Part shown: piece after piece, positions 1-56,571 of the stretch
How positions within the stretch are numbered: the first letter of the stretch is position 1
Layout: each line of letters starts with the position of its first letter
Virus record (IMG/VR): IMGVR_UViG_3300042914_004203
Span: 1 to 56,571 of that record
Length of the DNA stretch: 56,571 nucleotides
From: a virus
Taxonomy: Duplodnaviria > Caudoviricetes
Strand: one strand, 5' to 3'
Translations under genes and position numbers: made by a program
The notes under the pieces: generated by a model
What the model saw: the letters and a program-made list of their open reading frames with translations, nothing else
Databases searched by the model: none
Told to the model about the DNA's origin: nothing

Positions 1-1
1 A

Positions 2-352
2 ATTAAGAAAAGTATTTGCATAGCCAAAATTATAATTACCAAGATAACCGCCTGTTGCTAGTTCTAAATTGGTTATTGTATTATTATTTAAGATTCCAAT
101 ATTGGCACTAAAATTTGATCCACTTCCTGTAGTATTACTAGCACCGATATTGATCGGAGCCATATCTAAAGATCCATTAATTTTTATTGGTCTTGAGAAA
201 TAGAAACCACTAAAATTTGCTGTTTCAGCAAATGATACGTAACCAGTTGGTGTTGTTATGAAACTAAGAGCTGCAATACTCTCTGGTAATTCTATAAAAC
301 GTCCAGAAGCTTTATTAAATGCTTGTAGATATATATTACCAGTAGGTATCAT
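2..352 (-). CDS. Hypothetical protein, partial (runs off the window start), probably virion-associated
   Basis: ATG at 352 and an open frame MIPTGNIYLQAFNKASGRF... to the window edge; GTGTAA motif at 363-368 upstream. Confidence 0.6.
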   Translation of the reverse strand, partial: MIPTGNIYLQAFNKASGRFIELPESIAALSFITTPTGYVSFAETANFSGFYFSRPIKINGSLDMAPINIGASNTTGSGSNFSANIGILNNNTITNLELATGGYLGNYNFGYANTFLN

Positions 353-400
353 TATACTTTAATTACACTTTTTTTTAAAAAAAGTGTTTTTATATAAGAA

Positions 401-745
401 TTATTTACCTTCGGATAAAACGTCTTTAGATTTCTTGTCTAAGTTTACAGAATTGTCTAGATTTTTTGGAACATTAAATGTTGAAATGAACTTCTTAAAT
501 TCTGCAACGAGTCTTTTAGTTAGCATGTCTCTATTATCAATTGGAACTAAACCAATTTTATTTGCATGAGCTTGAAGATCGCTCTTGTTCATTTCATTGA
601 TGAAATTTGTATATTCTTCGATATTAGTAGTATTATATCTGCTTGATCCATTATCTCCCCATATTTGGTCTAGGGTCTTATATTGTACATTCTCTAATTT
701 TCCGTGAGTTTGAGAGAGTTCTTCTATTTTTCTTTTTCTTGGCAT
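401..745 (-). CDS. Hypothetical protein downstream of the major capsid gene
   Basis: 114-aa ORF with an AAGGAG Shine-Dalgarno upstream. Confidence 0.7.
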   Translation of the reverse strand: MPRKRKIEELSQTHGKLENVQYKTLDQIWGDNGSSRYNTTNIEEYTNFINEMNKSDLQAHANKIGLVPIDNRDMLTKRLVAEFKKFISTFNVPKNLDNSVNLDKKSKDVLSEGK

Positions 746-806
746 ATGTATCTCCTTAATTATATTATAAGAAATATCAATAAAATGTCTAAAGTATTTA
801 TAAAAT

Positions 807-840
807 AAAAGACCCAGTAGGGATTAACCTACTGGGCCTT
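807..840 (-). terminator. Intrinsic terminator after the major capsid gene
   Basis: CCCAGTAGG/CCTACTGGG 9-bp stem (813-821/828-836) with a 6-nt loop, followed by a U-tract on the minus strand. Confidence 0.8.
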
Positions 841-861
841 TAAATTTAATCTAATTATTAA

Positions 862-1950
862 TTAGACTATTAGACCAACGATTGCGCGAGCATCGATACA
901 AACGCGACCTTCTTCGAGAGAACCGTAGAAACCAGTCTTCTCAGAACGGGCAACGAATTGATCATCAGGAAGAACAGTGAATGTTCCACCGGATTCAGCT
1001 TGGCGAGCGATTGGGCGAATAAATGCTTCCTTGCTAAGATCGAGACCGATAGCAAGTTCTTTTGTAACACTATCAAAAGCTTGTGAACCTTTGAATGCGT
1101 TGAAAAGAGCACTGTACTTTTGACCTACGCCTAGTTCAACCAATTCATGGATGGTAACACCATAAAGTGATTCTGTACCAGCACCACGATAGATTTCCTC
1201 GCGGACGTTATCTGGAAGATTTGTTCCAGTACCGGCGGAAACTGTGAATGGTTGGTAAGCGAAAGCGCGGATGTCAGCTTTGATCTCTGGACTTACGAAT
1301 AGATCGGTTAATCCATATGAATCAGCGGTTGTGCCACCAGCATAAGAGGTATTAATTCTTTTTACTAGTGTCATTAGGCTGTTAAGATCGGCGAGTTGGA
1401 ATGTGCCACCGGTAGCAGCTGTGGTAATATGACCACCAGCTACGCCGTTGTTTGTGCCAACTGCTGCAGTACGAGCTTCGGCAAGAGCTTTTAGAACTAC
1501 TGCCCAAGCATTACGCTCTTGTTTTACAAGAACTTCATTGCTCATTCTCTCAACTGCTTTACTTACTACGTCGAGACGACCACGACGAGCATAGCGTTTT
1601 AGGAAGCTTACAGCACTATCTAGACGATAGGTGGAAACTTTCAATTCGCTGAAGCCTTCTACTGTTGAAGAAGGAAGACCGCCTGCTACATTTTGACTCC
1701 AAACTGTAACATAGTCTTGACCTTGATCGAACCATAGATCGAGAGGAAGACTTGGATTATCATCTTCATCATATGGTGCGTCAGAGTAGATTGCACTGGC
1801 TGTACCAGCTTGCATTAGAACCTTACTTACGACTGGTCCAATGAAAGCGGCAAAAGCCTCAGAAGCTTCACGAGCTACTGCAACATCTCTGCTGCCCATA
1901 GCTTTTACAAGCTCAACTTGTTCTGGGGTATTTTTTAGTTTGATTTTCAT
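862..1950 (-). CDS. Major capsid protein (HK97 fold, inferred)
   Basis: 362 aa, strong SD, biased codon usage, own terminator; canonical order protease/scaffold - decoration - capsid. Confidence 0.75.
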   Translation of the reverse strand: MKIKLKNTPEQVELVKAMGSRDVAVAREASEAFAAFIGPVVSKVLMQAGTASAIYSDAPYDEDDNPSLPLDLWFDQGQDYVTVWSQNVAGGLPSSTVEGFSELKVSTYRLDSAVSFLKRYARRGRLDVVSKAVERMSNEVLVKQERNAWAVVLKALAEARTAAVGTNNGVAGGHITTAATGGTFQLADLNSLMTLVKRINTSYAGGTTADSYGLTDLFVSPEIKADIRAFAYQPFTVSAGTGTNLPDNVREEIYRGAGTESLYGVTIHELVELGVGQKYSALFNAFKGSQAFDSVTKELAIGLDLSKEAFIRPIARQAESGGTFTVLPDDQFVARSEKTGFYGSLEEGRVCIDARAIVGLIV

Positions 1951-1971
1951 TTTCTATATAATCTCCTTAAA

Positions 1972-2589
1972 TTAGAAGTTGAGTTTGATTAGAGCAACGC
2001 CATTTACTGGTTTGCTAAGTAGTCTGCCAACTAGATTGCTTGGTGTTGCACCATTAGCTGTACTATTGACTGTACTTAGTTCACCTGCATTTAGGTTACT
2101 TAGATAAACTCCAGCACCAACATTGGCGCTAGCAGAAATTTCAGTACCACTATAGACAACGATGCCTTTAGTTAGAACTGGAACGCCTTGACCACTAACT
2201 ACTACGTTTTTCTCAGCGGCTTTACGTGGGTTGAAAACTAGTTTCTCGCCATTTTCGTCTAGCTCTTGAGTGCTTAGTAGAGTGATACCAAGGGCAGCGT
2301 CACCAGATGATGCTGCAGTTACTTTTGCTGTTAAAGCATAACGGTCGGAAACTGTGTTTGCAAAACCAGCGCCAACAAGACCAGCTAAATCAACTGGTAC
2401 TGCTCCTAGGAAGCCTGTGCCTCCTGGAGTTGTGGAGGCTACTACTGGTTGAAAACCGTTTCCTTCAACTTTTACTACTGTACCTGCGGTAGCAATAACG
2501 CCATTAGCGTCTTGCGCACCGTTATAGGCAAATAGGTTGACTACATCATGTTCGCTGTAGTCTCTGAATGGTCTTAGTGTATGTGCCAT
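1972..2589 (-). CDS. Capsid decoration/cement protein
   Basis: 205 aa, G/A/V-rich beta-type sequence, strong AAGGAG SD, immediately upstream of the capsid gene. Confidence 0.6.
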   Translation of the reverse strand: MAHTLRPFRDYSEHDVVNLFAYNGAQDANGVIATAGTVVKVEGNGFQPVVASTTPGGTGFLGAVPVDLAGLVGAGFANTVSDRYALTAKVTAASSGDAALGITLLSTQELDENGEKLVFNPRKAAEKNVVVSGQGVPVLTKGIVVYSGTEISASANVGAGVYLSNLNAGELSTVNSTANGATPSNLVGRLLSKPVNGVALIKLNF

Positions 2590-2607
2590 ATTATTTCTCC
2601 TTATTTA

Positions 2608-4146
2608 TTAGTTAATATCAAATCCTTCAAAACCGAAAGCTTTACTATACTTTTCGCGTAGTGAAACTTCAGCGGTTGTTGTTGAATTTGGGATTGAAGT
2701 CTTTTCAACGTTTGCGTTGTCTAGAACTTCATCTACAACTTCGGTTGCAGATTGTTCAGAAGATGTCGAGGCTTTTACTTCCTCTTTTACTTCAGAAGCT
2801 TTTGCTTTTTTCATGTCTTCTTCCATCATGTCCATTTTAGCTTTTTTAGCAGCTTTATTCTTATCTTTCATTAGGACTGCCATTTTCTTTTTGTATGCGG
2901 CAAATGCTTCTTCGTCTAAATCTTTAATATCAGTTGCAAGAATTTGACGATCTTCATCAGATAGATCGAATTCTTCATCAAAAGAAGCCATTCTTAGATT
3001 GAATGCTTCTTCTTTAGCTTTAGCAACTTTCTCTTCTTCGAGTTTAGCAAGAGCAGCCTTGAGTTTTTCAAGCTCTTCTTTTACTTTTTCACTCTCTGTG
3101 GAAAGTGCTTCATATTTTTCTTGTGCAGCTTTAATAGCAACATCTTTCTCATTCTTCTCGGCTACGAAAACCTCGGAGGCTTTCTTTAGCTCTTCTTGAA
3201 TGAAATCTGTTACGCTAGAAGCTGTGACTTGCTTTAATAGCTCGTCAGTAATTTGATTGATATTTTCTATTTTCATAATTATTCTGTTTATAACTCCTTC
3301 TTGATTTACAGTATTTTCTGTATTTTGTGAAATGTTATTTTCACTATTATTAGAGGATTCAGATTCTTCTTCTTTAGGTTTAAATTGAATAATGGCCACT
3401 TTATCATCATCTTTTACAGCTACACCCTGTACGTCTGCAGCTGGATTAGAGGTTAATCCTATACCTAAAGGAATAACATCTCCTACTACTTGACGATAAA
3501 TATAGGTATTATTGTTAATTTTACCTGTTCCTCCAAAAGCTTTAAGATTTTTACTTAATCGGTCTTTTTCTTCCTCATCTGTAACAAACTTAGCGTCTTC
3601 TAAATTCTTATTATTATTATCTAATAAAACAAGGTCATATTCACTAAAACCTAGTTCCCAAGAGGCACTTACTTTCATGTAATTCTCGCTAGAAGGATCG
3701 TTGCTTTCTTCAATTAGATTTGCAAGTTGAGGATTAATAATTTTCCACATTACTCCTCCAAGAGTAATATAAAATGGCTCTTTCATAGATTTAACATCTA
3801 ATTCTGCTAGAGATTCATTTGTACCGAATTTACTAAAATTAGCAGTTAAAATACATCCAATTACTCTAGAACGATCATGTTCAATATTAATTGGTTTATT
3901 AATAAAATTCTTTACCATTTCGGCTGCGGTGGCTGAATTTATAACATCTCCGTTCTTATTTACCCTGTTAACAACACAAGCATCAAATGCGATAGGAAGT
4001 AGATCTATATTTTTAGATGTATCAACGTCTGGCAAGAATTTTTTTAAATTAGTCATTGAAGCAAGAGATAGATATTTATCTTTCTCTTCGCTAACTACTG
4101 GCTTAATATGAAGATTAGCAAAAGTTGTATTATATTTAAATTCCAT
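2608..4146 (-). CDS. Prohead protease fused to a coiled-coil scaffold
   Basis: N-terminal NKNGD / INIEHD / SASWE motifs typical of phage head-maturation proteases; E/K/A-rich coiled-coil C-terminal half; position in the head operon. Confidence 0.7.
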   Translation of the reverse strand: MEFKYNTTFANLHIKPVVSEEKDKYLSLASMTNLKKFLPDVDTSKNIDLLPIAFDACVVNRVNKNGDVINSATAAEMVKNFINKPINIEHDRSRVIGCILTANFSKFGTNESLAELDVKSMKEPFYITLGGVMWKIINPQLANLIEESNDPSSENYMKVSASWELGFSEYDLVLLDNNNKNLEDAKFVTDEEEKDRLSKNLKAFGGTGKINNNTYIYRQVVGDVIPLGIGLTSNPAADVQGVAVKDDDKVAIIQFKPKEEESESSNNSENNISQNTENTVNQEGVINRIIMKIENINQITDELLKQVTASSVTDFIQEELKKASEVFVAEKNEKDVAIKAAQEKYEALSTESEKVKEELEKLKAALAKLEEEKVAKAKEEAFNLRMASFDEEFDLSDEDRQILATDIKDLDEEAFAAYKKKMAVLMKDKNKAAKKAKMDMMEEDMKKAKASEVKEEVKASTSSEQSATEVVDEVLDNANVEKTSIPNSTTTAEVSLREKYSKAFGFEGFDIN

Positions 4147-4148
4147 AA

Positions 4149-4733
4149 TTAAACCTCAAATGTAAAAACAAAACCTTCATCTTCGTCATCAAGATAAAGT
4201 TCGTCAGCACTAAGAAAATCAAAATCATTTAAATCATAATTTTTGATATCTTCGTCTGCTTGATTAAAATCATCATCATTTGGTTCAAAATTAGCTTCAA
4301 TTGTATAATCATTAGATGAAGCTCTAGCAATATCACTATCAGCTTTACGATAGGCATCTTTAACTGGTTTACCACTTACCATTCTAAGGAACATATTTAC
4401 TCTGGCCATAGCCCATTGACCACGGGTTTTTCCTGGTCTATGAGAGGAGGAAAAAGCGCCAGCACCACGGCGATACACTTTCTTTAATTGGCCTAGTGTT
4501 ACCTTCTTTTTATATTTAGAATTATGCTCTTTTACTTTATTCTTTAGAGCTTCGATTACTTTTTTAGAGAAATCTATAGCTTTATCACTTTTTATTCCAG
4601 CACTCCCTGGTTTATTACGACTAGAACCTTTGCGGCGTTCTGATGGTTTAGCTGGTGTCTGAGCTGAAGATTTTGGACCACGCCTTTTGGCTTTAACAAA
4701 TTCAAAGCCATATTGTTCTGAATTATAATTCAT
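4149..4733 (-). CDS. Conserved phage protein, basic N-terminus and acidic tail
   Basis: YRRGAGAFSSSHRPG...QWAMARVN motif recognised from large-phage head regions; GTGTAA at 4747-4752. Confidence 0.6.
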   Translation of the reverse strand: MNYNSEQYGFEFVKAKRRGPKSSAQTPAKPSERRKGSSRNKPGSAGIKSDKAIDFSKKVIEALKNKVKEHNSKYKKKVTLGQLKKVYRRGAGAFSSSHRPGKTRGQWAMARVNMFLRMVSGKPVKDAYRKADSDIARASSNDYTIEANFEPNDDDFNQADEDIKNYDLNDFDFLSADELYLDDEDEGFVFTFEV

Positions 4734-4772
4734 ATATTTAACAATATTACACTTTAATTTAATTAATTTAAA

Positions 4773-4919
4773 TTATTTTTTCTTTAATTCTTCTGTAGCA
4801 TCGGCAGCAGAACCCATTGTGGCGGTATCTGGATATTTTGTGGGTAACTCTCTACTATTATAATTTGAATCTGAACAAGAAGCTAACGCAAATAGTAATA
4901 TTAATATAATATATTTCAC
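4773..4919 (-). CDS. Small lipoprotein (48 aa, not in the ORF track)
   Basis: GTG start, MKYIILILLFALASCSDSN... with an LASC lipobox; GTGTAA 8 nt upstream. Confidence 0.55.
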   Translation of the reverse strand: MKYIILILLFALASCSDSNYNSRELPTKYPDTATMGSAADATEELKKK

Positions 4920-4936
4920 TATGAATATTACACTTA

Positions 4937-5629
4937 TTAATTTTTGAATTTTTCTGAAATAATTTTATCAGTTTTTTCTATATTATCTTTAGGATTAACT
5001 ACTACACTAGCTAATGCTTCTTCTATTATTTTGGCTTCTGCATCACGACGACGACTCATCCCTTTTTCTATGCTACCACCTATCCATATTCTTTTCATTT
5101 TTCTTACTTGTTCTGCAATTTGAAATAATATTTTCTCATCAAAATCTGAGTTTTTTGCCATAATATCACGGATAGATTTCATCTCGCGGCGGCGATCTCC
5201 TTCGAGCGCGGCTCCTCTATTAAATACAAGACTAACTAAACCTCCTTTAGCATCTTCTGGAAGTTTATCAAAATTTGGAAATGTAGCGCGCGTTAGATCA
5301 TAAAACTTTTTTACGGTCTTATTCATAAATACCTTTACTGATAATTCCCAAGGGATAGTTATATCTTTTAGTCTACGTGCAAGCTCTTTTGCTTGATAAC
5401 CTTTTACTCCAACAACGCGATATAATCTATCAAAAGTTTCTTTAGGTAAATCTTTCCAATCATTAGAAAATTCAGTTTTATTTACATATCCAGTATCATA
5501 GCCCACGCCAATTGTTACTCCACTTTGTTCTCCTGGCCAAGTTGGATTTTTTAAAAATTTATTGTAATAATTTTCACCACCACCGACTTCAAAATCAAAA
5601 ATGAGTTTAAGAGATTTATCGTTTAACAT
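4937..5629 (-). CDS. Endolysin, lysozyme-like muramidase
   Basis: FE near the N-terminus, SGVTIGVGYD, LVSLVFNRG and RRRDAEA motifs of lysozyme-fold muramidases; sits among membrane and lipoprotein genes. Confidence 0.75.
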   Translation of the reverse strand: MLNDKSLKLIFDFEVGGGENYYNKFLKNPTWPGEQSGVTIGVGYDTGYVNKTEFSNDWKDLPKETFDRLYRVVGVKGYQAKELARRLKDITIPWELSVKVFMNKTVKKFYDLTRATFPNFDKLPEDAKGGLVSLVFNRGAALEGDRRREMKSIRDIMAKNSDFDEKILFQIAEQVRKMKRIWIGGSIEKGMSRRRDAEAKIIEEALASVVVNPKDNIEKTDKIISEKFKN

Positions 5630-5632
5630 TTA

Positions 5633-6052
5633 TTAATTATTTATTTTATCTATTGTCTTATCTATGATATTATCCGCTGGGACTTTTTCTTTTAGCCAAC
5701 TATTCATTACCCCGAAATATACAAGATGCTCATTGTCAATTAAAAAAAGATCATTTCCATAACGGTCTTTATATGGTTTTATACCTGCATCTTCCACTAG
5801 TTCAATAGCTTTTTCTTTCTTAAATTTTACTTTGTACATCTTAATTAAATTATTATATCTTTCTCTAGCTTGTGAAGTAATAACTGCTCCATTATCAATA
5901 AGAGCTACCAAACCACCATTATCTTTATTATAATTAGATGGTGTAGAAGCATCATATGATGCAGTATTATCCTGTATTTTATCTGGTGTTATTGTTGCGC
6001 ATCCAACAATAAAAAAATTAAGAACCAATATGCTTGCGAATTTCTTCAACAT
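5633..6052 (-). CDS. Lipoprotein, possible o-spanin
   Basis: Signal peptide ending IVGC; overlaps the upstream small gene, as in Rz/Rz1 pairs. Confidence 0.5.
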   Translation of the reverse strand: MLKKFASILVLNFFIVGCATITPDKIQDNTASYDASTPSNYNKDNGGLVALIDNGAVITSQARERYNNLIKMYKVKFKKEKAIELVEDAGIKPYKDRYGNDLFLIDNEHLVYFGVMNSWLKEKVPADNIIDKTIDKINN

Positions 6053-6215
6053 TTTTCTCCTTAACGGCTTCTTCTATTTTGCTTTGATGATCAACTTCTT
6101 TTTGAGCTTGGTGACGCTCTTTCATTTCTTTAGTGTTCTTTGCGCCAAAAACATTATTAATTGCTTCAAATATCCCACCTACAAGTCTTACTAATGCTCC
6201 AACAAATTCTGTCAC
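6018..6215 (-). CDS. Small protein, possible i-spanin
   Basis: Hydrophobic N-terminus followed by a charged coiled coil; lies in the lysis cassette. Confidence 0.4.
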   Translation of the reverse strand: MTEFVGALVRLVGGIFEAINNVFGAKNTKEMKERHQAQKEVDHQSKIEEAVKEKNVEEIRKHIGS

Positions 6216-6216
6216 A

Positions 6217-6675
6217 TTAGTCTACGTATTCTTCTGTAGCGTCTTTACAACCTGCGGCGATTGCATTAAGAACTTTTACAGCAAGAGCGGCGTCTCCATT
6301 TAGTTTAGCAAATTGTGAAGCGTAAATATCTTTTAGAGCAACAACATATTTTGCCCAATGAGTTTTTTCTGCTGGAAGATAGTCCATAAGAGCTTTTTGT
6401 AATTGATCTGGTGTTGGAGTTTGACCAATTGTAAGAGTCTGAACAATAGTTGCGACATTATTAATCATCTTAGCCTTCTCGACGCGATCTTCTGGTGATA
6501 AAGCTTGCTCAAGAACGACTGTGCAGGCAAGAATAACTGCTGGTTTAATATAAGGAAGAGCATTTTCTACTGCAGTTGTTCCACCAATTTGGTTATCTCC
6601 ACCGGTATTTGTAGTAGAGCAACCAATCATAAAAATACCCATAAGGGCAACTGCAATTAAGTTTAATTTATTCAT
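6217..6675 (-). CDS. Lipoprotein
   Basis: Signal peptide ending MIGC, then a helical body. Confidence 0.6.
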   Translation of the reverse strand: MNKLNLIAVALMGIFMIGCSTTNTGGDNQIGGTTAVENALPYIKPAVILACTVVLEQALSPEDRVEKAKMINNVATIVQTLTIGQTPTPDQLQKALMDYLPAEKTHWAKYVVALKDIYASQFAKLNGDAALAVKVLNAIAAGCKDATEEYVD

Positions 6676-6971
6676 ATATTTTCTCCATGTCCTATTTCTT
6701 TCTTTACTCTTTTTTTTGCTTCTTTTGTTTGAGCAATTTTGCCACCTGTTACTGCGGCATCTTTTACTGTAAGAGCAAAAACTATGCCACTAACAACGGC
6801 GATAAGTTTAGAAAATCCAACAATGTATTCTTCAATTTTATCTGGCAAAAATGCCACAAGAGAGTTATCTCCATGAATTGCAAATGCCGTGGCTACAGCT
6901 ACAACTGTAATTATTCCAGAAGAACTAGAACGCCAATTTGGACCAAATAATTTAAATAGCATATGTTTCAT
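6672..6971 (-). CDS. Holin candidate
   Basis: 99 aa, two hydrophobic segments and a basic C-terminus; first gene of the lysis cassette; GTGTAA 6 nt upstream. Confidence 0.5.
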   Translation of the reverse strand: MKHMLFKLFGPNWRSSSSGIITVVAVATAFAIHGDNSLVAFLPDKIEEYIVGFSKLIAVVSGIVFALTVKDAAVTGGKIAQTKEAKKRVKKEIGHGENI

Positions 6972-7004
6972 AATATATTACACTATTATTATACATATTA
7001 ATTT

Positions 7005-8216
7005 TTAAAATATCAATACTTTCTTCTGATTATTTAAGATTCCATATAGGATATTTCCACTCGCGAATATTCCTCTTCTGCCAAAATCTGGGTCAAGATC
7101 AAAATTAAAACTCAACGTCGCTGTTTTATTACTTCCTATAGAAGAATCGTAATTTATGTTATTAAATTTACATCCGCTAAAGATAAATTTTGTTGGAGAT
7201 ATTCCATTATTATTACAATTTTTATTGAAATTTACAACAACATTGTAATCGCTGTTCTGATTTAGAGTATCTAAAAATGATCCAGATAAAGTTTCTTGAA
7301 CTACGAGACTCATGTTTAATGTTCCATTTAATGGAAACTCTATTTTTCTTAAAAGTGGTAATTTATAATTTACTGACCTATAAGGTTTTCTATTAAAGTT
7401 TATGTTGAAGTTTATGCTTTGTATAGCGTCATTGTAGAACTCTAGTCCATTATTATTTGTGTAGAATGAAACGTCTGCATCGTTAGGGATAAGGATATTT
7501 TGACCACTAATATTCGATTGTTGGTATTGAAGACTTTTTGGTATAATAATTGTTTCATTTTGGATTTGATTAATTCCAGATCTTAAATCTAAAGTGCTAT
7601 ATCTTATACCTGATCCACTTGAGTAATAAATTATATTATCTGCAGTATAGCTCTGGTTAACTATAGGAATATTACCTACAGAAACATCAAAAGAATATTC
7701 GTTTAAGTATGCATTCTGAAAATGTAAAATTCCATAGTTATTACTGTTAGGGTCTATAATATCACTTACATTAGTTGGATTTACAATATTATTTGTAAAT
7801 AATGAATTATTATTAAATAAATCGTTATCATTTTTATTAGTTATTAGATAAAAATCTCTTTTATTTAAAATTTGATTGTTAGAAGATAGACCGGAAAACA
7901 TTGGTAAATAATTTCCAGAGAAATTATTAACATTAAAATTTAATCTATTTTCATTCGTTACTCCATCTGGAATATAAGAGAAATTAAATGTAACCTCTGG
8001 AGCTAGTCCTTGTCCACGAAAAATATTTTGTTTTTGACCAAAGCCTTGAGCGTCTAATTGATTTTTTTGTATTGAATAATTAAAATTTTGGACTTTTTCT
8101 ATTCTTTTTAATATCCTGCTGTTAGATAAAAAATAGTCTTTGCCAGCAGATTGTTCTCCAGAATATGGAGCAACAAACAAACCTTCTACATTATAGATTA
8201 TTCTATTTCTTGGCAT
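7005..8216 (-). CDS. Putative structural protein (tail-tube-like)
   Basis: 403 aa beta-rich sequence with internal two-domain similarity (QNFNYSI / QSINFNI); late motif upstream; function inferred only. Confidence 0.4.
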   Translation of the reverse strand: MPRNRIIYNVEGLFVAPYSGEQSAGKDYFLSNSRILKRIEKVQNFNYSIQKNQLDAQGFGQKQNIFRGQGLAPEVTFNFSYIPDGVTNENRLNFNVNNFSGNYLPMFSGLSSNNQILNKRDFYLITNKNDNDLFNNNSLFTNNIVNPTNVSDIIDPNSNNYGILHFQNAYLNEYSFDVSVGNIPIVNQSYTADNIIYYSSGSGIRYSTLDLRSGINQIQNETIIIPKSLQYQQSNISGQNILIPNDADVSFYTNNNGLEFYNDAIQSINFNINFNRKPYRSVNYKLPLLRKIEFPLNGTLNMSLVVQETLSGSFLDTLNQNSDYNVVVNFNKNCNNNGISPTKFIFSGCKFNNINYDSSIGSNKTATLSFNFDLDPDFGRRGIFASGNILYGILNNQKKVLIF

Positions 8217-8246
8217 TATCCTTAATCCTTATAAAGAATTACACTT

Positions 8247-9143
8247 TTAATTACTATCTTTTATAGTTTCGCCGCGCCATTGTTCTATGGTAATATTTGG
8301 GTTAATATCTAACATATAGGGCTCTTGAGCCACCCTCATGGCTATTGATTCTTGTACCATTTTATTACTTTTAGTTTTTAAAAGATGAGTATATTTTTTA
8401 AATGATTTATCTCCAGAATCATTCATATCATTTAATAATGTATTTATTTTTAAATTATAATATTTATCATTAAATAAACTTAAATTTAATTGTTCAAGAG
8501 AGCATGAATTTGCTAAGATTGCATCTCCATATAAAGAATGATAATAATCCGACTCAAATAAAATTTTATATTTTTCATTTTTAATCATATCAAGGGCGAA
8601 GCTTGAGTATTCATATATAAATTTAGTATTCTGCCCACCAAAAATTCCAACATTATAAATGGGAATTTGTTTTTTACTATTTATTAGATCCTGCCAAGCC
8701 TCTGGTATAAAACCTAAACCCATAACTTTTAAAAAATTAAGATCATATTGTCTATTAAATTTTTGATGACTATAATTTTCATACAGATCAAAATCTAATG
8801 ATTGTGCAAAAACTTCACTACTTAATAGCTCTTCTGGTAATCGTTCCCATAATAAAACATCTGAGTCTAGATGCAAAAAAGGACCATTTTTTGCAATTTT
8901 ATAATATGCATATATCTTACCGAGACTCCAAACCTTACCACTATTAATATCTTTTAAATCATTTAAATACAAAGCAACCGATTCAAATGGTAAATCTTTT
9001 AATAATTCAGCTCCTTTTGTATCTGTTATAAGATGAATTTTTTTATAATGTTTTTTTGCTAAAGCTAAAGATAGTTTCCAAAAATTTATATTTAATTGAT
9101 CTGCGCGAAAACCTTGAGTCCAAAAAGACATATATACATTCAT
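8247..9143 (-). CDS. DUF6734-like putative glycosyltransferase (paralogue 1 of 3)
   Basis: YMSFW, HLITD, WSLGKI, HLDSD (DxD), NVGIFGG, EQ and YTHL motifs shared with 20782 and 22973. Confidence 0.6.
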   Translation of the reverse strand: MNVYMSFWTQGFRADQLNINFWKLSLALAKKHYKKIHLITDTKGAELLKDLPFESVALYLNDLKDINSGKVWSLGKIYAYYKIAKNGPFLHLDSDVLLWERLPEELLSSEVFAQSLDFDLYENYSHQKFNRQYDLNFLKVMGLGFIPEAWQDLINSKKQIPIYNVGIFGGQNTKFIYEYSSFALDMIKNEKYKILFESDYYHSLYGDAILANSCSLEQLNLSLFNDKYYNLKINTLLNDMNDSGDKSFKKYTHLLKTKSNKMVQESIAMRVAQEPYMLDINPNITIEQWRGETIKDSN

Positions 9144-9186
9144 AATATATTATATGAATATTTTGTTATTTTTAAAAATTAAAATT

Positions 9187-11244
9187 TTATGTAAAATTTG
9201 AGGTTGCTTGGACTGGATTATATCTATATATAACTGTAGCACTATTTACTCCACCTGGACCAAATGCTGAATTATAAATTTCTAATTTAATATATAAATT
9301 TTGATCAACATAAGGCGTAGTATATGAATATGTTAGATCCGTAGTAGACGTAGAAGACGTTGTAACATTCGTGTATGTTATTCCATCTGTAGAATATGAT
9401 ATTCTTTTTGTATTGACTAAACTTGATACTCCCCAAACTCTTATACTAATATCTGCGTTTGTATTTTGAGTAGTTGTAGATAGTACATAATACGTAAATA
9501 AAGCTGATCCCGCGCCAATTCCACCAGCGCATCCGCATCCACATCCTTGTAACCATTGGTTTTGTTGATTTAGAGTCGTAGCTATAGTTGTATCTACTGT
9601 TGGTGCATAATTAATTGTTAGTACGCCAGAAGAGCTTCCAGCTGAATTTGTAGCGGTAATAGTATGATTTATAGTTTGATTTATGCCAATGCCACCAACA
9701 AATCCAGTAATTATTCCATTTGTTGGATTTAATACTAACCTACCAGTTAAAGCAGGATATACGCTATAAGTTAAAGCGTTTTGATTTAAATTTGGTGAAT
9801 TTTTATATTTATCAAACAAAGGTCTAACTACTACTTTATTAGAAAGCTGGAGATAATTCTCTTCATAAGCATATACAATTGATGGAATATATTTTGAATC
9901 ATCATTTTCATCTTGAGCAAATACACTTTGTGTTCCAGAGTATGAAGTGACATAAAAATCAAATGGACCAGGTTTTGCTGTCGAAGGGGTCCACTCAGAG
10001 AAAGCTGTTCTGACCCAATTATTATCTCTATTACAATAATACATGTAATTATCGTCTAAAGCAAATTGACCTTTTATACCACTAGCGTTTGGAGATGTTG
10101 GAGCATTTGTAGATCTTAAAATTAATGATCCTTCAATATTTAAATTATCAGAAATATATACTCCACTTTCAAAATTTAATAATAAAGTTTGTGGACCACG
10201 AGATGTTATATTTTTATGATTGACTTGTTGAGAAATAACCGCTGAATGCTGATCGCCTTGTTTAATACTTACTGCAGTACCACCAATGACGTAACTGTAA
10301 GGAGCGTTAATACATGCATTTGCTCCAATAATAAAACTTTTATTTGCATTATTACAAATTCTTGCAGAATCTCCACCCAAAATAAAACTTAAATTAGAAT
10401 TAATACAAGAATAATTTGATACAATCAAATGTGACCAACCCGTAGCAAGAACATCTGCTTTTTGTGAATTAGAAGCATTAATTATATTATTTGCACCACC
10501 TAAAATAGATGAATAACAGTTTCCGCTATAAATTGTGTTTGAATATCCTCCAATAATATAACTATAACATGCATTTGCTCCTTTAGTTCCACAAGCTAAA
10601 TTTAAAACGCCATATGAAAGATTTACTTCTTCTCCGCCAATAACATGTTGTGCGCCACCTAATATAATTGATTGACTAGAATTTTTAGCGATTCTATTAT
10701 TAATACCGCCAATTATTCCATTACTTACGCTACATGTAGTAATAATATTATCTGTACCACCAATAATAAATGAATTACTTGTTCCAGTTTGAATACAATT
10801 AAAAGTTCCGTTAATAACAACGTTATATCTTCCGCCAACTTCATTGTCTAATCCTCCAAGGATAACGGAGGCTTGTTGATAAGCACAATTTCTTGATCCA
10901 CCTAAAACTATATTGTAATCTCCATAAGCTCTATTGCAAGTCCCTCCTATAATTGAAGAAGCTACGCCTGATCCAGCACCAACTCCATCTCTTATTCCTA
11001 CTGGAGTATATGGATAGTTACTTCGATCTTCTCGTAAACAATTATTAATTCCACCTAAAATTATACTATTATATTGACATTCTGCATTTACAATAGGTGC
11101 AGAAGCGGTAAGCATTCTATTATTTCTACCTAAAATTACTGTTTGATTATCAAATACAGATAAACAACTCTTTTCTCTTGGTAAAAATGCTCTTAGCTGA
11201 GAGCCAAATCCAGTATAAGGTAATGTAATATTATATTCAGACAT
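9187..11244 (-). CDS. Fibre/adhesin-like protein with IIGGxxN beta-helix repeats and a C-terminal Ig-like region
   Basis: Many IIGG/ILGGxxN repeats, a GQFALDDNYMYYC..WVR module, and an Ig-like LNPTNGIITG/TITATNSAG segment. Confidence 0.65.
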   Translation of the reverse strand: MSEYNITLPYTGFGSQLRAFLPREKSCLSVFDNQTVILGRNNRMLTASAPIVNAECQYNSIILGGINNCLREDRSNYPYTPVGIRDGVGAGSGVASSIIGGTCNRAYGDYNIVLGGSRNCAYQQASVILGGLDNEVGGRYNVVINGTFNCIQTGTSNSFIIGGTDNIITTCSVSNGIIGGINNRIAKNSSQSIILGGAQHVIGGEEVNLSYGVLNLACGTKGANACYSYIIGGYSNTIYSGNCYSSILGGANNIINASNSQKADVLATGWSHLIVSNYSCINSNLSFILGGDSARICNNANKSFIIGANACINAPYSYVIGGTAVSIKQGDQHSAVISQQVNHKNITSRGPQTLLLNFESGVYISDNLNIEGSLILRSTNAPTSPNASGIKGQFALDDNYMYYCNRDNNWVRTAFSEWTPSTAKPGPFDFYVTSYSGTQSVFAQDENDDSKYIPSIVYAYEENYLQLSNKVVVRPLFDKYKNSPNLNQNALTYSVYPALTGRLVLNPTNGIITGFVGGIGINQTINHTITATNSAGSSSGVLTINYAPTVDTTIATTLNQQNQWLQGCGCGCAGGIGAGSALFTYYVLSTTTQNTNADISIRVWGVSSLVNTKRISYSTDGITYTNVTTSSTSTTDLTYSYTTPYVDQNLYIKLEIYNSAFGPGGVNSATVIYRYNPVQATSNFT

Positions 11245-11245
11245 A

Positions 11246-11524
11246 TTATACCAATCCTTCTATTTGATAAAGAGGTATGGCTCTCCATAAACCCTCTGAC
11301 CCATTTCCACTTACGCATAAATAAAAATTTGTATTGTCCCAACTTAATTGTCCACTATAACCAGGAAAAGAAGAAGCATTTGGTATAGAATTAGCGCCAA
11401 TTCTAATACCTTTATTTAAATTTGGTATAGAATCATTTCCAGATATCCTTACGTATCTAGCGTCTAATTGCCCAGAATTAGTAAGCTGTGAAGTAAATAT
11501 TTGTAATCCATTAAATGTGCGCAT
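11246..11524 (-). CDS. Small fibre-associated protein (paralogue of 12667-12948)
   Basis: MRTFNGLQIFT N-terminus and a GQLSWDNTNFYLC..W module. Confidence 0.7.
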   Translation of the reverse strand: MRTFNGLQIFTSQLTNSGQLDARYVRISGNDSIPNLNKGIRIGANSIPNASSFPGYSGQLSWDNTNFYLCVSGNGSEGLWRAIPLYQIEGLV

Positions 11525-11567
11525 TTAATAATATTACACAAAATATATAAAAAATATTAAATATAAA

Positions 11568-12662
11568 TTACCATTCAGCAAGAGCTGTTCTTCGCCATCT
11601 TATACCATCATGAGAATAAATATAATTAGAATCTGTAGTAATTTGACCAGATACTCCAAATGATGCAGAAGAAGATGGTATATATGAATTTTCTAATATT
11701 ATTTTATTTTTAATAAAAGTGCCACTAGCAAAGTCAAGAGTCAATGTATTTGATCCAGCAGAAGTGTGATCTCTATCTTGACTATCGCTTAAAAGCACGG
11801 CTCCACTATGATCTACTTGTATCGTAGATCTTGTTCCAGCTAAGATTGATCCATAATTTGAAAAGATTTTATTTTGCGTCCCATTTAATATAACTCCAAA
11901 TGAACCAGTTACAAAATTATTTCTACCATTTATGATCGTAGAGTGCGTGCCAGATAAATAACTACAAAAACCATTTATAATTGAATTAAAACAGGTATTT
12001 GCGCCCCAAATATGATTCCTCTGACCATTTAAAATGGTAGAAGCTCTTGCTCTATTATCAATCACAGACCCTCTAGATGTACCAATTAAATTATTTCCAC
12101 CTTCACTTATTCCGCCTATTCCTATTCCTTGGACAGTTCCAGATGCTATCACATTTACTTGACCACCAAGAATTGCAGAGTAAAAAGTTCTACCTATTAT
12201 CGAATTACATTGTCCACCGACAATTATTGATTGATTAGCTGATGGATCACTAGGGCTAGTATTGCATATCAAATTATCATATCCTCCTAGGACAGCGCCG
12301 CCAAGAACTCCGCTTATTCTATTTCTACATCCGCCACCTATTGTCGAATAGGTAGATGCTGTTCCTCCATATACATTATTAAAAATTCCTCCACCAATAA
12401 ATGATCCTTGAGAATAAATATTATTAAATATGCCTCCACCGATCACATTCCAATTTCCAGAAGCACAATGATTATATCCCCCAAGTATAACTGTGGAAGT
12501 AGGAAGACCAAATGTTTGCGAATCTATAATGCAAGAATCTAAACCAAAATTAGCTGTGCCTTGGCCTCCAACTTGAAAATCTACCTCCGAAGCAGGTATT
12601 TCAGATTTTCTTCCGTCCTCGTCAATTCTTATAAGATATAATTGATTTAAAATATTTGACAT
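11568..12662 (-). CDS. Fibre/adhesin-like protein with IGGGxxN repeats
   Basis: Same repeat type and GQITTDSNYIY..WRRTA module as 9187-11244. Confidence 0.65.
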   Translation of the reverse strand: MSNILNQLYLIRIDEDGRKSEIPASEVDFQVGGQGTANFGLDSCIIDSQTFGLPTSTVILGGYNHCASGNWNVIGGGIFNNIYSQGSFIGGGIFNNVYGGTASTYSTIGGGCRNRISGVLGGAVLGGYDNLICNTSPSDPSANQSIIVGGQCNSIIGRTFYSAILGGQVNVIASGTVQGIGIGGISEGGNNLIGTSRGSVIDNRARASTILNGQRNHIWGANTCFNSIINGFCSYLSGTHSTIINGRNNFVTGSFGVILNGTQNKIFSNYGSILAGTRSTIQVDHSGAVLLSDSQDRDHTSAGSNTLTLDFASGTFIKNKIILENSYIPSSSASFGVSGQITTDSNYIYSHDGIRWRRTALAEW

Positions 12663-12666
12663 ATAA

Positions 12667-12948
12667 TTATGTTACTTTTGTCCAATTTACATATACAGGA
12701 ATTGCATACCAATTTCCTTCTGATCCATTTCCACTTGAGCAGATATACATAAATTGATTGTCCCATGCTATCTGACCACTATAACCTGGAGAGTATACGC
12801 CTGTGGGCGCTGATCCTGGGCCAAGGCGAATTCCACCGTTTAGATTTATCTCAGAATCATTCCCTGTTATTCTAACATATCTTAAATCTAATTGACCAGA
12901 ATTAGTAAGTTGTTCGGTAAATATCTGTAGGCCATTAAACGTGCGCAT
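12667..12948 (-). CDS. Small fibre-associated protein (paralogue of 11246-11524)
   Basis: Near-identical N-terminus MRTFNGLQIFTEQLTNSGQLD. Confidence 0.7.
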   Translation of the reverse strand: MRTFNGLQIFTEQLTNSGQLDLRYVRITGNDSEINLNGGIRLGPGSAPTGVYSPGYSGQIAWDNQFMYICSSGNGSEGNWYAIPVYVNWTKVT

Positions 12949-12970
12949 ATAAAGATTTACACTTTATATA

Positions 12971-14893
12971 TTAATTCTTACTATGATATAATAGACTTGC
13001 TAAATAATTTGTGACTTGATGCTCTGAAGCTATTTCTTGAATTTGATTTATTTGATCTTGATTTTTATCAAAAGGCTTTTCAATATACTCTTCTATCTTA
13101 GACTTCCAATTTTCTGGAGATTCGTTAGCGATAATAATCTCTGATATCTTTTCTGCATCTTCTTTCTGCTGGTTGCTTAGTTTCTTAACATTAAATTTCT
13201 TTCTTACGGCAGATTTAACCTCTTCTTCAAGATCTTGACTTGCAAGAATGTTTTCTTTAATTTTAGTTACTGAGAAATTAGAGCTTGCGCCAATTGGTGC
13301 TATGTTTTTAGTAGATTGTGGTATACCAGTAGAACCACTTGGTCTACCAGCTTGACCTGCTCCACCACCAATAATTGGTTGATAAAGGCCTTGATCTTTA
13401 AGTTGTTTAAATTTAATTTGAGAGTCAACTGATTCTTGAACTGTTGGAAGTCTACCACTATCAATAGCTTGTAAACCTTCTTCTGGAGTAAGAACTCCAA
13501 GTTCAATAAGTCGGTTAAATATACGTGAGTATTGAACATCATCTTTAAGATTCATCTCTTCGAAGGATGGAGTTGGGAAATTTTTAAATCCAAGATCTTT
13601 ACTCATTCTACGTATTTCTGGGATTAAGAATTCATTCAAAAAAACTTCACGAGCTTGTTTTAATCTCTCGACAAATACTTGAACTTTAATACTTTGATTA
13701 GCGAACTTTTCACTACCAATAAGCACATTATTGAGTCCAATTTGAATATCTCTATCAACAACTTCATATTTTTGTGGACCGATTAAATTACCAATATCTG
13801 GAATGACAAATTGTGCTTTTGTTGTATAATCAGCTATGAGAACTCTACCTACGCTTTGATTTTCAAAAAGAGCTTGCATCGCTTGTAAGTTCTTTTGATT
13901 AACCCCACCTTTATCTGGATCTGTTCCCATTGTAACAAGAAGAACTGCTTGCTGCATTGTTCTTGTAACTGCCATATCCATTTTTTTCATTTCTAGTTTC
14001 CAATTTATATCGTCTAATACTGGAAAACCCATTGGAATAGAAAGTGGTTCGTAATCTTGTTTTTTATAAAATACAGCTGCTAATCTTTTTCCATCAAGAG
14101 GAAGAAGGATATAAGAGATTCCTTTATTTCTAACTTGTTCCTTAATCTCTGGTGGTAGCGATTCGTAAACTTCTTTATCTTCTTCTGTTTTAGGATCTCT
14201 AAGTCTTTCTAGTTCGTAATCACTAAGAAGTTTATAATACATATTAAATGAATAATTTACTGTGCCACCAACATAAACATCTGCTGGATTAATAATTGTA
14301 TATCTGGCTGGCAATTTAACACTACCATCTTGAGCAATTGATTTTAGCTTTGATCCAAATGTTTGGGTAACTCTAAGAAGTTGTTCTGGATTTAATGATG
14401 TATCAAATCTATATGTAAAAACATTTCCGCTACGATAGTATTCACGGAAGAATTGATCTTGAAAACTTGCAAGATTAATCTTCTTAAAGTATGCTTCAAA
14501 AAATTCTCTAGCTTTTTGACTGCCACCACTTAAATATATTGGGCTGCTAGAAAATTCAGTCATTAAATCAATTGTATTTCTGAAAATAGCAACATTATAA
14601 TATGCTTTTTGACATAGGATGATGGCATCTCTAACATCTAGAGTTGAAAGATTTTTTACATAAGTTGAATACCTAAAAGGAATTAATCCTGTATCAATAT
14701 TAGTAAATCTATTAGTTCTTTCTATCGTAGAAGCTGCATTTCTACGAACTCCTGTAGCCGCAGCTCTTGCTTCTGACATTTTAATCTTTGGTTTATTAAC
14801 ATCGCTACCATATACCATTAATGGTGTAGCTTCAGATATTGGAACTGCAAAAGAGGCTTTGACTTCTTCTATTTTCTTGGGTTTTTTGCTCAT
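12971..14893 (-). CDS. Portal protein
   Basis: 640 aa directly downstream of the terminase; IFRNTIDLMTEF and YYRSGNVF segments typical of large-phage portals. Confidence 0.7.
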   Translation of the reverse strand: MSKKPKKIEEVKASFAVPISEATPLMVYGSDVNKPKIKMSEARAAATGVRRNAASTIERTNRFTNIDTGLIPFRYSTYVKNLSTLDVRDAIILCQKAYYNVAIFRNTIDLMTEFSSSPIYLSGGSQKAREFFEAYFKKINLASFQDQFFREYYRSGNVFTYRFDTSLNPEQLLRVTQTFGSKLKSIAQDGSVKLPARYTIINPADVYVGGTVNYSFNMYYKLLSDYELERLRDPKTEEDKEVYESLPPEIKEQVRNKGISYILLPLDGKRLAAVFYKKQDYEPLSIPMGFPVLDDINWKLEMKKMDMAVTRTMQQAVLLVTMGTDPDKGGVNQKNLQAMQALFENQSVGRVLIADYTTKAQFVIPDIGNLIGPQKYEVVDRDIQIGLNNVLIGSEKFANQSIKVQVFVERLKQAREVFLNEFLIPEIRRMSKDLGFKNFPTPSFEEMNLKDDVQYSRIFNRLIELGVLTPEEGLQAIDSGRLPTVQESVDSQIKFKQLKDQGLYQPIIGGGAGQAGRPSGSTGIPQSTKNIAPIGASSNFSVTKIKENILASQDLEEEVKSAVRKKFNVKKLSNQQKEDAEKISEIIIANESPENWKSKIEEYIEKPFDKNQDQINQIQEIASEHQVTNYLASLLYHSKN

Positions 14894-14911
14894 TTAACGT
14901 AAATATTACAC

Positions 14912-16756
14912 TTATTTTATCATTATTGGCGTAAAAGTGTTCGATATCTCCTCTTTTGGTGCGTTTATTATATCATTATAACACTTGAGACCCCAATTTG
15001 CTAATAAAAGTGCAGAATAATTATCTTTTCTAGCTTTATTTGCTGATGAGCTTCTTTTTAGATGTTGAGGTAAATCAAAAGACTGAGTACCTCTAGCTGT
15101 AGAGGAATGCTCTATAAGAGTGCATTGTTTTTTCGTCTGATAGATAAAATCATCTTGATTCTCTATAAAATCTAAAGTTGACCAATCTTTCTTTTCTTCT
15201 GTTTTCATGAGATCTATGGGTATGTTTTGATTAAATTGACTTTCAAAAAAGCTATCATTTCCACATGTCTTACTAGCAAACCATATCTTTTTATAATCAA
15301 TAGATGCCTGCAGATGCTCGTTAGACTTTCTTATGAAACTACTAGTAAATACCTGATTAAAAGCAATTTTCTTTGCTTCTAGATTATAAGAATTTCTAGC
15401 CCTTCTTATCTCTTGATCATAATCCAAACCTTCTAGATCAGAATTAAATTCAAAAGAATTTATTTTAAAATTATTATTTTTAAATAATTCGGATTCATTA
15501 CAAGCAGAAAGAAATATATCAGCACCAGCATTATCCAATATCATAAATACAATATTAAAATTAGTCATTACATAATATAAATATTGTACATGATTTTTCA
15601 GATTACCTAAACCAGCATAGGTATGGACTAATGTTCCACTTTTTGTTTCTTCATCAACTTCAATTATAGCCATTGCAAAATAATCCGCGTTTGGACTATC
15701 ACTCATATTAGGATCGATCCCTAAAATATACTTTTTATTAGATAAACCCTTCATAAGGGTGTGAGGGGCTTGCCCATTAGGTATTGTACATTCTTCCATT
15801 TTCTTAGCGCTAAAATAACTATCGCTGCCATCTATAAATCTAGCACAATATTCTCGAAGAAAGCTACTATGACTTGATCCGCCAGCTTGAGCTTCTTCAA
15901 TAATTGTTTTATCAATCATTTCTTCTGGAAGAGCCTCATAACTCAGCTGAGAAACAAAGTATGTAGCTTCATTTTCTTCTTTTGAATAGATTTTTTCTAT
16001 CCACTCATTGTAAGTTTTATAAAGATTTTCGAAAGTATAGCTCGCAGATGAAAGAGCTATCATTTTACTATTATTTGGAAATACCATTCTATCTTCTTCT
16101 CTCATCACTCCTTCTTTGATAAGATTATCTTCAATCTCTCTTATTTCCATGCGCTCTTTCATGTTTTGAGGAGCAACCAAGAATGGCATTAGAACTGTTT
16201 TAACTATATCTTCTGATAGCAAGAGGAACTCATCAAGCACAAGTACATTTGCGCGAAAACCTCGAATTTTTTCGCCGCTTAATGGAATTGCAACGATACT
16301 TCCTCCATTTATTTGCCATTCATATTGATCATTTCTTTTGCTTTTCGCACCAAAAGCTTGTTTTAACAGTTCTCCACCTTTGCTATCTACAATTTTTTCT
16401 AAATTATTAAATATAAATCTAGCTGTTCTAAACGTAGGGCCAGCAATTAAAATCTTAGTATTTGGTTCAAATATGCATTGAAGAAAGCAAAATACTGAAG
16501 CCATAAATGACTTACCGCATCCTCTACCAAAGACACACATATTAAAATTTCTATTAAGTAAACCTTTTAAATGTATTTCTTGGTACGGAGCTAACTTAAT
16601 ACCACTAATTAATTCAGTAGTAAATCCTAAATTAGCTCTTAAAAACTTGGCTAGTGTAATTTTCGCCTCTTTATCATTAAGTATTCCTTTCAATTGAGAA
16701 AGCTCAAAGTTAACATCTGGATAATTCTTTTTATATTTATCTGGGCAATATATCAT
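14912..16756 (-). CDS. terL: Terminase large subunit
   Basis: LAPYQ Q-motif, Walker A GRGCGKS, IRGFRAN, Walker B VLVLDE, RNase H-like ILGIDP and a C-terminal KD. Confidence 0.9.
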   Translation of the reverse strand: MIYCPDKYKKNYPDVNFELSQLKGILNDKEAKITLAKFLRANLGFTTELISGIKLAPYQEIHLKGLLNRNFNMCVFGRGCGKSFMASVFCFLQCIFEPNTKILIAGPTFRTARFIFNNLEKIVDSKGGELLKQAFGAKSKRNDQYEWQINGGSIVAIPLSGEKIRGFRANVLVLDEFLLLSEDIVKTVLMPFLVAPQNMKERMEIREIEDNLIKEGVMREEDRMVFPNNSKMIALSSASYTFENLYKTYNEWIEKIYSKEENEATYFVSQLSYEALPEEMIDKTIIEEAQAGGSSHSSFLREYCARFIDGSDSYFSAKKMEECTIPNGQAPHTLMKGLSNKKYILGIDPNMSDSPNADYFAMAIIEVDEETKSGTLVHTYAGLGNLKNHVQYLYYVMTNFNIVFMILDNAGADIFLSACNESELFKNNNFKINSFEFNSDLEGLDYDQEIRRARNSYNLEAKKIAFNQVFTSSFIRKSNEHLQASIDYKKIWFASKTCGNDSFFESQFNQNIPIDLMKTEEKKDWSTLDFIENQDDFIYQTKKQCTLIEHSSTARGTQSFDLPQHLKRSSSANKARKDNYSALLLANWGLKCYNDIINAPKEEISNTFTPIMIK

Positions 16757-17688
16757 AAAATTTTCATATCATAAGCTAGTTGAAGATCTATTTTCTTATA
16801 AAAGCATCTACTAGCAAAGATTGCCTCAATTATCCTGGTCATTTCTTTTCTGCCATCAACAAAAAGAAATTGAAGATTATTATAGTTTTGTAAAAGCTCT
16901 CTTACATTGTGAAATATATATTCTGGCGTGGCCTTGATTTTTCTGCTTATATGAGGAAGGTACTGAAAGCTTAAAGCGTTAGCTAAAGTTTCTTCTACCA
17001 TGACTATAATATAAGAATTATTCTTAAGAGCTTTTTCTATCTCATTCTTAAAACGATCATAGTTCTTAACGCTAAGGGTACTAATAAAATCGCTTAGGCT
17101 TTTTCTTTCGATGAAACATCCGCAATTATCGTTTGAACAAGCATAATCACCAAAATTTAATGTTTTAATCTCAAATGGAATATCAAATTTTAGCCAGCTT
17201 TGTTCTCTTGTATCTACAAAAATCATATCTTTTTGTGTTAATTTATTTTTAAAATTATCTCCTATTAATTTTGGATGGATATATTTATTTTCTAACCCAA
17301 TTAATGAGCAAACATCATAATAATCCTTAAATATCTTATTATAAAATATAATAGATGGAGCCATTATAGTCCTCAATTCTACCTGAGTTGGAGAATAGAT
17401 TAATTGTTTAGTCTTTTTTCTTTTAATTAATAGATCTTTGCAATATTCTTGAGCTTTTTCTATTGGTTGTTGTTTTAGCCATTTCTTCATGTTATTTTTA
17501 TCATTAAAATCACTATTAAAATATTGTTCTTTTGTTTTAAAATTAATCAATTCATGTGTTAGGAGATCTCTACGCTCATAGTAAGTTTGATAATACTTTA
17601 CTTTATTAAGACCATATCCCTTTAATGCGAAATGAAGACTTTTTTCGTCTTTAAATTCTTTGCCATCGATTTTACATATAACGCTCAT
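16753..17688 (-). CDS. ERCC4/XPF-family nuclease domain protein
   Basis: VDTREQ, GDY and IERKSLSDF motifs; N-terminal CKIDG...H zinc-finger-like segment. Confidence 0.8.
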   Translation of the reverse strand: MSVICKIDGKEFKDEKSLHFALKGYGLNKVKYYQTYYERRDLLTHELINFKTKEQYFNSDFNDKNNMKKWLKQQPIEKAQEYCKDLLIKRKKTKQLIYSPTQVELRTIMAPSIIFYNKIFKDYYDVCSLIGLENKYIHPKLIGDNFKNKLTQKDMIFVDTREQSWLKFDIPFEIKTLNFGDYACSNDNCGCFIERKSLSDFISTLSVKNYDRFKNEIEKALKNNSYIIVMVEETLANALSFQYLPHISRKIKATPEYIFHNVRELLQNYNNLQFLFVDGRKEMTRIIEAIFASRCFYKKIDLQLAYDMKIL

Positions 17689-18779
17689 CCATTTAAAATA
17701 TCTTCTTCCGATATCCCTAAAATTTTTGATTTTAATTCGTCCATAGTACCAAGTCTTTCTATTTCTTTTTTGAGAACAGATTTTCTTAGTTCTGCCATCT
17801 TTATCAATTTTTGCCTAGATTCTTCCTGCTTCCACATTTCAACTAGATTTAATATACTAGCATTTTCTTTTACTTGTTTACTTAATCTTTCGCTTCTCTT
17901 TACTTTCAAATCATTAAGAAGTCTTTGTTGACGATTTACGCAATCATTATATTCTTTTCTCGCGGTATTGCTTGCTTCTACTAAAGCCATTGGAATTTTA
18001 CCATCTTCTTGAATAGCTAAATCAATTTGATTTTGTAAAACATTGATTGTCTGTTGGATATTTGATGATATTACGACTTCTGTAGACAGAACAATATATT
18101 GATCAACTTCTTCTTGAGTAAGATCGCTTTTATCGTGAGTATATCTTACAAAACTACTTTCAAAAAGCTCTCGGTCTCTTTCATCGTCATAAAGATTAAT
18201 TTGATGCCCAAATCTAAAGGTATTCATATAACCAATTAATGAATTAATCTCTTTCTTCTGTTTAGGAGTAATCTTTTCTTTATCTACGCCATCAAGAATA
18301 TATCTATTAATTTTAGCTATCATTCTTTCTTCGCTCTTTGGCGCGCGATATTCTTCAGATGAAGCATTTTGGTTAGTCGTATCAGAATATTTAACATTTG
18401 ATGGAACATTTTTCATGTATTCTAATACGCTTCTTGTTTCTTGCGATAAGTTTGTTAAAGATTCATTCTTAAATAAAATCTTGGATATTTCTAGCCCAGT
18501 CATTGTAGAGCAATTATTACTTATGTATTCTTTTTGTTCGTCATTAAGTTCTATTAATCCTTTAGCCTGATATTCGTGACTTTTCCTTGGCTTTATTTGT
18601 CTAGAAGCAAGAAAATTCTTGACCGCCTTACCTTCTTTGCTCCTTCCATCGAGATCATCTCTACCAAAAGCTAATTTAACAAGCTCAACTAAGGAAGGAG
18701 GATTATCTGGCCTATTATTCCATTCTTCTAATAGTTTTAATTGTTGTTCTTGAGTTAGTTCTGGTAAATTTTCACTCAT
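17685..18779 (-). CDS. Hypothetical coiled-coil protein, terminase small subunit candidate
   Basis: HTH-like N-terminal segments and a coiled-coil C-terminus; in an overlapping-gene operon two genes upstream of terL. Confidence 0.4.
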   Translation of the reverse strand: MSENLPELTQEQQLKLLEEWNNRPDNPPSLVELVKLAFGRDDLDGRSKEGKAVKNFLASRQIKPRKSHEYQAKGLIELNDEQKEYISNNCSTMTGLEISKILFKNESLTNLSQETRSVLEYMKNVPSNVKYSDTTNQNASSEEYRAPKSEERMIAKINRYILDGVDKEKITPKQKKEINSLIGYMNTFRFGHQINLYDDERDRELFESSFVRYTHDKSDLTQEEVDQYIVLSTEVVISSNIQQTINVLQNQIDLAIQEDGKIPMALVEASNTARKEYNDCVNRQQRLLNDLKVKRSERLSKQVKENASILNLVEMWKQEESRQKLIKMAELRKSVLKKEIERLGTMDELKSKILGISEEDILNG

Positions 18780-18780
18780 A

Positions 18781-19464
18781 TTAATAGATGTCTATATCTC
18801 CATTGTATAAATGTTTTTTAACTTTAATCATTATTGCTTTCTTTAAATTTTTAACTTGTTTATATCCTATTTTACGATTTTTTTCGCTAGTTTTATATCC
18901 CATTAATTTGGCTGATTCTTCTTCTGATTTATGCTCTATATAATGAAGATAATAGAATTTCCATTCTATTGGTTTAAGAATTTGATACATCTTTTTATGT
19001 ATATTTTCTGCAGCTTTGTCAATATCTATCTCATCTTCAATAATATTATGAACCTCTTGAGTATGATTCTCTAATGTAACTGGCAATTTTATATCATGCG
19101 CTGACTTTTTGCTTTTTTCCCATTTAGCATATAATGGACATTTATTGCATTGGCTTTTATATATAGTACAGCCATCATCATTCTCTGCTGCTGCGCATTT
19201 TAGACATGGTCTGGAATAATTTCCATAATTATTTCTAATAAGGTTTTTAATTTGATTGCTTACTATTCTATTGATCCACGGCGCTAAAGGTTTTTCGGGA
19301 TCATACATTTTCCATTTTTTATATATATGTATTCTTAATATCTGCGCTACATCATTAAAATCCATCCAAGCTAGAGTTGTTAAACTCCACTTATGTTTTC
19401 TCTTATTAATTTCTTGATTAATCTCTAAGATTTTACTCTCAAAAGTTATTCTTCGAGATCTCAT
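18781..19464 (-). CDS. Phage sigma70-family RNA polymerase sigma factor with a Cys-rich insert
   Basis: Region-2-like DFNDVAQ...YDPEKPLAPWINRIVSNQIKNLIR; region-4-like SEEESAKLMGY; CLKC..C..CNKC between them. Confidence 0.7.
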   Translation of the reverse strand: MRSRRITFESKILEINQEINKRKHKWSLTTLAWMDFNDVAQILRIHIYKKWKMYDPEKPLAPWINRIVSNQIKNLIRNNYGNYSRPCLKCAAAENDDGCTIYKSQCNKCPLYAKWEKSKKSAHDIKLPVTLENHTQEVHNIIEDEIDIDKAAENIHKKMYQILKPIEWKFYYLHYIEHKSEEESAKLMGYKTSEKNRKIGYKQVKNLKKAIMIKVKKHLYNGDIDIY

Positions 19465-19892
19465 TATCTCTTACTTTTTCTTAAAGAACCTGCCTCTTTT
19501 GCAAAATCTTCTAAAATTTGTTTTTTTGAAGTTTTTTTGCCTTTTGTTTTTGTTTTATTCCTTTTTACATTTTCTCCTGTTCCCATTAAATCTTTAAGTT
19601 TAACCCCTCTATTTGAATTTTCTGCAGCTGTCTCAACTTGAATCTTAGATATTTGGGGAACATTTCTAATTGTCTTTTCGTTATCATCGTAAGACTCTTG
19701 ATCATCTTCAATATCTACTTCTGGAGCATATGTCTTTTTCGCAATTGTTGGTTTTTGTAGCTGAACTTTTTGAACAACTGGTTGAGAAACTTGGTTATTC
19801 TTTTCAAAAGGATTACCACAATTAGTACAAAATATTGGTTTTTTTAAACTATATTCTGTAGGTGCGCCACAATCTAAACAATATCTTTTCAT
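19464..19892 (-). CDS. Zinc-ribbon protein
   Basis: N-terminal CLDCG...CTNCG. Confidence 0.7.
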   Translation of the reverse strand: MKRYCLDCGAPTEYSLKKPIFCTNCGNPFEKNNQVSQPVVQKVQLQKPTIAKKTYAPEVDIEDDQESYDDNEKTIRNVPQISKIQVETAAENSNRGVKLKDLMGTGENVKRNKTKTKGKKTSKKQILEDFAKEAGSLRKSKR

Positions 19893-19937
19893 TTAATATT
19901 ATTATATACTAAATGAATAATTTAATCTAATTTTAAA

Positions 19938-20372
19938 TTAGGATAGATTATGTTCTTTTTTGGTAGATTCTGGAATAGCAGCTACAAATTCTGGACCCTT
20001 ATTTTTTGCTTTTTGATATAATTTTTTAATAAAAGCATCATAAGTCATTTTTCCGTTCATTCTACCATAATTACTAATAGCATCTCTTACGTCCTGTGGG
20101 CTAACTATTGGAAAACTGCGAGTTTCTGGAAATAGAAAATCACTATCTTTTAGTTCACTTCTTTTTTGACCTTTATAGGTTTTTTGATATGCTTCTGTAT
20201 CACAAATATCTACTTCCATAGCTTTAACTTTTTGTTTCTTGCCTTTTCTGAAAGTAGTTAAACAAACCGCAACTCTTTGATCTTGACTTGTAAATTCTTC
20301 TTTAATTGCTGGCATACAGCGACCCATATAGTCGCTTTCTTTTTCTTTTTTCTTGACTTTTGGTATAGGCAT
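19938..20372 (-). CDS. Conserved phage protein
   Basis: PKxKKxEKESDYMGRC..QRVAVC module plus an RSELKDSDF..RSFPI..DVRDA module. Confidence 0.6.
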   Translation of the reverse strand: MPIPKVKKKEKESDYMGRCMPAIKEEFTSQDQRVAVCLTTFRKGKKQKVKAMEVDICDTEAYQKTYKGQKRSELKDSDFLFPETRSFPIVSPQDVRDAISNYGRMNGKMTYDAFIKKLYQKAKNKGPEFVAAIPESTKKEHNLS

Positions 20373-20484
20373 ATATAAGTATATACACGTAAAATAATTT
20401 AAAATGGAAACTGTGTCATTTTGTCAATATTATAAATATTAACATCAACCTCAATTCTTTACTCTCAGTGTAATAATATATACT

Positions 20485-20634
20485 ATGAATGAAAAATGCG
20501 AACATGAATATGTAGATGAGAATGGTAATGTTAAAAAATGCGGAAATAAACCAACGACTAAAGCATCTGATGACAAATATATTTGTTTTGATCACCTTGA
20601 AGAGCATTTAAATAATGACTTTAAATTAAATTAA
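20485..20634 (+). CDS. Small Cys/His protein (49 aa, not in the ORF track)
   Basis: MNEKCEH...KCG...CFDH; plus-strand GTGTAA at 20468-20473, 11 nt upstream. Confidence 0.5.
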   Translation: MNEKCEHEYVDENGNVKKCGNKPTTKASDDKYICFDHLEEHLNNDFKLN

Positions 20635-20781
20635 TGACTATTAGTTCAATATTAATCTGTGCCGCAGTTTTACTTTATATACTTTATTTAAAAGAAAGAA
20701 TTAAATAAAAAATCAGCTTTTAAAATCTATTATTTGACTCTTGTTATTCATATGCATTTATATTTTAAATTAATTTAAATA

Positions 20782-21573
20782 TTATAAACCTAAATTATAT
20801 TGATATTTCAAATACTTTATTTTATTGTGAATCTCTTCTCTTTGTTTGTTTTTTGCTCCCCAGAGATGGCAAAAGCCAAGGTGTTCAGCTTTGTCTCCAA
20901 AATCTTCCCAGCCATTGAGCATATATTTCACTTCTACATCATGTATATTTGCTAATAAACTCATGTAATATTGTTCTACTATACAAGCAGGTATGAAATT
21001 TTTATTAAAGAAAGAGTTCTTAAGAAATTCTTGATTATCTTTATCTATAGCTAATTTTAAAGCTTCCTCTGCGTAAAATTTAATAAATTCTATATTATAT
21101 CCACCAAAAATAGACATATTTGCTCCATAATGAATCTTATGTTTTTCTAGATAAAATGGATTAGGTATTCTTTTTGTAAAATCTTCAACTTCATAAAAAT
21201 CATAAGCATCTTCTTCTGAATGCTGAACGATTAAATCATTTAATATAATATCGTCTGGTAGTTCTTTAAATAAAAAAACATCATTATCTATATGAATAAA
21301 AGGCTCGTTTTTTTCTGCTATTAACTTATATGAGTAAATCTTTCCTAAAGACCATACAATTCTTAAATCTTTTGGTAATATCTCTAGTGAAGTATCAATT
21401 GATGAAAATGATTTTATCTTGCTTAATTTTTCTTTTCCTTTCAGATCTGTAATTAAATGTACTTCGCCATAAATATTCTTGAGTAAAAATGCTGAAAGAT
21501 GATACATATCAAAAACTAAAGGGTCATTATCTTCGTAGTAGCCATAGTTCCAAAAAGATAAATAAGGTTTCAT
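20782..21573 (-). CDS. DUF6734-like putative glycosyltransferase (paralogue 2 of 3)
   Basis: YLSFW, HLITD, WSLGKI, HIDND and NMSIFGG motifs. Confidence 0.6.
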   Translation of the reverse strand: MKPYLSFWNYGYYEDNDPLVFDMYHLSAFLLKNIYGEVHLITDLKGKEKLSKIKSFSSIDTSLEILPKDLRIVWSLGKIYSYKLIAEKNEPFIHIDNDVFLFKELPDDIILNDLIVQHSEEDAYDFYEVEDFTKRIPNPFYLEKHKIHYGANMSIFGGYNIEFIKFYAEEALKLAIDKDNQEFLKNSFFNKNFIPACIVEQYYMSLLANIHDVEVKYMLNGWEDFGDKAEHLGFCHLWGAKNKQREEIHNKIKYLKYQYNLGL

Positions 21574-22415
21574 AAACTATATTTTATATTTTGATTTACT
21601 AATCCTAAATCTTCTATTAAATTTTGTTCTTTATTTGCTTCGTAAAAAATATCCATATTTCGATAATTTTTATCATGAATACTTGTATATTTTTTTATTT
21701 TTAGATTTGGAGAAAAATTCGTAGGATATTTTGGTTTATAATTATTTACATCTTTTTTTTCCAGATTTTTTTTCCATTTCTCCTTAGATTGAAGACGATA
21801 ATGGTTAAGTCTGAACAGACATTCATTTGGATCTACAAAAAAGGGATTAAATTCTTTATAATCTGATTCATGCCAATGAACATTAAATTTTTTAATTTTT
21901 TCTATCTTTGAAAGAATTTTAGTTTGAGCATATTTATCTTTAAACTTAATGTATTTATCATCTATTAGTTGTCTTTTAGTAAAAGATTTTACTATACCTT
22001 CTGGTTGTTTTATGTGTCCGTTGCTACCAAAAAGAATCATTGGAATTTTATAATAAAATACATTTTCTTCTTCCATGAGATTTAACAAATTTTTAAAATT
22101 TATATCTTTTGGTGACCAAACATATTCATCAATGTCGCAGATCAGCAACCAATCTGTTTCTTTTTTTAGCGCAGAAAAGAAATGATTATAAATTTTTTCT
22201 TGTCTTCCATATTCATACTTAAATTCGTTAGAAATATTAAATAATGTTATATACTTTTTTTGTATATATGGCTCTATGATTTCTTTAAAATTGTCATTAC
22301 TATTATCATTTATAAGATAAAAATGATCTACATTACGATTAATATAGTGGTCTAACCATTCTTTCAAATATGGTGCTTCATTATAAAAAATTGCTCCTAC
22401 TGATAATTTTTGCAT
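21570..22415 (-). CDS. GT-A glycosyltransferase (GT2/GT92-like)
   Basis: FYNEAPYLKEWLDHY, NDNSND, DWLLICDIDEY and LNHY motifs. Confidence 0.8.
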   Translation of the reverse strand: MQKLSVGAIFYNEAPYLKEWLDHYINRNVDHFYLINDNSNDNFKEIIEPYIQKKYITLFNISNEFKYEYGRQEKIYNHFFSALKKETDWLLICDIDEYVWSPKDINFKNLLNLMEEENVFYYKIPMILFGSNGHIKQPEGIVKSFTKRQLIDDKYIKFKDKYAQTKILSKIEKIKKFNVHWHESDYKEFNPFFVDPNECLFRLNHYRLQSKEKWKKNLEKKDVNNYKPKYPTNFSPNLKIKKYTSIHDKNYRNMDIFYEANKEQNLIEDLGLVNQNIKYSL

Positions 22416-22976
22416 TTATATAATATCTCCTGCAATTTCTCCATGCCAATTTATTTTTTTATTTATTTTTATAAAATTTTCTTGCGCTAGTTCTAATTGA
22501 AATTTATCTTTTATAATTTTTAGAACGCCAATCTGATCATTAAATAAGTCCTCATATCGGACAATATAAGATTTGTCTGGATTTATATCTGTAAAGCTTT
22601 TATAAGAATTTACTCTATCATTATAAAATTCATCTATACTTTTATAAATTTCTGGTCCATGCGGAGTATTAAATATAAAACAATCTTTTTGATCTGACCA
22701 TTCCCAAGGCATCTCAAAAGATCCTTTATGTTTATTTAAATATGCTTTTTTCCAATTTTCTTTTTCTCTTACGCAAAATAAAAATAAAAATTCTTCTTTT
22801 GTTATTTCAGATATTTTATTATAATTTTCTATTGAATGAGGCTTTCCATGCTTCCATCCAAGGTAGTCATTGAAATCTTTCTTTAAGCATATAGAGATTT
22901 TAAAATTTAAAGGCACTAGTATTTGAGTAAGATTTGTGCCAGATCTTGGAAGACCAAATATTTTTATTTTTTTCAT
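22416..22976 (-). CDS. Sulfotransferase-like P-loop protein
   Basis: GLPRSGTN PAPS-binding loop, WKHG and VRYEDL. Confidence 0.7.
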   Translation of the reverse strand: MKKIKIFGLPRSGTNLTQILVPLNFKISICLKKDFNDYLGWKHGKPHSIENYNKISEITKEEFLFLFCVREKENWKKAYLNKHKGSFEMPWEWSDQKDCFIFNTPHGPEIYKSIDEFYNDRVNSYKSFTDINPDKSYIVRYEDLFNDQIGVLKIIKDKFQLELAQENFIKINKKINWHGEIAGDII

Positions 22977-23752
22977 AAATTTAATTTTTTTACTAGTTTT
23001 TCAACACGTATGCGATTTTGTTCTTTATTTTTACCAGTCATTAAATGAGTATATTTTTTTTCTCTGGCTATGTCTTCGGAAGGAAAACCATCAAAAATAA
23101 ATTCTATTTTTAAATTATTATTAAAAGCAAACGCAGATAGATATAATTGTTCAGCTATGCAAGCTCTATGCGAATTAAACTCGTCAAAGATAAAATTATT
23201 CCAAAAAAAACTATATTTTTTATTAAAAACAAAATCTAAAGCGCCATTTGCATAATCATTAATTGCTTTTAAATTATTTCCGCCAAAAACTCCTACATTA
23301 ATTGCGTCTAAATTTTTTGGGATTTTAGAGAAAAAATCGTCTTCTTTTAAAAAAGATTTAATCTCATTTGTTCTGTACCATGTATGAGAATCTTTTTCTA
23401 AATTTTGAGCAAATATAGGAGATTTTTTTAATTGTTCTTCTATCCCTTCCCATAAAATGCAATCATAATCTACGTGTATAAATGGATCTTTTCTTTCTGA
23501 AATAACTTTATATGCTAATAATTTACTAATAGACCAAATTGAAGAATAATTTGTATCTAAATTTTGTAAATCTAAAGAAACAGAGTCCCATGGGATATCT
23601 TTTAATGAAACTGCGCCATTTTCATCTGTTATTAAATGTACTTCACCAAAATTTTTTTTAAGATAATATGCAGATAGTTTATGAAGATTTATTGTAAATT
23701 GATCTGGAATTTTTCTGTAACCGCCAGACCAATAGCTCATATAGGGTTTCAT
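22973..23752 (-). CDS. DUF6734-like putative glycosyltransferase (paralogue 3 of 3)
   Basis: YMSYW, HLITD, WSISKL, HVDYD, NVGVFGG and YTHL motifs. Confidence 0.6.
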   Translation of the reverse strand: MKPYMSYWSGGYRKIPDQFTINLHKLSAYYLKKNFGEVHLITDENGAVSLKDIPWDSVSLDLQNLDTNYSSIWSISKLLAYKVISERKDPFIHVDYDCILWEGIEEQLKKSPIFAQNLEKDSHTWYRTNEIKSFLKEDDFFSKIPKNLDAINVGVFGGNNLKAINDYANGALDFVFNKKYSFFWNNFIFDEFNSHRACIAEQLYLSAFAFNNNLKIEFIFDGFPSEDIAREKKYTHLMTGKNKEQNRIRVEKLVKKLNL

Positions 23753-23756
23753 TTTT

Positions 23757-26700
23757 TTATGTATATGTTATATTTATATTAGGATTTATGCCGATTCTAC
23801 TTAATTCTGTGGAAAAAGCTTGAGGAAGAGTTATGCTAGTAAGTCCTGCATCAAGAAATGCAATATCTCCAATACTTGTTACAGAATTTGGGATAGTAAT
23901 ACTAGTCAAGCCGACGCAACTATTAAATGCACCGTTTCCAATACTTGTTACAGAATTTGGAATAGTAATACTAGTCAAGCCGTCGCAACTAAAGAAAGTA
24001 AGACTTTCAATGCTTGTTACAGAATTTGGTATAGTGATAGTAGTTAAGGCTGTGTCATAGAACGCACCAATTCCAATACTTGTTACAGAATTTGGAATAG
24101 TTACGCTAGTTAGCCTAATGCAACCATTAAAAGCATGGTATCCAATGCTTGTAACAGAATTTGGGATAGTAACACTAGTTAAATATCTGCAGAATAGGAA
24201 TGCTTGGTTTCCGATGCTAATTACAGAATTTGGTATAGTAACGCTAGTCATATTAAGCTTATTATAGAAAGCGGAATCGCCAATATTCTTAACAGGCAAT
24301 CCAGCAACTTGGTTTGGTATATTTACTGATGTTTCGTTTCCAGTATAAGCTGAGAGTGTCGCTCCACCATTTTCAAAGATAGCTGTATAGTTTGAGAGAG
24401 CATTAACAAGCGTTCCATTTTGGTTCAAACGAATAACGTTATCTGTTCCGATATGATATACTGAAAGATTTCCTTGAGTTAATCCAATTCTACTTAATTC
24501 TGTGGAAAAAGCTTGAGGAAGAACTACGCTAGTTAATCCTGCGCTAAGAAATGCAATATCTCCAATACTTGTTACAGAATTTGGGATAGTGATACTAGTT
24601 AAACCAGTGCAACCATAGAACGCACCATTTCCAATAGTTGTTACAGAATTTGGGATAGTAACACTAGTTAAGCCGCTGCAATCATAGAACGCAATGTCTC
24701 CAATACTTGTTACAGAATTTGGAATATTTATAGTAGTTAAACTAGTGCAACGAGCGAACGCAGCGTTTCCAATACTTGTTACAGAATTTGGTATAGTTAT
24801 ATTTGTCAAATCATAACAATATTCGAACGCACCGTTTCCAATACTTGTTATAGAATTTGGGAGAACTATACTAATTAAATTCTGGCAACCTCTGAATGCA
24901 TAGCTTTCAATGGTTGTTACAGAATTTGGTATAGTAATACTAGTAATATTCATTTTTTCCTTAAAAGCGTTTTCGCGAATTCTTTTTACAGGCAATCCTA
25001 AAATTTCGCTTGGTATAGTAAGCTGTGTTTCATTACCAAAATATGAAGTTATTGTAATTCCATTATTTTCTACTAATACGCCATAATCATTCACAGTTCC
25101 AGTACCATTTTGAGTTAATGTTGTTTTAACATTATTTATCCAATAAGCATTATTATACCAACCATTAGCTGTACCAAACATAACTATCCATTCTTCTACT
25201 GGAGTTGCTGTTAGTGAAAATTCTACAGGATTATTTTGAGCATCAAGCCATCCAGTTATTGGTAAATTATAACTATTATAATCGATTTGTTTGGTATAAA
25301 CATTTTCTCCCGCAGATTGAATGCTATTAAATTGTGGATCAATTATATATTTTTCTAAGGTTTTATTAATTAATAATATTGGTCCACTATGTCCTTGGTT
25401 AACGTATAGTATTATATTTTCATTCACTGTTTGAACACTTTTGATTGAATTTGTAATATCTAGAGGTCCAAATAATGGTCCAAGTAAAAACTCATCTAAT
25501 AAACTTTCTCCAATAGAGATTCCATATGATCCAGAGCCTGATCCAGAGCCTGATCCAGAGCCGTCTTCGCTTGGTATATATTTAATGCCGATACTATTTG
25601 CAATCAATCTCACATTTGATGCGACTTGTTCTTGGCCAATATTTACTCGAACAGCGAAAACTTGATAATTTTTTGTAACTGCGTAAATATTATTTGCAGA
25701 AAAATTATATGTTATATCATTTGCAGCAGTTACACTATAACTAGTAAAAGCTATTGTTTGTTGCTCGCCATTAGAATTTAAATCTAACCTTCCATAAAAT
25801 AGATTTGGTTGTCCTTCTTCTTGTGCAATAGATACGGCTATATCATATATCCCGCCATCTAAATTTTTAATAATAATTTTTTTAATATTATTTATTGTTA
25901 TATATATAAGAAGGTCTGCTGGCATTGTAATTTTCTTTAAAGATCCTCTAGAAGGATCTATAACATTTATAACTGGTAAATTGTTTATGTTTTCTACATA
26001 ACAAGCTATTGGGCCCTCTGCGAAAAATAAACCATTATGAACATTTTCAGCATACAAAACCCTTCTTGTCTCGTGTGTGATATCAATATCAAAATTTCCA
26101 TAGTGCCATTGATAATCATCTCCATTAGCTATCTTTGATCTAAAAACCTTACCATTACTAAATACTTCAAAGAAAGCATTAGTTTCTGTAGATGTATTAT
26201 CATTTAAAATTTTTAATGGATTTCTATTTATTGGAATTCCACGAGAAGTAATAATCCCTTGATTTTGATTTTTAATAAGATAAATATCATAATCTAATCC
26301 TGAGCCATAATTATTTGTAATACTTGCAACTGATATATTAGCAAAAAGAGAAGCTTGCTCAAGAGAATAAGATATCGCCGCGGCAGGAACTAGTCCGTCG
26401 TTATTTTTATAAAAAGATATAGCGCCAGCATAACCGATTCCGCCGCCTAATGATCTTGGTTTGTTATTAATTGCTACTACAAAATTATTTCTAGTAACAA
26501 ATAAATGACCAATATCTATTGCTCGTTTGCCTAAGTTTCTTCCGTAGTCGTTATAAATACTTTCTAATATTGATCCTAAGCCAGCATCATTATTATAAGA
26601 AACAGCAACTCTTCTTGTTGCGTCAATAGCGTTATTTAGTGATCCCATTCCTACTGCTAAAGTACCACTTCCAGAACCGCTTCCAGAACCACTTTCAGAA

Positions 26701-27326
26701 TTATTATTATCTATATTCTCTCTAAATAGTCTAATTTGTAATTCTATAGAAGTTGGATTTTGTAAATCTGCCCGATACCAATTTCTAGTAGGAACCGCTT
26801 CATTTTGAGTAGAATTATTATAATACATAATGTCATTTTCTGCATCATAAAGACACCAAATATCATTTCTTTTATATTGAATCCAATTTGTTCTAAATTG
26901 TGGTTGGCCAGCTCTAACTGAGGCAGCATAATACCCTCGACTATCACTTGTATTAGAAAAATTTGCCTCTAAAGAGAGAGATTCTGCAGCAGTAGAGCCT
27001 TTAAAAAGTACAAATTTTTTACCAAAATAATCACCTGTTAGATTATTTCCATATACGACAACCCAACCACCGTCAGTAAAACCCGCTACTGACCAATTAT
27101 TTTGTCCCAAATTAGTTGAAGAAGTGTCAAACCTAATTGAGCTATTAAAAGTAAAATAGTTTATCGCGAGGATTGGTAGTTCTATTGGGGCTATAGGACT
27201 AGTATTTCCTCCAATAATACTACGTATAATTTGTTTTTTTCTTCTAATTTCTTTAATAGGAATAGCGCTATTATTACTGCTTTTTGAAGAAACTTTTTTT
27301 ACAGAAATTGTTCCTCTGATTCTCAT
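23757..27326 (-). CDS. Large multidomain protein with two blocks of BspA-type leucine-rich repeats
   Basis: 23-aa repeats (LTSITIPNSVTSIGxxAFxxC), visible as 69-nt DNA repeats at about 23.8-24.95 kb; two (GS)n linkers. Confidence 0.85.
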   Translation of the reverse strand: MRIRGTISVKKVSSKSSNNSAIPIKEIRRKKQIIRSIIGGNTSPIAPIELPILAINYFTFNSSIRFDTSSTNLGQNNWSVAGFTDGGWVVVYGNNLTGDYFGKKFVLFKGSTAAESLSLEANFSNTSDSRGYYAASVRAGQPQFRTNWIQYKRNDIWCLYDAENDIMYYNNSTQNEAVPTRNWYRADLQNPTSIELQIRLFRENIDNNNSESGSGSGSGSGTLAVGMGSLNNAIDATRRVAVSYNNDAGLGSILESIYNDYGRNLGKRAIDIGHLFVTRNNFVVAINNKPRSLGGGIGYAGAISFYKNNDGLVPAAAISYSLEQASLFANISVASITNNYGSGLDYDIYLIKNQNQGIITSRGIPINRNPLKILNDNTSTETNAFFEVFSNGKVFRSKIANGDDYQWHYGNFDIDITHETRRVLYAENVHNGLFFAEGPIACYVENINNLPVINVIDPSRGSLKKITMPADLLIYITINNIKKIIIKNLDGGIYDIAVSIAQEEGQPNLFYGRLDLNSNGEQQTIAFTSYSVTAANDITYNFSANNIYAVTKNYQVFAVRVNIGQEQVASNVRLIANSIGIKYIPSEDGSGSGSGSGSGSYGISIGESLLDEFLLGPLFGPLDITNSIKSVQTVNENIILYVNQGHSGPILLINKTLEKYIIDPQFNSIQSAGENVYTKQIDYNSYNLPITGWLDAQNNPVEFSLTATPVEEWIVMFGTANGWYNNAYWINNVKTTLTQNGTGTVNDYGVLVENNGITITSYFGNETQLTIPSEILGLPVKRIRENAFKEKMNITSITIPNSVTTIESYAFRGCQNLISIVLPNSITSIGNGAFEYCYDLTNITIPNSVTSIGNAAFARCTSLTTINIPNSVTSIGDIAFYDCSGLTSVTIPNSVTTIGNGAFYGCTGLTSITIPNSVTSIGDIAFLSAGLTSVVLPQAFSTELSRIGLTQGNLSVYHIGTDNVIRLNQNGTLVNALSNYTAIFENGGATLSAYTGNETSVNIPNQVAGLPVKNIGDSAFYNKLNMTSVTIPNSVISIGNQAFLFCRYLTSVTIPNSVTSIGYHAFNGCIRLTSVTIPNSVTSIGIGAFYDTALTTITIPNSVTSIESLTFFSCDGLTSITIPNSVTSIGNGAFNSCVGLTSITIPNSVTSIGDIAFLDAGLTSITLPQAFSTELSRIGINPNINITYT
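25528..25562. repeat. 12-bp tandem repeat encoding a GSGS linker
   Basis: GATCCAGAGCCT x3 (last copy partial). Confidence 0.8.
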
Positions 27327-27342
27327 TAAAGGAAATTACACT

Positions 27343-27618
27343 TTATTTATCGAGATAATTTTTGATATCTTTAATTAATTGTTTCCTTTTTCTGCGTTCT
27401 AACATAGTTATAAAAAGAGCTAAAGAGATCGGAAAAAAGATCCTAAGAAAAAATCCCAAATGATGCTCTTTAGTAAGAAGATTAAAATGATTAAGGTAAA
27501 GATCGCTGAGTCCGTAAATTGTAAACAAAATAGCTGGAATAAAAACAATAAAAAAGAACTTCTCGTAATGTTCAAGATTATTCCACCAATCCTTTAGTTT
27601 TTTGATAGTATCCAACAT
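27343..27618 (-). CDS. Membrane protein
   Basis: Two hydrophobic segments. Confidence 0.55.
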   Translation of the reverse strand: MLDTIKKLKDWWNNLEHYEKFFFIVFIPAILFTIYGLSDLYLNHFNLLTKEHHLGFFLRIFFPISLALFITMLERRKRKQLIKDIKNYLDK

Positions 27619-27779
27619 ACAAAGAAGATTACAGCCAAGACAGAGAACCAGAGAATGTTTCTTTTAATATTTTGTCTTTTATGGTACTTCCAAAATTCAG
27701 CTATAAATTGCTCTGTATTATTACAAGATGGCGCTATTAATTTGACATCTCTTATTAATTTATTTATTCTCTTATCCAT
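27594..27779 (-). CDS. Small membrane protein
   Basis: C-terminal hydrophobic segment; overlaps both neighbours. Confidence 0.5.
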   Translation of the reverse strand: MDKRINKLIRDVKLIAPSCNNTEQFIAEFWKYHKRQNIKRNILWFSVLAVIFFVCWILSKN

Positions 27780-28294
27780 GCTTTAGTTCTTTCTGCATCA
27801 TCATCTATTAATATGCTATTGAAAACTATAGCTTTATATTTTTCTTCTATCCATTTGGTGATTCTTATTTGATACTCTGCTCTATTACCCGCAAGACCAA
27901 CTGGCATTGTGCCATAATTACTATCATAAACCCAAAGCATACCTTTATGTTCAAAAACGCAAATTGCATGTCCTCTATGCTGAGGTATAGATACTTTATA
28001 CTCTATTAAAGTCTTATCAAAAATAACTGAAACATTATTTAATTCATCTGTATAATGAAATTGAAAAGCAAAAATTTGAGCCCATGTATTTTCTTGAGAT
28101 AATAGATAGTTAGCGTTAGAAGCAAAGACCACAGAATCAACAAAACAAGAATTAGGCAATTTTGATATGCTATGATTTTTTGCTAAATTAAATCCTATAT
28201 TAAGAGAATAATAAGCTATTGCCCCATTTATTAAAAGCACTAATGTTAATTTGCTTTTCCATCCAAACCAAGCAAAGAATCTTTTAATATTCAC
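27764..28294 (-). CDS. Membrane-anchored protein with a papain/transglutaminase-like Cys-His-Asp triad
   Basis: NSCF ... GHAICV ... VYDSN spacing; N-terminal hydrophobic segment. Confidence 0.5.
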   Translation of the reverse strand: MNIKRFFAWFGWKSKLTLVLLINGAIAYYSLNIGFNLAKNHSISKLPNSCFVDSVVFASNANYLLSQENTWAQIFAFQFHYTDELNNVSVIFDKTLIEYKVSIPQHRGHAICVFEHKGMLWVYDSNYGTMPVGLAGNRAEYQIRITKWIEEKYKAIVFNSILIDDDAERTKAWIRE

Positions 28295-28332
28295 CTTCTC
28301 CTATAGATTACACACAGGAGATTATGTTCAAT

Positions 28333-29484
28333 TTATTTTTTATTTCTATAATCTTGAAGACAAGATTGAAATTTAGCTTTATCGTCGCCTTGCTTTGTTG
28401 GAATACATTGTTTTAAGAAATCATTAAATTTTTGACCTTCAGTTACCATCATGCCTTTGTACTCTTCATCATCTTCCATATTATATTTCTCTTCTTTTTC
28501 ATCGTCTTCCTTATCGCTTTCGTCTTCTATTTCGTCTTCTGAAGCTTTACTTTTACAATGTTGTTTTTGACTAAAACCTTTTGGATTGTTACAATCTATA
28601 CTTCTTTTATATTTCATGCTCCATTTGGCTTCTATTTTTTCTAATTGAATTTCTGTTTTGCCTAAAATATCACCTTTTTTCCAAGTCATTCCTTCGTTTG
28701 TGCATTCATAAACTATTGCATATCCTATGTCTTCTAGAATTCCTTGAGATTGACCCTCGACGCGAATACCAAGATCTAAAATTTCTTTAACTACTCCTTC
28801 GCTGCCATAGTGCTTGCAACTAGGATTAATATTTTTTACTTTGTCGCCAACTTTAAACATTGTAGAGGCTTCCGATTCTTCCATTTCATTCTCTTCCATC
28901 TCCTCATCTTCTTTATTAAACATTACATAATTATGAATAGTAATCATGTAATCTTCAGCAAGAATTGCCATTTGTTGTAAAAATGGTTCAGTAAGATTTT
29001 CTTTTACCATTGGGTCATTTAGTTTTTCTATTACATTTTTTGAATGTTGATATATAGAATTAATTGAACCGACTATCATTCCATAGAAATCTTCTTTATA
29101 ATCTTCAAATTCATCTTCAACGTCTTCCATTTCTTCAACTTGAGCTAAAGTTTCATCCATTTTTAATAATTCAGCTTGATCAAATTCTGTTTCGCCATCC
29201 CATTCATATTCTTCATTTAGATAGTCGGCAGCTTGAGCTTTTTTAAGAGCTTCTTGACTTGGGCGATCAGGAGATCCAGGTTTTGCTGGTTTATAATTTT
29301 TGCCCATTCTTTTTTTCTTTTGTTGAATGTTATACCAAAGTCCTTTGTTTTTGGCTTGAATATCTACTTCTAATAATGATTTATTTTCTCCATTTTCTGC
29401 TGATCCACATCCTGGTTTACCGCAAGAACCTTTTGTATATTCTATTTCAAGAGATTTTTTATTTTGCATATAATTAGGCTTCAA
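28333..29484 (-). CDS. Acidic mosaic phage protein
   Basis: GLWYNIQQKKKR, FKVGDKV (SH3/KOW-like) and KWSMKYKRSIDCNNPKGFSQKQHC modules separated by acidic linkers. Confidence 0.65.
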   Translation of the reverse strand: MKPNYMQNKKSLEIEYTKGSCGKPGCGSAENGENKSLLEVDIQAKNKGLWYNIQQKKKRMGKNYKPAKPGSPDRPSQEALKKAQAADYLNEEYEWDGETEFDQAELLKMDETLAQVEEMEDVEDEFEDYKEDFYGMIVGSINSIYQHSKNVIEKLNDPMVKENLTEPFLQQMAILAEDYMITIHNYVMFNKEDEEMEENEMEESEASTMFKVGDKVKNINPSCKHYGSEGVVKEILDLGIRVEGQSQGILEDIGYAIVYECTNEGMTWKKGDILGKTEIQLEKIEAKWSMKYKRSIDCNNPKGFSQKQHCKSKASEDEIEDESDKEDDEKEEKYNMEDDEEYKGMMVTEGQKFNDFLKQCIPTKQGDDKAKFQSCLQDYRNKK

Positions 29485-29773
29485 CTTTTTTACTTGGATG
29501 CCATGACCATTGGCAGCTCCAATATCGCGCGCGATATTTTGGCCCAGGATTATCGCAATTATGTCTAGCCCTAAAAGACTTTCTTCTGGCTGGATCTGAT
29601 CTTTTTATAGATAAGTTTGGGTCACCGAACTTAACCATTACAATATTACCTTTATCATTCTTTACATAAACACCAAATTTTTTCTTGCTTCCTTTAGGAA
29701 GACGGAATGGTTTATTAAGTGGAGCTTTACCCTTCTTTGCTGCTTTTAATTGTTCTGTAAAATCTATTTCCAT
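29474..29773 (-). CDS. Conserved basic phage protein
   Basis: KKFGVYVK..VKFGDP..RRKSFRARHNC..YWSC motif recognised from large phages. Confidence 0.65.
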   Translation of the reverse strand: MEIDFTEQLKAAKKGKAPLNKPFRLPKGSKKKFGVYVKNDKGNIVMVKFGDPNLSIKRSDPARRKSFRARHNCDNPGPKYRARYWSCQWSWHPSKKVEA

Positions 29774-29774
29774 A

Positions 29775-30380
29775 TTATATCAATGGAGTTTTATTTATAT
29801 TTGTTCTTTCCCAAGCGATATATCTTGGGGTTTGTGAATATACATTAACATCACCTACATAAGCTTGGTCATTTAAACTTCCACCATCGCCAGCGTCTTG
29901 ATATGTACAACCAGCTAAAATAAAATTAAAACTAGAATCACTTGCTGCATTACTACCATACTTTACATAAAGTGTGCCTGTGGATAAATTTTGTACAAAT
30001 AATTCTCTGCGATAGATGTTATAATCTAAAATCTTAGTATTAGATGTACCAATTGTATAATTACTAATACCAGTGCTTTGTTCTGGGAAACTAGTAACTG
30101 CATCAAATTGCTGACTAAGATCTGCTTGGAATACAATTGTACCTTGAACGCCTGCTGGGTATGGATCACCAGTGATAAATAATTTTCCATCAATACTTGT
30201 TGTTTCCGCTAAAATTCCGCTTAAATATAAATTTGGTCCTGTTCCTGCAGCGCCAGTTAAAATATCTTCGATACTGTCTAATTTTGTCCAATCTAATCCT
30301 TTAAACCCTGTAAATCCAGGTTCTTCTGTATAAACTTCAACTACGTTTTTATTAAAATTACGGTCGTAAACATTGGCCAT
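29775..30380 (-). CDS. Putative structural protein, partial paralogue of 30425-32056
   Basis: Shares NKNVVEVYTEEPGFTGFKGLDW and KLFITGDPYPAGVQGTIVFQADL with the neighbouring gene. Confidence 0.65.
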   Translation of the reverse strand: MANVYDRNFNKNVVEVYTEEPGFTGFKGLDWTKLDSIEDILTGAAGTGPNLYLSGILAETTSIDGKLFITGDPYPAGVQGTIVFQADLSQQFDAVTSFPEQSTGISNYTIGTSNTKILDYNIYRRELFVQNLSTGTLYVKYGSNAASDSSFNFILAGCTYQDAGDGGSLNDQAYVGDVNVYSQTPRYIAWERTNINKTPLI

Positions 30381-30424
30381 AGTAAATATAATTACACCTT
30401 AAAAATAAAAATATGTATTATAAA

Positions 30425-32056
30425 TTATCTAGTTTCTCGCCACTGAATTGAAGCAAAACTACTTGTAGGATATGTTCCAGCTGAATCAATTCCTGATGCA
30501 ACCATAACAAATATATTACTATCATTACTATCTATATTTTGACTAATGTAACCTCGTTTTGCGCTTCCGATAGCTGGATTAGATGATTGACTTGAAAATT
30601 TTCCTGCTCCTTGTCCACCAGCAATTACAAAACCATCGTTTATCATTATCCCACTTGTATAATTTACGCTAGTAGCGGTAGCATTATACTCTACAACGCT
30701 CTCATTATTTGAGCTAATCCAATTTCCGCCAATAAGTGATCCTGTGCTTGGTAAACGCCAAAATTCATAAACTATAGGAGCGCCTAATGTAGCTGCATTT
30801 ACATTAAGTGGTCTAACAACGCTTCTATTTGGTTTTCCATAGTAACCAGTTTTTAATGCAATCGCTAATATTGGCACTTTTGATGTTTCATTTACTGCTA
30901 TTGGATTATTATTTCTTGCGCTAAAATCAACGCCCGCTTCATTATAACCACCTTCACTAATAACTGTAGCACAAATTTGATCCATCTTATCTGTTCCAAC
31001 TGCTGTAGTATAATTTCTTACTTCACAACGAATAGGTAAATTTGGATTGCTCCAATAAACGCTTTGTTTATAATTGCTATTGTAAAATTCATGAGCTATT
31101 ATGGAATTACCATCATGTACAAATCCTGCTCTTACTCTACCAACTCCTAACCATTGATAGTCTGCAGTAAATAATTGTGTTTTTGTTATATCTAAATTAA
31201 ATTGAGAAGTTCCATTTCCATTGCATTGATCTGTATTCCAATTATTTTGAGTAACTCTTTGATCATATACAAATCCAGATACATTAGATCTTAAAACAAA
31301 AGATAAAGTGCCATCTCCACTTTGTTCAAAGAATATACCATTATAATCATCAAAAAGACCAATTCTTTTACTTGTGCCAGCTCTATATCCTGTAAAATTA
31401 AAACTTTGAAAAGTTAATTGACTTTTTCCAGGCATGTAGTGATGATACATTCTACTTTGATGAATAGTATAAGCATTTGGTTCTGTTCCTACTGTGAGTA
31501 TTGCTTTTGCTTGATTTATATCAAAAGTTACTGATGAATTTGTTCCACTTGTTTTAGTAAGAAGTTCTATTTCTTCTCCATAAACATGAGAATAGTCAGC
31601 AAGAGTAAATGGATTAGAAATTCTTTGTCTACCAAATGCATCAACATAAGCTGATTGAGATGCAAAATTTGTTACATTAACATCTACCCCATCTGCTAGA
31701 TTATTTTTAATTGAATTTATGTTACTTCCAGCTTCACCACTAATATCAACATTATCAAATTGAGAAGTTAAATCTGCTTGAAAAACTATAGTACCTTGAA
31801 CACCAGCAGGATAAGGATCTCCAGTTATAAAGAGTTTGTCGTCAACGCTATTTGTATCATTTTTGATGCCACTTAAAATTGAATTTGTAGTAGTAAGATT
31901 TACATCAAGACCAGAGATTACTACTCCTTGTCTTAAAATATTTTCAACATCATCTAATTTATTCCAATCTAAACCTTTGAATCCAGTAAAACCTGGTTCT
32001 TCTGTATAAACCTCAACAACATTTTTATTAAAATTTGGATCGTAGATGTTAGACAT
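30425..32056 (-). CDS. Putative structural protein
   Basis: DAFGRQRISNPFTL, YMPGKSQ and WLGVGRVRAGF motifs recognised from large-phage virion proteins. Confidence 0.65.
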   Translation of the reverse strand: MSNIYDPNFNKNVVEVYTEEPGFTGFKGLDWNKLDDVENILRQGVVISGLDVNLTTTNSILSGIKNDTNSVDDKLFITGDPYPAGVQGTIVFQADLTSQFDNVDISGEAGSNINSIKNNLADGVDVNVTNFASQSAYVDAFGRQRISNPFTLADYSHVYGEEIELLTKTSGTNSSVTFDINQAKAILTVGTEPNAYTIHQSRMYHHYMPGKSQLTFQSFNFTGYRAGTSKRIGLFDDYNGIFFEQSGDGTLSFVLRSNVSGFVYDQRVTQNNWNTDQCNGNGTSQFNLDITKTQLFTADYQWLGVGRVRAGFVHDGNSIIAHEFYNSNYKQSVYWSNPNLPIRCEVRNYTTAVGTDKMDQICATVISEGGYNEAGVDFSARNNNPIAVNETSKVPILAIALKTGYYGKPNRSVVRPLNVNAATLGAPIVYEFWRLPSTGSLIGGNWISSNNESVVEYNATATSVNYTSGIMINDGFVIAGGQGAGKFSSQSSNPAIGSAKRGYISQNIDSNDSNIFVMVASGIDSAGTYPTSSFASIQWRETR

Positions 32057-32061
32057 ATAGA

Positions 32062-32349
32062 TTAATTTGTGTGATAAATGATAGAAACCAATCCTGAAGT
32101 TTCTACATAAAGATCATCTCCTCCACAATTTACTGTTGCTGGAAGATTATAATTACCTGCTCCAACATATAATACTACTGTGCCAGATGCGTCTTTTATT
32201 TTAAATGTAGAATTTGCTGTGCAACTAATTCCAAGAAGATAAATATTCTTTCCATCTCCTGGAGAACTTAAAATAACACCATTTCCACTTCTATTGGCAG
32301 ATAAAGCTTCAGCTTCGAATCCCGTGTCTCTAAAGAAGTACTTTGGCAT
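32062..32349 (-). CDS. Small beta-rich protein
   Basis: 95-aa ORF with GTGTAA 9 nt upstream. Confidence 0.6.
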   Translation of the reverse strand: MPKYFFRDTGFEAEALSANRSGNGVILSSPGDGKNIYLLGISCTANSTFKIKDASGTVVLYVGAGNYNLPATVNCGGDDLYVETSGLVSIIYHTN

Positions 32350-32365
32350 ATAAAGCTATTACACT

Positions 32366-33097
32366 TTATTTCTTATTATCTAATTGTTCAAATTTTTCAA
32401 TTATATAAGCTAAAATATCATTACGCATAATATCATCTGTACCAAATTTAAAAGTCATTATGCCTTTATCAGAACTTTTCTTATCATCAAATAGATCATA
32501 TATCTTTTCAAAACCACTATTTTTAATATCAGATTGGCGAATGTCGCCAATTAATATAAGTTTACTAAATTTACCCATTCTAGTAGTAATTAATAAGAGA
32601 TCATGTATGCTTAAATTCTGTGCTTCATCGCATATAATATAACTAGCATTTATACTTAAGCCTCTAAGAAATCCTACTGGTAAACCTTTGACTCTTTCCT
32701 CTTTTAACAATCTTTCAACTTGTCCCTTGGGTAATAATTCATGTAATTTATCCATAAGTGGTTGAAGATAAGGGTCTAGTTTACTATGAAGATCTCCTTT
32801 AAGAAAGCCAAGGTTATGAGTTGAACTTTCTACTGGGTTACGAATATAAAAAATTTCACCGATCTTCTTTTCATTTAAAGCTTTTAATGCTGCGTATACT
32901 GAAAGAAGACTTTTGGCTGTTCCTGCTGGACCTTTACAAAATACGATTTTTGTTTCTTTTGAAAGAAGAAGTTGTATAAATTTCTTTTGGTTATCTGTCC
33001 ATTGTAATTCACGAATATCCAAGAACCCTTCAATTTTGTCTCTTTGAGGTACTACTGGTGATTTATCTTCTATCTTACGTTTATTTTTTTTAGACAT
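32366..33097 (-). CDS. phoH: PhoH-family ATPase
   Basis: GPAGTAKS, LGFLKGD, FLRG, DEAQN, TRMG and GDIRQSD motifs. Confidence 0.92.
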   Translation of the reverse strand: MSKKNKRKIEDKSPVVPQRDKIEGFLDIRELQWTDNQKKFIQLLLSKETKIVFCKGPAGTAKSLLSVYAALKALNEKKIGEIFYIRNPVESSTHNLGFLKGDLHSKLDPYLQPLMDKLHELLPKGQVERLLKEERVKGLPVGFLRGLSINASYIICDEAQNLSIHDLLLITTRMGKFSKLILIGDIRQSDIKNSGFEKIYDLFDDKKSSDKGIMTFKFGTDDIMRNDILAYIIEKFEQLDNKK

Positions 33098-33164
33098 TCT
33101 AGCTTACCTATTTAATTACACCCGTATTGTATTAATTTTAATTATTTTTAATTTTTATTAAAAA

Positions 33165-33449
33165 TTAAACTAGAGCGTAACCTTTTTTAAATTTTAGATT
33201 TAATTCAAAAGGATTTACTGCTACTCCACGATCAAATCTTTTAATAAAACTTGTTGCTTCTTCTGGCATCTTTGCAACAAATATTTTTTCATCAATTTTT
33301 AATGTTACATGACTTGGAAGCACAGAAACTTCTTCTATCTTTTTCTTCATTTTGCTTTTGATTGCGCGAGCGATGGCGCAATTTTGTGGATTAGCTTTTT
33401 CGCCCTCAAGTATATTTTTATCTGTTATTTTGAATTTTAGTTGTTTCAT
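33165..33449 (-). CDS. Hypothetical protein
   Basis: 94-aa ORF overlapping the upstream stop codon; CAIARAI motif. Confidence 0.6.
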   Translation of the reverse strand: MKQLKFKITDKNILEGEKANPQNCAIARAIKSKMKKKIEEVSVLPSHVTLKIDEKIFVAKMPEEATSFIKRFDRGVAVNPFELNLKFKKGYALV

Positions 33450-34096
33450 TTAGTTTCTCCGTTTATTTGTTTTACACCATATTCATAATTGTCAGAATCT
33501 TCTGTTACCCACTTAGGACAGTTTTCGACGCTATAAATATGACTATTGACTTTTCTTTCAATAAGATTTTGGCCTTGTTTTGTAACAAAATTTGGATCAT
33601 ATAATCTTAATCTATTATTTGGTTGGATAGCAAAATTGCCATTATCTAGTTGAAGTACATGTCCACACTTATGTTGACCTGGACTTTCGCTAAATCCAAA
33701 GTTAAGTTCATTAAAATCACTATGTGCCCAATCTAATGTAAAAAGATAAGTTCCAAAATATTCTTTGCCATTACGCGAAAGAAATTTTAATTTTTTATTT
33801 TGAAGTATTGAAAATTTAGTTACTGCAATATGATAGCTAAAACTATCCCAAAGTTCTAATTCATGAAGATCTTGTTCTGGTATTCCTTCTTTCGTGCAGA
33901 ATGCGCTAATTGGTGCATGCCACCAAATCCCGCCATCTTCCATAATAAAATTAAAAAGAGGAACTTGAGATGGTAAAGATGTTACTCCAAATATTAACGC
34001 TTGAAAATATTTATCATGGCTATCTTTTTGATTTCTTAAATAATTTCCTCTTACATAACACTCTATTGGAGGAATATTTGCGTTAAGAAAAGCCAT
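33446..34096 (-). CDS. Conserved hypothetical phage protein
   Basis: LNANIPP, LELWD, YLFTLDW, HKCGH and GNFAIQPNNR motifs common in aquatic phages. Confidence 0.7.
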   Translation of the reverse strand: MAFLNANIPPIECYVRGNYLRNQKDSHDKYFQALIFGVTSLPSQVPLFNFIMEDGGIWWHAPISAFCTKEGIPEQDLHELELWDSFSYHIAVTKFSILQNKKLKFLSRNGKEYFGTYLFTLDWAHSDFNELNFGFSESPGQHKCGHVLQLDNGNFAIQPNNRLRLYDPNFVTKQGQNLIERKVNSHIYSVENCPKWVTEDSDNYEYGVKQINGETK

Positions 34097-34105
34097 TTTT
34101 AATTT

Positions 34106-34126
34106 TTACACTCTTTTAAGGTGTAA
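34106..34126. promoter_or_regulatory. Back-to-back pair of GTGTAA putative late-promoter motifs
   Basis: TTACAC (34106-34111) lies 9 nt before the minus-strand ATG at 34096 and GTGTAA (34121-34126) lies 14 nt before the plus-strand ATG at 34141; the same motif precedes about 16 other genes. Confidence 0.7.
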
Positions 34127-34140
34127 TATACTTTATATTT

Positions 34141-35409
34141 ATGCCATTATCAGGAAAACAACATACGTTAATAGGAAGAACCGTACAAGGTAAACCTATA
34201 TTTTATATTCCTAGCGCTGTTGGAAGCTTACTTTTTAATAATTCAAATCAATTTTTACAATTTCCAAGAGAAGGAGTAATAAGTCTTACAGATGGGGCTT
34301 CTCCTTTTACTATAGAAGCATGGATAAAACCTACATCAATAAGAAATCCTAGTCCTGGTGATTACGGAAATATAATTATTGGAGATACTGAAAGTGGTGG
34401 AAATAACTGGTCATTGCAATTATTAAATAATAAAGTATCATTTTATAGCTATAGCACCGACTTCGGCGGTACTTTTTTTAATTCAAATAGCGAAATACAA
34501 TTAAATGAATGGACACATGTTGCTGTTTCGTATAATGCTCTAGAATCTATATTGTCTATTTTTATTAATGGAGTATCGGATGCAACTTTTGGTGAGTATT
34601 ATCCACCTAATAATCAATTTAGTGTTATAACAATTGGTAATCTTTTTAATACAGGTAGTACTCCTTGGAGTAATGGAGATTATGCTTATCAAGGATACAT
34701 AACAAACTTGAGAATTAATGACGATCAATATTTTTATGAATTCGTGAGTCCATTTGAACCCACAGCCCCTTTGGGATATATATCTGGTACAACTCTAATA
34801 TTATTAGCTAATCAAAATGAACCAACAAAAGATTCTAGTCCTGGAAATGTTACTATAACTAATGTAGGATCTGTAACTTATAGTTCTCAATATCCAACTG
34901 TTGCTGACTGCGCTAATAATGATGCTAAAGTTCTAATGGTGGGATGGTTTATTGGACCAGTATCTTTACCACGAGCTTTAACTCGTGAAAACGAAAATCT
35001 TTATACTTATTTTGATGAAACATTATCTAGGGCGAATACTTCTAGTCCATGGATTTATGCTAATCTTGGAACTCCCCTCGCAACATCATTAACTGTTTCG
35101 CAATTTCCTTGGCAAGCTGCGTGGCCATCTCCTTTTACAGCTACTAAAGCTTGTGCGGCTTTTATAAATCAAATTATTATTTCTAATGGCACATATGCAG
35201 CAGCAAATAGTACTTATACAAGAAATCAATCTAATCTTGCTTTTACTAGAGCAGATGGACAAGGATCTATTTTTTGGAATGGATCTGAATGGTATATATT
35301 CTCTGCAGATATAGGAAATGTAGCAGTAAATTATCTTAATCTAGATGTTAATAGTTGGGAACCGCATCCTCCTGGAAATTCTTCTAATATTATAGCAGTT
35401 AATACTTAA
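34141..35409 (+). CDS. LamG/concanavalin-A-like domain protein, probably virion-associated
   Basis: FTIEAWIKP, WTHVAVSY, IFINGV, YQGYITNLRI and DSS motifs. Confidence 0.8.
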   Translation: MPLSGKQHTLIGRTVQGKPIFYIPSAVGSLLFNNSNQFLQFPREGVISLTDGASPFTIEAWIKPTSIRNPSPGDYGNIIIGDTESGGNNWSLQLLNNKVSFYSYSTDFGGTFFNSNSEIQLNEWTHVAVSYNALESILSIFINGVSDATFGEYYPPNNQFSVITIGNLFNTGSTPWSNGDYAYQGYITNLRINDDQYFYEFVSPFEPTAPLGYISGTTLILLANQNEPTKDSSPGNVTITNVGSVTYSSQYPTVADCANNDAKVLMVGWFIGPVSLPRALTRENENLYTYFDETLSRANTSSPWIYANLGTPLATSLTVSQFPWQAAWPSPFTATKACAAFINQIIISNGTYAAANSTYTRNQSNLAFTRADGQGSIFWNGSEWYIFSADIGNVAVNYLNLDVNSWEPHPPGNSSNIIAVNT

Positions 35410-35767
35410 TTTAAAAGCATATAGTAAAAAACACTTTATAGCAAAAATAGCCCAGCGGAAATTTTCACCTTTGAGGATATGTTATTGTATTGAATTTTAA
35501 TAGATTTCTAAAAAAGGGTAGGGGGTTATATAAGATAGATAACATAGTAATATAAGCTTAATATTAGCCTTTTCTTTGTATTATTTAAATAAGGTTTATA
35601 GCATAGATAAGAATAGATAGGATAAGATAAATAAGTAATATATTAAAATAGTGTGGAGATTGAAGATAGTACCCCCTCGACACATTTGCAACTCGCGTTC
35701 TTCTGATTTTTTCAAAAATGGGGTGGCCATATGCAAAATAAAAGGGGATAGGGTAGCCCCAAAGTCC

Positions 35768-35794
35768 TAAGTTGTTGATAATCAATGAAATTTA
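35768..35794. repeat. Palindromic element E1 (single dyad)
   Basis: TAAGTTGTTGA-TAA-TCAATGAAATTTA, 15 nt before a TTGCAG -35 box. Confidence 0.7.
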
Positions 35795-35843
35795 AATGCA
35801 AAAAAACCCTTGCAGAAATCCTATTCTGTGATAGATTAAGAGT

Positions 35844-36017
35844 ATGAAAGTTAAAGCAAACATCAAGTTCGACCTGAACGAAACCATCCGCAGACTCAAC
35901 GCTATCGCAGAAGGCTACAAAGCCTCTGCTCAACGCCTCGACAACATCGTGGCAGAAGCCCAAGCGAAGAAGGACGAAGCCCATCAGAAGTATATGGGTG
36001 AACCCATCATCAAATAA
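35844..36017 (+). CDS. Small coiled-coil protein (57 aa, not in the ORF track), paralogue of 37578-37723
   Basis: MKVKANIKFDLNETIRRLNAIAEGYKASAQRL...; preceded by TTGCAG-N16-TAGATT-N6-ATG. Confidence 0.75.
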   Translation: MKVKANIKFDLNETIRRLNAIAEGYKASAQRLDNIVAEAQAKKDEAHQKYMGEPIIK

Positions 36018-36058
36018 ATTACTTGACGAAAATCGAACCAAAGGACAAACTAGATCAT

Positions 36059-36478
36059 ATGAAAAACCAAATCACCATCACCAAACAACCCTTCGGCAAC
36101 ACTACCGCTTTCCTCTTGGAAGGCGATAAGAACCACATCGAGAATTTTCACAACGCTATGTATAACCATAGTGCAACCAATGGCGAGTTGCACGATATGG
36201 GCAACGGCAAGGCGTTCTACTTCTACGCACAACCCGAGGCTGTGCTGGAAGCGATGACCAAAGTGGCTCTCTATGCTCTATGCAATAAGATCAAAGCTAA
36301 AGGGATGAAGGGTGGACTTCTCGCCCTTGCAAAGCAGAAGGCACAAGACAAGTTCGATGCGATTAAGGATGGGCGATTCCTTCGCACCAGCATCAGCACC
36401 GATGTCTTTAACCTTGGAAGCATCACCGCAGAGAAGCCTAGCGACTACTGCGGAGCCATCAGCAGCGGGAGAGATTAA
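36059..36478 (+). CDS. Hypothetical protein, family A copy 1
   Basis: Start moved to ATG 36059 because the track's TTG start at 36023 is the -35 box; similar to 38678 and 42594. Confidence 0.75.
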   Translation: MKNQITITKQPFGNTTAFLLEGDKNHIENFHNAMYNHSATNGELHDMGNGKAFYFYAQPEAVLEAMTKVALYALCNKIKAKGMKGGLLALAKQKAQDKFDAIKDGRFLRTSISTDVFNLGSITAEKPSDYCGAISSGRD

Positions 36479-36855
36479 TGACCGCAGAGATTCTTGTTAT
36501 AGCTTTGACCATCCTAGGTGAAGCACGAGGCGAAGGCTTTGAGGGAATGGCGGGTGTTGCGTCTGTCATTCAGACACGAGCCATCGAGCGAAAGCAAACA
36601 CCTACACAAGTCTGCCTTGCACCAAAGCAGTTCAGCTTCTGGAATGGTGGAGTGAGTGAGGCAAAGAAGCAGGAGCTTCTAAAGAACCCACAAGCACCCA
36701 ACGCCATCCGTCTTGCTAAACTTGTAGCAGAGAAACGAATGCCCGATGTTGTGCAGGGAGCAAACCACTACCACACCTTCCAAGTGTCGCCTAAGTGGTC
36801 AAAGGGTGAGAAGCCCATAGCAGTCATTCAGAATCACAAGTTTTACCGTTTGTAA
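36478..36855 (+). CDS. Cell wall hydrolase, SleB/Hydrolase_2 family
   Basis: ALTILGEARGE, VASVI..R, QFSFWN, GANHYH and HKFY motifs. Confidence 0.85.
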   Translation: MTAEILVIALTILGEARGEGFEGMAGVASVIQTRAIERKQTPTQVCLAPKQFSFWNGGVSEAKKQELLKNPQAPNAIRLAKLVAEKRMPDVVQGANHYHTFQVSPKWSKGEKPIAVIQNHKFYRL

Positions 36856-36892
36856 GACTTGACAACAAAGAAAGGTATGATAAACTAAACAT

Positions 36893-37042
36893 ATGAATAA
36901 GACCATCAATAATGAAGAAGTAATCGAGTTAGCTAGCCGTCTAGTTAACATTATCAAAGAGCTAAACAATAACCGCTTCAGCAACACGGCTGGAGTTTAC
37001 CTTAACGAGTTGAGCGATCTACTCAAGACGAGGAGCATTTAA
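36893..37042 (+). CDS. Small hypothetical protein (49 aa, not in the ORF track)
   Basis: TTGACA-N16-TAAACT-N6-ATG; MNKTINNEEVIELASRL... Confidence 0.65.
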   Translation: MNKTINNEEVIELASRLVNIIKELNNNRFSNTAGVYLNELSDLLKTRSI

Positions 37043-37043
37043 C

Positions 37044-37424
37044 ATGATGGCGAGAGCAATACTCATTGACCCATTCACCGAAACAGTCTCACAGGTCACG
37101 CTTGTAGACACTAAACTTCAAACGCTAAAGAACCTCATCGAGTGCGAGATCATCACGATGACAGGTCTCGCTGATGGCGTGGACATGATTCTAGATGATG
37201 AAGGACTCTTGAAAGATTCAGAATCTCAAGCCTACTTCAAGTTCGGGATCGGTTCACAGCCTTTCGCTGGTAAAGCGTTGATCGTTGGAACAAACGACGA
37301 AGGCGAAACTGTTTCTGTCCCCGAAAATGTCACGACCGAAAAAGTTTTCGAGCGTGTGATCTTTTTCAAACCCTCAAAAAAATATCTCGAAGAATCTCTA
37401 GAAATAAAAGTGATGCCTTTTTAA
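37044..37424 (+). CDS. DUF3846-like protein
   Basis: AILIDP, DDEGLL and FAGKALIVG..DEGE motifs. Confidence 0.65.
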   Translation: MMARAILIDPFTETVSQVTLVDTKLQTLKNLIECEIITMTGLADGVDMILDDEGLLKDSESQAYFKFGIGSQPFAGKALIVGTNDEGETVSVPENVTTEKVFERVIFFKPSKKYLEESLEIKVMPF

Positions 37425-37434
37425 CCGCACTTCG

Positions 37435-37509
37435 TAAGTTGTTCAATACCAACGACTTACGCAGGGCGGGTCCCTTACGTTGTAACTCCTTGTCAATCAA
37501 CGAAATTTA
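37435..37509. repeat. Double-palindrome element E2
   Basis: Dyads at 37435-37459 and 37483-37509 with a 23-bp GC-rich spacer. Confidence 0.85.
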
Positions 37510-37577
37510 AATGAAGATTTTTCTTGCGAAAAATGAAAAATGTGATAGATTAAAGGTAGAAAGAAAGAAGAAAAAAA

Positions 37578-37723
37578 TGAAAACAAAAATCAAAATCAAA
37601 TTCGACATCAACGAAACAATCAAACGCCTTGAAGAAATTTCCAAAGGCTATCAAGAATCCGCAAAGCGGATGGAAAAAATCATCGTCAAAATGGACGAAA
37701 TCGAAACTCTTAAGAAAGGATAA
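37578..37723 (+). CDS. Small coiled-coil protein, paralogue of 35844-36017
   Basis: MKTKIKIKFDINETIKRLEEISKGYQESAKRM; TTGCGA-N16-TAGATT promoter upstream. Confidence 0.7.
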
Positions 37724-37727
37724 ATCG

Positions 37728-37931
37728 ATGAACATACAAATAAATCCAGAACTATACGAAAACAAAAACATCTGCCGATATGGTCACGACAAGTTGCTCG
37801 TGAAAATCTTCCCTTCCACTATCGGTTGGAAAACTAAAACCGCAACCGCTGAAATCCTCGAAGGAGAGGATAAGGGTAAGTGGACAACCATTTACCTTCG
37901 CAAAGGTTTGTATCCCGTTGATGCTCAATAA
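37728..37931 (+). CDS. Hypothetical protein
   Basis: ATG 4 nt after the previous stop, with AAAGGA upstream. Confidence 0.6.
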   Translation: MNIQINPELYENKNICRYGHDKLLVKIFPSTIGWKTKTATAEILEGEDKGKWTTIYLRKGLYPVDAQ

Positions 37932-37975
37932 GAAATAAAAGTTGACAAAATCAAAAAATCTGATAGGATAAAAGT

Positions 37976-38266
37976 ATGAAAGATAAGAACAAAACAATGC
38001 AACCCGAAATCGGAACCTTCTACCTCTTGACCTATGACAAGACCAAGACCCCTTGGCTTCCTAATGATGAAGTGCTTTTCGTTAAGGATAATGAAACCTT
38101 CATTAAAATCAGCATCAGTCAAGGTGCGGGATATAGCTCCCGATGGGATTGGGCAACCGAAAACGCTGTGACCATCACGAAGCTCGCAACGAATAAACAT
38201 CTCTTGGATCAACTCAACCTCTCGGTTGAAATTGGCAGAGACATCGCCAAAGCGGAAGGAGTCTAA
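37976..38266 (+). CDS. Hypothetical protein
   Basis: TTGACA-N16-TAGGAT-N6-ATG. Confidence 0.7.
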   Translation: MKDKNKTMQPEIGTFYLLTYDKTKTPWLPNDEVLFVKDNETFIKISISQGAGYSSRWDWATENAVTITKLATNKHLLDQLNLSVEIGRDIAKAEGV

Positions 38267-38269
38267 AAA

Positions 38270-38408
38270 GATGAAAAAAATTCTTTTCAAAATAAATAAA
38301 AAAACTTTTCGTCTCGCAGTTTCTCACGGCGAAAAGAAAAACTTTTTGCGTGAAAGATTTTTTTACTATGTTTCTGCGAGTTGCTTGAATCTACGAGACC
38401 TGTTATAA
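38270..38408 (+). CDS. Small basic hypothetical protein (approximate start)
   Basis: MKKILFKINKK... with GGAG upstream; the stop codon overlaps element E3. Confidence 0.4.
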
Positions 38409-38478
38409 GTCTCTAAGCATCAACGACTTACACGCGCAGGGAGGCGCTCTTTGTAAGTGCTTAATAATCAAGAACTTA
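38406..38478. repeat. Double-palindrome element E3
   Basis: Dyads at 38406-38430 and 38454-38478, 23-bp spacer. Confidence 0.85.
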
Positions 38479-38494
38479 TAAATCTTGATCTTTG

Positions 38495-38553
38495 ACCAAA
38501 ACCTGATGGAAGCGAAAAGATCGCAAACGATCTTAAACCAAAACCTGATGGAA
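38495..38553. repeat. 17-bp direct repeat between E3 and E4
   Basis: ACCAAAACCTGATGGAA at 38495-38511 and 38537-38553. Confidence 0.85.
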
Positions 38554-38564
38554 TGCAAAAAATC

Positions 38565-38637
38565 TAAATCTTTGAATATCAAATAGTTACATAAACAAGG
38601 CCCCCGCGCGCGCAAACCCTTGACTATCAACGACTTA
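38565..38637. repeat. Double-palindrome element E4
   Basis: Dyads at 38565-38589 and 38613-38637, 23-bp spacer; TTGACA follows 6 nt later. Confidence 0.8.
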
Positions 38638-38677
38638 CATCGCTTGACAATATATAAAAATCTGATATCCTCTTTTT

Positions 38678-39043
38678 ATGCAAAACAAAATAAGAATCTT
38701 TGCCGAACCTTTTGGCCCCAACCTCGCCTATTTGATTGAGGCAGATTTCGTATCTGCTGAAAGATTCTATAATGCTATTTATAATTTCGGCGGAACAAAT
38801 TACAAATTACAAGATCGTGGAAGCGGAAAAGCATTTTACTTTTATGCCGAACCAGCAAAGTTTCGCAGGGCTTTATCTCTCGCACTCGCCACGAATCTCG
38901 AATCATCTTTTGCTCAAGGCGATTGGAATTCTCACGCAGAAGCGTTGGCAGACCAAATAATTTCAGAAATAAAACCAGCAACTTTTGTAAGGCGTTGTCA
39001 TTCAATGGAATATTCTTATAGAAAATCTTTGACAGAATCATAA
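38678..39043 (+). CDS. Hypothetical protein, family A copy 2
   Basis: PFG, FYNAIYNFGGTN and GKAFYFYAEP match 36059; TTGACA-N16-TATCCT-N6-ATG. Confidence 0.75.
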   Translation: MQNKIRIFAEPFGPNLAYLIEADFVSAERFYNAIYNFGGTNYKLQDRGSGKAFYFYAEPAKFRRALSLALATNLESSFAQGDWNSHAEALADQIISEIKPATFVRRCHSMEYSYRKSLTES

Positions 39044-39062
39044 TCTGTGATACATTACCTAT

Positions 39063-39287
39063 ATGAACCAAAACGACATATCATATCTAGCCTCGATTAA
39101 CTGCACCGAAGCCTTTGCTGATGCGGAGGCGTTCTTCGACTACATCAACTCCCCTGATGTAATCAACGAAATGCTCAACAAGATGGCTCCCTGTTACGAT
39201 GAGAGGGATACCGAGGTCACCAACTTCTTCGGCGCGAAGGCTGTTCCTTTTCGCCTCACCTGTCAGAATGGAATGGAGGTCAAATAA
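39063..39287 (+). CDS. Hypothetical protein
   Basis: TTGACA-N16-TACATT-N6-ATG. Confidence 0.7.
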   Translation: MNQNDISYLASINCTEAFADAEAFFDYINSPDVINEMLNKMAPCYDERDTEVTNFFGAKAVPFRLTCQNGMEVK

Positions 39288-39288
39288 C

Positions 39289-39561
39289 ATGGACTACAAA
39301 GCCTCTCTCAAGGAGTGGATGAACCAGCATATGCTGACTCGGTTAGATGTGCGCGACATCCTTAACGAGATGACGCGTGATGACGAGCGCATCCTCGCAT
39401 CTTCTCAATCTAACCTCTCTGATGTAAATGAATCGATGGATGGTGACTTCGATTCTGCTATGGCCTCTGCTGGTCACGGAACCGATGAGGACTATGGTGG
39501 TGGATGCTACCAGATGGAAGACTTCGGTTGGGCTGGTGATCCAGAAATTTGTGGAGAATAA
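39289..39561 (+). CDS. Acidic hypothetical protein
   Basis: Start moved to ATG 39289 (GGAGG upstream); DGDFDSAMASAGHGTDEDYG motif. Confidence 0.65.
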   Translation: MDYKASLKEWMNQHMLTRLDVRDILNEMTRDDERILASSQSNLSDVNESMDGDFDSAMASAGHGTDEDYGGGCYQMEDFGWAGDPEICGE

Positions 39562-39562
39562 C

Positions 39563-39676
39563 ATGGAAAAATATATACTCGCAATCGCTGGGCTTGGGCT
39601 TTTCTTTGTTGCCCTCGCTCTATTAGAAACCCTTATCAACTTTGGCCTCTGGCTTTGGGAACATAAACGTAAGTAG
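39563..39676 (+). CDS. Small membrane protein
   Basis: MEKYILAIAGLGLFFVAL...; GGAG upstream; the stop codon overlaps element E5. Confidence 0.55.
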   Translation: MEKYILAIAGLGLFFVALALLETLINFGLWLWEHKRK

Positions 39677-39742
39677 TTAAGTATCAACGACTTACGGCGC
39701 GGGGGAGCGGCCTTGCGTAAGTCTTTAAGTATCAATAACTTA
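39670..39742. repeat. Double-palindrome element E5
   Basis: Dyads at 39670-39694 and 39718-39742, 23-bp spacer; near the point where plus- and minus-strand gene blocks converge. Confidence 0.85.
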
Positions 39743-39957
39743 CATTGAAGCTCGCCAACCTTCAAAAAATTCGTCTATCTCTCTTTCTTTTTGCAGAAAA
39801 GTTTTGTTTGAATCTAGAGGGGGATTATCGTTATCGCTCCACGGATAAAAAGTTTCAAGATTTTCGTTTAATAGTTTTTCGATGTTCATTTTGATATGAT
39901 AAAAGTTGTAATAATTCCTAGAATAATTAAAGCAATAAATGTTTCCATTGAGACATC

Positions 39958-40593
39958 TTAATGCTTTTTGTAGTTAATTGCAAACTCTGTTTTGTGCCAG
40001 CATGCACGACACGAACCGCACTTGTTCCCTTGTTTCGATGAAGGGCAATTAAATTCTCCCTTGTTGCTTGCACCGCTAACGCAGAGGCCAAGTCTCTCAG
40101 CCAATCCTACCGGTGCGGGGCCGTTCATCATAAGAGCAGATAAACGAATCGTAAGATTAAAAGGAACTTCACCGCCTTTTGCTATATACTCTGAAACGAA
40201 AGAGTATTCACGAGTAGGCAACCAAAAAGAAATATGCGGAAGGTTTTTAGCAATCTTAACAATCTTCTCAAGATGCCAAATGCCTTGCAAATCTCCCGAA
40301 TCGTGCCAACGGAAGTGAGGGTTGTTTGCTTTACCAATAAGGTAAGTCATCGCATCCACCCAAAGATCGTGAGTAAGAGAAGCGAAACGCTTTTCCATCG
40401 CCGCTTGAACATTAGGGAAAACATAACGCCCTTTAAGAGCATAGCAGAACGCGCAAATGCTTCCCGCAACTTGACGCATTTTTTGCCCGATGATGCAACG
40501 CTTTGCGGGCGTTGAATAAGCATACCCTGGCATCTTTGAAGGTTTAGATAGTGTGCCGACAATAGCTTCGGCTTGCTTTTTGTTTTTGAACAT
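39958..40593 (-). CDS. Gp88-like Cys-rich phage protein
   Basis: SKMPG, CAFCYA, FRWHDSGD, WLPTRE, IRLS and CxxCxxCW motifs; TTGTCA-N16-TAAAGT-N6-ATG. Confidence 0.75.
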   Translation of the reverse strand: MFKNKKQAEAIVGTLSKPSKMPGYAYSTPAKRCIIGQKMRQVAGSICAFCYALKGRYVFPNVQAAMEKRFASLTHDLWVDAMTYLIGKANNPHFRWHDSGDLQGIWHLEKIVKIAKNLPHISFWLPTREYSFVSEYIAKGGEVPFNLTIRLSALMMNGPAPVGLAERLGLCVSGASNKGEFNCPSSKQGNKCGSCRACWHKTEFAINYKKH

Positions 40594-40641
40594 AAAAATA
40601 CTTTATCAGTTTTTTTTCTTGTGACAAGTTTTTTCTGCAGT

Positions 40642-40716
40642 TAAATCTCGTTCAATATCAATGACTTACGCACGCAGGGACCCCGCTTCTGTAAGTGCTT
40701 GATAGTAAAAGACTTA
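40642..40716. repeat. Double-palindrome element E6
   Basis: Dyads at 40642-40668 and 40692-40716, 23-bp spacer; overlaps the tRNA-Glu 3' end. Confidence 0.85.
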
Positions 40717-40786
40717 GGGCTAAACGGATTCGAACCGATACACCCTCATTGAAAGCGAGGAGTCCTAACCATTAGACGATAGCCCC
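40715..40786 (-). tRNA. tRNA-Glu(TTC)
   Basis: Acceptor GGGGCTA/TAGCCCT, anticodon arm CCTCG-CTTTCAA-TGAGG, GGTTCGAATCC T-arm; CCA not encoded. Confidence 0.9.
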
Positions 40787-40876
40787 AAAATATAGTATTT
40801 AACTTATTATATTAGGTATTTTTGTATTTATCAATTACTATTTGCTATTTTGTGTAATCTACTTTAGAATTTAGAT

Positions 40877-41059
40877 ATGAACTCAAAAGTCAGCGGTATA
40901 CTAGAAAACTCTGCATTATATAAACAATTCCTCAAAGAACGAGAAGAGATATTAAAACACAAGTGGATTGAAAGCGAGAAAGCTGGCCACGACGTAGGAT
41001 TTGAATGGGCTTTGCTTGATTGGAATTTTAATTATAGAAATGGTTGGAAAAATAAATAA
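40877..41059 (+). CDS. DUF4032-like small protein
   Basis: EREEILKHKWIESEKAGHDVGFEWALLDW; plus-strand GTGTAA at 40852-40857. Confidence 0.7.
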   Translation: MNSKVSGILENSALYKQFLKEREEILKHKWIESEKAGHDVGFEWALLDWNFNYRNGWKNK

Positions 41060-41186
41060 TTCTTCCGCTCTCTCTGCTCTAGAATCAGAGAAAATATATA
41101 CCCACCTTTAATTGCCTCAGACTCTGGGCATTGGGGCTTCAATGGCTTTATGGAGGAAGTCATACTCACTCATTGCGGAAAGAACT
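41058..41186 (-). ncRNA. Candidate ~130-nt structured small RNA
   Basis: TTGCAC-N16-TAAGAT promoter with no ATG at +1; ends pair (AGUUCUUUCCGC/GCGGAAGAAUU) and enclose three hairpins. Confidence 0.5.
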
Positions 41187-41274
41187 TTAGTTATCTTAAC
41201 ATAGTTTAATTTTAGTGCAATAAAAAAGGCAAGATTTTTTAGGTCTCGCCCTTTCTATAAATATCTCTCTGTTG

Positions 41275-41535
41275 TTAAACTGGCGAGAGACCTCCAGCAA
41301 TTCTGTCATAACGGAACTGACGATGTCCAAATCCGTCACGACCAGAGAAGCACCAAGAAATGAAAAGTTTGTTTCCAGTCTTAGATACATAACGAGTGGT
41401 AGGAACGCCAACGATGTAAGTATAAACCTCGGTTCCATTGTAAGGCTTATAGTTGATGATATACCGCTGTCCTAAAATAAAATAGAACAGACCCTTAATC
41501 ATCTCCCAATAGGTGATGTTGTTTTGTTTCTTCAT
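41275..41535 (-). CDS. Hypothetical protein
   Basis: TTGCAG-N16-TATGAT-N6-ATG; ends with RQFRYDRI, resembling the WYL-domain RxFRxDRI motif. Confidence 0.65.
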   Translation of the reverse strand: MKKQNNITYWEMIKGLFYFILGQRYIINYKPYNGTEVYTYIVGVPTTRYVSKTGNKLFISWCFSGRDGFGHRQFRYDRIAGGLSPV

Positions 41536-41573
41536 TTAATAATCATACCATAATTTGTTTTCTCTGCAAGAAA

Positions 41574-41648
41574 TAAATCTCGTTGTCCATCAACGACTTA
41601 CGCGGCGAGAGTCCCCGCCGATGTAACTACTTAATAATCAACAACTTA
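41574..41648. repeat. Double-palindrome element E7
   Basis: Dyads at 41574-41600 and 41624-41648, 23-bp spacer. Confidence 0.85.
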
Positions 41649-41659
41649 CAAAAGTTAAG

Positions 41660-41821
41660 TTATTCTTCTGATTCTTTCCAATTTGGATGCGCTTTAGCCC
41701 ACTTAACGAAAACAACTTCCAACTCTGCTAAATATTTCTCTATTTGAGCAATGAGTTTAGGATCTTCATCTTTAAGAACTCTTTTCTCTAGGATCTTGCT
41801 GATTCTATTCTCATGCTTCAT
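41660..41821 (-). CDS. Small hypothetical protein (53 aa, not in the ORF track)
   Basis: MKHENRISKILEKRVLKDEDP...; ends 11 nt before E7. Confidence 0.5.
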   Translation of the reverse strand: MKHENRISKILEKRVLKDEDPKLIAQIEKYLAELEVVFVKWAKAHPNWKESEE

Positions 41822-42048
41822 ATATATTATTTTACAGTGCTATGAGAAATATTTCAATTATTATTTTCGATATGAATGATTTTTGGGAAAAATTATTTTA
41901 GATGTGTAATTATAATTTTCGAAACCTCTATCCAAAGTCCCCACGATATACTTCCACAAATCATAAAAAGAAAAATCCACCAAAAATTTCTTTCAAACCA
42001 TCTCACATAAAAGTCTTACAGGTAAAAAAATCTTTTGGGAAAAATTCT

Positions 42049-42122
42049 CGCTTTCAGCAGGGATTGAACCTGCAACCTACGGATTAGAAATCCGTTGCTC
42101 TATCCAATTGAGCTATGAAAGC
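42049..42122 (-). tRNA. tRNA-Arg(TCT)
   Basis: Acceptor GCTTTCA/TGAAAGC, anticodon arm ACGGA-TTTCTAA-TCCGT. Confidence 0.9.
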
Positions 42123-42124
42123 GA

Positions 42125-42200
42125 TGGTCGCCTAGGTCAGACTCGAACTGACACTATAACGATTTTAAGTCGTTTGCCTCTGCCATTGGGCTACTAGGCG
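42125..42200 (-). tRNA. tRNA-Leu(TAA) with a short variable loop
   Basis: Acceptor CGCCTAG/CTAGGCG plus ACCA, anticodon arm AACGA-CTTAAAA-TCGTT, 5-nt variable region. Confidence 0.85.
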
Positions 42201-42207
42201 AATCTTT

Positions 42208-42594
42208 TTAGCTGTCAGTATCTAACTTTTCAGCCGAAACTTGTCCGAGAGCATAGGTAGGCTCAACCTGTGCTGTGCGAACAAAGAACTCGCTAGGAAT
42301 CTTGTTGATCGTATTCTTCACACGATTCAACACAACTTCTTTTAGTCCGCCCTTGGAACCACGAAACTTTTTACCAAGTTTATCTGTGATACCATTCATA
42401 ACATACTTAAACATTACTCGCTCTAGCTTATCCATAGTAATCCAAAAATAAGCAAAATCCTCGCTCATCCATTTAAGCTCACCATTTGTTCCGCCCCAAT
42501 TATAGATGCGGTTATGAAACTGCTCTATGTCTGTGGGTTTTCCTTTAATACCAATTACCCAATGTGCTCCAAGATTTTGTTTAACGAGTTGCAT
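42208..42594 (-). CDS. Hypothetical protein, family A copy 3
   Basis: IEQFHNRIYNWGGTNGEL, KGGL and LGQVSAEK match 36059. Confidence 0.75.
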   Translation of the reverse strand: MQLVKQNLGAHWVIGIKGKPTDIEQFHNRIYNWGGTNGELKWMSEDFAYFWITMDKLERVMFKYVMNGITDKLGKKFRGSKGGLKEVVLNRVKNTINKIPSEFFVRTAQVEPTYALGQVSAEKLDTDS

Positions 42595-42748
42595 CTTTTT
42601 TCTCCTTTTGTTTTTCTGCTCTTGCTTTGAAGTATGCCTTAATATCTTCTTCTGTCAATTCTGTATGTTTTGCATAGCCATTAAGCATCCAATGATAAGT
42701 GGGTGCAACAAGGTGGCTATCCTTAATAATGTCATAAGTTTGTTTCAT
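42581..42748 (-). CDS. Small hypothetical protein (55 aa, not in the ORF track)
   Basis: TTGACA-N16-TAAACT-N7-ATG; MKQTYDIIKDSHL... Confidence 0.65.
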   Translation of the reverse strand: MKQTYDIIKDSHLVAPTYHWMLNGYAKHTELTEEDIKAYFKARAEKQKEKKDATR

Positions 42749-42803
42749 TGTTTTTAGTTTAACAGGGTTTACTTTTTTGTCAAGGATTTTTGTAAAGTTT
42801 TTT

Positions 42804-42875
42804 TGGATCGTGTAGGACTCGAACCTACAACCAATTGGTTAAAAGCCAACTGCTCTACCATTGAGCTAACGATCC
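42804..42875 (-). tRNA. tRNA-Lys(TTT)
   Basis: Acceptor GGATCGT/ACGATCC, anticodon arm GTTGG-CTTTTAA-CCAAT. Confidence 0.9.
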
Positions 42876-42883
42876 GAAAATCT

Positions 42884-42956
42884 TGGGCGCACAAGGACTT
42901 GAACCTTGGACCAAGGGATTATGAGTCCCCTGCTCTGACCACTGAGCTATACGCCC
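42884..42956 (-). tRNA. tRNA with CAT anticodon, probably Ile2 (lysidine type); elongator Met not excluded
   Basis: Acceptor GGGCGTA/TGCGCCC, anticodon arm GGGGA-CTCATAA-TCCCT; body resembles bacterial tRNA-Ile2. Confidence 0.85.
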
Positions 42957-42962
42957 AATAAA

Positions 42963-43190
42963 TTAAGCGGCTGAAATCTCCGTTGGAAATTCGCTAGGCT
43001 CTGGAACGAGCTTGAACGCCACATTAAAAGCCTTGCTAATCCTATAAAGATCCTGCAAGCTGTATGTGTTCTGTTTGGTTGCTTCACGGATTCGAGCGTC
43101 CATAATGTAAGCCCTGCGCTCACCAAAGATCACTCTGGTATAGTAAGGAGTCCACTTAGGAGCTTCCCAGTTTGAGGTTTTGTTTGTCAT
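42963..43190 (-). CDS. Hypothetical protein
   Basis: Start moved to ATG 43190 to fit TTGACT-N16-TATATT-N6-ATG. Confidence 0.65.
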   Translation of the reverse strand: MTNKTSNWEAPKWTPYYTRVIFGERRAYIMDARIREATKQNTYSLQDLYRISKAFNVAFKLVPEPSEFPTEISAA

Positions 43191-43230
43191 AGGTTTAATA
43201 TACAATAGTTTGATAAATAGTCAACAAAAA

Positions 43231-43255
43231 TAATCTGTTGAACATCAAAGACTTA
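43231..43255. repeat. Palindromic element E8 (single dyad)
   Basis: TAATCTGTTGA-ACA-TCAAAGACTTA, directly abutting the CCA of the tRNA at 43256. Confidence 0.75.
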
Positions 43256-43349
43256 TGGTACGAGGGGAAGGATTCGAACCTTCATTTTGCTCAAATCTAG
43301 AGCGACCAGAGTATAAGTCTGGGGTCTTAACCAGTTAGACGACCCTCGC
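43256..43349 (-). tRNA. tRNA with TAT anticodon (nominally Ile) and a long variable arm
   Basis: Acceptor GCGAGGG/CCCTCGT plus ACCA, anticodon arm CCAGA-CTTATAC-TCTGG, ~22-nt variable region with a GCTC/GAGC stem, T-arm GAAGG-TTCGAAT-CCTTC. Confidence 0.85.
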
Positions 43350-43385
43350 ATCACCTAGCCCGTAGCTAGTATCGGCCTCCGAACT

Positions 43386-43556
43386 TTAAGCTCTCTTTTC
43401 AGAGCCAATCTTTTTAATCACGACCTTCGTGCCATCAGGCCACGCACGGATGACCTTCTTCCAAAAGTCAGCTTCTGCTTCAGCTTCTTTTAGGTCTGTG
43501 TGCATATCCTCGCTAACACGAATGCCATCACGCAAAACGATATATCTTACATTCAT
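43386..43556 (-). CDS. Small hypothetical protein (56 aa, not in the ORF track)
   Basis: MNVRYIVLRDGIRVSED...; ATGA overlap with the upstream gene and a GGAGG SD. Confidence 0.6.
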   Translation of the reverse strand: MNVRYIVLRDGIRVSEDMHTDLKEAEAEADFWKKVIRAWPDGTKVVIKKIGSEKRA

Positions 43557-43783
43557 TCTTCTACCTCCACGGCGATTTCATTGTCAAATAGTGAGCCACC
43601 ATCAACCTTGTCGCAGATCACGATGTCATTACTGCCATCATCACCAGCATACACGGCACGAAGTTTCTTTACTTGACTATATTCTTTTTTAGTCCATTGA
43701 CTCTCTGGAACGCCGAGGACTTGCAGAGCCTCAACTCTCTCTGGAGGGATCGCCTCACCACTTACTGCACACTTATGGGTCAT
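43553..43783 (-). CDS. Hypothetical protein with a weak TraR/DksA-like segment
   Basis: Start moved to ATG 43783 (TTGACA-N16-TACAAT-N7-ATG); CAVSGEAIPPERVEAL resembles the DksA/TraR C-terminus but lacks the four cysteines. Confidence 0.6.
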   Translation of the reverse strand: MTHKCAVSGEAIPPERVEALQVLGVPESQWTKKEYSQVKKLRAVYAGDDGSNDIVICDKVDGGSLFDNEIAVEVEE

Positions 43784-43814
43784 AGTTGTGATTGTAATAT
43801 GTTTTGTTATTCTG

Positions 43815-44174
43815 TCAAGCGATTTTACGAGGACGACCACGCCCACGCTTCTCACCACTAGGCAGAATTGATGTTGCATTATAGTTTGTTAGTTTCTCCT
43901 GCAATTCATTGAAACGCTTGTTTGCATCTTCAATGCTAGTGCAAGTGAAAGCCCAATCACCCCATTGACTATCGCTAGGATACATTTCAGCGGGAGGCAT
44001 CTTGACTCCTGCAATCTCGTATCCGTTGTGACGCTTAATAGCTACGACTTCATAATGATGATTGTCGCTTTCGGGGTCATCGAGTTGCTTTTTGTAGATG
44101 GCAATATCGCCATCACGCTTTACCTGCTGAAGTTTGAATCCTTTTGAAGTAAAAGATTCTTCAAGAATTTTCAA
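43815..44174 (-). CDS. Hypothetical protein with a C-terminal AT-hook
   Basis: Ends KRGRGRPRKIA; probable TTG start at 44174 overlapping the upstream gene. Confidence 0.6.
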   Translation of the reverse strand: MKILEESFTSKGFKLQQVKRDGDIAIYKKQLDDPESDNHHYEVVAIKRHNGYEIAGVKMPPAEMYPSDSQWGDWAFTCTSIEDANKRFNELQEKLTNYNATSILPSGEKRGRGRPRKIA

Positions 44175-44316
44175 TTTTAGTTCCCGCTGGAAGCCAGTTT
44201 TTGGGGTCAAGGTTTTCCCCAATATAACCAACTTGGGTTTCGGTTTTAGTTTTCGGGTCAGTAGCGTAAATAGCCCAGCCACCTTCAGCGAGCTTCTTTA
44301 CTTTAGTGATGTTCAT
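44161..44316 (-). CDS. Small hypothetical protein (51 aa, not in the ORF track)
   Basis: TTGAAT...TATAAT-N6-ATG; MNITKVKKLAEGGWAIY... Confidence 0.6.
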   Translation of the reverse strand: MNITKVKKLAEGGWAIYATDPKTKTETQVGYIGENLDPKNWLPAGTKIENS

Positions 44317-44341
44317 ATGATAATTATAATATACTTTTAGA

Positions 44342-44680
44342 TTAATTCAAGACAAAAATTTCACGACCAATAACACCAGCCCATTTAGCCTTATATACAG
44401 GACGCTTGGTATCAGCATAAACAAAACTCTTATACTTATAGGGATTATATGTTACTTGCCGTTCTCCGTGAATAGGCCAACCTTCGTCTGGTGTGCCACA
44501 CACAAAGGCGTGGACATTCTTACGCTTTTCTTTTAAGACTCGGTTTCTGCCAGCTTGACTCACCCTAAAATCAACATCTTTAAGAAAGAACTCTGAACTA
44601 TGTTGTAGGACTTTGCCTTTAAGCATAATACTTAAACAATGTTTATGTAGGTTATAGTAGACTTTATGTTTTGCTTTCAC
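44342..44680 (-). CDS. Conserved hypothetical phage protein
   Basis: VYYNLHK, RVLKEKRKNVHAFV and VTYNPYK motifs; TTGACA-N16-TATAGT-N7-GTG. Confidence 0.75.
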   Translation of the reverse strand: MKAKHKVYYNLHKHCLSIMLKGKVLQHSSEFFLKDVDFRVSQAGRNRVLKEKRKNVHAFVCGTPDEGWPIHGERQVTYNPYKYKSFVYADTKRPVYKAKWAGVIGREIFVLN

Positions 44681-44721
44681 TAGCTTAACTATAAGATAAA
44701 TTCTATAAATGTCAAGGTTTA

Positions 44722-44794
44722 TAAGTGCTTGATAGTCAACGACTTACAGCAGCGGGGTCCCGCGCGGCGTAAGTGCTTGATGCTCAACAACTTG
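44722..44794. repeat. Double-palindrome element E9
   Basis: Dyads at 44722-44746 and 44770-44794, 23-bp spacer. Confidence 0.85.
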
Positions 44795-44813
44795 CAACTT
44801 ATCGAATTTCGAC

Positions 44814-44845
44814 AAAAAAGAAGCGGGGGATTTACCCCCGCCTCT
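44814..44845 (-). terminator. Intrinsic terminator after the DUF932 gene
   Basis: GCGGGGG/CCCCCGC stem followed by a U-tract on the minus strand. Confidence 0.8.
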
Positions 44846-44864
44846 GTTAAGGTTTCGCTTTAGT

Positions 44865-45722
44865 TTAGGCGACCAGTTTCAAGAGGTCTTCGTCACGAGT
44901 CTTGCCGCTGAAGACTTTGAGCAGGTCACGGTTGACGCGCTCGCTGTACTCATAACGCTCTTGCGAGACATTGCGAGTCAGGAACTGAGTTGCCGCATTA
45001 TAAAGGTTATACAGATTGCGATCTGTATCCTCCTCATAAGCGGGATTGCGCCAAACAGCCTCGATGCCCTCGCGCACCTTGCCGGAGATAATGTCTTTCT
45101 CTTCCAGCTTGGTGAGCAGGTTCAAGCCCTGTTCGTTAGTGAGAGCTCTCTGCGCTAGTTTGTTGAAAACTTGCGCCGAGGATTCCACGCTGTCGCAAGC
45201 ATGAGCCAATGCATCACCAACGAAGTCGAGATTGACAGCAAGCGTGTGACGCTTGGTCATGCTGAACTCCTTGGTAAGCGAGGTCATACCGTTCTCACAG
45301 ACGAGACGAAGGAAGCCTAGGGATAACGAAACACGAGTTGAGCGGTCATAACTATTGTTAACGACCAGCCGCAATCCGAGAATGTCACCCTTGGCTCGCT
45401 TGCCCACGGGCTTCAATTCCGTTTTGAAATCGGTGAAGTCGTAGGAAGCGTAGAAACGAGCACCGTCACGCACGACGAACTTCTTCGAGGTAAAATTCGA
45501 GAGTTTGTCATGATTGGCGAGGTTGGTTTCCACCATCTCGATGAGGTCTGCATTTTTCACCACACCATACTGCTCGGTGCAAACTCCGAGTGTAATGGGT
45601 TCGGCGGTGTCACGGCGCACCATGCCGAAGTATCCTGTCCTCTTGCCGTCAGTTGTGAGGAGTGGCTCTTGGTGTACATCAAAATCGTATACACTTTGAG
45701 CGGGTTTGGTTTGTCTTGCCAT
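44865..45722 (-). CDS. DUF932-family protein
   Basis: LGV...YGVVKN, NSYDRS, RLVCENG, RHT and LYNLYNAAT motifs; TTGTCA-N16-TATGAT-N6-ATG. Confidence 0.8.
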   Translation of the reverse strand: MARQTKPAQSVYDFDVHQEPLLTTDGKRTGYFGMVRRDTAEPITLGVCTEQYGVVKNADLIEMVETNLANHDKLSNFTSKKFVVRDGARFYASYDFTDFKTELKPVGKRAKGDILGLRLVVNNSYDRSTRVSLSLGFLRLVCENGMTSLTKEFSMTKRHTLAVNLDFVGDALAHACDSVESSAQVFNKLAQRALTNEQGLNLLTKLEEKDIISGKVREGIEAVWRNPAYEEDTDRNLYNLYNAATQFLTRNVSQERYEYSERVNRDLLKVFSGKTRDEDLLKLVA

Positions 45723-45830
45723 AAGATAATCATACCATACTTTTAACTTGTGACAAGAACTTTTTTCATATCATAAGATACTGACCTCTAGGGTGTTAGG
45801 TATCCTGTCAAAAATAAATGCTATCATACA

Positions 45831-45903
45831 TAACCCCTTGAATATCAACGACTTGCACGCGCGGGGGGCGCGCCCACGTAACTATATAATAATCAAGTAC
45901 TTA
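45831..45903. repeat. Double-palindrome element E10
   Basis: Dyads at 45831-45855 and 45879-45903, 23-bp spacer; the last 3 nt are the stop codon of 45901-46395. Confidence 0.8.
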
Positions 45904-46395
45904 TGTCAAACTAAATTTAATATTACTCTTTCTATATTCTCTTACCTTACGCATAGCATATAATGTAGCATCTACTTCACTTAAACTAGCTTTAGTACCC
46001 ATATTATATTTACGAATCTTTTTAATACCATGAAAGAACTTCTTTTTCCTTTGCATCTCTCCATTATTACATTCCCATTTAGTATTCTTATACTGCCAAA
46101 TATGCCTTAATTCATGAGCAACTAGATCAATTAATGATTCTTCCCAGCTATATGTTTTAACAGGTAAATATCCTCTCTCACCGCCACTAATATAAGGCTT
46201 AATATACTTGGTATATTTAGGCACACCAATATGTGCTCTCATACTCACACTCCAAGCCCTACCATGAAAGCTATACTTGGTATTACCAAAGTCTATCTTC
46301 TGAACATCTTTAAGGTGCAATCCTTGGGGCAAGCACCACTTAACAATTTCTTTTAATTTATCTGAACAATAGTTGGTTGTATTAATGAGCTTCAT
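45901..46395 (-). CDS. HExxH metallopeptidase-like protein
   Basis: LVAHELRHIWQ with a downstream EVDA; TTGACA-N16-TATTAT promoter. Confidence 0.65.
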   Translation of the reverse strand: MKLINTTNYCSDKLKEIVKWCLPQGLHLKDVQKIDFGNTKYSFHGRAWSVSMRAHIGVPKYTKYIKPYISGGERGYLPVKTYSWEESLIDLVAHELRHIWQYKNTKWECNNGEMQRKKKFFHGIKKIRKYNMGTKASLSEVDATLYAMRKVREYRKSNIKFSLT

Positions 46396-46431
46396 AAACT
46401 CAATAATATATTAAATTAATTTTATGTCAAA

Positions 46432-46623
46432 TCAAAAAGGCACAGAGCTATCGTATGTTACTATAACAGGATGTCCCTCGTCCAGAATATCTATCTGTTT
46501 ATCAGTAAAAACTAATGTAGCTTTATAATACTCATCATTATTACTAATAGTTATATCACTATTTAGTTGCTCTTCGTTTAGCTTTTTAAGTTTATTTAAT
46601 AGGTCGCGGTAGGTAATTGTCAT
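46432..46623 (-). CDS. Hypothetical protein
   Basis: TTGACT-N16-TAAAGT-N6-ATG. Confidence 0.65.
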   Translation of the reverse strand: MTITYRDLLNKLKKLNEEQLNSDITISNNDEYYKATLVFTDKQIDILDEGHPVIVTYDSSVPF

Positions 46624-47061
46624 ATATTTACTTTAATCTAAATTCTTATTTAGTCAATTTCTTTTTCTTCTTTGAGGAAGGTTTATTCCATGTAGGATTA
46701 CTCCATATACGATGAATCATTTTAAGGTATCGCCTTCTTTCTGCCCAAGTCATTTCGTAGTTTTGAAATATCATATATTATTTAGTTAATAGTATTCTTA
46801 ATAGCTCTGATGCTCCACCTGCTTCATCAGCAAACTCTTTGAACAATTCAACTATTTGAATATTAGATAATTGGCCGCGCTCGTAATTTATTATTTTATT
46901 AATATCAATCATATTTAATAATGATTAAGATAAATATAAAGAGCCGTGAAAGTTATGATAAGAAAGGCAACTATTGTATCTCCTGTGATCATACAAATGG
47001 CAATATTAATCCTGCAATAACAAAGCCAAGTGAAATTAACAAGGAAACTTGAATGATGATC

Positions 47062-47289
47062 TTACTCATCATCCTCGTCCTCATCGCACTCGACATCAAC
47101 TGCTTCGAAGGTATAATCAACCTCGTCCCAATCAAGGGAGAAGCCATTTGCGTCTGTGCAATTCTCTGCGAGTTCCATAGCCTTGTCAATCGCTTCCATA
47201 TCATTCGTGGCTTCCACCTCGATGTCTACTTCTGCGATCTGGTTGCGTTGCATACGAATCGTGAATTTTTTTGTTTCGGTGTTGTTCAT
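47062..47289 (-). CDS. Acidic hypothetical protein
   Basis: TTGACT-N16-TATAGT-N6-ATG; VEATNDMEAIDKA motif. Confidence 0.7.
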   Translation of the reverse strand: MNNTETKKFTIRMQRNQIAEVDIEVEATNDMEAIDKAMELAENCTDANGFSLDWDEVDYTFEAVDVECDEDEDDE

Positions 47290-47319
47290 AGGTTTACTAT
47301 AATGTATTTTTTAATATAG

Positions 47320-47586
47320 TCAAATACTATTTTTGATTAATTCTACTTTCCAGTTCTTGTTAATCCAGCTAGTAATCATATCAGTATAATAAGTAGTAGT
47401 TATTTGCCACAAATCTCTTTCGATTCTAATCCTATCAAAGCTATAATAGATATATTGATTAACTAATTTGCCTGTGCCATAATTGCTATCAAGCACATCT
47501 ATTTTAATATTAGTTAAAGTCTTGGGAATAGACACCTTGATCTTTCCGCCAACAGCATACTCGCCAATCTTGAATGTTTTAGTCAT
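47320..47586 (-). CDS. Hypothetical protein
   Basis: TTGACA-N16-TATATT-N6-ATG. Confidence 0.7.
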   Translation of the reverse strand: MTKTFKIGEYAVGGKIKVSIPKTLTNIKIDVLDSNYGTGKLVNQYIYYSFDRIRIERDLWQITTTYYTDMITSWINKNWKVELIKNSI

Positions 47587-47606
47587 TCAATTAATATATG
47601 CTAAAT

Positions 47607-47813
47607 TTATATTTTGTCAATCCTCGATGCTTTGAAGCTTTCGCATTCGAATCCTGTGAAATCTTTTATTGCTTGACCGCCCCTGCAGTTCAAGTTGCCA
47701 AAGCCTTTGTCCGCTTGATATTTACTTAAATCAACATAAATAGTATTTGGTAAGATACCATTAATAATACCATTAGGTTGCTTGTAGACTATATCGTATA
47801 ATTTGTATCTCAT
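47607..47813 (-). CDS. Hypothetical protein
   Basis: Start moved to ATG 47813 because the longer ORF runs through tRNA-Thr. Confidence 0.55.
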   Translation of the reverse strand: MRYKLYDIVYKQPNGIINGILPNTIYVDLSKYQADKGFGNLNCRGGQAIKDFTGFECESFKASRIDKI

Positions 47814-47821
47814 ATTTAACG

Positions 47822-47893
47822 AGCCAGAAATCGGATTCGAACCGATGACCTGCGGTTTACAAAACCGCTGCACTACCGCTGTGCTATTCTGGC
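47822..47893 (-). tRNA. tRNA-Thr(TGT)
   Basis: Acceptor GCCAGAA/TTCTGGC, anticodon arm GCGGT-TTTGTAA-ACCGC. Confidence 0.9.
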
Positions 47894-47914
47894 CTATTTA
47901 TTATTATGATACTA

Positions 47915-48112
47915 TTATTTTACTTTTTCAAGGATATCTTGTTCTTTTACCCATTGAACATAAACTAAATCAACAAATATTTCATATCTAATACTATAGT
48001 CCCAATTTAAATTTGCTTGTCTTATATTAATTATTTCACCAATTACTATTTCATTATTGTAAATGCACTTATATTTTACTTTATCTCCAACCTTGTATTT
48101 AGGATTACTCAT
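47915..48112 (-). CDS. Small SH3/KOW-like protein
   Basis: PKYKVGDKV...WVKEQDI pattern. Confidence 0.6.
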   Translation of the reverse strand: MSNPKYKVGDKVKYKCIYNNEIVIGEIINIRQANLNWDYSIRYEIFVDLVYVQWVKEQDILEKVK

Positions 48113-48229
48113 AGACTTAATAAAAATTTAGCTATGCCAAATATTATAAGTCCGATAATCAAAGTAAATATATATTCTGAGCCGTCTTTCATTTAATTCT
48201 CTAAAAGCTAAGTATATAAAAAGACCCCC

Positions 48230-48285
48230 TGTACCGAGGTAGATGCCGCCGACCCATTTCGGATCAGCGGTTAGGCCTCGGCACA
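48230..48285 (-). other. Strong GC-rich nested hairpin 3' of the intron-like core
   Basis: GUGCCGAGG/CCUCGGUAC outer stem and CCGCUGAUCC-GAAAU-GGGUCGGCGG inner stem, followed by GGGGGUCUUUUU. Confidence 0.65.
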
Positions 48286-48286
48286 C

Positions 48287-48530
48287 CTTAATTGTTAAAC
48301 TTATTATTGTTAATTCTAATAAGAGCGGACTGTATAATGCTACTATAATATCACTAATATAGTAGTTGGGTCAGAATGATAGATTATTGTTGGAATCTCA
48401 CTATCTCAGTCTCTACACCTTCCTATCAACATAAATTCCAGATAGGCTTGGCTCGGTAATGTCATCTCAGATTTCTACCGAATTTACTCCACTTTCTACA
48501 TACTTAGTTTTTAAAGAACTACTAAGTATT
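48287..48530 (-). ncRNA. Group I intron-like ribozyme core (boundaries approximate, no host gene seen)
   Basis: P AAAUUCGGUAGAA (48473-48485), Q AUUACCGAGCCAAGC (48446-48460), R GAAGGUGUAGAGACUG (48407-48422) and S UAUACAGUCC (48327-48336) in the right order; P4, P6, P7, P8 and P9 all pair. Confidence 0.75.
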
Positions 48531-48554
48531 ACACTCAAAAATAAAAGAAAAATA

Positions 48555-48915
48555 TGGTTTCGGCGACACCAAAAAACGCTCACAGGATATATGGCTTTAG
48601 CAGGGTTCCGCTTTACTAAAGCATCCAATCTGTGATCTAATACGGAAAATTTTCCACTGGCATCTCAGTGCCCCAACGCACATCTTAGGCCAATGATTCG
48701 GTTAGTTCGTCCATGTTTTTTATCGAGGCTTTTAGCGAAATACTTTGCGGTATTTTTCTCGCAAAGGGTATACTTTTCGCTTTAGGTTAACGGACAACCT
48801 TATTAATCTCGCCCCGTTGATATCAAAGAACATACAGGGAACGAAAGACCATCAAGAGATCAACCTCGACATATCTTCCAATACATCCTCTCGCAACCGA
48901 GAGTTTGCCCTGTAT
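48555..48915 (-). ncRNA. Candidate ~360-nt highly structured RNA
   Basis: No ORF over 60 aa on this strand; TTGACG-N17-TAATAT promoter; at least six stems and two pseudoknot pairings; terminal hairpin and U-tract. Confidence 0.6.
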
Positions 48916-49108
48916 CAATATATATTAATTGTTTTTTTATTTTTCGTCAAGTTTTTTTTCTAGTTGATCCACTCCCAATAAATCGCCAAACAAAGCCCCG
49001 AGAAAATTAAAACAATCTCCATATGATAAACTTTTCTCCATTTCTTTTTTGCTCATACAAGTATTATACATCAAATACAATATTTTGTAGAACATTTATT
49101 TTTTTATT

Positions 49109-49180
49109 CTGCCTAAATAGGACTCGAACCTATAACCATACCGTTAACAGCGGTACGCTCTACCATTGAGCTATTAGGCA
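49109..49180 (-). tRNA. tRNA-Asn(GTT)
   Basis: Acceptor TGCCTAA/TTAGGCA, anticodon arm TACCG-CTGTTAA-CGGTA. Confidence 0.9.
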
Positions 49181-49183
49181 AAA

Positions 49184-49249
49184 CGGCGAGGGTTTACGAT
49201 ACCCACAAACGATTCGCTTATTACGGAAGCGACCACCGATGACCTCACC
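49184..49249 (-). ncRNA. tRNA-like element with a GTA loop and non-canonical D and T arms
   Basis: 7-bp GGTGAGG/CCTCGCC stem, TCGCTT-CCGTAAT-AAGCGA arm and GTTTGTG/CGTAAAC arm; 3 nt upstream of tRNA-Asn. Confidence 0.4.
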
Positions 49250-49276
49250 ATCACCTCACATAAATCTTTGTCTACT

Positions 49277-49627
49277 TTAGGCCAATTCTAGTTCGCTGTC
49301 AAGTTTCTTGGTTTTACCCATCCAGCTTTCGGGCATAATGTGTTTGAACCAATCTTGCATCGAAGGAATACGACCCAAATCTTCAACGACATGCTGTTCG
49401 CCAATCCAGCGAGTAGGAATCTTTTTGCCGTTGGATAATGTGATCGTATGACCAAATATCCTCTCACACATAAATATTCCTTCGGCGTGATGACGCAACG
49501 CACGATGACGGAAGTCTGCCATCATCATCTTTGATTCATCGAACCAATCGTGAATCTTCTGATAATCTTCGGGAACGCCTCCCCATTTCTTTGCTGAAGA
49601 TATAGAATGATGGTAAGGGTTAGCCAT
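49277..49627 (-). CDS. DUF6915-like protein
   Basis: PYHHSISSAKKWGG, IHDWFDESK, RHRALRHH and EQHVVEDLG motifs. Confidence 0.75.
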   Translation of the reverse strand: MANPYHHSISSAKKWGGVPEDYQKIHDWFDESKMMMADFRHRALRHHAEGIFMCERIFGHTITLSNGKKIPTRWIGEQHVVEDLGRIPSMQDWFKHIMPESWMGKTKKLDSELELA

Positions 49628-50130
49628 TAGAATGTCTCCTCGGTAGTATTCACGCTTTCAACACGCTCATTAAACTCAAGACTAATCTTGCGATTAAGAA
49701 CATCAAAGCTGAATGTGCCGTAAGAACCTTCGTTGATTTCCCAGCCCATGTGCGTAGATGCTAACTTATCATAGCATACTTCATGCACGAGTTCTTCAAC
49801 ACAACCTTCACGAGCAGGCAGTTCTTCCATCTTCTTCTTCTTTTCATTCCAATGGTATCCAGCCTCAAGCCTAGACCCTTGAATATTATCGAGGGGTGCG
49901 GCTACATCTTTATCACGATGGTCGTAATAATTAACAGCGTTAATCTGACCGCTATCGCCACAACCATCAAATGTTGCTTCAATAGAAGTAATCCTAGTAT
50001 TGTTTTCTAGGTAATCAAATAATGCTTTTGCATTACGCTTGACTGCTTCGGCTTTGGTTAGACGCTCTTCTGCTATCTTCTGATAGATGTCGTTCATCTT
50101 GGGTAATTTAATTTTTTTGGATTTGCTCAT
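49627..50130 (-). CDS. DUF6878-like protein
   Basis: FDGCGDSGQI and GWEINEGSYG motifs; start moved to ATG 50130 (TTGACT-N16-TATGCT-N6-ATG). Confidence 0.75.
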   Translation of the reverse strand: MSKSKKIKLPKMNDIYQKIAEERLTKAEAVKRNAKALFDYLENNTRITSIEATFDGCGDSGQINAVNYYDHRDKDVAAPLDNIQGSRLEAGYHWNEKKKKMEELPAREGCVEELVHEVCYDKLASTHMGWEINEGSYGTFSFDVLNRKISLEFNERVESVNTTEETF

Positions 50131-50160
50131 ACATTGAGCATACCACAAACTAAATCCTAG

Positions 50161-50301
50161 TCAAGACCCTCGGCGACTTTTCTTTTTCTTCTTAAAGATA
50201 TTAAAGATATCACACTTATAATCATATAGCTTACCGCATACCCAATAAGTGCTATACATCGATATCCAAAGTACGAGTGCAATTGATATTAATTTGATCA
50301 T
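50161..50301 (-). CDS. Small membrane protein
   Basis: Start moved to ATG 50301 (MIKLISIALVLW...). Confidence 0.5.
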   Translation of the reverse strand: MIKLISIALVLWISMYSTYWVCGKLYDYKCDIFNIFKKKKKSRRGS

Positions 50302-50306
50302 ATTAT

Positions 50307-50474
50307 TTAAATCCTTGACATTCCTAGTGGGTGGATCTTTAGCAACAAAGCTTGAAGCTTTTCCAGCGTGTCCTCGTAACCCCAACTCTGTCTATGTTTA
50401 ACATCATTTATTTGATCCATAACACAATCTTGAATTAATCTCCACTCATCTAGAGATAGGTTATTTTGGTTCAT
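50307..50474 (-). CDS. Small hypothetical protein (55 aa, not in the ORF track)
   Basis: TTGACT-N17-TAAACT-N6-ATG; MNQNNLSLDEWRLIQDC... Confidence 0.6.
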   Translation of the reverse strand: MNQNNLSLDEWRLIQDCVMDQINDVKHRQSWGYEDTLEKLQALLLKIHPLGMSRI

Positions 50475-50641
50475 AAGATTAGTTTATTTTACTTATTTAG
50501 CTTAGTCAATTACTTATTTAAAGTTTCTATAAGATGATCTATGGTAGCGTGTTGCGAAGGATCGACCTGTTCCTTTGATGCCACAAGAGCATAAATTAAT
50601 ACGCTAAGTTCTTCTCTATTAAATACAAAAGTTCTCATATA

Positions 50642-50926
50642 TTATTTAATATTAGCTTTATTTAGAGTCCAATAAATATTATACTTTTTACTTAGACCAG
50701 AATTATTAAATTTATTAATTCTATTAATCTTATTTACAGATAAGTGCTTCTTATTTCGCTTCTTGAAAGTCTTATATCTTTTCTTTGTTCTTTGTTTCTT
50801 ATTTAGCCAATAGCGAATCGGCTTTGTATCAACATAATAATATTTGGATCTAAGATAACTAATAATAGGAATAGTCGCCGAGACTATCAAAGTAAGCAAA
50901 AATAAATAAGCATATAGTTGGTTCAT
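50642..50926 (-). CDS. Basic membrane-anchored protein
   Basis: N-terminal hydrophobic segment and a K/R-rich tail. Confidence 0.55.
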   Translation of the reverse strand: MNQLYAYLFLLTLIVSATIPIISYLRSKYYYVDTKPIRYWLNKKQRTKKRYKTFKKRNKKHLSVNKINRINKFNNSGLSKKYNIYWTLNKANIK

Positions 50927-50928
50927 AT

Positions 50929-51165
50929 TTATCTATTTTGCTCTAGTTTATTTAGTATGTCAAGTACTATATTTTTATGTTCATCTTTTAAATTGGCACT
51001 ATATTTATTTAATATAGGTTGAATTGCAACATCTCTAAATGACTTAATGAAGTTAAATTTAAACTCATAGCTCATATTCATCTGTTGCCATTCATTTGCG
51101 AAACATATCACAAGATAGCCAAGTTCTTCTTCTGATAGTGCTTTTATTTGGTTATTTGTTATCAT
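50929..51165 (-). CDS. Hypothetical protein
   Basis: 78-aa ORF in a tightly packed operon. Confidence 0.6.
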   Translation of the reverse strand: MITNNQIKALSEEELGYLVICFANEWQQMNMSYEFKFNFIKSFRDVAIQPILNKYSANLKDEHKNIVLDILNKLEQNR

Positions 51166-51572
51166 TTGAATATTTTTTTATTATTTCCATTTCTTATGAT
51201 AGGAAATGATCTATTGTTATTTGGGTCTGTGCCATTGACAAATTCAGTATAATCATCATAGCCATCATTATCAGAATCTCTTAGTTCATTTTGATTTCTT
51301 GCTGGCTTGTATTTGGTGCTAATCCATTCGCCATTAACCCAATAGCGACCATCTTTAACTTCGGCCTTATTTAAGGCTACCGCTTTCCTATCTTCAGCTT
51401 CGCTCTGGGCTCTAGCTTCGGCTTCTCTGGAGGATTCTGGAGCTTCTTTGTAGTAATTTATTTTTAGTATAGGATTCTCATTAAACTTGTCGAACCCAGA
51501 ATGAATCTCATTAATAAAATCATCACCATAACTATTATAGGTTATTGCCACTAATAGTATTAGTATTTTCAT
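51162..51572 (-). CDS. Secreted protein with a bacterial TSP3-like Ca-binding repeat
   Basis: Signal peptide; DSDNDGYDDYTEFVNGTDPNN. Confidence 0.65.
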   Translation of the reverse strand: MKILILLVAITYNSYGDDFINEIHSGFDKFNENPILKINYYKEAPESSREAEARAQSEAEDRKAVALNKAEVKDGRYWVNGEWISTKYKPARNQNELRDSDNDGYDDYTEFVNGTDPNNNRSFPIIRNGNNKKIFK

Positions 51573-51928
51573 TATTTATATTTCTGGTTTGATAGTTCAG
51601 CTTTACCCTCGTTGCACTCTGGTAATACCATCCAAACAACGCCATCTTTAGCTTCAACAACCTTCTTTTGGCAGAATCCCAACTGACAATTATTACTAAT
51701 CTCTACAATGTTATTTGTAGTATAGATTATATAATCATTTAGCTCTTGAGCATTACCATTTAAAGATAATAAGATAAAAAGTAGTGTGGTTTTCGCTAGG
51801 TGAAAGGGGTCTAAACTCCTAGCTGGTTGACCACCAACCTTGCCTTGGGTCACGGCTTCCAAGATATACTTATTATATTGTTTATTTCCCATAAAGTCAA
51901 TAGTATATCTAAAATAACTTAAAATCAA
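51572..51928 (-). CDS. Hypothetical protein (start uncertain)
   Basis: ORF overlapping both neighbours, with an internal hydrophobic segment. Confidence 0.45.
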   Translation of the reverse strand: MILSYFRYTIDFMGNKQYNKYILEAVTQGKVGGQPARSLDPFHLAKTTLLFILLSLNGNAQELNDYIIYTTNNIVEISNNCQLGFCQKKVVEAKDGVVWMVLPECNEGKAELSNQKYK

Positions 51929-52335
51929 TCAAAATAAGCCAAATCTTTATTAGCTTTCTTATTTAGTTTAAACCCAAGAAACTTTATTATTTGTTTATTT
52001 GTCATAGGTTTTGTAACAATTTCTTTATATATGTAATTCTTATCTACTGCTATAAGATCCCATTCTTTTATAATGCAATTATACTCATTATTTATTATCT
52101 TAATAGCTATAAAATTTAAGCTAACTTTAATTGTTATATATTTAGTTTTGCTCTCTAGTAATATTATCTTTTCGCCACTATTTGAATATATATCATTAAT
52201 GCTAATTATGCTTATTTCTTTTAAACTATTCAATAAATCAAGGTCTATTATTGCCCAATTACCTATTATTTTTTGAGGATGCTTTAGCCTATCATAATAT
52301 AACTCAAGTTTATCACTTAATGATTTAAACTTCAC
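51925..52335 (-). CDS. Hypothetical protein
   Basis: 136-aa ORF with a GTG start. Confidence 0.55.
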   Translation of the reverse strand: MKFKSLSDKLELYYDRLKHPQKIIGNWAIIDLDLLNSLKEISIISINDIYSNSGEKIILLESKTKYITIKVSLNFIAIKIINNEYNCIIKEWDLIAVDKNYIYKEIVTKPMTNKQIIKFLGFKLNKKANKDLAYFD

Positions 52336-52571
52336 ATCTAATATTATACATTAAAATCGGGGCTAATTATAGTTTTATTAATTCTCTTATTAGTTCTATT
52401 CCTAGTAATATCCATAGTATATAGATTAACCTTTTTAGCCATTTTTCTGCTCTATTATTTAGATATTTTAGTTTTTTTATTATGTAGTTCACACCATATA
52501 CTACACAAAGATAAAAAGAATATAATTTATTTTAAATTTTCTCTTGACTTATTTAGAAATATAAAAGAAAA

Positions 52572-52796
52572 TCATACCCCTTTAACACCCTTATATTTAT
52601 TATATTTATTACCTTTTCTTATCTGTCCCCAACTATTTAACAGAGTATTTTTTAACTTATAATAAACTAAAGATAAACCAATAGGTATTACCATAAGCAA
52701 GAATAACAATACTCCAATTAACAGAATAAAAGGTTTAAATTCCCTCTTACCTAATGCCATTTCTATACCTAACAAAGACCTAATTTGATTTTTCAT
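52572..52796 (-). CDS. Small membrane protein
   Basis: One hydrophobic segment. Confidence 0.45.
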   Translation of the reverse strand: MKNQIRSLLGIEMALGKREFKPFILLIGVLLFLLMVIPIGLSLVYYKLKNTLLNSWGQIRKGNKYNKYKGVKGV

Positions 52797-53199
52797 ACCC
52801 CTTTTTAATATATCCTTTCTATTTATCTCCTCTACGCTTAATATACCTCTTTATGTTATTTAAAACAACTAAAATATATGCAGATAGCCCCAAAATCCCT
52901 ATTATCAAAGCGGTAAGTGCGATTGATACCACTAACAGGATAATCGTGCCTTCTATGCTAGAGCCAAAGTAAATATACATATTTAGTCCTTAAACTCTAT
53001 AAGAAAAGATATAATAAACAACAACGCAAAAGCTCCTATTACAAAGTAAACACTATTCATATCTTCTTTAGTATATCCTTAATATCCTTTTTTGAAAAGC
53101 CAAATTGTAAGATTTTACTCAATACTGCCACAAGATAGTGCTTCTCGGACTTCTTCAATTTATCGGCTTTTTTCTTAAATTTAGCCACGACCAAGCCCT

Positions 53200-53403
53200 T
53201 TAGTTGCTTTCTGCTTCCTCTGCCAGCTCACGCCTATAATCTTCAATTTCTGTGATAGTATCATCTGCTGGCATATATTCAAATAACAAGTCTACTAGAT
53301 CACTAACAGAGCTATGATAGTATAAGCTATAAATATACTCTTGCTCATCTTCATTAAGAGTTTTCATATATTCTTTTAGATTCTTGAAGTTATTTTTGCT
53401 CAT
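53200..53403 (-). CDS. Hypothetical protein
   Basis: 67-aa ORF with TTGACC upstream. Confidence 0.6.
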   Translation of the reverse strand: MSKNNFKNLKEYMKTLNEDEQEYIYSLYYHSSVSDLVDLLFEYMPADDTITEIEDYRRELAEEAESN

Positions 53404-53616
53404 AAGGTATAGTATCTACCAATTTTATTACTTGGTCAATCTCTTTTGCAAAATTTTCTGATGGGTGATGGTGGTAATAGTCTTTTAATGCTCTGAAAAC
53501 TATGTTAAATTGTTCTTCATTTAGAGTAAATGTTTTAGTTTTCACTATTATTGGAAATAAGATAAACAAACCAAAAGAAAAATGCTGTGATAGCTAATGG
53601 AACGATCAATCCCATA

Positions 53617-53868
53617 TTAGTAGATATTTTCTACAAAATGGATAGCTTCTTCTCTAACATACCAATCCCAATTCTCTCCTACAACAACACAATAATGCTC
53701 AGAGTTTGGAATACTAGAAATCTTGCCATAAAACTGATCGCCATCAACTTGAAACATAACCTTTTTACCAATATTTCTTTCCATTACCTCAATCTTTGCC
53801 TCATCATTAGTATGATTATCGGCAGTTTGAGGATATTTAGCATCATAGTCAAGAGGATTTGCGTTCAT
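53617..53868 (-). CDS. Small SH3-like hypothetical protein
   Basis: ATGA overlap with the MazG-like gene; IGKKVMF..FYGKI pattern. Confidence 0.6.
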   Translation of the reverse strand: MNANPLDYDAKYPQTADNHTNDEAKIEVMERNIGKKVMFQVDGDQFYGKISSIPNSEHYCVVVGENWDWYVREEAIHFVENIY

Positions 53869-54200
53869 CTATTATCTCCGCTTCCTTTTATTTTATCTCT
53901 TTTTAATCGGTCTGCAAGTTTAATTAAATTAGATTTTGCTACATCTTCAAGATTAACTCCAAGTTCATCTGCCATAGTTGCACAATACCAGAGAACATCG
54001 CCAAGTTCAGCGTAAAGGTCTGCCTTGTGGACTTCTTCGAGCTTCCCGCCGTTATCTCTCATTATTTTCTTGACTTTGTTAGCAACTTCACCAGCTTCAC
54101 CAGCAAGTCCTAGTGCTGTATAATAAAGTCCTTGGTTTGGGAAAACTCTTGGGTAAAAAGCGGTTCTACTAGCATTAGTCTGATAGTTATTAAAGGTCAT
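53865..54200 (-). CDS. MazG-like nucleotide pyrophosphohydrolase
   Basis: LGLAGEAGEVANKVKK, ELGDVLWY, NLIKL and GSGDNR motifs. Confidence 0.88.
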   Translation of the reverse strand: MTFNNYQTNASRTAFYPRVFPNQGLYYTALGLAGEAGEVANKVKKIMRDNGGKLEEVHKADLYAELGDVLWYCATMADELGVNLEDVAKSNLIKLADRLKRDKIKGSGDNR

Positions 54201-54427
54201 TTCTTCTTCTTTTTCTTGTTCTTTTCAGCGATTTGTTCTGCAAGCTCTAATCCCTTAATTAGTGCATAATTAAAACCAATACTAATAAACTGGTCATCGG
54301 TAATAACTTGCTTGCCAAGGTCAAGAAAATAACTTCTGTGATGATCGCTCATATCTACATCAACATCATAAACATTTTTCTTCTTAAACTTACCGATTTT
54401 AAGATAGTTGGAGTCTTTAATTTTCAT
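54197..54427 (-). CDS. Hypothetical protein
   Basis: 76-aa ORF with ATGA coupling to the next gene. Confidence 0.6.
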   Translation of the reverse strand: MKIKDSNYLKIGKFKKKNVYDVDVDMSDHHRSYFLDLGKQVITDDQFISIGFNYALIKGLELAEQIAEKNKKKKKK

Positions 54428-54526
54428 TTTACCTACTAATTGATATAATAAAAGCAGTAATTAAACCTTTAATCACTCCTACAAAAAAACCTAACTCAAA
54501 CATAATTGTAGAAAAAATTTTGTTCA

Positions 54527-54709
54527 TTAACAGAGTTTCCTCTTTTTTCCATCTTTTGTCAATAGTAATTTACTACGCATCTTTTCAAATTTTTTAATTA
54601 TAATAGGATTTTCTACATTTCTTAATGCCATATCAATAGCATAAATCAATGATATTTTATCATCAGAACCTAACTGATTAAGCTCTGGAGTCATTCGCCA
54701 GCTACTCAT
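54527..54709 (-). CDS. Hypothetical protein
   Basis: 60-aa ORF overlapping the upstream stop. Confidence 0.55.
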   Translation of the reverse strand: MSSWRMTPELNQLGSDDKISLIYAIDMALRNVENPIIIKKFEKMRSKLLLTKDGKKRKLC

Positions 54710-54894
54710 TCTGAATTACCTTTAGTTTTAAAACAAAAGATTTTGCTAGTCCAATCAAAGTTTTTGGCTGGATAACCTTTGATATTTAATTTTGGAAGTG
54801 GCCTTTGCATCAAAGCGAGAGTTTGATCGAGTTTATCCTCGATACGCTTTAATGTTTCATTTATTTCAATTAATTCTTTTTTTGATAGTGCCAT
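54706..54894 (-). CDS. Hypothetical protein
   Basis: 62-aa ORF in an operon. Confidence 0.55.
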   Translation of the reverse strand: MALSKKELIEINETLKRIEDKLDQTLALMQRPLPKLNIKGYPAKNFDWTSKIFCFKTKGNSE

Positions 54895-54895
54895 A

Positions 54896-55132
54896 TTAAA
54901 ATTCCTTTCTAAAAACTTTTACATTAGCATTAGGGTCATCTTGACCATTATCCATCATATTGTATTTACTATTATAGAAACTTTGGTTATCTTCGTCCAT
55001 ACCAACAGGAAACCAACCTTCTTTTTCTTGGACTTTATCTACACTTGCACATCCAATAAAAAAGAATGTAAGAAGAATCCAAGCAATCACAACCATAATG
55101 AAGGCAACTGCTCTACGAAGATTAAACATCAT
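54896..55132 (-). CDS. Small lipoprotein
   Basis: Hydrophobic signal ending FIGC. Confidence 0.55.
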   Translation of the reverse strand: MMFNLRRAVAFIMVVIAWILLTFFFIGCASVDKVQEKEGWFPVGMDEDNQSFYNSKYNMMDNGQDDPNANVKVFRKEF

Positions 55133-55318
55133 CTCTTAGTCCAATCGTTTGACGAATTATTTTATTCTCTTTTGCTTCTATAATTTCTGCAACGCTTAAC
55201 CTTGCGTCTTGGCAAGGAGAAAAATTACAAAACCAAGCTATGAAGAATATATCTATTGGCGACCACATATTTTTAGTTTATGTTAGTTTTATGTTTGTTG
55301 CAAGTTTTTTAAAAAAAT

Positions 55319-55354
55319 AAATAGGGCATCGGGGATTAGCCCAATGCCCTATTA
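55319..55354 (-). terminator. Terminator hairpin after the DUF1508-like gene
   Basis: AATAGGGCAT/ATGCCCTATT inverted repeat with a U-rich tail on the minus strand. Confidence 0.75.
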
Positions 55355-55358
55355 TTAA

Positions 55359-55520
55359 TTACTTGGTCGAGACAGAAACTACTTGACCACCAGTTTTGTT
55401 AGCGAAACGCTTACTGGCGATCTTTGCACCACGGAGGGTAGGGTAGCTCTTTGGAGCTACAACTACTTGTCCGTTGGTAGCTTTTACTGACCAAGTATAT
55501 TGGGTTTGAGTTGTATTCAT
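55359..55520 (-). CDS. YegP/DUF1508-like small protein (53 aa, not in the ORF track)
   Basis: YTWSVKATNGQVVVAPKSYPTLRGAK matches the WxLKAxNGxII..Y pattern; TTGACA-N17-TAATAT-N6-ATG and its own terminator. Confidence 0.65.
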   Translation of the reverse strand: MNTTQTQYTWSVKATNGQVVVAPKSYPTLRGAKIASKRFANKTGGQVVSVSTK

Positions 55521-56106
55521 ATTGTTATATTAGTATATATTTGAGATAATGTCAATATATTATTTATTATTTTTAAATTTCTCCATATCGCCTTGGTCAT
55601 CAGCATCTTCTCTATTAAAGATGGGTTTCTTGGATTTAAATTTAACTTTCTTGGTATTGCCCCAAGGATTCATACCAGAGTTTTTGATAGTCGAAGCTAT
55701 CTTCTTTACTTCTTTTAGTTCTTGTTTTGTTAGTGGCATAAACTATATATAATGTTTTTTTGTTAAAAAATCAATGTTTTTTTAATCTATCTTAAATCTT
55801 ATATCGCTACCGATAAGTTCAGAGGTTTGGTTAAGCATTTTCACAAAATTTGCCTCATCTAAAATAACAATAAAATCTTCTGCACGATATTTGGAGGAAT
55901 CTAATTTAACCCATATTAATTGGTTAGACAATCCGTAGCAGGTTTTCATAAACCTAAATCAAAGAATATATTATCTTTAAGATAAGATATCTTTTCTCCT
56001 AGCACTTTTATTCATACTAGAATATGTTATATTATATATAATTTCTTGTCAATGTCTATTTTTACAACCAGAGCAACCGCAACCTAACTTAATACCAAGC
56101 AACCAT

Positions 56107-56307
56107 TTAAACGCTTTTTTTAGCACTTTTCTTTTTAGCTTTCTTCTTCTTTGGTTTGGCTTCAATTTCTTCGACTTCTTCTATCTTATCCCATTGAGCA
56201 TCAATCTGTTTTAACTCTTTTGCTAAAGTAATCTTATCTTGAATAGCCCAAACTGCATCTTGAATTTTCCACTTAACTGAATCTAAAATATCTAATAGCC
56301 AGTTCAT
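56107..56307 (-). CDS. Hypothetical protein with a Lys-rich tail
   Basis: 66-aa ORF ending KPKKKKAKKKSAKKSV. Confidence 0.6.
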   Translation of the reverse strand: MNWLLDILDSVKWKIQDAVWAIQDKITLAKELKQIDAQWDKIEEVEEIEAKPKKKKAKKKSAKKSV

Positions 56308-56571
56308 ACGAACCTAACTCCAAAAATGCTACCGAGGATAAAACAAGAGGAAATAATTAAAAGTTCCATAAGTTCCTTATTTACCATTACACCTAATTTT
56401 TAGCCTTTTCCTTGGATTTTTTATTATGCTCTAGGACTTCATCTAGATATTTGTTAATCATATTCTTGATCGTGCGTTCTTTTTCGTGATCTTTATGAAA
56501 ATAGGTTTTATCTAATTTTAATAGTTCATCTCGCCAATGATTTAAACTAGCGATATGCTCTGATAGAAATT

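Follow-up and report, generated by a model that had tools for sequence, protein, structure and literature searches.

Paired palindromes around a GC-rich core at early-gene borders of a phage: a candidate boundary module with IHF-like sites

A 10-kb island in the 56.5-kb window (the whole stretch of phage DNA analysed here) carries a repeated paired-dyad pattern, confirmed to be real, in which two palindromes enclose a GC-rich core at the borders of early promoter-plus-gene units. The reading that we favour, held at about even confidence, is that these elements form a protein-bound boundary and upstream-promoter module, probably occupied by a host IHF-like factor, which would also provide homology for the shuffling of gene cassettes.

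The palindrome is 27 bp long, with the consensus GTAAGTcGTTGA-tWa-TCAACgACTTAC, and each element contains two of them, mirror-oriented, with their centres 48 bp apart, the whole module being a rigid 75-bp unit of two palindromes around a 21-bp GC-rich core. Across the window and its relatives, the near-invariant columns of the dyad are TAA, TT, TCAA, and TTA. The original prediction had counted 18 dyads, all within 10 kb. A half-site matrix built from relatives (cut-off at least 14 bits, at which shuffles give about 0.14 dyads each) recovers 18/18 of these copies and one weak extra copy at 37910-37936; all 19 dyads lie between 35767 and 45904, and none was found at this cut-off in the rest of the 56.5-kb window. 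The pattern as first proposed, with up to three mismatches, gives 15 matches where 0.13 are expected (the largest count in 100 shuffles was 1), and all of them fall at 35768-45903. The eight pairs start at 37434/37482, 38405/38453, 38564/38612, 39669/39717, 40643/40691, 41575/41623, 44721/44769, and 45830/45878, and the constant geometry claimed for them holds in every case, the dyads being exactly 48 bp apart in 8/8. Two single dyads, at 35768 and 43231, and four promoter-facing arms of the long variant TCAAYGARATTTA, at 35768, 37483, 40642, and 41574, are likewise present as described, and the 38564 copy is mirrored. The elements and their neighbouring features are listed below.

35767..35794, no strand: single dyad with long promoter-facing arm TCAATGAAATTTA; -35 TTGCAG at 35810, 15 nt off; leaderless ATG at 35844
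36859..45756, no strand: span of ten sigma-70-type promoters (TTGACA-like, 16-nt spacer, often TGn, TAnnnT)
37434..37509, no strand: E1; dyad 37434-37460, GC core 37461-37481, long-arm dyad 37482-37509; -35 TTGCGA at 37524, 14 nt away
37910..37936, no strand: single dyad, weak (14.1 bits), across the end of gene 37728-37931; the -35 TTGACA at 37942 follows after 5 nt
38405..38479, no strand: E2; opening three bases form the stop codon of gene 38271-38408; in-register GCAGGG in core
38564..38638, no strand: E3, mirrored 'empty cassette' copy, separated from E2 by 84 bp; the -35 TTGACA at 38644 follows its right dyad after 5 nt
39669..39743, no strand: E4, at the convergent junction of plus- and minus-strand gene blocks; contains the stop codon of gene 39563-39676
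40642..40717, no strand: E5; long left arm 14 nt from -35 TTGTCA (40627-40622, minus strand); right dyad overlaps tRNA-Glu at its 3' end
40714..43349, minus strand: six tRNA genes in the island (Glu, Arg, Leu, Lys, Met, Ile)
41574..41649, no strand: E6; long left arm 4 nt from -35 TTGCAG (41569-41564, minus strand); core identical in loci L006, L012, and L067
43230..43256, no strand: single dyad; abuts the tRNA-Ile 3' end, 5 nt from -35 TTGACT (43224-43219, minus strand)
44721..44795, no strand: E7; left dyad 5 nt from -35 TTGACA (44715-44710, minus strand)
44819..44845, minus strand: intrinsic terminator (11-bp stem and T-run) after gene 44865-45722, transcriptionally before E7
45830..45904, no strand: E8; right dyad contains the stop codon of gene 45901-46395 (minus strand)

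The 23-nt spacers between the dyads as first delimited had been described as GC-rich, and they are (70-91% GC versus 29-41% in the 100-bp flanks), but the invariant first C and last G ascribed to them are really arm base 12 of the palindrome (GTAAGT...ACTTAC). When the 48-bp elements of the window and relatives are compared, 105 of the 156 different ones have GCAGGG or its mirror CCCTGC, counted with at most one mismatch, at one fixed register. The core is variable in sequence, as had been stated, in that it diverges faster than its flanks, but its length, its GC content and, in two thirds of copies, the positioned 6-mer are kept. Identity between orthologues is 80-84% in the dyads, 77-79% in the flanks, and 69% in the core, an order that suggests selection on the dyad arms.

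All 19 dyads lie inside the 10-kb island, and with the exception of overlaps with stop codons they are intergenic; the overlaps proposed at 38406-38408, 39674-39676, and 45901-45903 are correct. At all ten promoters of the span 36859..45756, 6-7 nt separate the -10 hexamer from the start codon, and the first genes are therefore leaderless. The statement that most elements lie 3-15 nt before a -35 box is right only in part: at eight of 11 sites a promoter stands 4-15 nt beyond a dyad, but E2 and E4 have none next to them; E8 is the third site without one, and by our own reading a dyad stands beside only about half of the approximately 15 island promoters. Four dyads end 5 nt (in the 27-mer frame) before the -35 box, those at 37910 and 38612 on the plus strand and those at 43230 and 44721 on the minus strand, and the long-arm copies lie 14-15 nt (three) or 4 nt (one) from it. 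In relatives, where 790 distinct dyad orientations were compared, the distance from dyad to -35 peaks at 5-6 nt (39), 15-16 nt (9), and 26-27 nt (6), and that from the partner dyad at 53-56 nt (31) and 63-66 nt (12). Judged from this spacing, the promoter-proximal dyad is apparently in helical register with the -35 box, at 5 bp or about one turn more. The constant distance rests on some three to four independent promoter contexts and could reflect common descent of duplicated modules.

The source phage is uncultured and comes from a lake; in a set of 50,697 phage records, no terminase matches its own at more than 28%, and it is without a close cultured relative. Of 93 IMG/VR loci, 54 show the same architecture in syntenic positions, and a complete 172-kb relative (CheckV-complete, 100%) holds 21 of its 22 dyads within one 12-kb, higher-GC island. 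In the 93 loci, neighbouring dyads stand 42-50 bp apart in 206 cases, and the distance is exactly 48 bp in 180 of these, a preference partly forced by the search pattern, many further pairs having been found without pattern selection. The dyad is also found in unrelated phage lineages, just three of 75 further dyad-bearing loci having at least three early genes in common with the window. Pair spacings there are 41/42, 50/51, 53, or 58 bp, which are not helical multiples of each other, so that no single geometry is universal. The perfect palindrome occurs, moreover, in 47 bacterial-genome stretches from several phyla, often just after tRNA genes and adjoining other repeated motifs; an Akkermansia MAG has 19 sites versus 0 for the control, a Fibrobacter MAG has 4 versus 0, and a Pedosphaera genome has 10, but there the reversed control pattern gives 7.

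Both arms of the palindrome match the IHF consensus, quoted as TAAnnnnTTGATW / WATCAAnnnnTTR (PMC10380432). The match is exact in 12 of the 19 dyads, and the window contains the exact string WATCAANNNNTTR 22 times, 9.2 +/- 3.0 being expected, with 12 of the 22 inside dyads. The TT and AA steps of the dyads are 9 bp apart, which we take to be the kink spacing of DNABII proteins. The consensus match and this structural background together suggest that the dyads are IHF-type sites. Positions G5, T6, and C20 G21 A22 C23 are conserved outside the IHF consensus as well, which hints at a more specific reader. No DNABII gene (PF00216) was found in four records of the phage clade (G000-G003, one complete 172-kb relative and three partial genomes). 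The bacteria that carry the palindrome have two to five DNABII genes each, paralogues whose best models are IHF subunits, though under curated cut-offs, and from these sequences a conserved cellular reader of the palindrome seems plausible.

That the elements are sites for a multimeric DNA-binding protein, as originally proposed, agrees with their dimeric-type behaviour, in which both half-sites are conserved, covariation is lacking, and the geometry is rigid. Such a protein might be encoded by the phage itself, a dimer binding each dyad and perhaps a tetramer spanning the core, and the elements would then be operators through which the early units are switched off (or on) together after host take-over. 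The restriction of the sites to the early island, their place next to or near -35 boxes, the conserved bases beyond the IHF consensus, and the rigid pairing, as for co-operative repressors, would all suit such a regulator, and since most island proteins are without a known family, the binder could hide among them. We nevertheless regard it as rather unlikely: a search of the island for helix-turn-helix and other DNA-binding families found just two weak matches, one to an AT-hook (E 0.099), the other to a TraR-type zinc finger (E 0.019), and a lineage-specific phage regulator does not predict an extended palindrome that is multi-copy in bacterial chromosomes, as in the Akkermansia MAG, and present in many unrelated phages. 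Less probable again are stem-loops in RNA or single-stranded DNA, of the kind found in the PeSL (promoter-early stem-loop) cassettes of T4-type phages (Arbiol et al., 2010, PMC2839356; Comeau et al., 2014, PMC4122927), with hairpins, formed by the GC core, the palindromes, or both, that would terminate, attenuate, or stabilise early transcripts and process tRNA precursors. Elements do stand directly after stop codons, two dyads abut tRNA 3' ends, TTTT follows the core in some relatives, the cores run from G-runs to C-runs like PeSL stem-loops (PMC2839356), and the core of the 58-bp lineage forms a hairpin under strong selection (z -2.79), with loops of UNCG/GNRA-like type. In the window's own lineage, however, the core hairpin barely exceeds shuffles (z = -0.36, n = 156), and the dyads show no covariation (77.8% paired versus 76.8% in shuffles). 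RNAalifold gives the elements a consensus of -0.17 kcal/mol with 0 compensatory pairs, single-copy folds range in z-score from +0.12 to -3.81 with inconsistent structures, and no Rfam family matches at any element. None of the cores in the window is followed by a U-run, and the region has ten terminator-like matches, of which a single one meets an element, within the left dyad of E6, and none coincides with a core; the distinct classical terminator at 44819..44845 means that E7 is not the terminator there. The copies also hold one DNA orientation whichever strand is transcribed, and only one of the 12 window palindromes with at least 10 of 12 arm pairs is a dyad. Because covariation is lacking and the cores fold barely better than shuffles, the elements look like a site for a protein on double-stranded DNA rather than an RNA or DNA hairpin. 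An attC-like folded single strand was rejected, there being no covariation-backed structure.

The claim that the elements border promoter-plus-gene units is upheld, and in relatives whole-cassette differences adjoin elements, cassettes being gained, lost, and moved beside them. At E5, relatives hold an insert of 0.5-1.2 kb with an element on either side, tandem 'empty' elements occur, and locus L081 carries a deletion that begins 13 bp short of E6 and ends 3 bp past the 43231 dyad. Such cassette-wise presence and absence would suit dedicated site-specific recombination sites, integron- or invertase-like, that move promoter-plus-gene cassettes, as would contig joints from lake metagenomes, six of 11 non-tRNA joints having ends in elements; the sides of these joints are, however, just 20-35 nt long and may stem from related strains. 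As to mini-circles, which in PeSL cassettes arise when motifs recombine with each other, the assembled contigs show one back-joint, from 38589 to 37497, in two of four runs and with 35-nt sides. Homology breakpoints fall within 15 bp of an element in 17 of 49 cases, well above the 9.9% of the region so covered (p 2e-6), but among intergenic breakpoints the 16 of 35 at elements are no clear excess over the 32.6% intergenic background (p 0.07), and promoters or gene borders with no element beside them account for many of the breakpoints. Relatives share one order of genes in the right half of the island, and no tyrosine or serine recombinase (PF00589, PF00239) was found in the complete relative or the three partial genomes (0/4). 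The integron-like site of the original prediction is thus not borne out, and we consider dedicated recombination sites very improbable. Slightly less probable still are partition, packaging, replication-origin, or injection-stop sites. Palindromes clustered in one region of a large genome would be in keeping with them, and in other systems functions of this sort go with IHF-type sites; but ParB (PF02195) is absent from the same four records (0/4), which leaves the proposed partition role unsupported, and the eight to ten copies stand between genes, each at a transcription-unit border. Nothing puts the island at a genome end, and it is internal in the 172-kb assembled record, whose ends may not be the physical ones.

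Among described systems, the PeSL cassettes appear to be the closest. PeSLs are approximately 100-bp composite intergenic repeats among small non-essential early genes, with strong sigma-70-type promoters, a GC element of G-runs and C-runs, and transcriptionally self-contained cassettes; relatives differ there, too, by insertions, deletions, and replacements beside the motifs, attributed to general homologous recombination. PeSLs lack flanking 27-bp palindromes and a fixed 48-bp geometry, and their stem-loop was shown to terminate transcription (PMC2839356), whereas here selection for a hairpin is weak (z -0.36) and a promoter stands beside only some copies. Bacterial palindromes beside other repeated motifs resemble accessory bending sites. 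IHF sites serve as architectural elements in attP, in CRISPR leaders, and ahead of the promoters lambda pL and Mu Pe. The phage dyads share with such sites the WATCAAnnnnTTR match in both arms and a helically phased position upstream of promoters; classical IHF sites, in contrast, are asymmetric and single, whereas the phage dyads are palindromic, paired, and mirror-oriented, clamp a GC core, conserve extra positions, and belong to a clade in which G000-G003 have no DNABII gene. The REP/BIME repeats of enterobacteria, including the IHF-binding RIP, are likewise extragenic composite repeats at transcription-unit ends, in which GC-rich palindromes stand together with an IHF site. The phage elements differ from them in inverted order, with two IHF-like sites around one GC core, and in being phage-borne, with about ten copies in one island and no GTAG-tagged REP hairpin. 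In SPO1, a large lytic Bacillus phage, the homodimeric DNABII protein TF1 has preferred sites at early promoters of the host-takeover region, which the putative DNABII-type sites at early promoters of the present phage recall; TF1, however, is phage-encoded and needs hydroxymethyluracil DNA, whereas G000-G003 of the present clade show no DNABII gene.

In the favoured explanation, that of a protein-bound module at early-unit borders, an IHF/HU-type dimer, most likely the host's, would bend the DNA sharply at each dyad, and the GC core would stay rigid or hold a further factor. With a dyad in helical register with the -35 box and at the border of a unit, the module would serve strong leaderless promoters, read by the host RNA polymerase, as upstream architecture, as an insulator, or as both. 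As the modules are repeated, general homologous recombination between these approximately 75-bp units, and between promoters, would be possible with no need of a dedicated recombinase, and may in this way have given rise to the gains, losses, and duplications of early gene cassettes among relatives of this phage.

Paired dyads are confined in the window to a single region of about 10 kb, as the original prediction had it. A half-site matrix recovered all 18 of the copies then listed, along with a weak one at 37910, and none outside 35767-45904, while the 25-bp pattern with up to three mismatches matched 15 times in the window against 0.13 expected. All eight pairs (E1-E8) have their dyads exactly 48 bp apart, and the intervening 23-nt spacers are indeed GC-rich (70-91%, with flanks of 29-41%). 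The constant first C and last G that had been ascribed to the spacer are present, but they are the outermost arm positions of the dyad, since the true dyad is a 27-mer composed of GTAAGTcGTTGA, three bases, and TCAACgACTTAC. Inner, core-side half-sites score higher (mean 14.3 bits) than outer ones (11.3 bits), the longer variant arm was seen in four promoter-facing outer arms, and the copy at 38564 is mirrored. Core length is constant across copies, and GCAGGG (columns 32-37) or CCCTGC (columns 39-44) occurs in 105 of 156 distinct 48-bp copies, these motifs giving 58 and 60 matches at the fixed register and at most 14 at any shifted register.

The phage has no close relative in culture. The window, which is the entire 56.5-kb IMG/VR viral record (estimated completeness 36%), encodes a terminase, virion proteins, and a BspA-type leucine-rich-repeat protein; in tblastn searches the terminase reached at most 28% identity to any of 50,697 phage records, and therefore no cultured relative or host can be named. 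Against the same 50,697 records, megablast of the island (35.8-45.9 kb) returned tRNA matches alone, and blastn of a single element gave three short matches, all spurious. The island was present in 24 lake-water metagenome runs. Its GC content is 38-44%, the rest of the window being mostly 26-37%, and its small genes switch from the + to the - strand at 39.7 kb. Six of the eight tRNA genes of the window sit in the island, and all read A/U-ending codons; the early genes may be tuned to the tRNA pool of a higher-GC host, before the phage tRNAs appear. Among 30 island proteins, Pfam and PHROGs identified just Hydrolase_2, DUF3846, GP88, DUF932, and L5 gp82, plus weak hints, and the Pfam families in question (SleB-type hydrolase, DUF3846, GP88, DUF932, and L5 gp82) are ones known in actinophages and plasmid leading regions. 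ESM Atlas searches with two island proteins gave nothing informative. From GC content, gene layout, tRNAs, Pfam families, and promoters, we infer that 35.8-45.9 kb is the early region. Two early genes, 43815-44282 (-) and 43553-43783 (-), are both kept in relatives; the product of one has an AT-hook-like C terminus, GRGRPRK (Pfam E no better than 0.099), and its neighbor has a weak TraR/DksA-type zinc-finger match (E 0.019). Paralogues within the island indicate that its units underwent duplication, and for neither paralogue family did Pfam, PHROGs, or ESM Atlas searches yield a protein family or function.

Paralogous small genes of the island, at or near cassette heads
35844-36017, paralogue family 1
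37577-37723, paralogue family 1
36059-36478, paralogue family 2
38678-39043, paralogue family 2
42208-42594, paralogue family 2

Relatives were sought by scanning IMG/VR with one arm followed by N21 and GTAA, which gave 93 stretches; the matrix found at least one 48-bp pair in 54 of them, and 36 others, with at most one dyad each, appear to be matches by chance or to coding sequence. For alignment, 45 distinct elements were combined with the eight of the window once copies truncated at the end of a locus, or with a core under 60% GC, had been dropped. Across all 93 loci, adjacent dyads 42-50 bp apart are spaced by exactly 48 bp in 180 of 206 cases, some of them forced by the search pattern. 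Individual maps contain eight (L029), seven (L017), and nine (G001) 48-bp pairs, of which the pattern itself accounts for no more than one or two in each locus. G001, a complete relative of 172 kb, has 21 of its 22 dyads at 124.7-136.4 kb, likewise an island of higher GC.

The island carries sigma-70-type promoters (TTGACA-like, 16-nt spacer, often TGn, TAnnnT), with 37 promoter-like matches against 23.7 ± 5.9 expected. All ten promoters checked (36859-45756) have a start codon 6-7 nt past the -10 hexamer, and the first gene of early units accordingly appears to be leaderless; the promoter at 35810 fits this layout by eye, and the one at 37524 is followed by a leader of 28 nt. In four cases the dyad stops 5 nt short of the -35, which puts the dyad center near -54, and the long-arm copies stand 14-15 nt (three) or 4 nt (one) from the -35. 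Among 790 distinct dyad orientations in relatives, the distance to the -35 peaks at 5-6 (39), 15-16 (9), and 26-27 (6) nt, in steps of about one helical turn, with the partner dyad 48 bp farther out, and these peaks rest on few independent contexts because the counts include orthologues. A classical terminator lies between the gene at 44865-45722 and E7 (44721-44795), and the element is thus not simply a terminator.

Whether the element acts as a folded strand or as a protein-bound duplex is addressed by its pattern of conservation. The aligned elements have essentially no consensus structure in RNAalifold (-0.17 kcal/mol, zero compensatory pairs), and when both palindromes are prescribed as helices, pairing reaches 77.8% of cells in the elements and 76.8% in shuffles; the dyad symmetry therefore reflects two conserved half-sites and not pairing within a copy. 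Folding of single copies gave z from +0.12 to -3.81 with structures differing among copies, the 21-nt cores of 156 distinct 48-bp elements have a mean fold z of -0.36, barely beyond shuffles, and Rfam gave zero family matches at any element. Identity between orthologues (42 comparisons, none from E5 having passed the filter) is 84% and 80% in the dyads, 77% and 79% in the flanks, and 69% in the core. These observations favor a protein site over a hairpin, and the lack of covariation, the conservation of the dyads above their flanks, and the constant core length support the DNA-binding-protein site first proposed. An RNA or single-stranded DNA stem-loop function of the kind known from promoter-early stem-loop (PeSL) cassettes is accordingly quite improbable. 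In T4-type phages, PeSLs are composite promoter and stem-loop motifs that mediate modular shuffling (PMC2839356, PMC4122927), and they are, by analogy, the closest described system: in general logic the two are alike, in where they lie, in a core of G-run/C-run type, in cassette variation, and in early promoters, which here accompany some of the copies, whereas the element of this lineage does not qualify as a stem-loop or terminator and adds two rigidly spaced flanking 27-bp palindromes. No published description of such an element was found in the literature searched, a coverage ending short of the PeSL supplementary sequence lists. A protein-bound site might alternatively be an operator for a phage-encoded regulator, which we consider unlikely. 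The claim that most dyads lie 3-15 nt before a -35 box holds for eight dyads, at 4-15 nt, and fails at E4 (39669-39743), a convergent junction with no promoter; about half of the island promoters, in turn, have no dyad.

A dedicated recombination site, the cassette-shuffling role originally envisaged as one possibility among several, is very improbable, even though cassettes do vary between elements. In gene-order strings for 30 of the 93 loci, G001, and the window, genes 18-30 (the right half of the island) keep a constant order, and the elements among them do not change position. In the left half the cassettes between elements vary, and elements often stand in tandem pairs: gene 7 may be present, missing, or set apart by elements; an element may or may not be followed by gene 12; the unit of gene 3 changes place; and at E5 (40642-40717), L029, L017, G001, and others hold an additional 0.5-1.2 kb bounded by an element at either end. 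Another locus, L081, lacks 41561-43259, the missing segment ending 13 bp before E6 (41574-41649) and 3 bp after the single dyad at 43231, and has one element in place of the E2-E3 doublet (38405-38479 and 38564-38638). Breakpoints were taken across all loci from HSPs of at least 200 bp and at least 75% identity, ends near locus ends being excluded. Of 49 distinct breakpoints, 17 come no farther than 15 bp from an element, a zone that makes up 9.9% of the region (p = 2e-6); when only intergenic breakpoints are counted, 16 of 35 do so, where the intergenic background is 32.6% (p = 0.07), and several rearrangement ends lie at promoters or gene borders instead. On these counts the elements are cassette borders, yet not demonstrably favored over other intergenic points. 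Contigs of four lake metagenomes compared with the island gave fifteen joints, four of them tRNA-related; six of the 11 non-tRNA joints end in elements, with joint sides of just 20-40 nt (20-35 at element-touching joints), weak evidence of mosaic junctions at elements, possibly from related strains, that does not prove recombination or circles. Neither a tyrosine or serine recombinase nor ParB was found in the complete relative and three partial genomes, and the lack of ParB leaves the suggested partition site unsupported; a partition, packaging, origin, or injection role is likewise very improbable.

The sequence of the dyads suggests a class of binder. On the left the arm has the form TAA-nnnn-TTGA(T)(W), on the right (W)ATCAA-nnnn-TTA, and TTGA-nnn-TCAA separates its TT and AA steps by 9 bp, the same distance as lies between the two kinks that prolines induce in DNA bound by IHF or HU. 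The near-invariant dyad columns A3, T10, C17, A18, A19, T24, and T25 are IHF consensus positions, and the window holds 22 exact copies of WATCAANNNNTTR, where 9.2 ± 3.0 are expected, with 12 of the 22 inside dyads. Both arms match the IHF consensus as quoted in PMC10380432; Table 2 of PMC6907758 gives WATCAANNNNTTR under H-NS and TCGATAAATT under IHF, two entries that appear to be swapped. No gene of the DNABII (IHF/HU) family was found in the phage clade (G000-G003 searched), and the binder would therefore be the host's. That a host DNABII protein reads the dyads is plausible, if somewhat short of an even chance.

With moderate confidence, the module is taken to be a protein-bound double-stranded DNA site at the borders of early units, serving as upstream architecture and/or insulator, with recombination homology as a by-product. 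Two mirror-oriented IHF-type sites would hold the GC-rich core between them at these borders, the module would stand in helical register with the next promoter, and its 75 bp would incidentally supply homology for general recombination.

The palindrome extends beyond this lineage. Bacterial genomes and MAGs yielded 47 stretches with its perfect form, TAAGTnGTTGAnnnTCAACnACTTA; these include orthologues (about 20 Chitinophagales copies of one tRNA-flanking site and four Fibrobacter copies of one locus), so that independent loci are estimated at about 20, just moderately above chance expectation among hairpins. Multi-site counts in Akkermansia and Fibrobacter are stronger evidence than this tally: at up to three mismatches an Akkermansia MAG (G005; L150-L168) has 19 sites against 0 in a reversed control, and a Fibrobacter MAG has four against 0. 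The Pedosphaera count is uninformative because ten sites stand against seven in the control. Most bacterial copies reach GTAAGT...ACTTAC, further than the search pattern demanded. They lie 14-30 nt past tRNA genes in four lineages, and one Akkermansia copy is upstream of argS. At nine of the 19 G005 sites a second palindrome (ACAGCATT-N4-AATGCTGT / GCATT-N4-AATGC) lies 8-10 nt off, with one more, partial copy of it, an arrangement that resembles a regulon site or a composite repeat between genes, of a kind not yet described. On the Pedosphaera chromosome (L110, 6550-6700) two dyads 76 bp apart stand beside three direct GTTACGC repeats, and this dyad variant occurs at no fewer than four loci of the genome, three of them 76-bp pairs. 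The bacterial palindromes thus adjoin other repeated motifs, like accessory bending sites. Palindrome-bearing bacterial genomes have 2-5 DNABII genes, some scoring best on IHF-subunit models, although below the curated cut-offs. Comparison of the bacterial loci for a common gene found only within-genus orthologous loci and no neighbor shared across phyla. An integrase att mark in Bacteroidota was considered and rejected, as L113 has TyrRS, a tRNA, and a methyltransferase alongside and no integrase.

Within IMG/VR the perfect palindrome was found at 75 further loci, three of which share at least three island genes with the window. Dyads are paired there too, at lineage-specific spacings of 41/42, 50/51, 53, or 58 bp, on phage contigs unrelated to the window and around GC-rich, lineage-specific cores. 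A clearly selected core hairpin is found in the 58-bp class only (z -2.79, UNCG/GNRA-like loops), where it takes the form GACCCC-tetraloop-GGGGTC with loops such as TTCG, TACG, and GAAG. An 11.9-kb contig in an Enterobacterales MAG bin (L115) has eleven dyads, paired 42 bp apart, and is probably phage DNA of the 42-bp class that was binned with a bacterium.

Spacing classes of paired dyads at further IMG/VR loci
58 bp: L200, L210, L197, and others
41/42 bp: L207, L214
50 bp: L209
53 bp: L238

A broader reading, offered tentatively and judged somewhat unlikely, is that paired dyads form a general device, so far undescribed, of many uncultured phages from unrelated lineages, in which two host-DNABII U-turns around a lineage-specific GC core (41/42, 48, 50/51, 53, or 58 bp) would form a nucleoprotein knot. 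Such a knot would provide topological insulation of early units, promoter set-up, and a favored exchange point for anti-defense and host-takeover cassettes, dependent on a host factor and without a recombinase of its own. Were this true, many diverse uncultured phages would arrange their first-expressed genes by a common cis-element using a universal host DNA-bending protein, and the element would be a handle to locate early and anti-defense islands in metagenomic phage genomes. It would also offer a testable model of how strong adjacent promoters are insulated in AT-rich phage DNA, and a concrete DNA substrate through which early genes could be exchanged as modules. The recurrence of the palindrome in multiple copies in Akkermansia, Fibrobacter, and other bacteria points to an unstudied class of bacterial site that is open to study in culturable species.

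Follow-up and report, generated by a model that had tools for sequence, protein, structure and literature searches.

Can a group I ribozyme core stand in a phage genome as a gene of its own, outside any interrupted gene? To our knowledge, natural group I ribozymes are known almost only as introns, and we know of one accepted exception, the lariat-capping ribozyme, which is nested within a further intron in a small number of protists. Group I introns carry a guide strand on the 5' side of their core that forms P1 with the 5' exon and P10 with the 3' exon, P10 being preceded by the terminal G of the intron. The question is raised by a single IMG/VR virus record of 56,571 bases (IMGVR_UViG_3300042914_004203), which was analyzed over its whole length and is hereafter called the window. 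The record is estimated to be 36% complete, its GC content varies between approximately 26 and 44%, and the public runs that contain this stretch are lake-water metagenomes, with 57-95% of its words present in the DNA runs X1-X7. The best named relatives of a virion protein that it encodes are found in T4-like cyanophages (40% identity). Eight intact tRNA genes were detected on the minus strand with ARAGORN and Rfam, and the element studied here is located between those for tRNA-Asn (49108-49181) and tRNA-Thr (47821-47893).

The element spans positions 48194-48534 of the minus strand and folds as a group I core composed of P3-P9 and a P7.1 hairpin (Table 1). An initial annotation, made from the sequence alone, had described a group I core without a host gene at this locus. 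All core parts that it named (P4, P6, the R element, P7.1, P8, the S element and P9) were recovered on the minus strand where it had placed them, and the element proved longer than first reported, as its 3' strand extends to 48194. The conserved group I core is complete, comprising the P3-P8 and P4-P6 domains, the P3/P7 pseudoknot and the R and S elements.

Table 1. Features of the element and its immediate surroundings in the window (bp, base pairs; A2, full-element alignment of the seven copies).
Feature	Position	Strand	Remarks
GTGTAAT, late-gene upstream (promoter-like) motif	48528-48534	-	A2 columns 1-6 invariant
Closing (P10-like) helix, 5' strand	48492-48521	-	Leads directly into P3; pairs with 48194-48223
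P3, 5' strand (GGAGU)	48486-48490	-	4 pairs, 92.9% paired across 7 sequences
P4	48476-48482 / 48452-48458	-	7 pairs, 100% paired, never vary
P5, vestigial, enclosed by P4	48464-48472	-	About 3 bp in the window
P6 hairpin (CCUAUC/GAUAGG)	48441-48446 / 48422-48427	-	6 pairs, 100% paired, 2 with both-side changes
J6/7 and P7 5' strand (R element)	48407-48421	-	Invariant in 7 of 7 sequences
P7.1-type hairpin	48378-48405	-	5 pairs, 100% paired, 3 with both-side changes; loop 100% conserved
P3, 3' strand (ACCC)	48368-48371	-	Forms the P3/P7 pseudoknot together with P7
P8 hairpin	48358-48365 / 48340-48347	-	8 bp in the window and L004
J8/7 and P7 3' strand (S element)	48327-48339	-	P7 of 5 pairs, invariant in 7 of 7 sequences
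P9 hairpin	48317-48323 / 48300-48306	-	Other copies 7 bp with GNRA loop; L004 altered on both sides
UAACA joiner	48286-48299	-	Precedes the P9 peripheral extension
P9 peripheral extension	48231-48284	-	Outer stem 48276-48284 / 48231-48239; inner GAAA-loop hairpin 48246-48270
G run	48225-48229	-	GGGG invariant in 7 of 7 copies (A2 columns G306-G309); candidate omega-G
Closing (P10-like) helix, 3' strand	48194-48223	-	Last part of the element
Hydrophobic ORF, 27 codons	48109-48192	-	Begins one base past the closing helix; context only

Homologues were collected with core patterns. Three patterns, exact or degenerate, returned the same four viral contigs each time, and a degenerate P7/P7.1 pattern run on metagenomes matched eight stretches, which added three new copies; in bacterial genome contigs this P7/P7.1 pattern had no match. 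A blastn search at a distant setting with positions 48150-49000 as query found no homologue in named phages. After removal of duplicates, seven distinct copies were retained, all from lake phage contigs: those of the window and of loci L002, L003, L004, L126, L128 and L130. The other copies share an overall identity of approximately 72-80% with that of the window, and the core measures 221-228 nt in all seven.

Covariation across homologues, which the initial annotation had proposed as a check, was counted on alignment A2 (51 pairs in six helices, giving 357 cells over the seven sequences, which represent two clades only). Of these cells, 95.8% are paired, compared with 33-45% when the partners are slid by one to three columns. 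Both-side changes occur in ten pairs, a count reached in only 6 of 500 shuffles, and none of the 500 attained the observed covariation score (0.219 versus 0.130 +/- 0.014). P8 and P9 were excluded from this formal count because MAFFT aligns them poorly with the window and L004 copies; within the five L002-type copies, P5, P8 and P9 covary. The RNA of positions 48192-48522 folds at -105.4 kcal/mol versus -72.9 +/- 5.2 kcal/mol for shuffled sequences (z = -6.27; none of 100 shuffles as good), and the L002 copy has a folding z of -5.00. The selection on the core that had been suspected from its P7 is thus borne out by pairing, compensation and folding energy. The P7 variant that prompted this suspicion (GACUG/CAGUC) is real but not special, as it is also found in introns L010, L023 and L089.

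The copies differ in their degree of reduction. P3 is cut to 4 bp in the element, and its previously reported mismatching takes the form of an A.C pair in the window and L004, where five of the seven sequences have G-C. In the L002-type copies, P5 has 5 bp and P8 has 7 bp with a GAAA loop. The P9 extension varies in size between copies (approximately 60-290 nt, estimated by eye), and a GNRA-loop hairpin is kept in each. In the window, this extension corresponds to the strong GC hairpin for which the initial annotation had considered, among other options, release as a 3' product; it is a peripheral part of the RNA itself. The window copy is the most reduced of all, with its P5 of about 3 bp, the A.C mismatch in P3 and no GNRA loops on P8 and P9, and it may be impaired by the vestigial P5 and the mismatched P3.

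Rfam does not call a group I intron in the window at the gathering threshold. In a 1.6-kb search, the general model RF00028 (Intron_gpI) matched the element with 18.9 bits (E = 0.054) against a cut-off of 50; this match runs through the entire model, with P4, P6, P8, R and S all in their correct positions. The same model gave no match in L003, L004, L126 and L128 at E <= 1, nor in L126 and L128 at E <= 10. Among 4227 Rfam families at E <= 10, RF00028 alone matched the core; a mir-251 match on the P9 hairpin was dismissed as chance. Kin introns that share the P7.1 loop motif (L121, L125, L127 and L131) are validated by Rfam, scoring 57.5-96.4 bits in the same search (L127, 96.4; L121, 84.7; L125, 63.8; L131, 57.5), whereas the element remains under the cut-off.

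A subfamily model, R1, was examined alongside Rfam; it was built from the seven cores and has 223 positions and 42 pairs. At E <= 0.01 it matched 98 times in one scan of 100 sources and 22 times in another of 29. It recognizes introns L125 (108.8 bits), L106 (106.3), L121 (80.4), L127 (69.9) and L131 (45.8), with E-values down to 1.2e-29, scores that are partly built in since most scanned loci had been retrieved by an element-derived pattern. L127 and L131 are still matched although they differ in their P4/P6 words, and R1 also picks up second introns in loci, for which the search patterns did not select. It detects one copy in the window and none in the loci with empty sites described below. 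R-element words were found in more than 119 viral-contig stretches as well, many of which are tRNA introns. A model of the kin alone was not used, as the MAFFT alignment (A3) misaligned the 5' halves of L127 and L131. The initial annotation had regarded the lack of a significant covariance-model hit as decisive against a group I assignment. Taken formally, the result of the general model has this effect; the family model finds validated introns, and the test was too strict. By sequence homology, the core is related to group I introns, yet its subfamily does not reach the Rfam membership score, and the element also has neither a P1 with a U.G pair nor an interrupted gene. As side observations, several viral contigs carry two or three R1-matched group I introns per locus (L040, L049, L054, L058, L070, L095, L102 and L114), and the R1 matches include an intron in a capsid-like gene (L019 and L040).

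The cassette was found in three different genomic contexts, and the gene downstream of it is a different one in each. In L002, L003, L126, L128 and L130, it is located between the stop codon of a complete 157-aa ORF and an ORF of 212-231 aa downstream. In L004, it follows a 181-aa ORF of endonuclease/HNH type (PHROG 3322, E = 1.4e-26; PHROG 3118, E = 5.7e-17) for which Pfam gave no match. In the window, a separate RNA precedes it. The L004 locus also comprises a phage-borne tmRNA gene (11806-12196; Rfam, 108.7 bits), after which the endonuclease/HNH-type ORF is located (12265-12810), its stop codon adjoining the GTGTAAG of the element. In the window, the putative ribosome-binding bases of the 27-codon ORF fall within the closing helix.

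A search with the 157-aa protein yielded nine loci, two of which are known carriers and seven of which are without the element. In five of these seven (L134-L138), the same two ORFs lie 7-19 nt apart, with no core motif, R1 match or trace of either helix strand between them; L139 and L140 have another downstream gene. These empty sites in relatives indicate that the whole cassette is an insertion and that no gene, coding or non-coding, is interrupted. The absence of an interrupted CDS, tRNA or rRNA, as initially described, is thereby upheld, as is that of a homing endonuclease, none being present in the window. The earlier inference that a non-coding RNA is spliced is not supported, given that P1 is missing and the empty sites have no exon remnants. 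A split tRNA, tmRNA or rRNA was rejected, since ARAGORN and Rfam find only the intact tRNAs and the flanks contain no half-genes. A split protein gene was rejected too: the frames cannot be joined and the empty sites argue against it. Nor is the element an IStron, as no family-matching ORF of at least 30 aa lies inside it and its 3' domain is structured RNA with GNRA hairpins.

Its nearest kin, L125 (2842-3055, minus strand) and L106 (5385-5593, minus strand), are located between two complete ORFs, just ahead of the downstream ribosome-binding site. L125 has a strong AGGAGG upstream of the ribozyme. Both may be introns in an untranslated leader. A search for empty sites of these kin detected no relative of the 128-aa protein.

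Conservation among the homologues begins exactly at GTGTAA, the late motif of the initial annotation, which indeed recurs upstream of genes. GTGTAAK occurs at 21 sites in the window versus 11.3 +/- 3.5 expected, and none of 100 shuffles reached 21. A same-strand start codon follows 14 of these sites at a distance of 5-21 nt, in most cases that of a large structural-gene ORF (one of the 14, ahead of the 1189-aa ORF at 27326, was assigned by eye). Judging by position alone, the motif is likely a late promoter or start signal of this phage group. Examples of sites are 4746-4752, 14905-14911, 27335-27341 and 34121-34127. The interval from the motif to the start codon often lacks a Shine-Dalgarno sequence, and some messages of this phage group may be nearly leaderless. 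The empty sites of L136-L138 read stop codon, GTGTAAT, 8 nt, ATG. In L128 and L130, one GTGTAAT stands ahead of the element and another ahead of the downstream ATG; as the second one is retained there, the element brings its own copy.

The ends of the element pair with each other in a closing helix that, together with the invariant GGGG preceding its 3' strand, had been missed initially. This helix comprises 24-30 bp (24 aligned pairs; approximately 30 bp in the window by eye), is 92.3% paired in the seven sequences with both-side changes in five pairs, and is present in the MFE and centroid folds of the window and L002 alike. A compensated example is CUAAGCAG/CUGCUUAG versus CUAAACAG/CUGUUUAG. 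Its non-Watson-Crick cells consist of 15 G.U/U.G against 4 A.C, a count that is only indicative as the copies are related. This excess fits RNA pairing on the minus strand and not a DNA inverted repeat, and a MITE-like element with terminal inverted repeats was dismissed on the same grounds, the mismatches being strand-biased. The GGGG lies 1-2 nt upstream of the 3' strand, and from this position we infer that the G run would be the terminal guanosine (omega-G) of a ribozyme. An alternative P3 that uses the G run is perfect (5 bp) in the window only and has 3-4 bp elsewhere, and was dropped.

No P1 can be drawn, in line with the weak or absent P1 reported before: the strand 5' of P3 is wholly paired to the 3' end, with a gap of 0-1 nt between the closing helix and P3. 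By eye, no guide complementary to GUGUAAU, to the upstream flanks or located inside the local 5' hairpins is consistent over the seven copies. The closing helix contains no conserved U.G pair (that of columns 21/551 is U-A in two of seven), so no site is marked in the manner of P1. In L125 and L106, the strand preceding P3 likewise pairs with the 3' end, over 6-7 bp as drawn by eye, in a topologically equivalent position, which supports homology of the closing helix with P10. Given this pairing and the three spare nucleotides before P3 in these kin, the closing helix looks like an overgrown P10.

Expression data bear mainly on the neighboring RNA. Immediately upstream of the element, positions 48565-48912 of the minus strand hold an unannotated structured RNA (folding z = -2.56) with a sigma-70-like promoter at 48950-48922 and a U-tract near 48560-48570. 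It has no Rfam match at E <= 10 and no homologue in the other fetched loci or in named phages; a relationship to tmRNA was rejected, as it resembles neither the L004 tmRNA nor any other locus. RNA contigs were taken from four lake metatranscriptome sets, out of six RNA runs among 24 listed. In two runs, the upstream RNA is the deepest-covered region of the 3.5 kb (X20, 60.6x over 48591-48865; X22, 120.3x over 48671-48903). On this basis, the U-tract, which the initial annotation had noted upstream of the element, ends the separate upstream RNA and belongs to the latter. None of the four contig sets has a piece on 48170-48520, a result that does not show the element to be silent. In one RNA-library contig, 48103 is connected to 48543 and no more than 104 other letters intervene; this joint is weak, with a 35-nt side and a minimum likeness of 90, and the joints across the element have sides of 27-35 nt at this setting. 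In run X19, contig joints within 47000-50500 leave out 150-873 nt at the tRNA genes, at the upstream RNA and at the element; with sides of 25-35 nt they are weak, and suggest that related phages lack several such small cassettes.

Tentatively, and at slightly less than an even chance, we take the element to be a stand-alone gene for a group I-derived RNA, a ribozyme that would cut at its own 3' junction, and not an intron of a host gene. The order of its parts would be GTGTAAT, a guide-like strand, the P3-P9 core with P7.1 and the P9 extension, GGGG, and a 3' strand that pairs with the guide-like strand. The RNA would start behind the late-gene motif at the guide-like strand, which would take the place of the internal guide sequence and lead directly into P3. 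Because the guide-like strand is taken by the 3' strand, the G run stands at the place of the terminal G and the apparent start is at the guide, the molecule would resemble a ribozyme without 5' exon and P1 in a state like that of the second splicing step, its terminal G beside a greatly extended P10. This G would then most probably direct a cut where the G run meets the 3' strand, through either hydrolysis or transesterification, and thereby detach the ribozyme from the late RNA that lies downstream. The start of transcription, the function of the G run and any catalytic activity are deduced from sequence, and the specific cut at the 3' junction is the weakest step of this interpretation; a duplex of 24-30 bp would not come apart after a cut, which speaks against a cutting ribozyme. 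A bolder version is plausible but doubtful: a natural group I ribozyme without 5' exon, with its own start signal and a 3' substrate strand tethered via an oversized P10, which may serve late in infection as a dedicated RNA-processing enzyme or, once opened, act in trans.

The nearest conventional account is an intron that removes itself from an untranslated or intergenic region of a late transcript by means of a P1 that is cryptic and very short; its splicing would restore a short leader or alter ribosome access to the downstream gene. Such an intron would resemble L125 and L106, the nearest kin, which score as group I introns while lying between complete ORFs, and in which the three nucleotides before P3 (GUA/AUA) could, by eye, give a 3-bp P1. 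Each copy of the element can also form a local hairpin of 5-9 bp, again by eye, that competes with the closing helix, and Clostridium difficile has a group I intron in a 5' UTR (PMC3984707). However, the 0-1 nt between closing helix and P3 leave no space for a P1-forming guide, a conserved U.G pair is lacking, and conservation ends 6 nt upstream of the helix, at a motif on the DNA level. The second GTGTAAT of L128 and L130 moreover puts the element upstream of the start signal of the downstream gene and outside its leader, and the empty sites hold no exon-like remnant, so that we consider this account unlikely. A low probability is likewise given to an RNA co-opted for its shape and not for catalysis, such as a paired 5' leader that stabilizes the late RNA, a processing stalk for RNase III, or a scaffold or decoy for a factor of the host or phage. 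The substrate size range of RNase III includes duplexes of 24-30 bp, which fits the closing helix, and pairing of the two ends of the element starts at the first nucleotide predicted. In the window and L004, the J5/4 adenines that recognize the P1 wobble are altered (by eye), and P5, P8 and P9 differ between the two clades. Against a role of shape alone, the components on which chemistry depends (P7 including its G-binding pair, J6/7, J8/7 and GGGG) are invariant in all seven copies, while the stems that surround them change with compensation.

The element could also be a selfish passenger, an intron that landed between genes, is useless to the phage and is heading for decay, having been moved by an adjacent free-standing endonuclease or by recombination between promoter motifs. 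The L004 copy adjoins the endonuclease/HNH-type ORF, some related phages have the element and others do not, and the contig that joins 48103 to 48543 is a weak hint in the same direction. Decay, which the initial annotation had kept as an option, agrees with the reduced state of the window copy but is improbable for the family as a whole. An intron placed between genes would not need its fold, yet the ten compensated pairs and invariant core junctions persist at approximately 72-80% identity, and the core length is constant in all seven copies. We judge the passenger very unlikely. A ribozyme acting in trans, whose closing helix opens so that the guide-like strand pairs with a host or phage RNA, is in keeping with the layout of a ribozyme without 5' exon and with the start motif of its own, but a very stable helix in cis takes up the whole guide-like strand, and the sequence of this strand changes in concert with that of its cis partner, a behavior that speaks against a fixed target elsewhere. 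We consider this reading extremely unlikely.

The element shares the P3-P9 core, the R and S elements, the P7.1 loop motif and a GNRA-capped P9 with bacterial and phage group I introns that have P7.1, the nearest of which are L125 and L106 (located between ORFs), L121 and L131 (located in tRNA-like genes) and L127. In contrast to these, it lacks P1, P2 and exons, its P3 has only 4 bp, it has a gene-start motif of its own, and its closing helix of 24-30 bp replaces their P10-like pairing of 6-7 bp. GIR1, from the twin-ribozyme introns of Didymium and Naegleria, is likewise derived from group I and has no P1 substrate helix of its own exon; it has been described in nearly the same terms as the layout seen here (PMC2219692). 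The P10-like closing helix, the G run before the 3' strand and the ORF downstream are GIR1-like as well. However, the core of GIR1 has been rebuilt, with a P15 double pseudoknot, a changed J8/7 and a three-nucleotide lariat fold after the terminal G, whereas J8/7 and P7 of the element are canonical and invariant, which places it outside the GIR1/lariat-capping ribozymes. GIR1 is also found inside another intron in eukaryotic rDNA, ahead of an endonuclease mRNA, while the element resides in phages with a varying downstream gene and, in L004, has the endonuclease gene upstream.

In the 5' UTR of C. difficile, an allosteric group I ribozyme is coupled to a c-di-GMP aptamer and serves an RNA processing that affects translation (PMC3984707). 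In both systems, a gene is preceded by non-coding RNA that contains a group I ribozyme; that of C. difficile splices and has a P1, two exons and an aptamer, whereas the element has no drawable P1, and riboswitch families gave no Rfam match on it at E <= 10. Engineered ribozymes without the 5' exon and the intron start begin at the guide strand and keep the full core, and they perform 3'-site hydrolysis or act on bound strands. The element would differ from these in being natural and in having the bound strand covalently attached at its 3' end. A search of the open-access literature turned up no description of a group I RNA that lacks exons and lies between phage genes.

For annotation, these results carry a warning, as the general Rfam model misses a whole subfamily. 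The element is a compact natural RNA of approximately 330 nt that is suited to a direct test of cleavage directed by a terminal G. If our interpretation is true, viruses that infect bacteria would also have turned the group I fold to another use; in the bolder version, the element would represent the first class of non-splicing, group I-derived ribozymes beyond the eukaryotic twin-ribozyme introns.

Follow-up and report, generated by a model that had tools for sequence, protein, structure and literature searches.

A Structured, Pseudoknotted Non-Coding RNA with Its Own Promoter Belongs to a Modular Family of Uncultured Lake Phages

Introduction

Large, intricately folded RNAs of unknown function are rare, and three of them, GOLLD, ROOL and OLE, build unexpected RNA-only assemblies. 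ROOL is about 580 nt in length. Other phage RNAs are smaller. Species 1 and 2 of phage T4 (rnaC and rnaD) are small stable non-coding RNAs encoded in the tRNA cluster; their role is unknown, and it may be tRNA processing that releases them. In phage HK022, the put RNAs are about 70 nt long and comprise two hairpins. They are promoter-proximal, and act on their own transcription complex.

GOLLD and ROOL come from phage or prophage genomes, in many cases close to tRNA islands, and adopt complex pseudoknotted folds; many GOLLD members exceed 800 nt (PMC12286853). Structured RNAs have also been collected in bulk from viral sequence. Fremin and Bhatt (2023; PMC10690425) describe 8,495 unnamed structured-RNA candidates from IMG/VR, with lengths of 29-151 nt and a median of 65 nt.

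We have studied a locus on a 56.6-kb fragment of an uncultured phage, the whole of which (56,571 nt) is referred to here as the window. The fragment has a GC content of ~31% and a CheckV completeness of ~36%. Among its genes are those for a large terminase, PhoH and a virion protein, but the majority have no assigned function. An earlier note, made from the letters of this DNA, had proposed that it encodes a pseudoknotted RNA of ~360 nt, transcribed from its own promoter. This proposal is supported by the covariation of the fold and by the promoter. We conclude that positions 48555-48915 of the window (minus strand) constitute an independent gene, whose product is a structured, pseudoknotted non-coding RNA transcribed from a promoter of its own. 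The RNA is a member of a modular, as yet uncatalogued family that is found in a single clade of large uncultured lake phages.

Results

The RNA Gene, Its Promoter and Its Ends

The features of the locus are collected in Table 1. Homology to relatives spans the whole of 48555-48915 in BLAST comparisons and breaks off at ~48538. The start of the RNA lies ~7 nt past a predicted TTGACG-N17-TAATAT promoter. The earlier note had placed +1 at about 48915, exactly where the first stem begins, and both promoter prediction and the relatives are consistent with this. A match to TTGAC-N17/18-[TA]AnnnT ending 5-8 nt before the first stem (P1) is present in 70/70 relatives with sufficient upstream sequence, the remaining 6 of 76 running off the ends of their contigs, and P1 begins at the predicted +1 in every member for which upstream sequence is available.

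Table 1. Features of the RNA Locus and of Lone Copies of the 5′ Module
Feature	Position	Strand	Remarks
RNA gene	48555..48915	-	361 nt; from predicted +1 (first base of P1) to invariant ...GAAACCA; ends inferred
Sigma-70-type promoter of the RNA, TTGACG-N17-TAATAT	48922..48950	-	9/12 consensus matches (promoter prediction)
5′ three-way-junction module	48832..48915	-	P1, 48908-48915 with 48832-48839; P2 hairpin, 48884-48907; P3 hairpin, 48843-48879
Insert domain, long form only	48654..48831	-	Absent from 52 short forms
Pseudoknot 5′ strand, UUCCGU	48642..48647	-	Pairs with 48606-48611
P5 outer stem (UCACAG.../...CUGUGA) enclosing P6 hairpin	48580..48635	-	P6, 48616-48622 with 48594-48600
Pseudoknot 3′ strand, GCGGAA, in P6 loop	48606..48611	-	Pairs with 48642-48647
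Invariant tail, GAGCGUUUUUUGGUGUCGCCGAAACCA	48555..48581	-	27 nt, ends ACCA; nearly invariant across the family
U-rich tract after tail	48541..48554	-	From sequence; possible 3′ end or processing region
Linked micro-ORF, MSKKEMEKSLSYGD...	48937..49056	-	39 aa; last codons overlap the RNA promoter
Micro-ORF promoter, TCTACA-N17-TATAAT	49063..49091	-	-10 ends 6 nt before ATG: leaderless layout
Group-I-intron-like insertion	48208..48529	-	~320 nt; not part of the RNA family; 8-bp ATACTTAG flanking repeats
tRNA-Asn	49108-49181	-	ARAGORN, Rfam
tRNA-Thr	47821-47893	-	ARAGORN, Rfam
Lone 5′ junction, L030	2556-2653	-	R2
Lone 5′ junction, L025	2538-2635	-	R2
Lone 5′ junction, L040	3043-3128	-	R2
Lone 5′ junction, L027	2261-2348	-	R2
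Lone 5′ junction, L021	2511-2603	+	R2

No canonical terminator is predicted at the 3′ end of the RNA, the next one lying at 48240-48224. The RNA could therefore be the first part of longer transcripts.

The RNA is non-coding, because minus-strand reading frames within the stretch do not exceed 33 aa and because insertions and deletions among the relatives do not come in threes. The predicted folding energy is only weakly distinguished from that of shuffled sequences, and to a similar extent on both strands (z = -2.56 for the minus strand and -2.93 for the plus strand), so that the case rests on comparison with relatives. That comparison also bears on the strand. There are many changes from U-A to U-G (for example UA:38/UG:14 among the short forms described below), which would be C-A mismatches on the other strand; this fits an RNA read from the minus strand, in agreement with the direction of the promoter.

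Metatranscriptome contigs of 166-205 nt cover positions 48681-48903 with at least 99% identity (4/4 runs, from three studies), and one loose contig end in RNA libraries matches another variant of the family. The RNA is thus present in RNA libraries, samples that can contain DNA and whose contigs give no strand, ends or level. The lack of contig cover over the 3′ third of the RNA and over both its flanks carries no evidential weight.

Relatives Define a Family Carried by Lake Phages

The first relatives came from a search of viral contigs using the neighboring DUF6915 protein, which gave 59 loci. BLAST found the whole RNA in L002 (91% identity), L003/4/5, L018 and L006 (75-77%), and these full-length relatives adjoin the DUF6915 gene in related phage contigs. 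Eleven further loci matched at the two ends of the RNA only, revealing a short form of ~185 nt. A second search used the near-invariant tail (its 19-nt core) as a pattern across sequence collections. It gave 17 stretches in viral contigs and at least 120 in metagenome contigs, of which at least 71 have the family context. After removal of duplicates there are at least 76 distinct sequences, 70 of them full length with a promoter among the matches listed.

Two size classes make up these 70: a short form of ~185 nt (n = 52) and a long form of ~365-400 nt (n = 18, including the window). The family as a whole ranges from about 185 to 400 nt, and the copy in the window is 361 nt.

The tail pattern, of 17 bases, also matched 55 stretches in prokaryote genomes, a number consistent with the ~70 chance matches estimated for that collection. 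None of the 55 has the family context, from which the family is phage-only. The DNA runs that hold the RNA stretch are lake or freshwater metagenomes, ten of which contain at least half of the sampled words; this DNA may have come from three of these ten. A blastn comparison with 50,697 phage records returned a single irrelevant match of 70 nt, in a terminase gene.

Comparison with Catalogued RNAs

The earlier note could place the RNA in no known class, and searching with covariance models has not changed this. At the gathering score, Rfam 15 found tRNAs and no other family, both in the window and in 12 related loci. Even at E<=10 there was nothing on the RNA (searched over 47700-49400) or on a short-form relative. 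The covariance models of GOLLD (RF01998) and ROOL (RF03087) gave no match at the gathering score in the window or the 12 related loci, and none at E<=10 over 47700-49400 or on the short form. Neither ARAGORN nor the Rfam tRNA and tmRNA models (E<=10) found anything on the RNA. No riboswitch or T-box matched at E<=10 in Rfam, and no conserved gene class lies downstream among the 70 loci. A search of the full-text literature returned no described equivalent that fits. The RNA therefore matches no catalogued RNA family, GOLLD and ROOL included.

The 5′ Module Is a Three-Way Junction

We have analyzed the covariation of the fold in four alignments: A2, comprising the 52 short forms; A3, the 18 long forms; A4, 63 sequences of the 3′ module; and A5, 69 sequences of the 5′ module. 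In A5 the 5′ module is 89.8% paired, and 17 of its 25 pairs have changed on both sides; none of 500 shuffles reached the observed values on four of five measures. The helices P1, P2 and P3 surround junction and loop bases that are invariant. P2 contains a conserved non-standard pair in the middle of its stem, and P3 in the window has 14 bp with one bulged A and an apical loop of sequence GUUGAUCU.

The short forms as a whole (A2) behave in the same way, with 88.7% of cells paired compared with 44-50% when the partners are slid. Twenty-two pairs have changed on both sides, and 0/500 shuffles match these data on four of five measures.

The P3 loops contain palindromes, GGCGCC in 48/70 sequences and GAUC or UGAUCA in 21/70. 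These are only two independent loop types, and a palindrome of at least 6 nt occurs in 16% of random 14-mers of the same composition.

A number of tertiary pairings involving this loop or the tail were considered and rejected. Pairing of GUAUAU in the P3 loop with CCAUAUAUCC, noticed by eye in A2, A3 and A4, is contradicted by uncompensated variants on either side. For pairing of the loop GGCGCC with GGUGUC of the tail, also found by eye, a G-to-A change in the tail of one subtype is uncompensated. In the case of GUUGAU of the P3 loop with the AUCAAC that follows P1, and of a pairing of UUUGAUAUCAA with the tail proposed by RNAalifold, either none of the bases varies or L135 and L151 disrupt the pairing.

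The 3′ Module Contains a Conserved Pseudoknot and Ends in an Invariant Tail

In A4 the 3′ module is 96.3% paired overall with 11 pairs changed on both sides (0/500 shuffles); for the individual helices, P5 is 96.4% paired with three such pairs and P6 95.7% with six. The loop of P6 pairs back to an upstream UUCCGY segment, creating an H-type pseudoknot. This pairing is kept in 73/73 sequences in 10 pair classes, including CCGC/GCGG, CCAC/GUGG, CCUU/AAGG and UCGC/GCGA. By column it is 92.6% paired in A4, and the mean duplex score is 6.42, compared with 4.24 when the loops are shuffled. Judged by these data it is the best-supported pseudoknot of the RNA, and it is absent from the pairings listed in the earlier note.

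The RNA ends in the nearly invariant tail. The core of the tail served as a search pattern, so its conservation is partly a matter of ascertainment. The terminal GAAACCA lies outside that pattern and is nevertheless present in every complete match to the family, once as UAAAACCA. Possible pairs within the tail region, UGGU/ACCA and GCG/CGC, never vary in A4 and thus give no covariation signal in either direction. A search of the window for a target complementary to the tail, with up to three mismatches, found the tail itself and nothing else.

The Long Form Carries an Additional Domain

The long form consists of the short core with a domain of ~180 nt inserted between P1 and the 5′ strand of the pseudoknot. 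Its parts are an AGGUU/AACCU hairpin, with pairing between the hairpin loop and AUGGAC (48790-48796 with 48708-48714), as well as a central hairpin, an invariant ACUAACCGAAUCA and a GUGC/GCAC hairpin. The central helices are AGCGAAA/UUUCGCU enclosing CUUUGCG/CGCAAAG; a sister subtype has different hairpins in the same layout.

Every stem listed in the earlier note maps onto the window sequence where it was said to be. Taken as a whole, this structure has 88.8% of cells paired in A3, compared with 37-49% when the partners are slid by 1-3 columns, and 22/62 pairs have changes on both sides. None of 500 shuffles matches it in percent paired, in double-change pairs, in double-change cells or in covariation score, while 35/500 reach its count of further pair types.

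Individually, the listed pairings differ in how well they are borne out in A3. P1, CUCUCG/CGAGAG, UCACAG/CUGUGA and CUUUAGUA/UGCUAAAG are all supported, and the long-range pairing UGUCCGU/AUGGACG has some support, being 86.8% paired with two covarying pairs. Two others are probably not the pairings that form, to judge from covariation of their competitors. The long-range pairing UCGAGGUU/AGCCUCGA overlaps the local 14-bp P3 hairpin, which RNAalifold prefers and which covaries (AU:10/GC:8, GC:13/AU:5). Similarly CACUG/CAGUG, whose own variation is confined to wobble changes, overlaps the GUGC/GCAC hairpin, in which there are true double changes (UA:9/CG:9, CG:10/UA:8).

The Modules Reassort, and the 5′ Junction Is Found Alone

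Different combinations of P1, P2, P3-loop and 3′-module variants are found across the family. We have built covariance models of the 3′ module (R1) and the 5′ module (R2). The window copy scores 111.6 bits with R1 (48554-48653) and 76.3 bits with R2 (48823-48919); its sequence is in both training alignments, so these matches are by construction and it is the covariation counts that provide independent support. R1 gave one weak additional match in the window (31042-31175, E 0.64), which we treat as noise, and none in 43 more distant DUF6915 loci. With R2, of 97 sources, 93 family loci each proved to have a single copy, the other four being truncated where their contigs stop.

R2 gave five further matches in the set of 43 distant loci, with E values from 3e-10 to 1e-5. 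Four of these (L025, L030, L040 and L027) are lone 5′ junctions, which begin ~6 nt past a TTGAC-type promoter and stop ~10 nt short of the start codon (AUG) of a small ORF. For L030, L025 and L040 this is a Cys-rich, lysine-tailed micro-ORF of ~40 aa (CxxC...CxCxxC), and neither the window nor the family loci contain it; L027 has a different small ORF in first place. The remaining match, L021, is a junction separated by ~30 nt from an AUG, and the 70 nt on its upstream side contain no visible TTGAC-type promoter. Searching Rfam with the junction-only leader at E<=10 gave one chance match, on the opposite strand. The use of the lone 5′ module as a promoter-proximal leader favors a role in cis, at least for this module.

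The Genes Around the RNA

Immediately upstream of the RNA, 68/70 loci have a micro-ORF of 39-60 aa that contains an NLxYGD motif. It is not obligatory, since two of the 70 lack it. None of 42 distant loci, from which the 3′ module is missing as well, contains it, and its co-occurrence with the RNA may reflect only shared ancestry. The micro-ORF has no counterpart in Pfam or PHROG (best E values 0.086 and 0.33, respectively), and no look-alike in the Atlas. TATAAT is found 5-8 nt before its ATG in 61/67 loci, and TAnnnT in 67/67. Several ORFs downstream of the RNA likewise have a -10 box just a few bases ahead of their start codon, which is GTG in some cases. These layouts of the micro-ORF and of the downstream ORFs suggest a host that translates leaderless mRNAs.

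The sequence 3′ of the RNA varies over the 70 loci, being tRNA-Asp or a variety of ORFs, mostly with a -10 box of their own; the RNA is therefore not the leader of one particular gene. Where the tRNA-Asp begins 10-30 nt past the tail (nine loci), it has no visible promoter.

The location between tRNA-Asn and tRNA-Thr described in the earlier note was confirmed, both tRNAs lying on the same strand as the RNA. A tRNA nearby is frequent in the family without being general; one lies within 1 kb in 18/70 loci, and this is a minimum, as the sequence on one side is shorter than 900 nt in 33 loci. According to ARAGORN the window has eight tRNAs in all. One of these, tRNA-Ile with anticodon UAU (43256-43349, minus strand), is unusually long at 94 nt, and was found by Rfam at 43259-43349 with 57.2 bits. 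Adjoining the tRNA cluster is a region (36000-42000) with a GC content of 0.38-0.43, compared with ~0.31 elsewhere, and an AT skew of 0.24 at 36-38 kb. It contains only short overlapping ORFs on both strands, and further non-coding RNAs may lie there.

A Group-I-Like Insertion Is Confined to the Window

Between the RNA gene and a small membrane-protein ORF (48109-48192) lies an insertion resembling a group I intron, whose ends read U|A...G|C. The Rfam Intron_gpI model gives 18.9 bits at 48306-48537, compared with a gathering score of 50. A terminator-like hairpin lies at 48240-48224.

The small ORF downstream encodes a 27-aa hydrophobic peptide (MKDGSEYIFTLIIGLIIFG..., minus strand). It is conserved after the RNA in L018, L079, L128, L132 and L147, where it has a GTG start 7 nt after a TGTAAT box.

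The earlier note had raised the possibility that the RNA is the 5′ exon of this intron-like core, and as a definition of the RNA this does not hold. The core (48195-48535) has no BLAST match in 251 related loci, so the insertion is unique to the window; the sister phages L018, L079, L132 and L147 have an empty site, and the 69 other full-length members are without a core. The family is therefore not an exon of the core by definition. In the window alone, a read-through precursor of ~700 nt is possible, the first canonical terminator being that at 48240-48224.

Discussion

How might this RNA function? The explanation that we prefer as a whole, with belief and doubt in roughly equal measure, is that it is a free-standing structured RNA of a modular lake-phage family, perhaps acting in trans. 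A sigma-70-type promoter sets the predicted +1 at the first base of P1. The conserved core has the P1-P2-P3 junction at its 5′ end, followed by P5 and P6 with their H-type pseudoknot, and finishes with the 27-nt tail ending in ACCA, after which comes the U-rich tract. An RNA of this kind could be abundant and nuclease-resistant, and its invariant loops, junctions and tail might provide a binding platform for a partner, either protein or RNA. The product may be a small ribonucleoprotein or a decoy used during infection.

The separate parts of this explanation are held with differing conviction. That the RNA is a stable species acting in trans, with invariant surfaces that bind a partner, we put forward tentatively, with rather more doubt than belief. 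It is unlikely that the partner is the 39-aa micro-protein encoded directly upstream, and self-association through the palindromic P3 loop (GGCGCC or GAUC) we regard as distinctly unlikely.

The main rival to action in trans is that the RNA is a cis-acting, promoter-proximal element, in which the nascent junction, and perhaps the whole RNA, acts on its own transcript. It might shield the 5′ end against degradation, or alter RNA polymerase so that transcription continues into the downstream tRNA and small genes, in the manner of the HK022 put RNAs. The placement of P1 at +1 in every member would fit such a role, as would the lone junctions, at +1 and ~10 nt before the AUG of a micro-ORF in four distant loci, and in L021 ~30 nt before it with no promoter of the TTGAC type in view. 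Read-through is also what might be expected from the lack of a canonical terminator after the RNA and from the nine tRNA-Asp genes that lie close behind the tail with no visible promoter, and in the window splicing of the insertion directly downstream would need it. Against this, most downstream genes have their own -10 box right after the U tract, and they are not conserved. A leader function would also leave the 3′ pseudoknot module and the invariant tail without a role, and the resemblance to the put RNAs, with their two hairpins in ~70 nt, is one of function only. Overall, we consider action in cis improbable, while giving it more weight than any of the alternatives that follow.

Three other explanations are less likely. 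In the first of these, the RNA would be a sensor resembling a riboswitch or T-box, in which the junction and pseudoknot bind a ligand or the uncharged end of a tRNA, and binding decides whether a weak UGGU/ACCA tail hairpin with the U tract stops transcription. Aptamers typically combine invariant junction and loop bases with stems that covary freely, as is the case here. In addition, UGGU can pair with the ACCA end, and UUCC of the pseudoknot can alternatively pair with a neighboring GGAA or GAAA, the side differing by subtype, which hints at alternative folds. However, no pair of these local alternative hairpins has changed on both sides, the possible tail pairings are without variation, the genes downstream belong to no conserved class, and no T-box or riboswitch matched at E<=10. 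We judge a sensor to be very unlikely.

Equally, the pseudoknotted ACCA end might imitate part of the translation apparatus, serving as a tRNA-like end for RNase P, CCA-adding enzyme or another tRNA-binding factor. The invariance of GAAACCA outside the search pattern would be explained in this way, and the RNA lies among tRNA genes in 18/70 loci. However, neither ARAGORN nor the Rfam tRNA and tmRNA models (E<=10) recognize a tRNA or tmRNA in it, and ACCA may be merely the 3′ strand of the UGGU/ACCA hairpin, so that such mimicry seems highly doubtful. Lastly, the suggestion of the earlier note that the RNA is the 5′ exon or a functional part of a ~700-nt ribozyme precursor draws on a core that begins 25 nt past the tail in the window, on the sole canonical terminator downstream lying at 48240-48224 and on ends like those of group I splice sites, but with a core far below the gathering score and found in none of 251 loci, homology ending at ~48538, empty sites in the sister phages and 69 other full-length members without it, this is extremely unlikely.

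The trans-acting RNA that we prefer has a bolder extension. The family might be a new modular class of phage RNA in which a leader-type junction module has been fused to a pseudoknot-tail module, the whole being an RNA machine that acts on the transcription or translation apparatus of the host. Such a machine may be a sensor, a ribozyme, or an assembly of RNA only or of RNA with the micro-protein. We offer this as speculation, with little expectation that it is correct.

With more than 70 natural variants in two size classes, reassorting modules and a well-supported pseudoknot, the family provides a data set for structure determination. It allows one to ask what such RNAs do in the tRNA and small-gene islands of phages, and the reuse of the 5′ module as a leader elsewhere, together with the tight link to a leaderless micro-ORF, provides handles on function.

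How does the lake-phage RNA compare with the systems already described? Its single hairpins may be among the candidates of Fremin and Bhatt (2023; PMC10690425), which come from the same data source, IMG/VR, and were obtained by the same logic of covariation. Species 1 and 2 of T4 are similar by description only, as non-coding RNAs among phage tRNA genes; the lake-phage RNAs differ in being transcribed from a promoter of their own and in having a tRNA at a distance of 1 kb or less in only 18/70 loci. The likeness to the HK022 put RNAs is again one of description, in that the 5′ junction module begins at +1 and serves by itself as a leader in distantly related phages, whereas no counterpart of the pseudoknot-tail module is known in the put RNAs, which comprise two hairpins in ~70 nt. 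The nearest RNAs by type are GOLLD and ROOL. As they are described in PMC12286853, they share with the lake-phage RNA a phage origin, a complex fold (here pseudoknotted) and a setting among tRNAs, which flank the RNA in the window and lie within 1 kb in 18/70 loci; a further likeness is that the lake-phage RNA is most conserved in its 3′ module and tail and variable in its middle. It differs from them in size, at 185-400 nt compared with more than 800 nt for many GOLLD members, and in giving no covariance-model match. GOLLD and ROOL form homo-oligomeric, RNA-only nanocages; for the lake-phage RNA, the two types of palindromic P3 loop would be at most an indirect hint of such assembly. GOLLD and ROOL are thus the closest counterparts of the lake-phage RNA in kind, and not its relatives.
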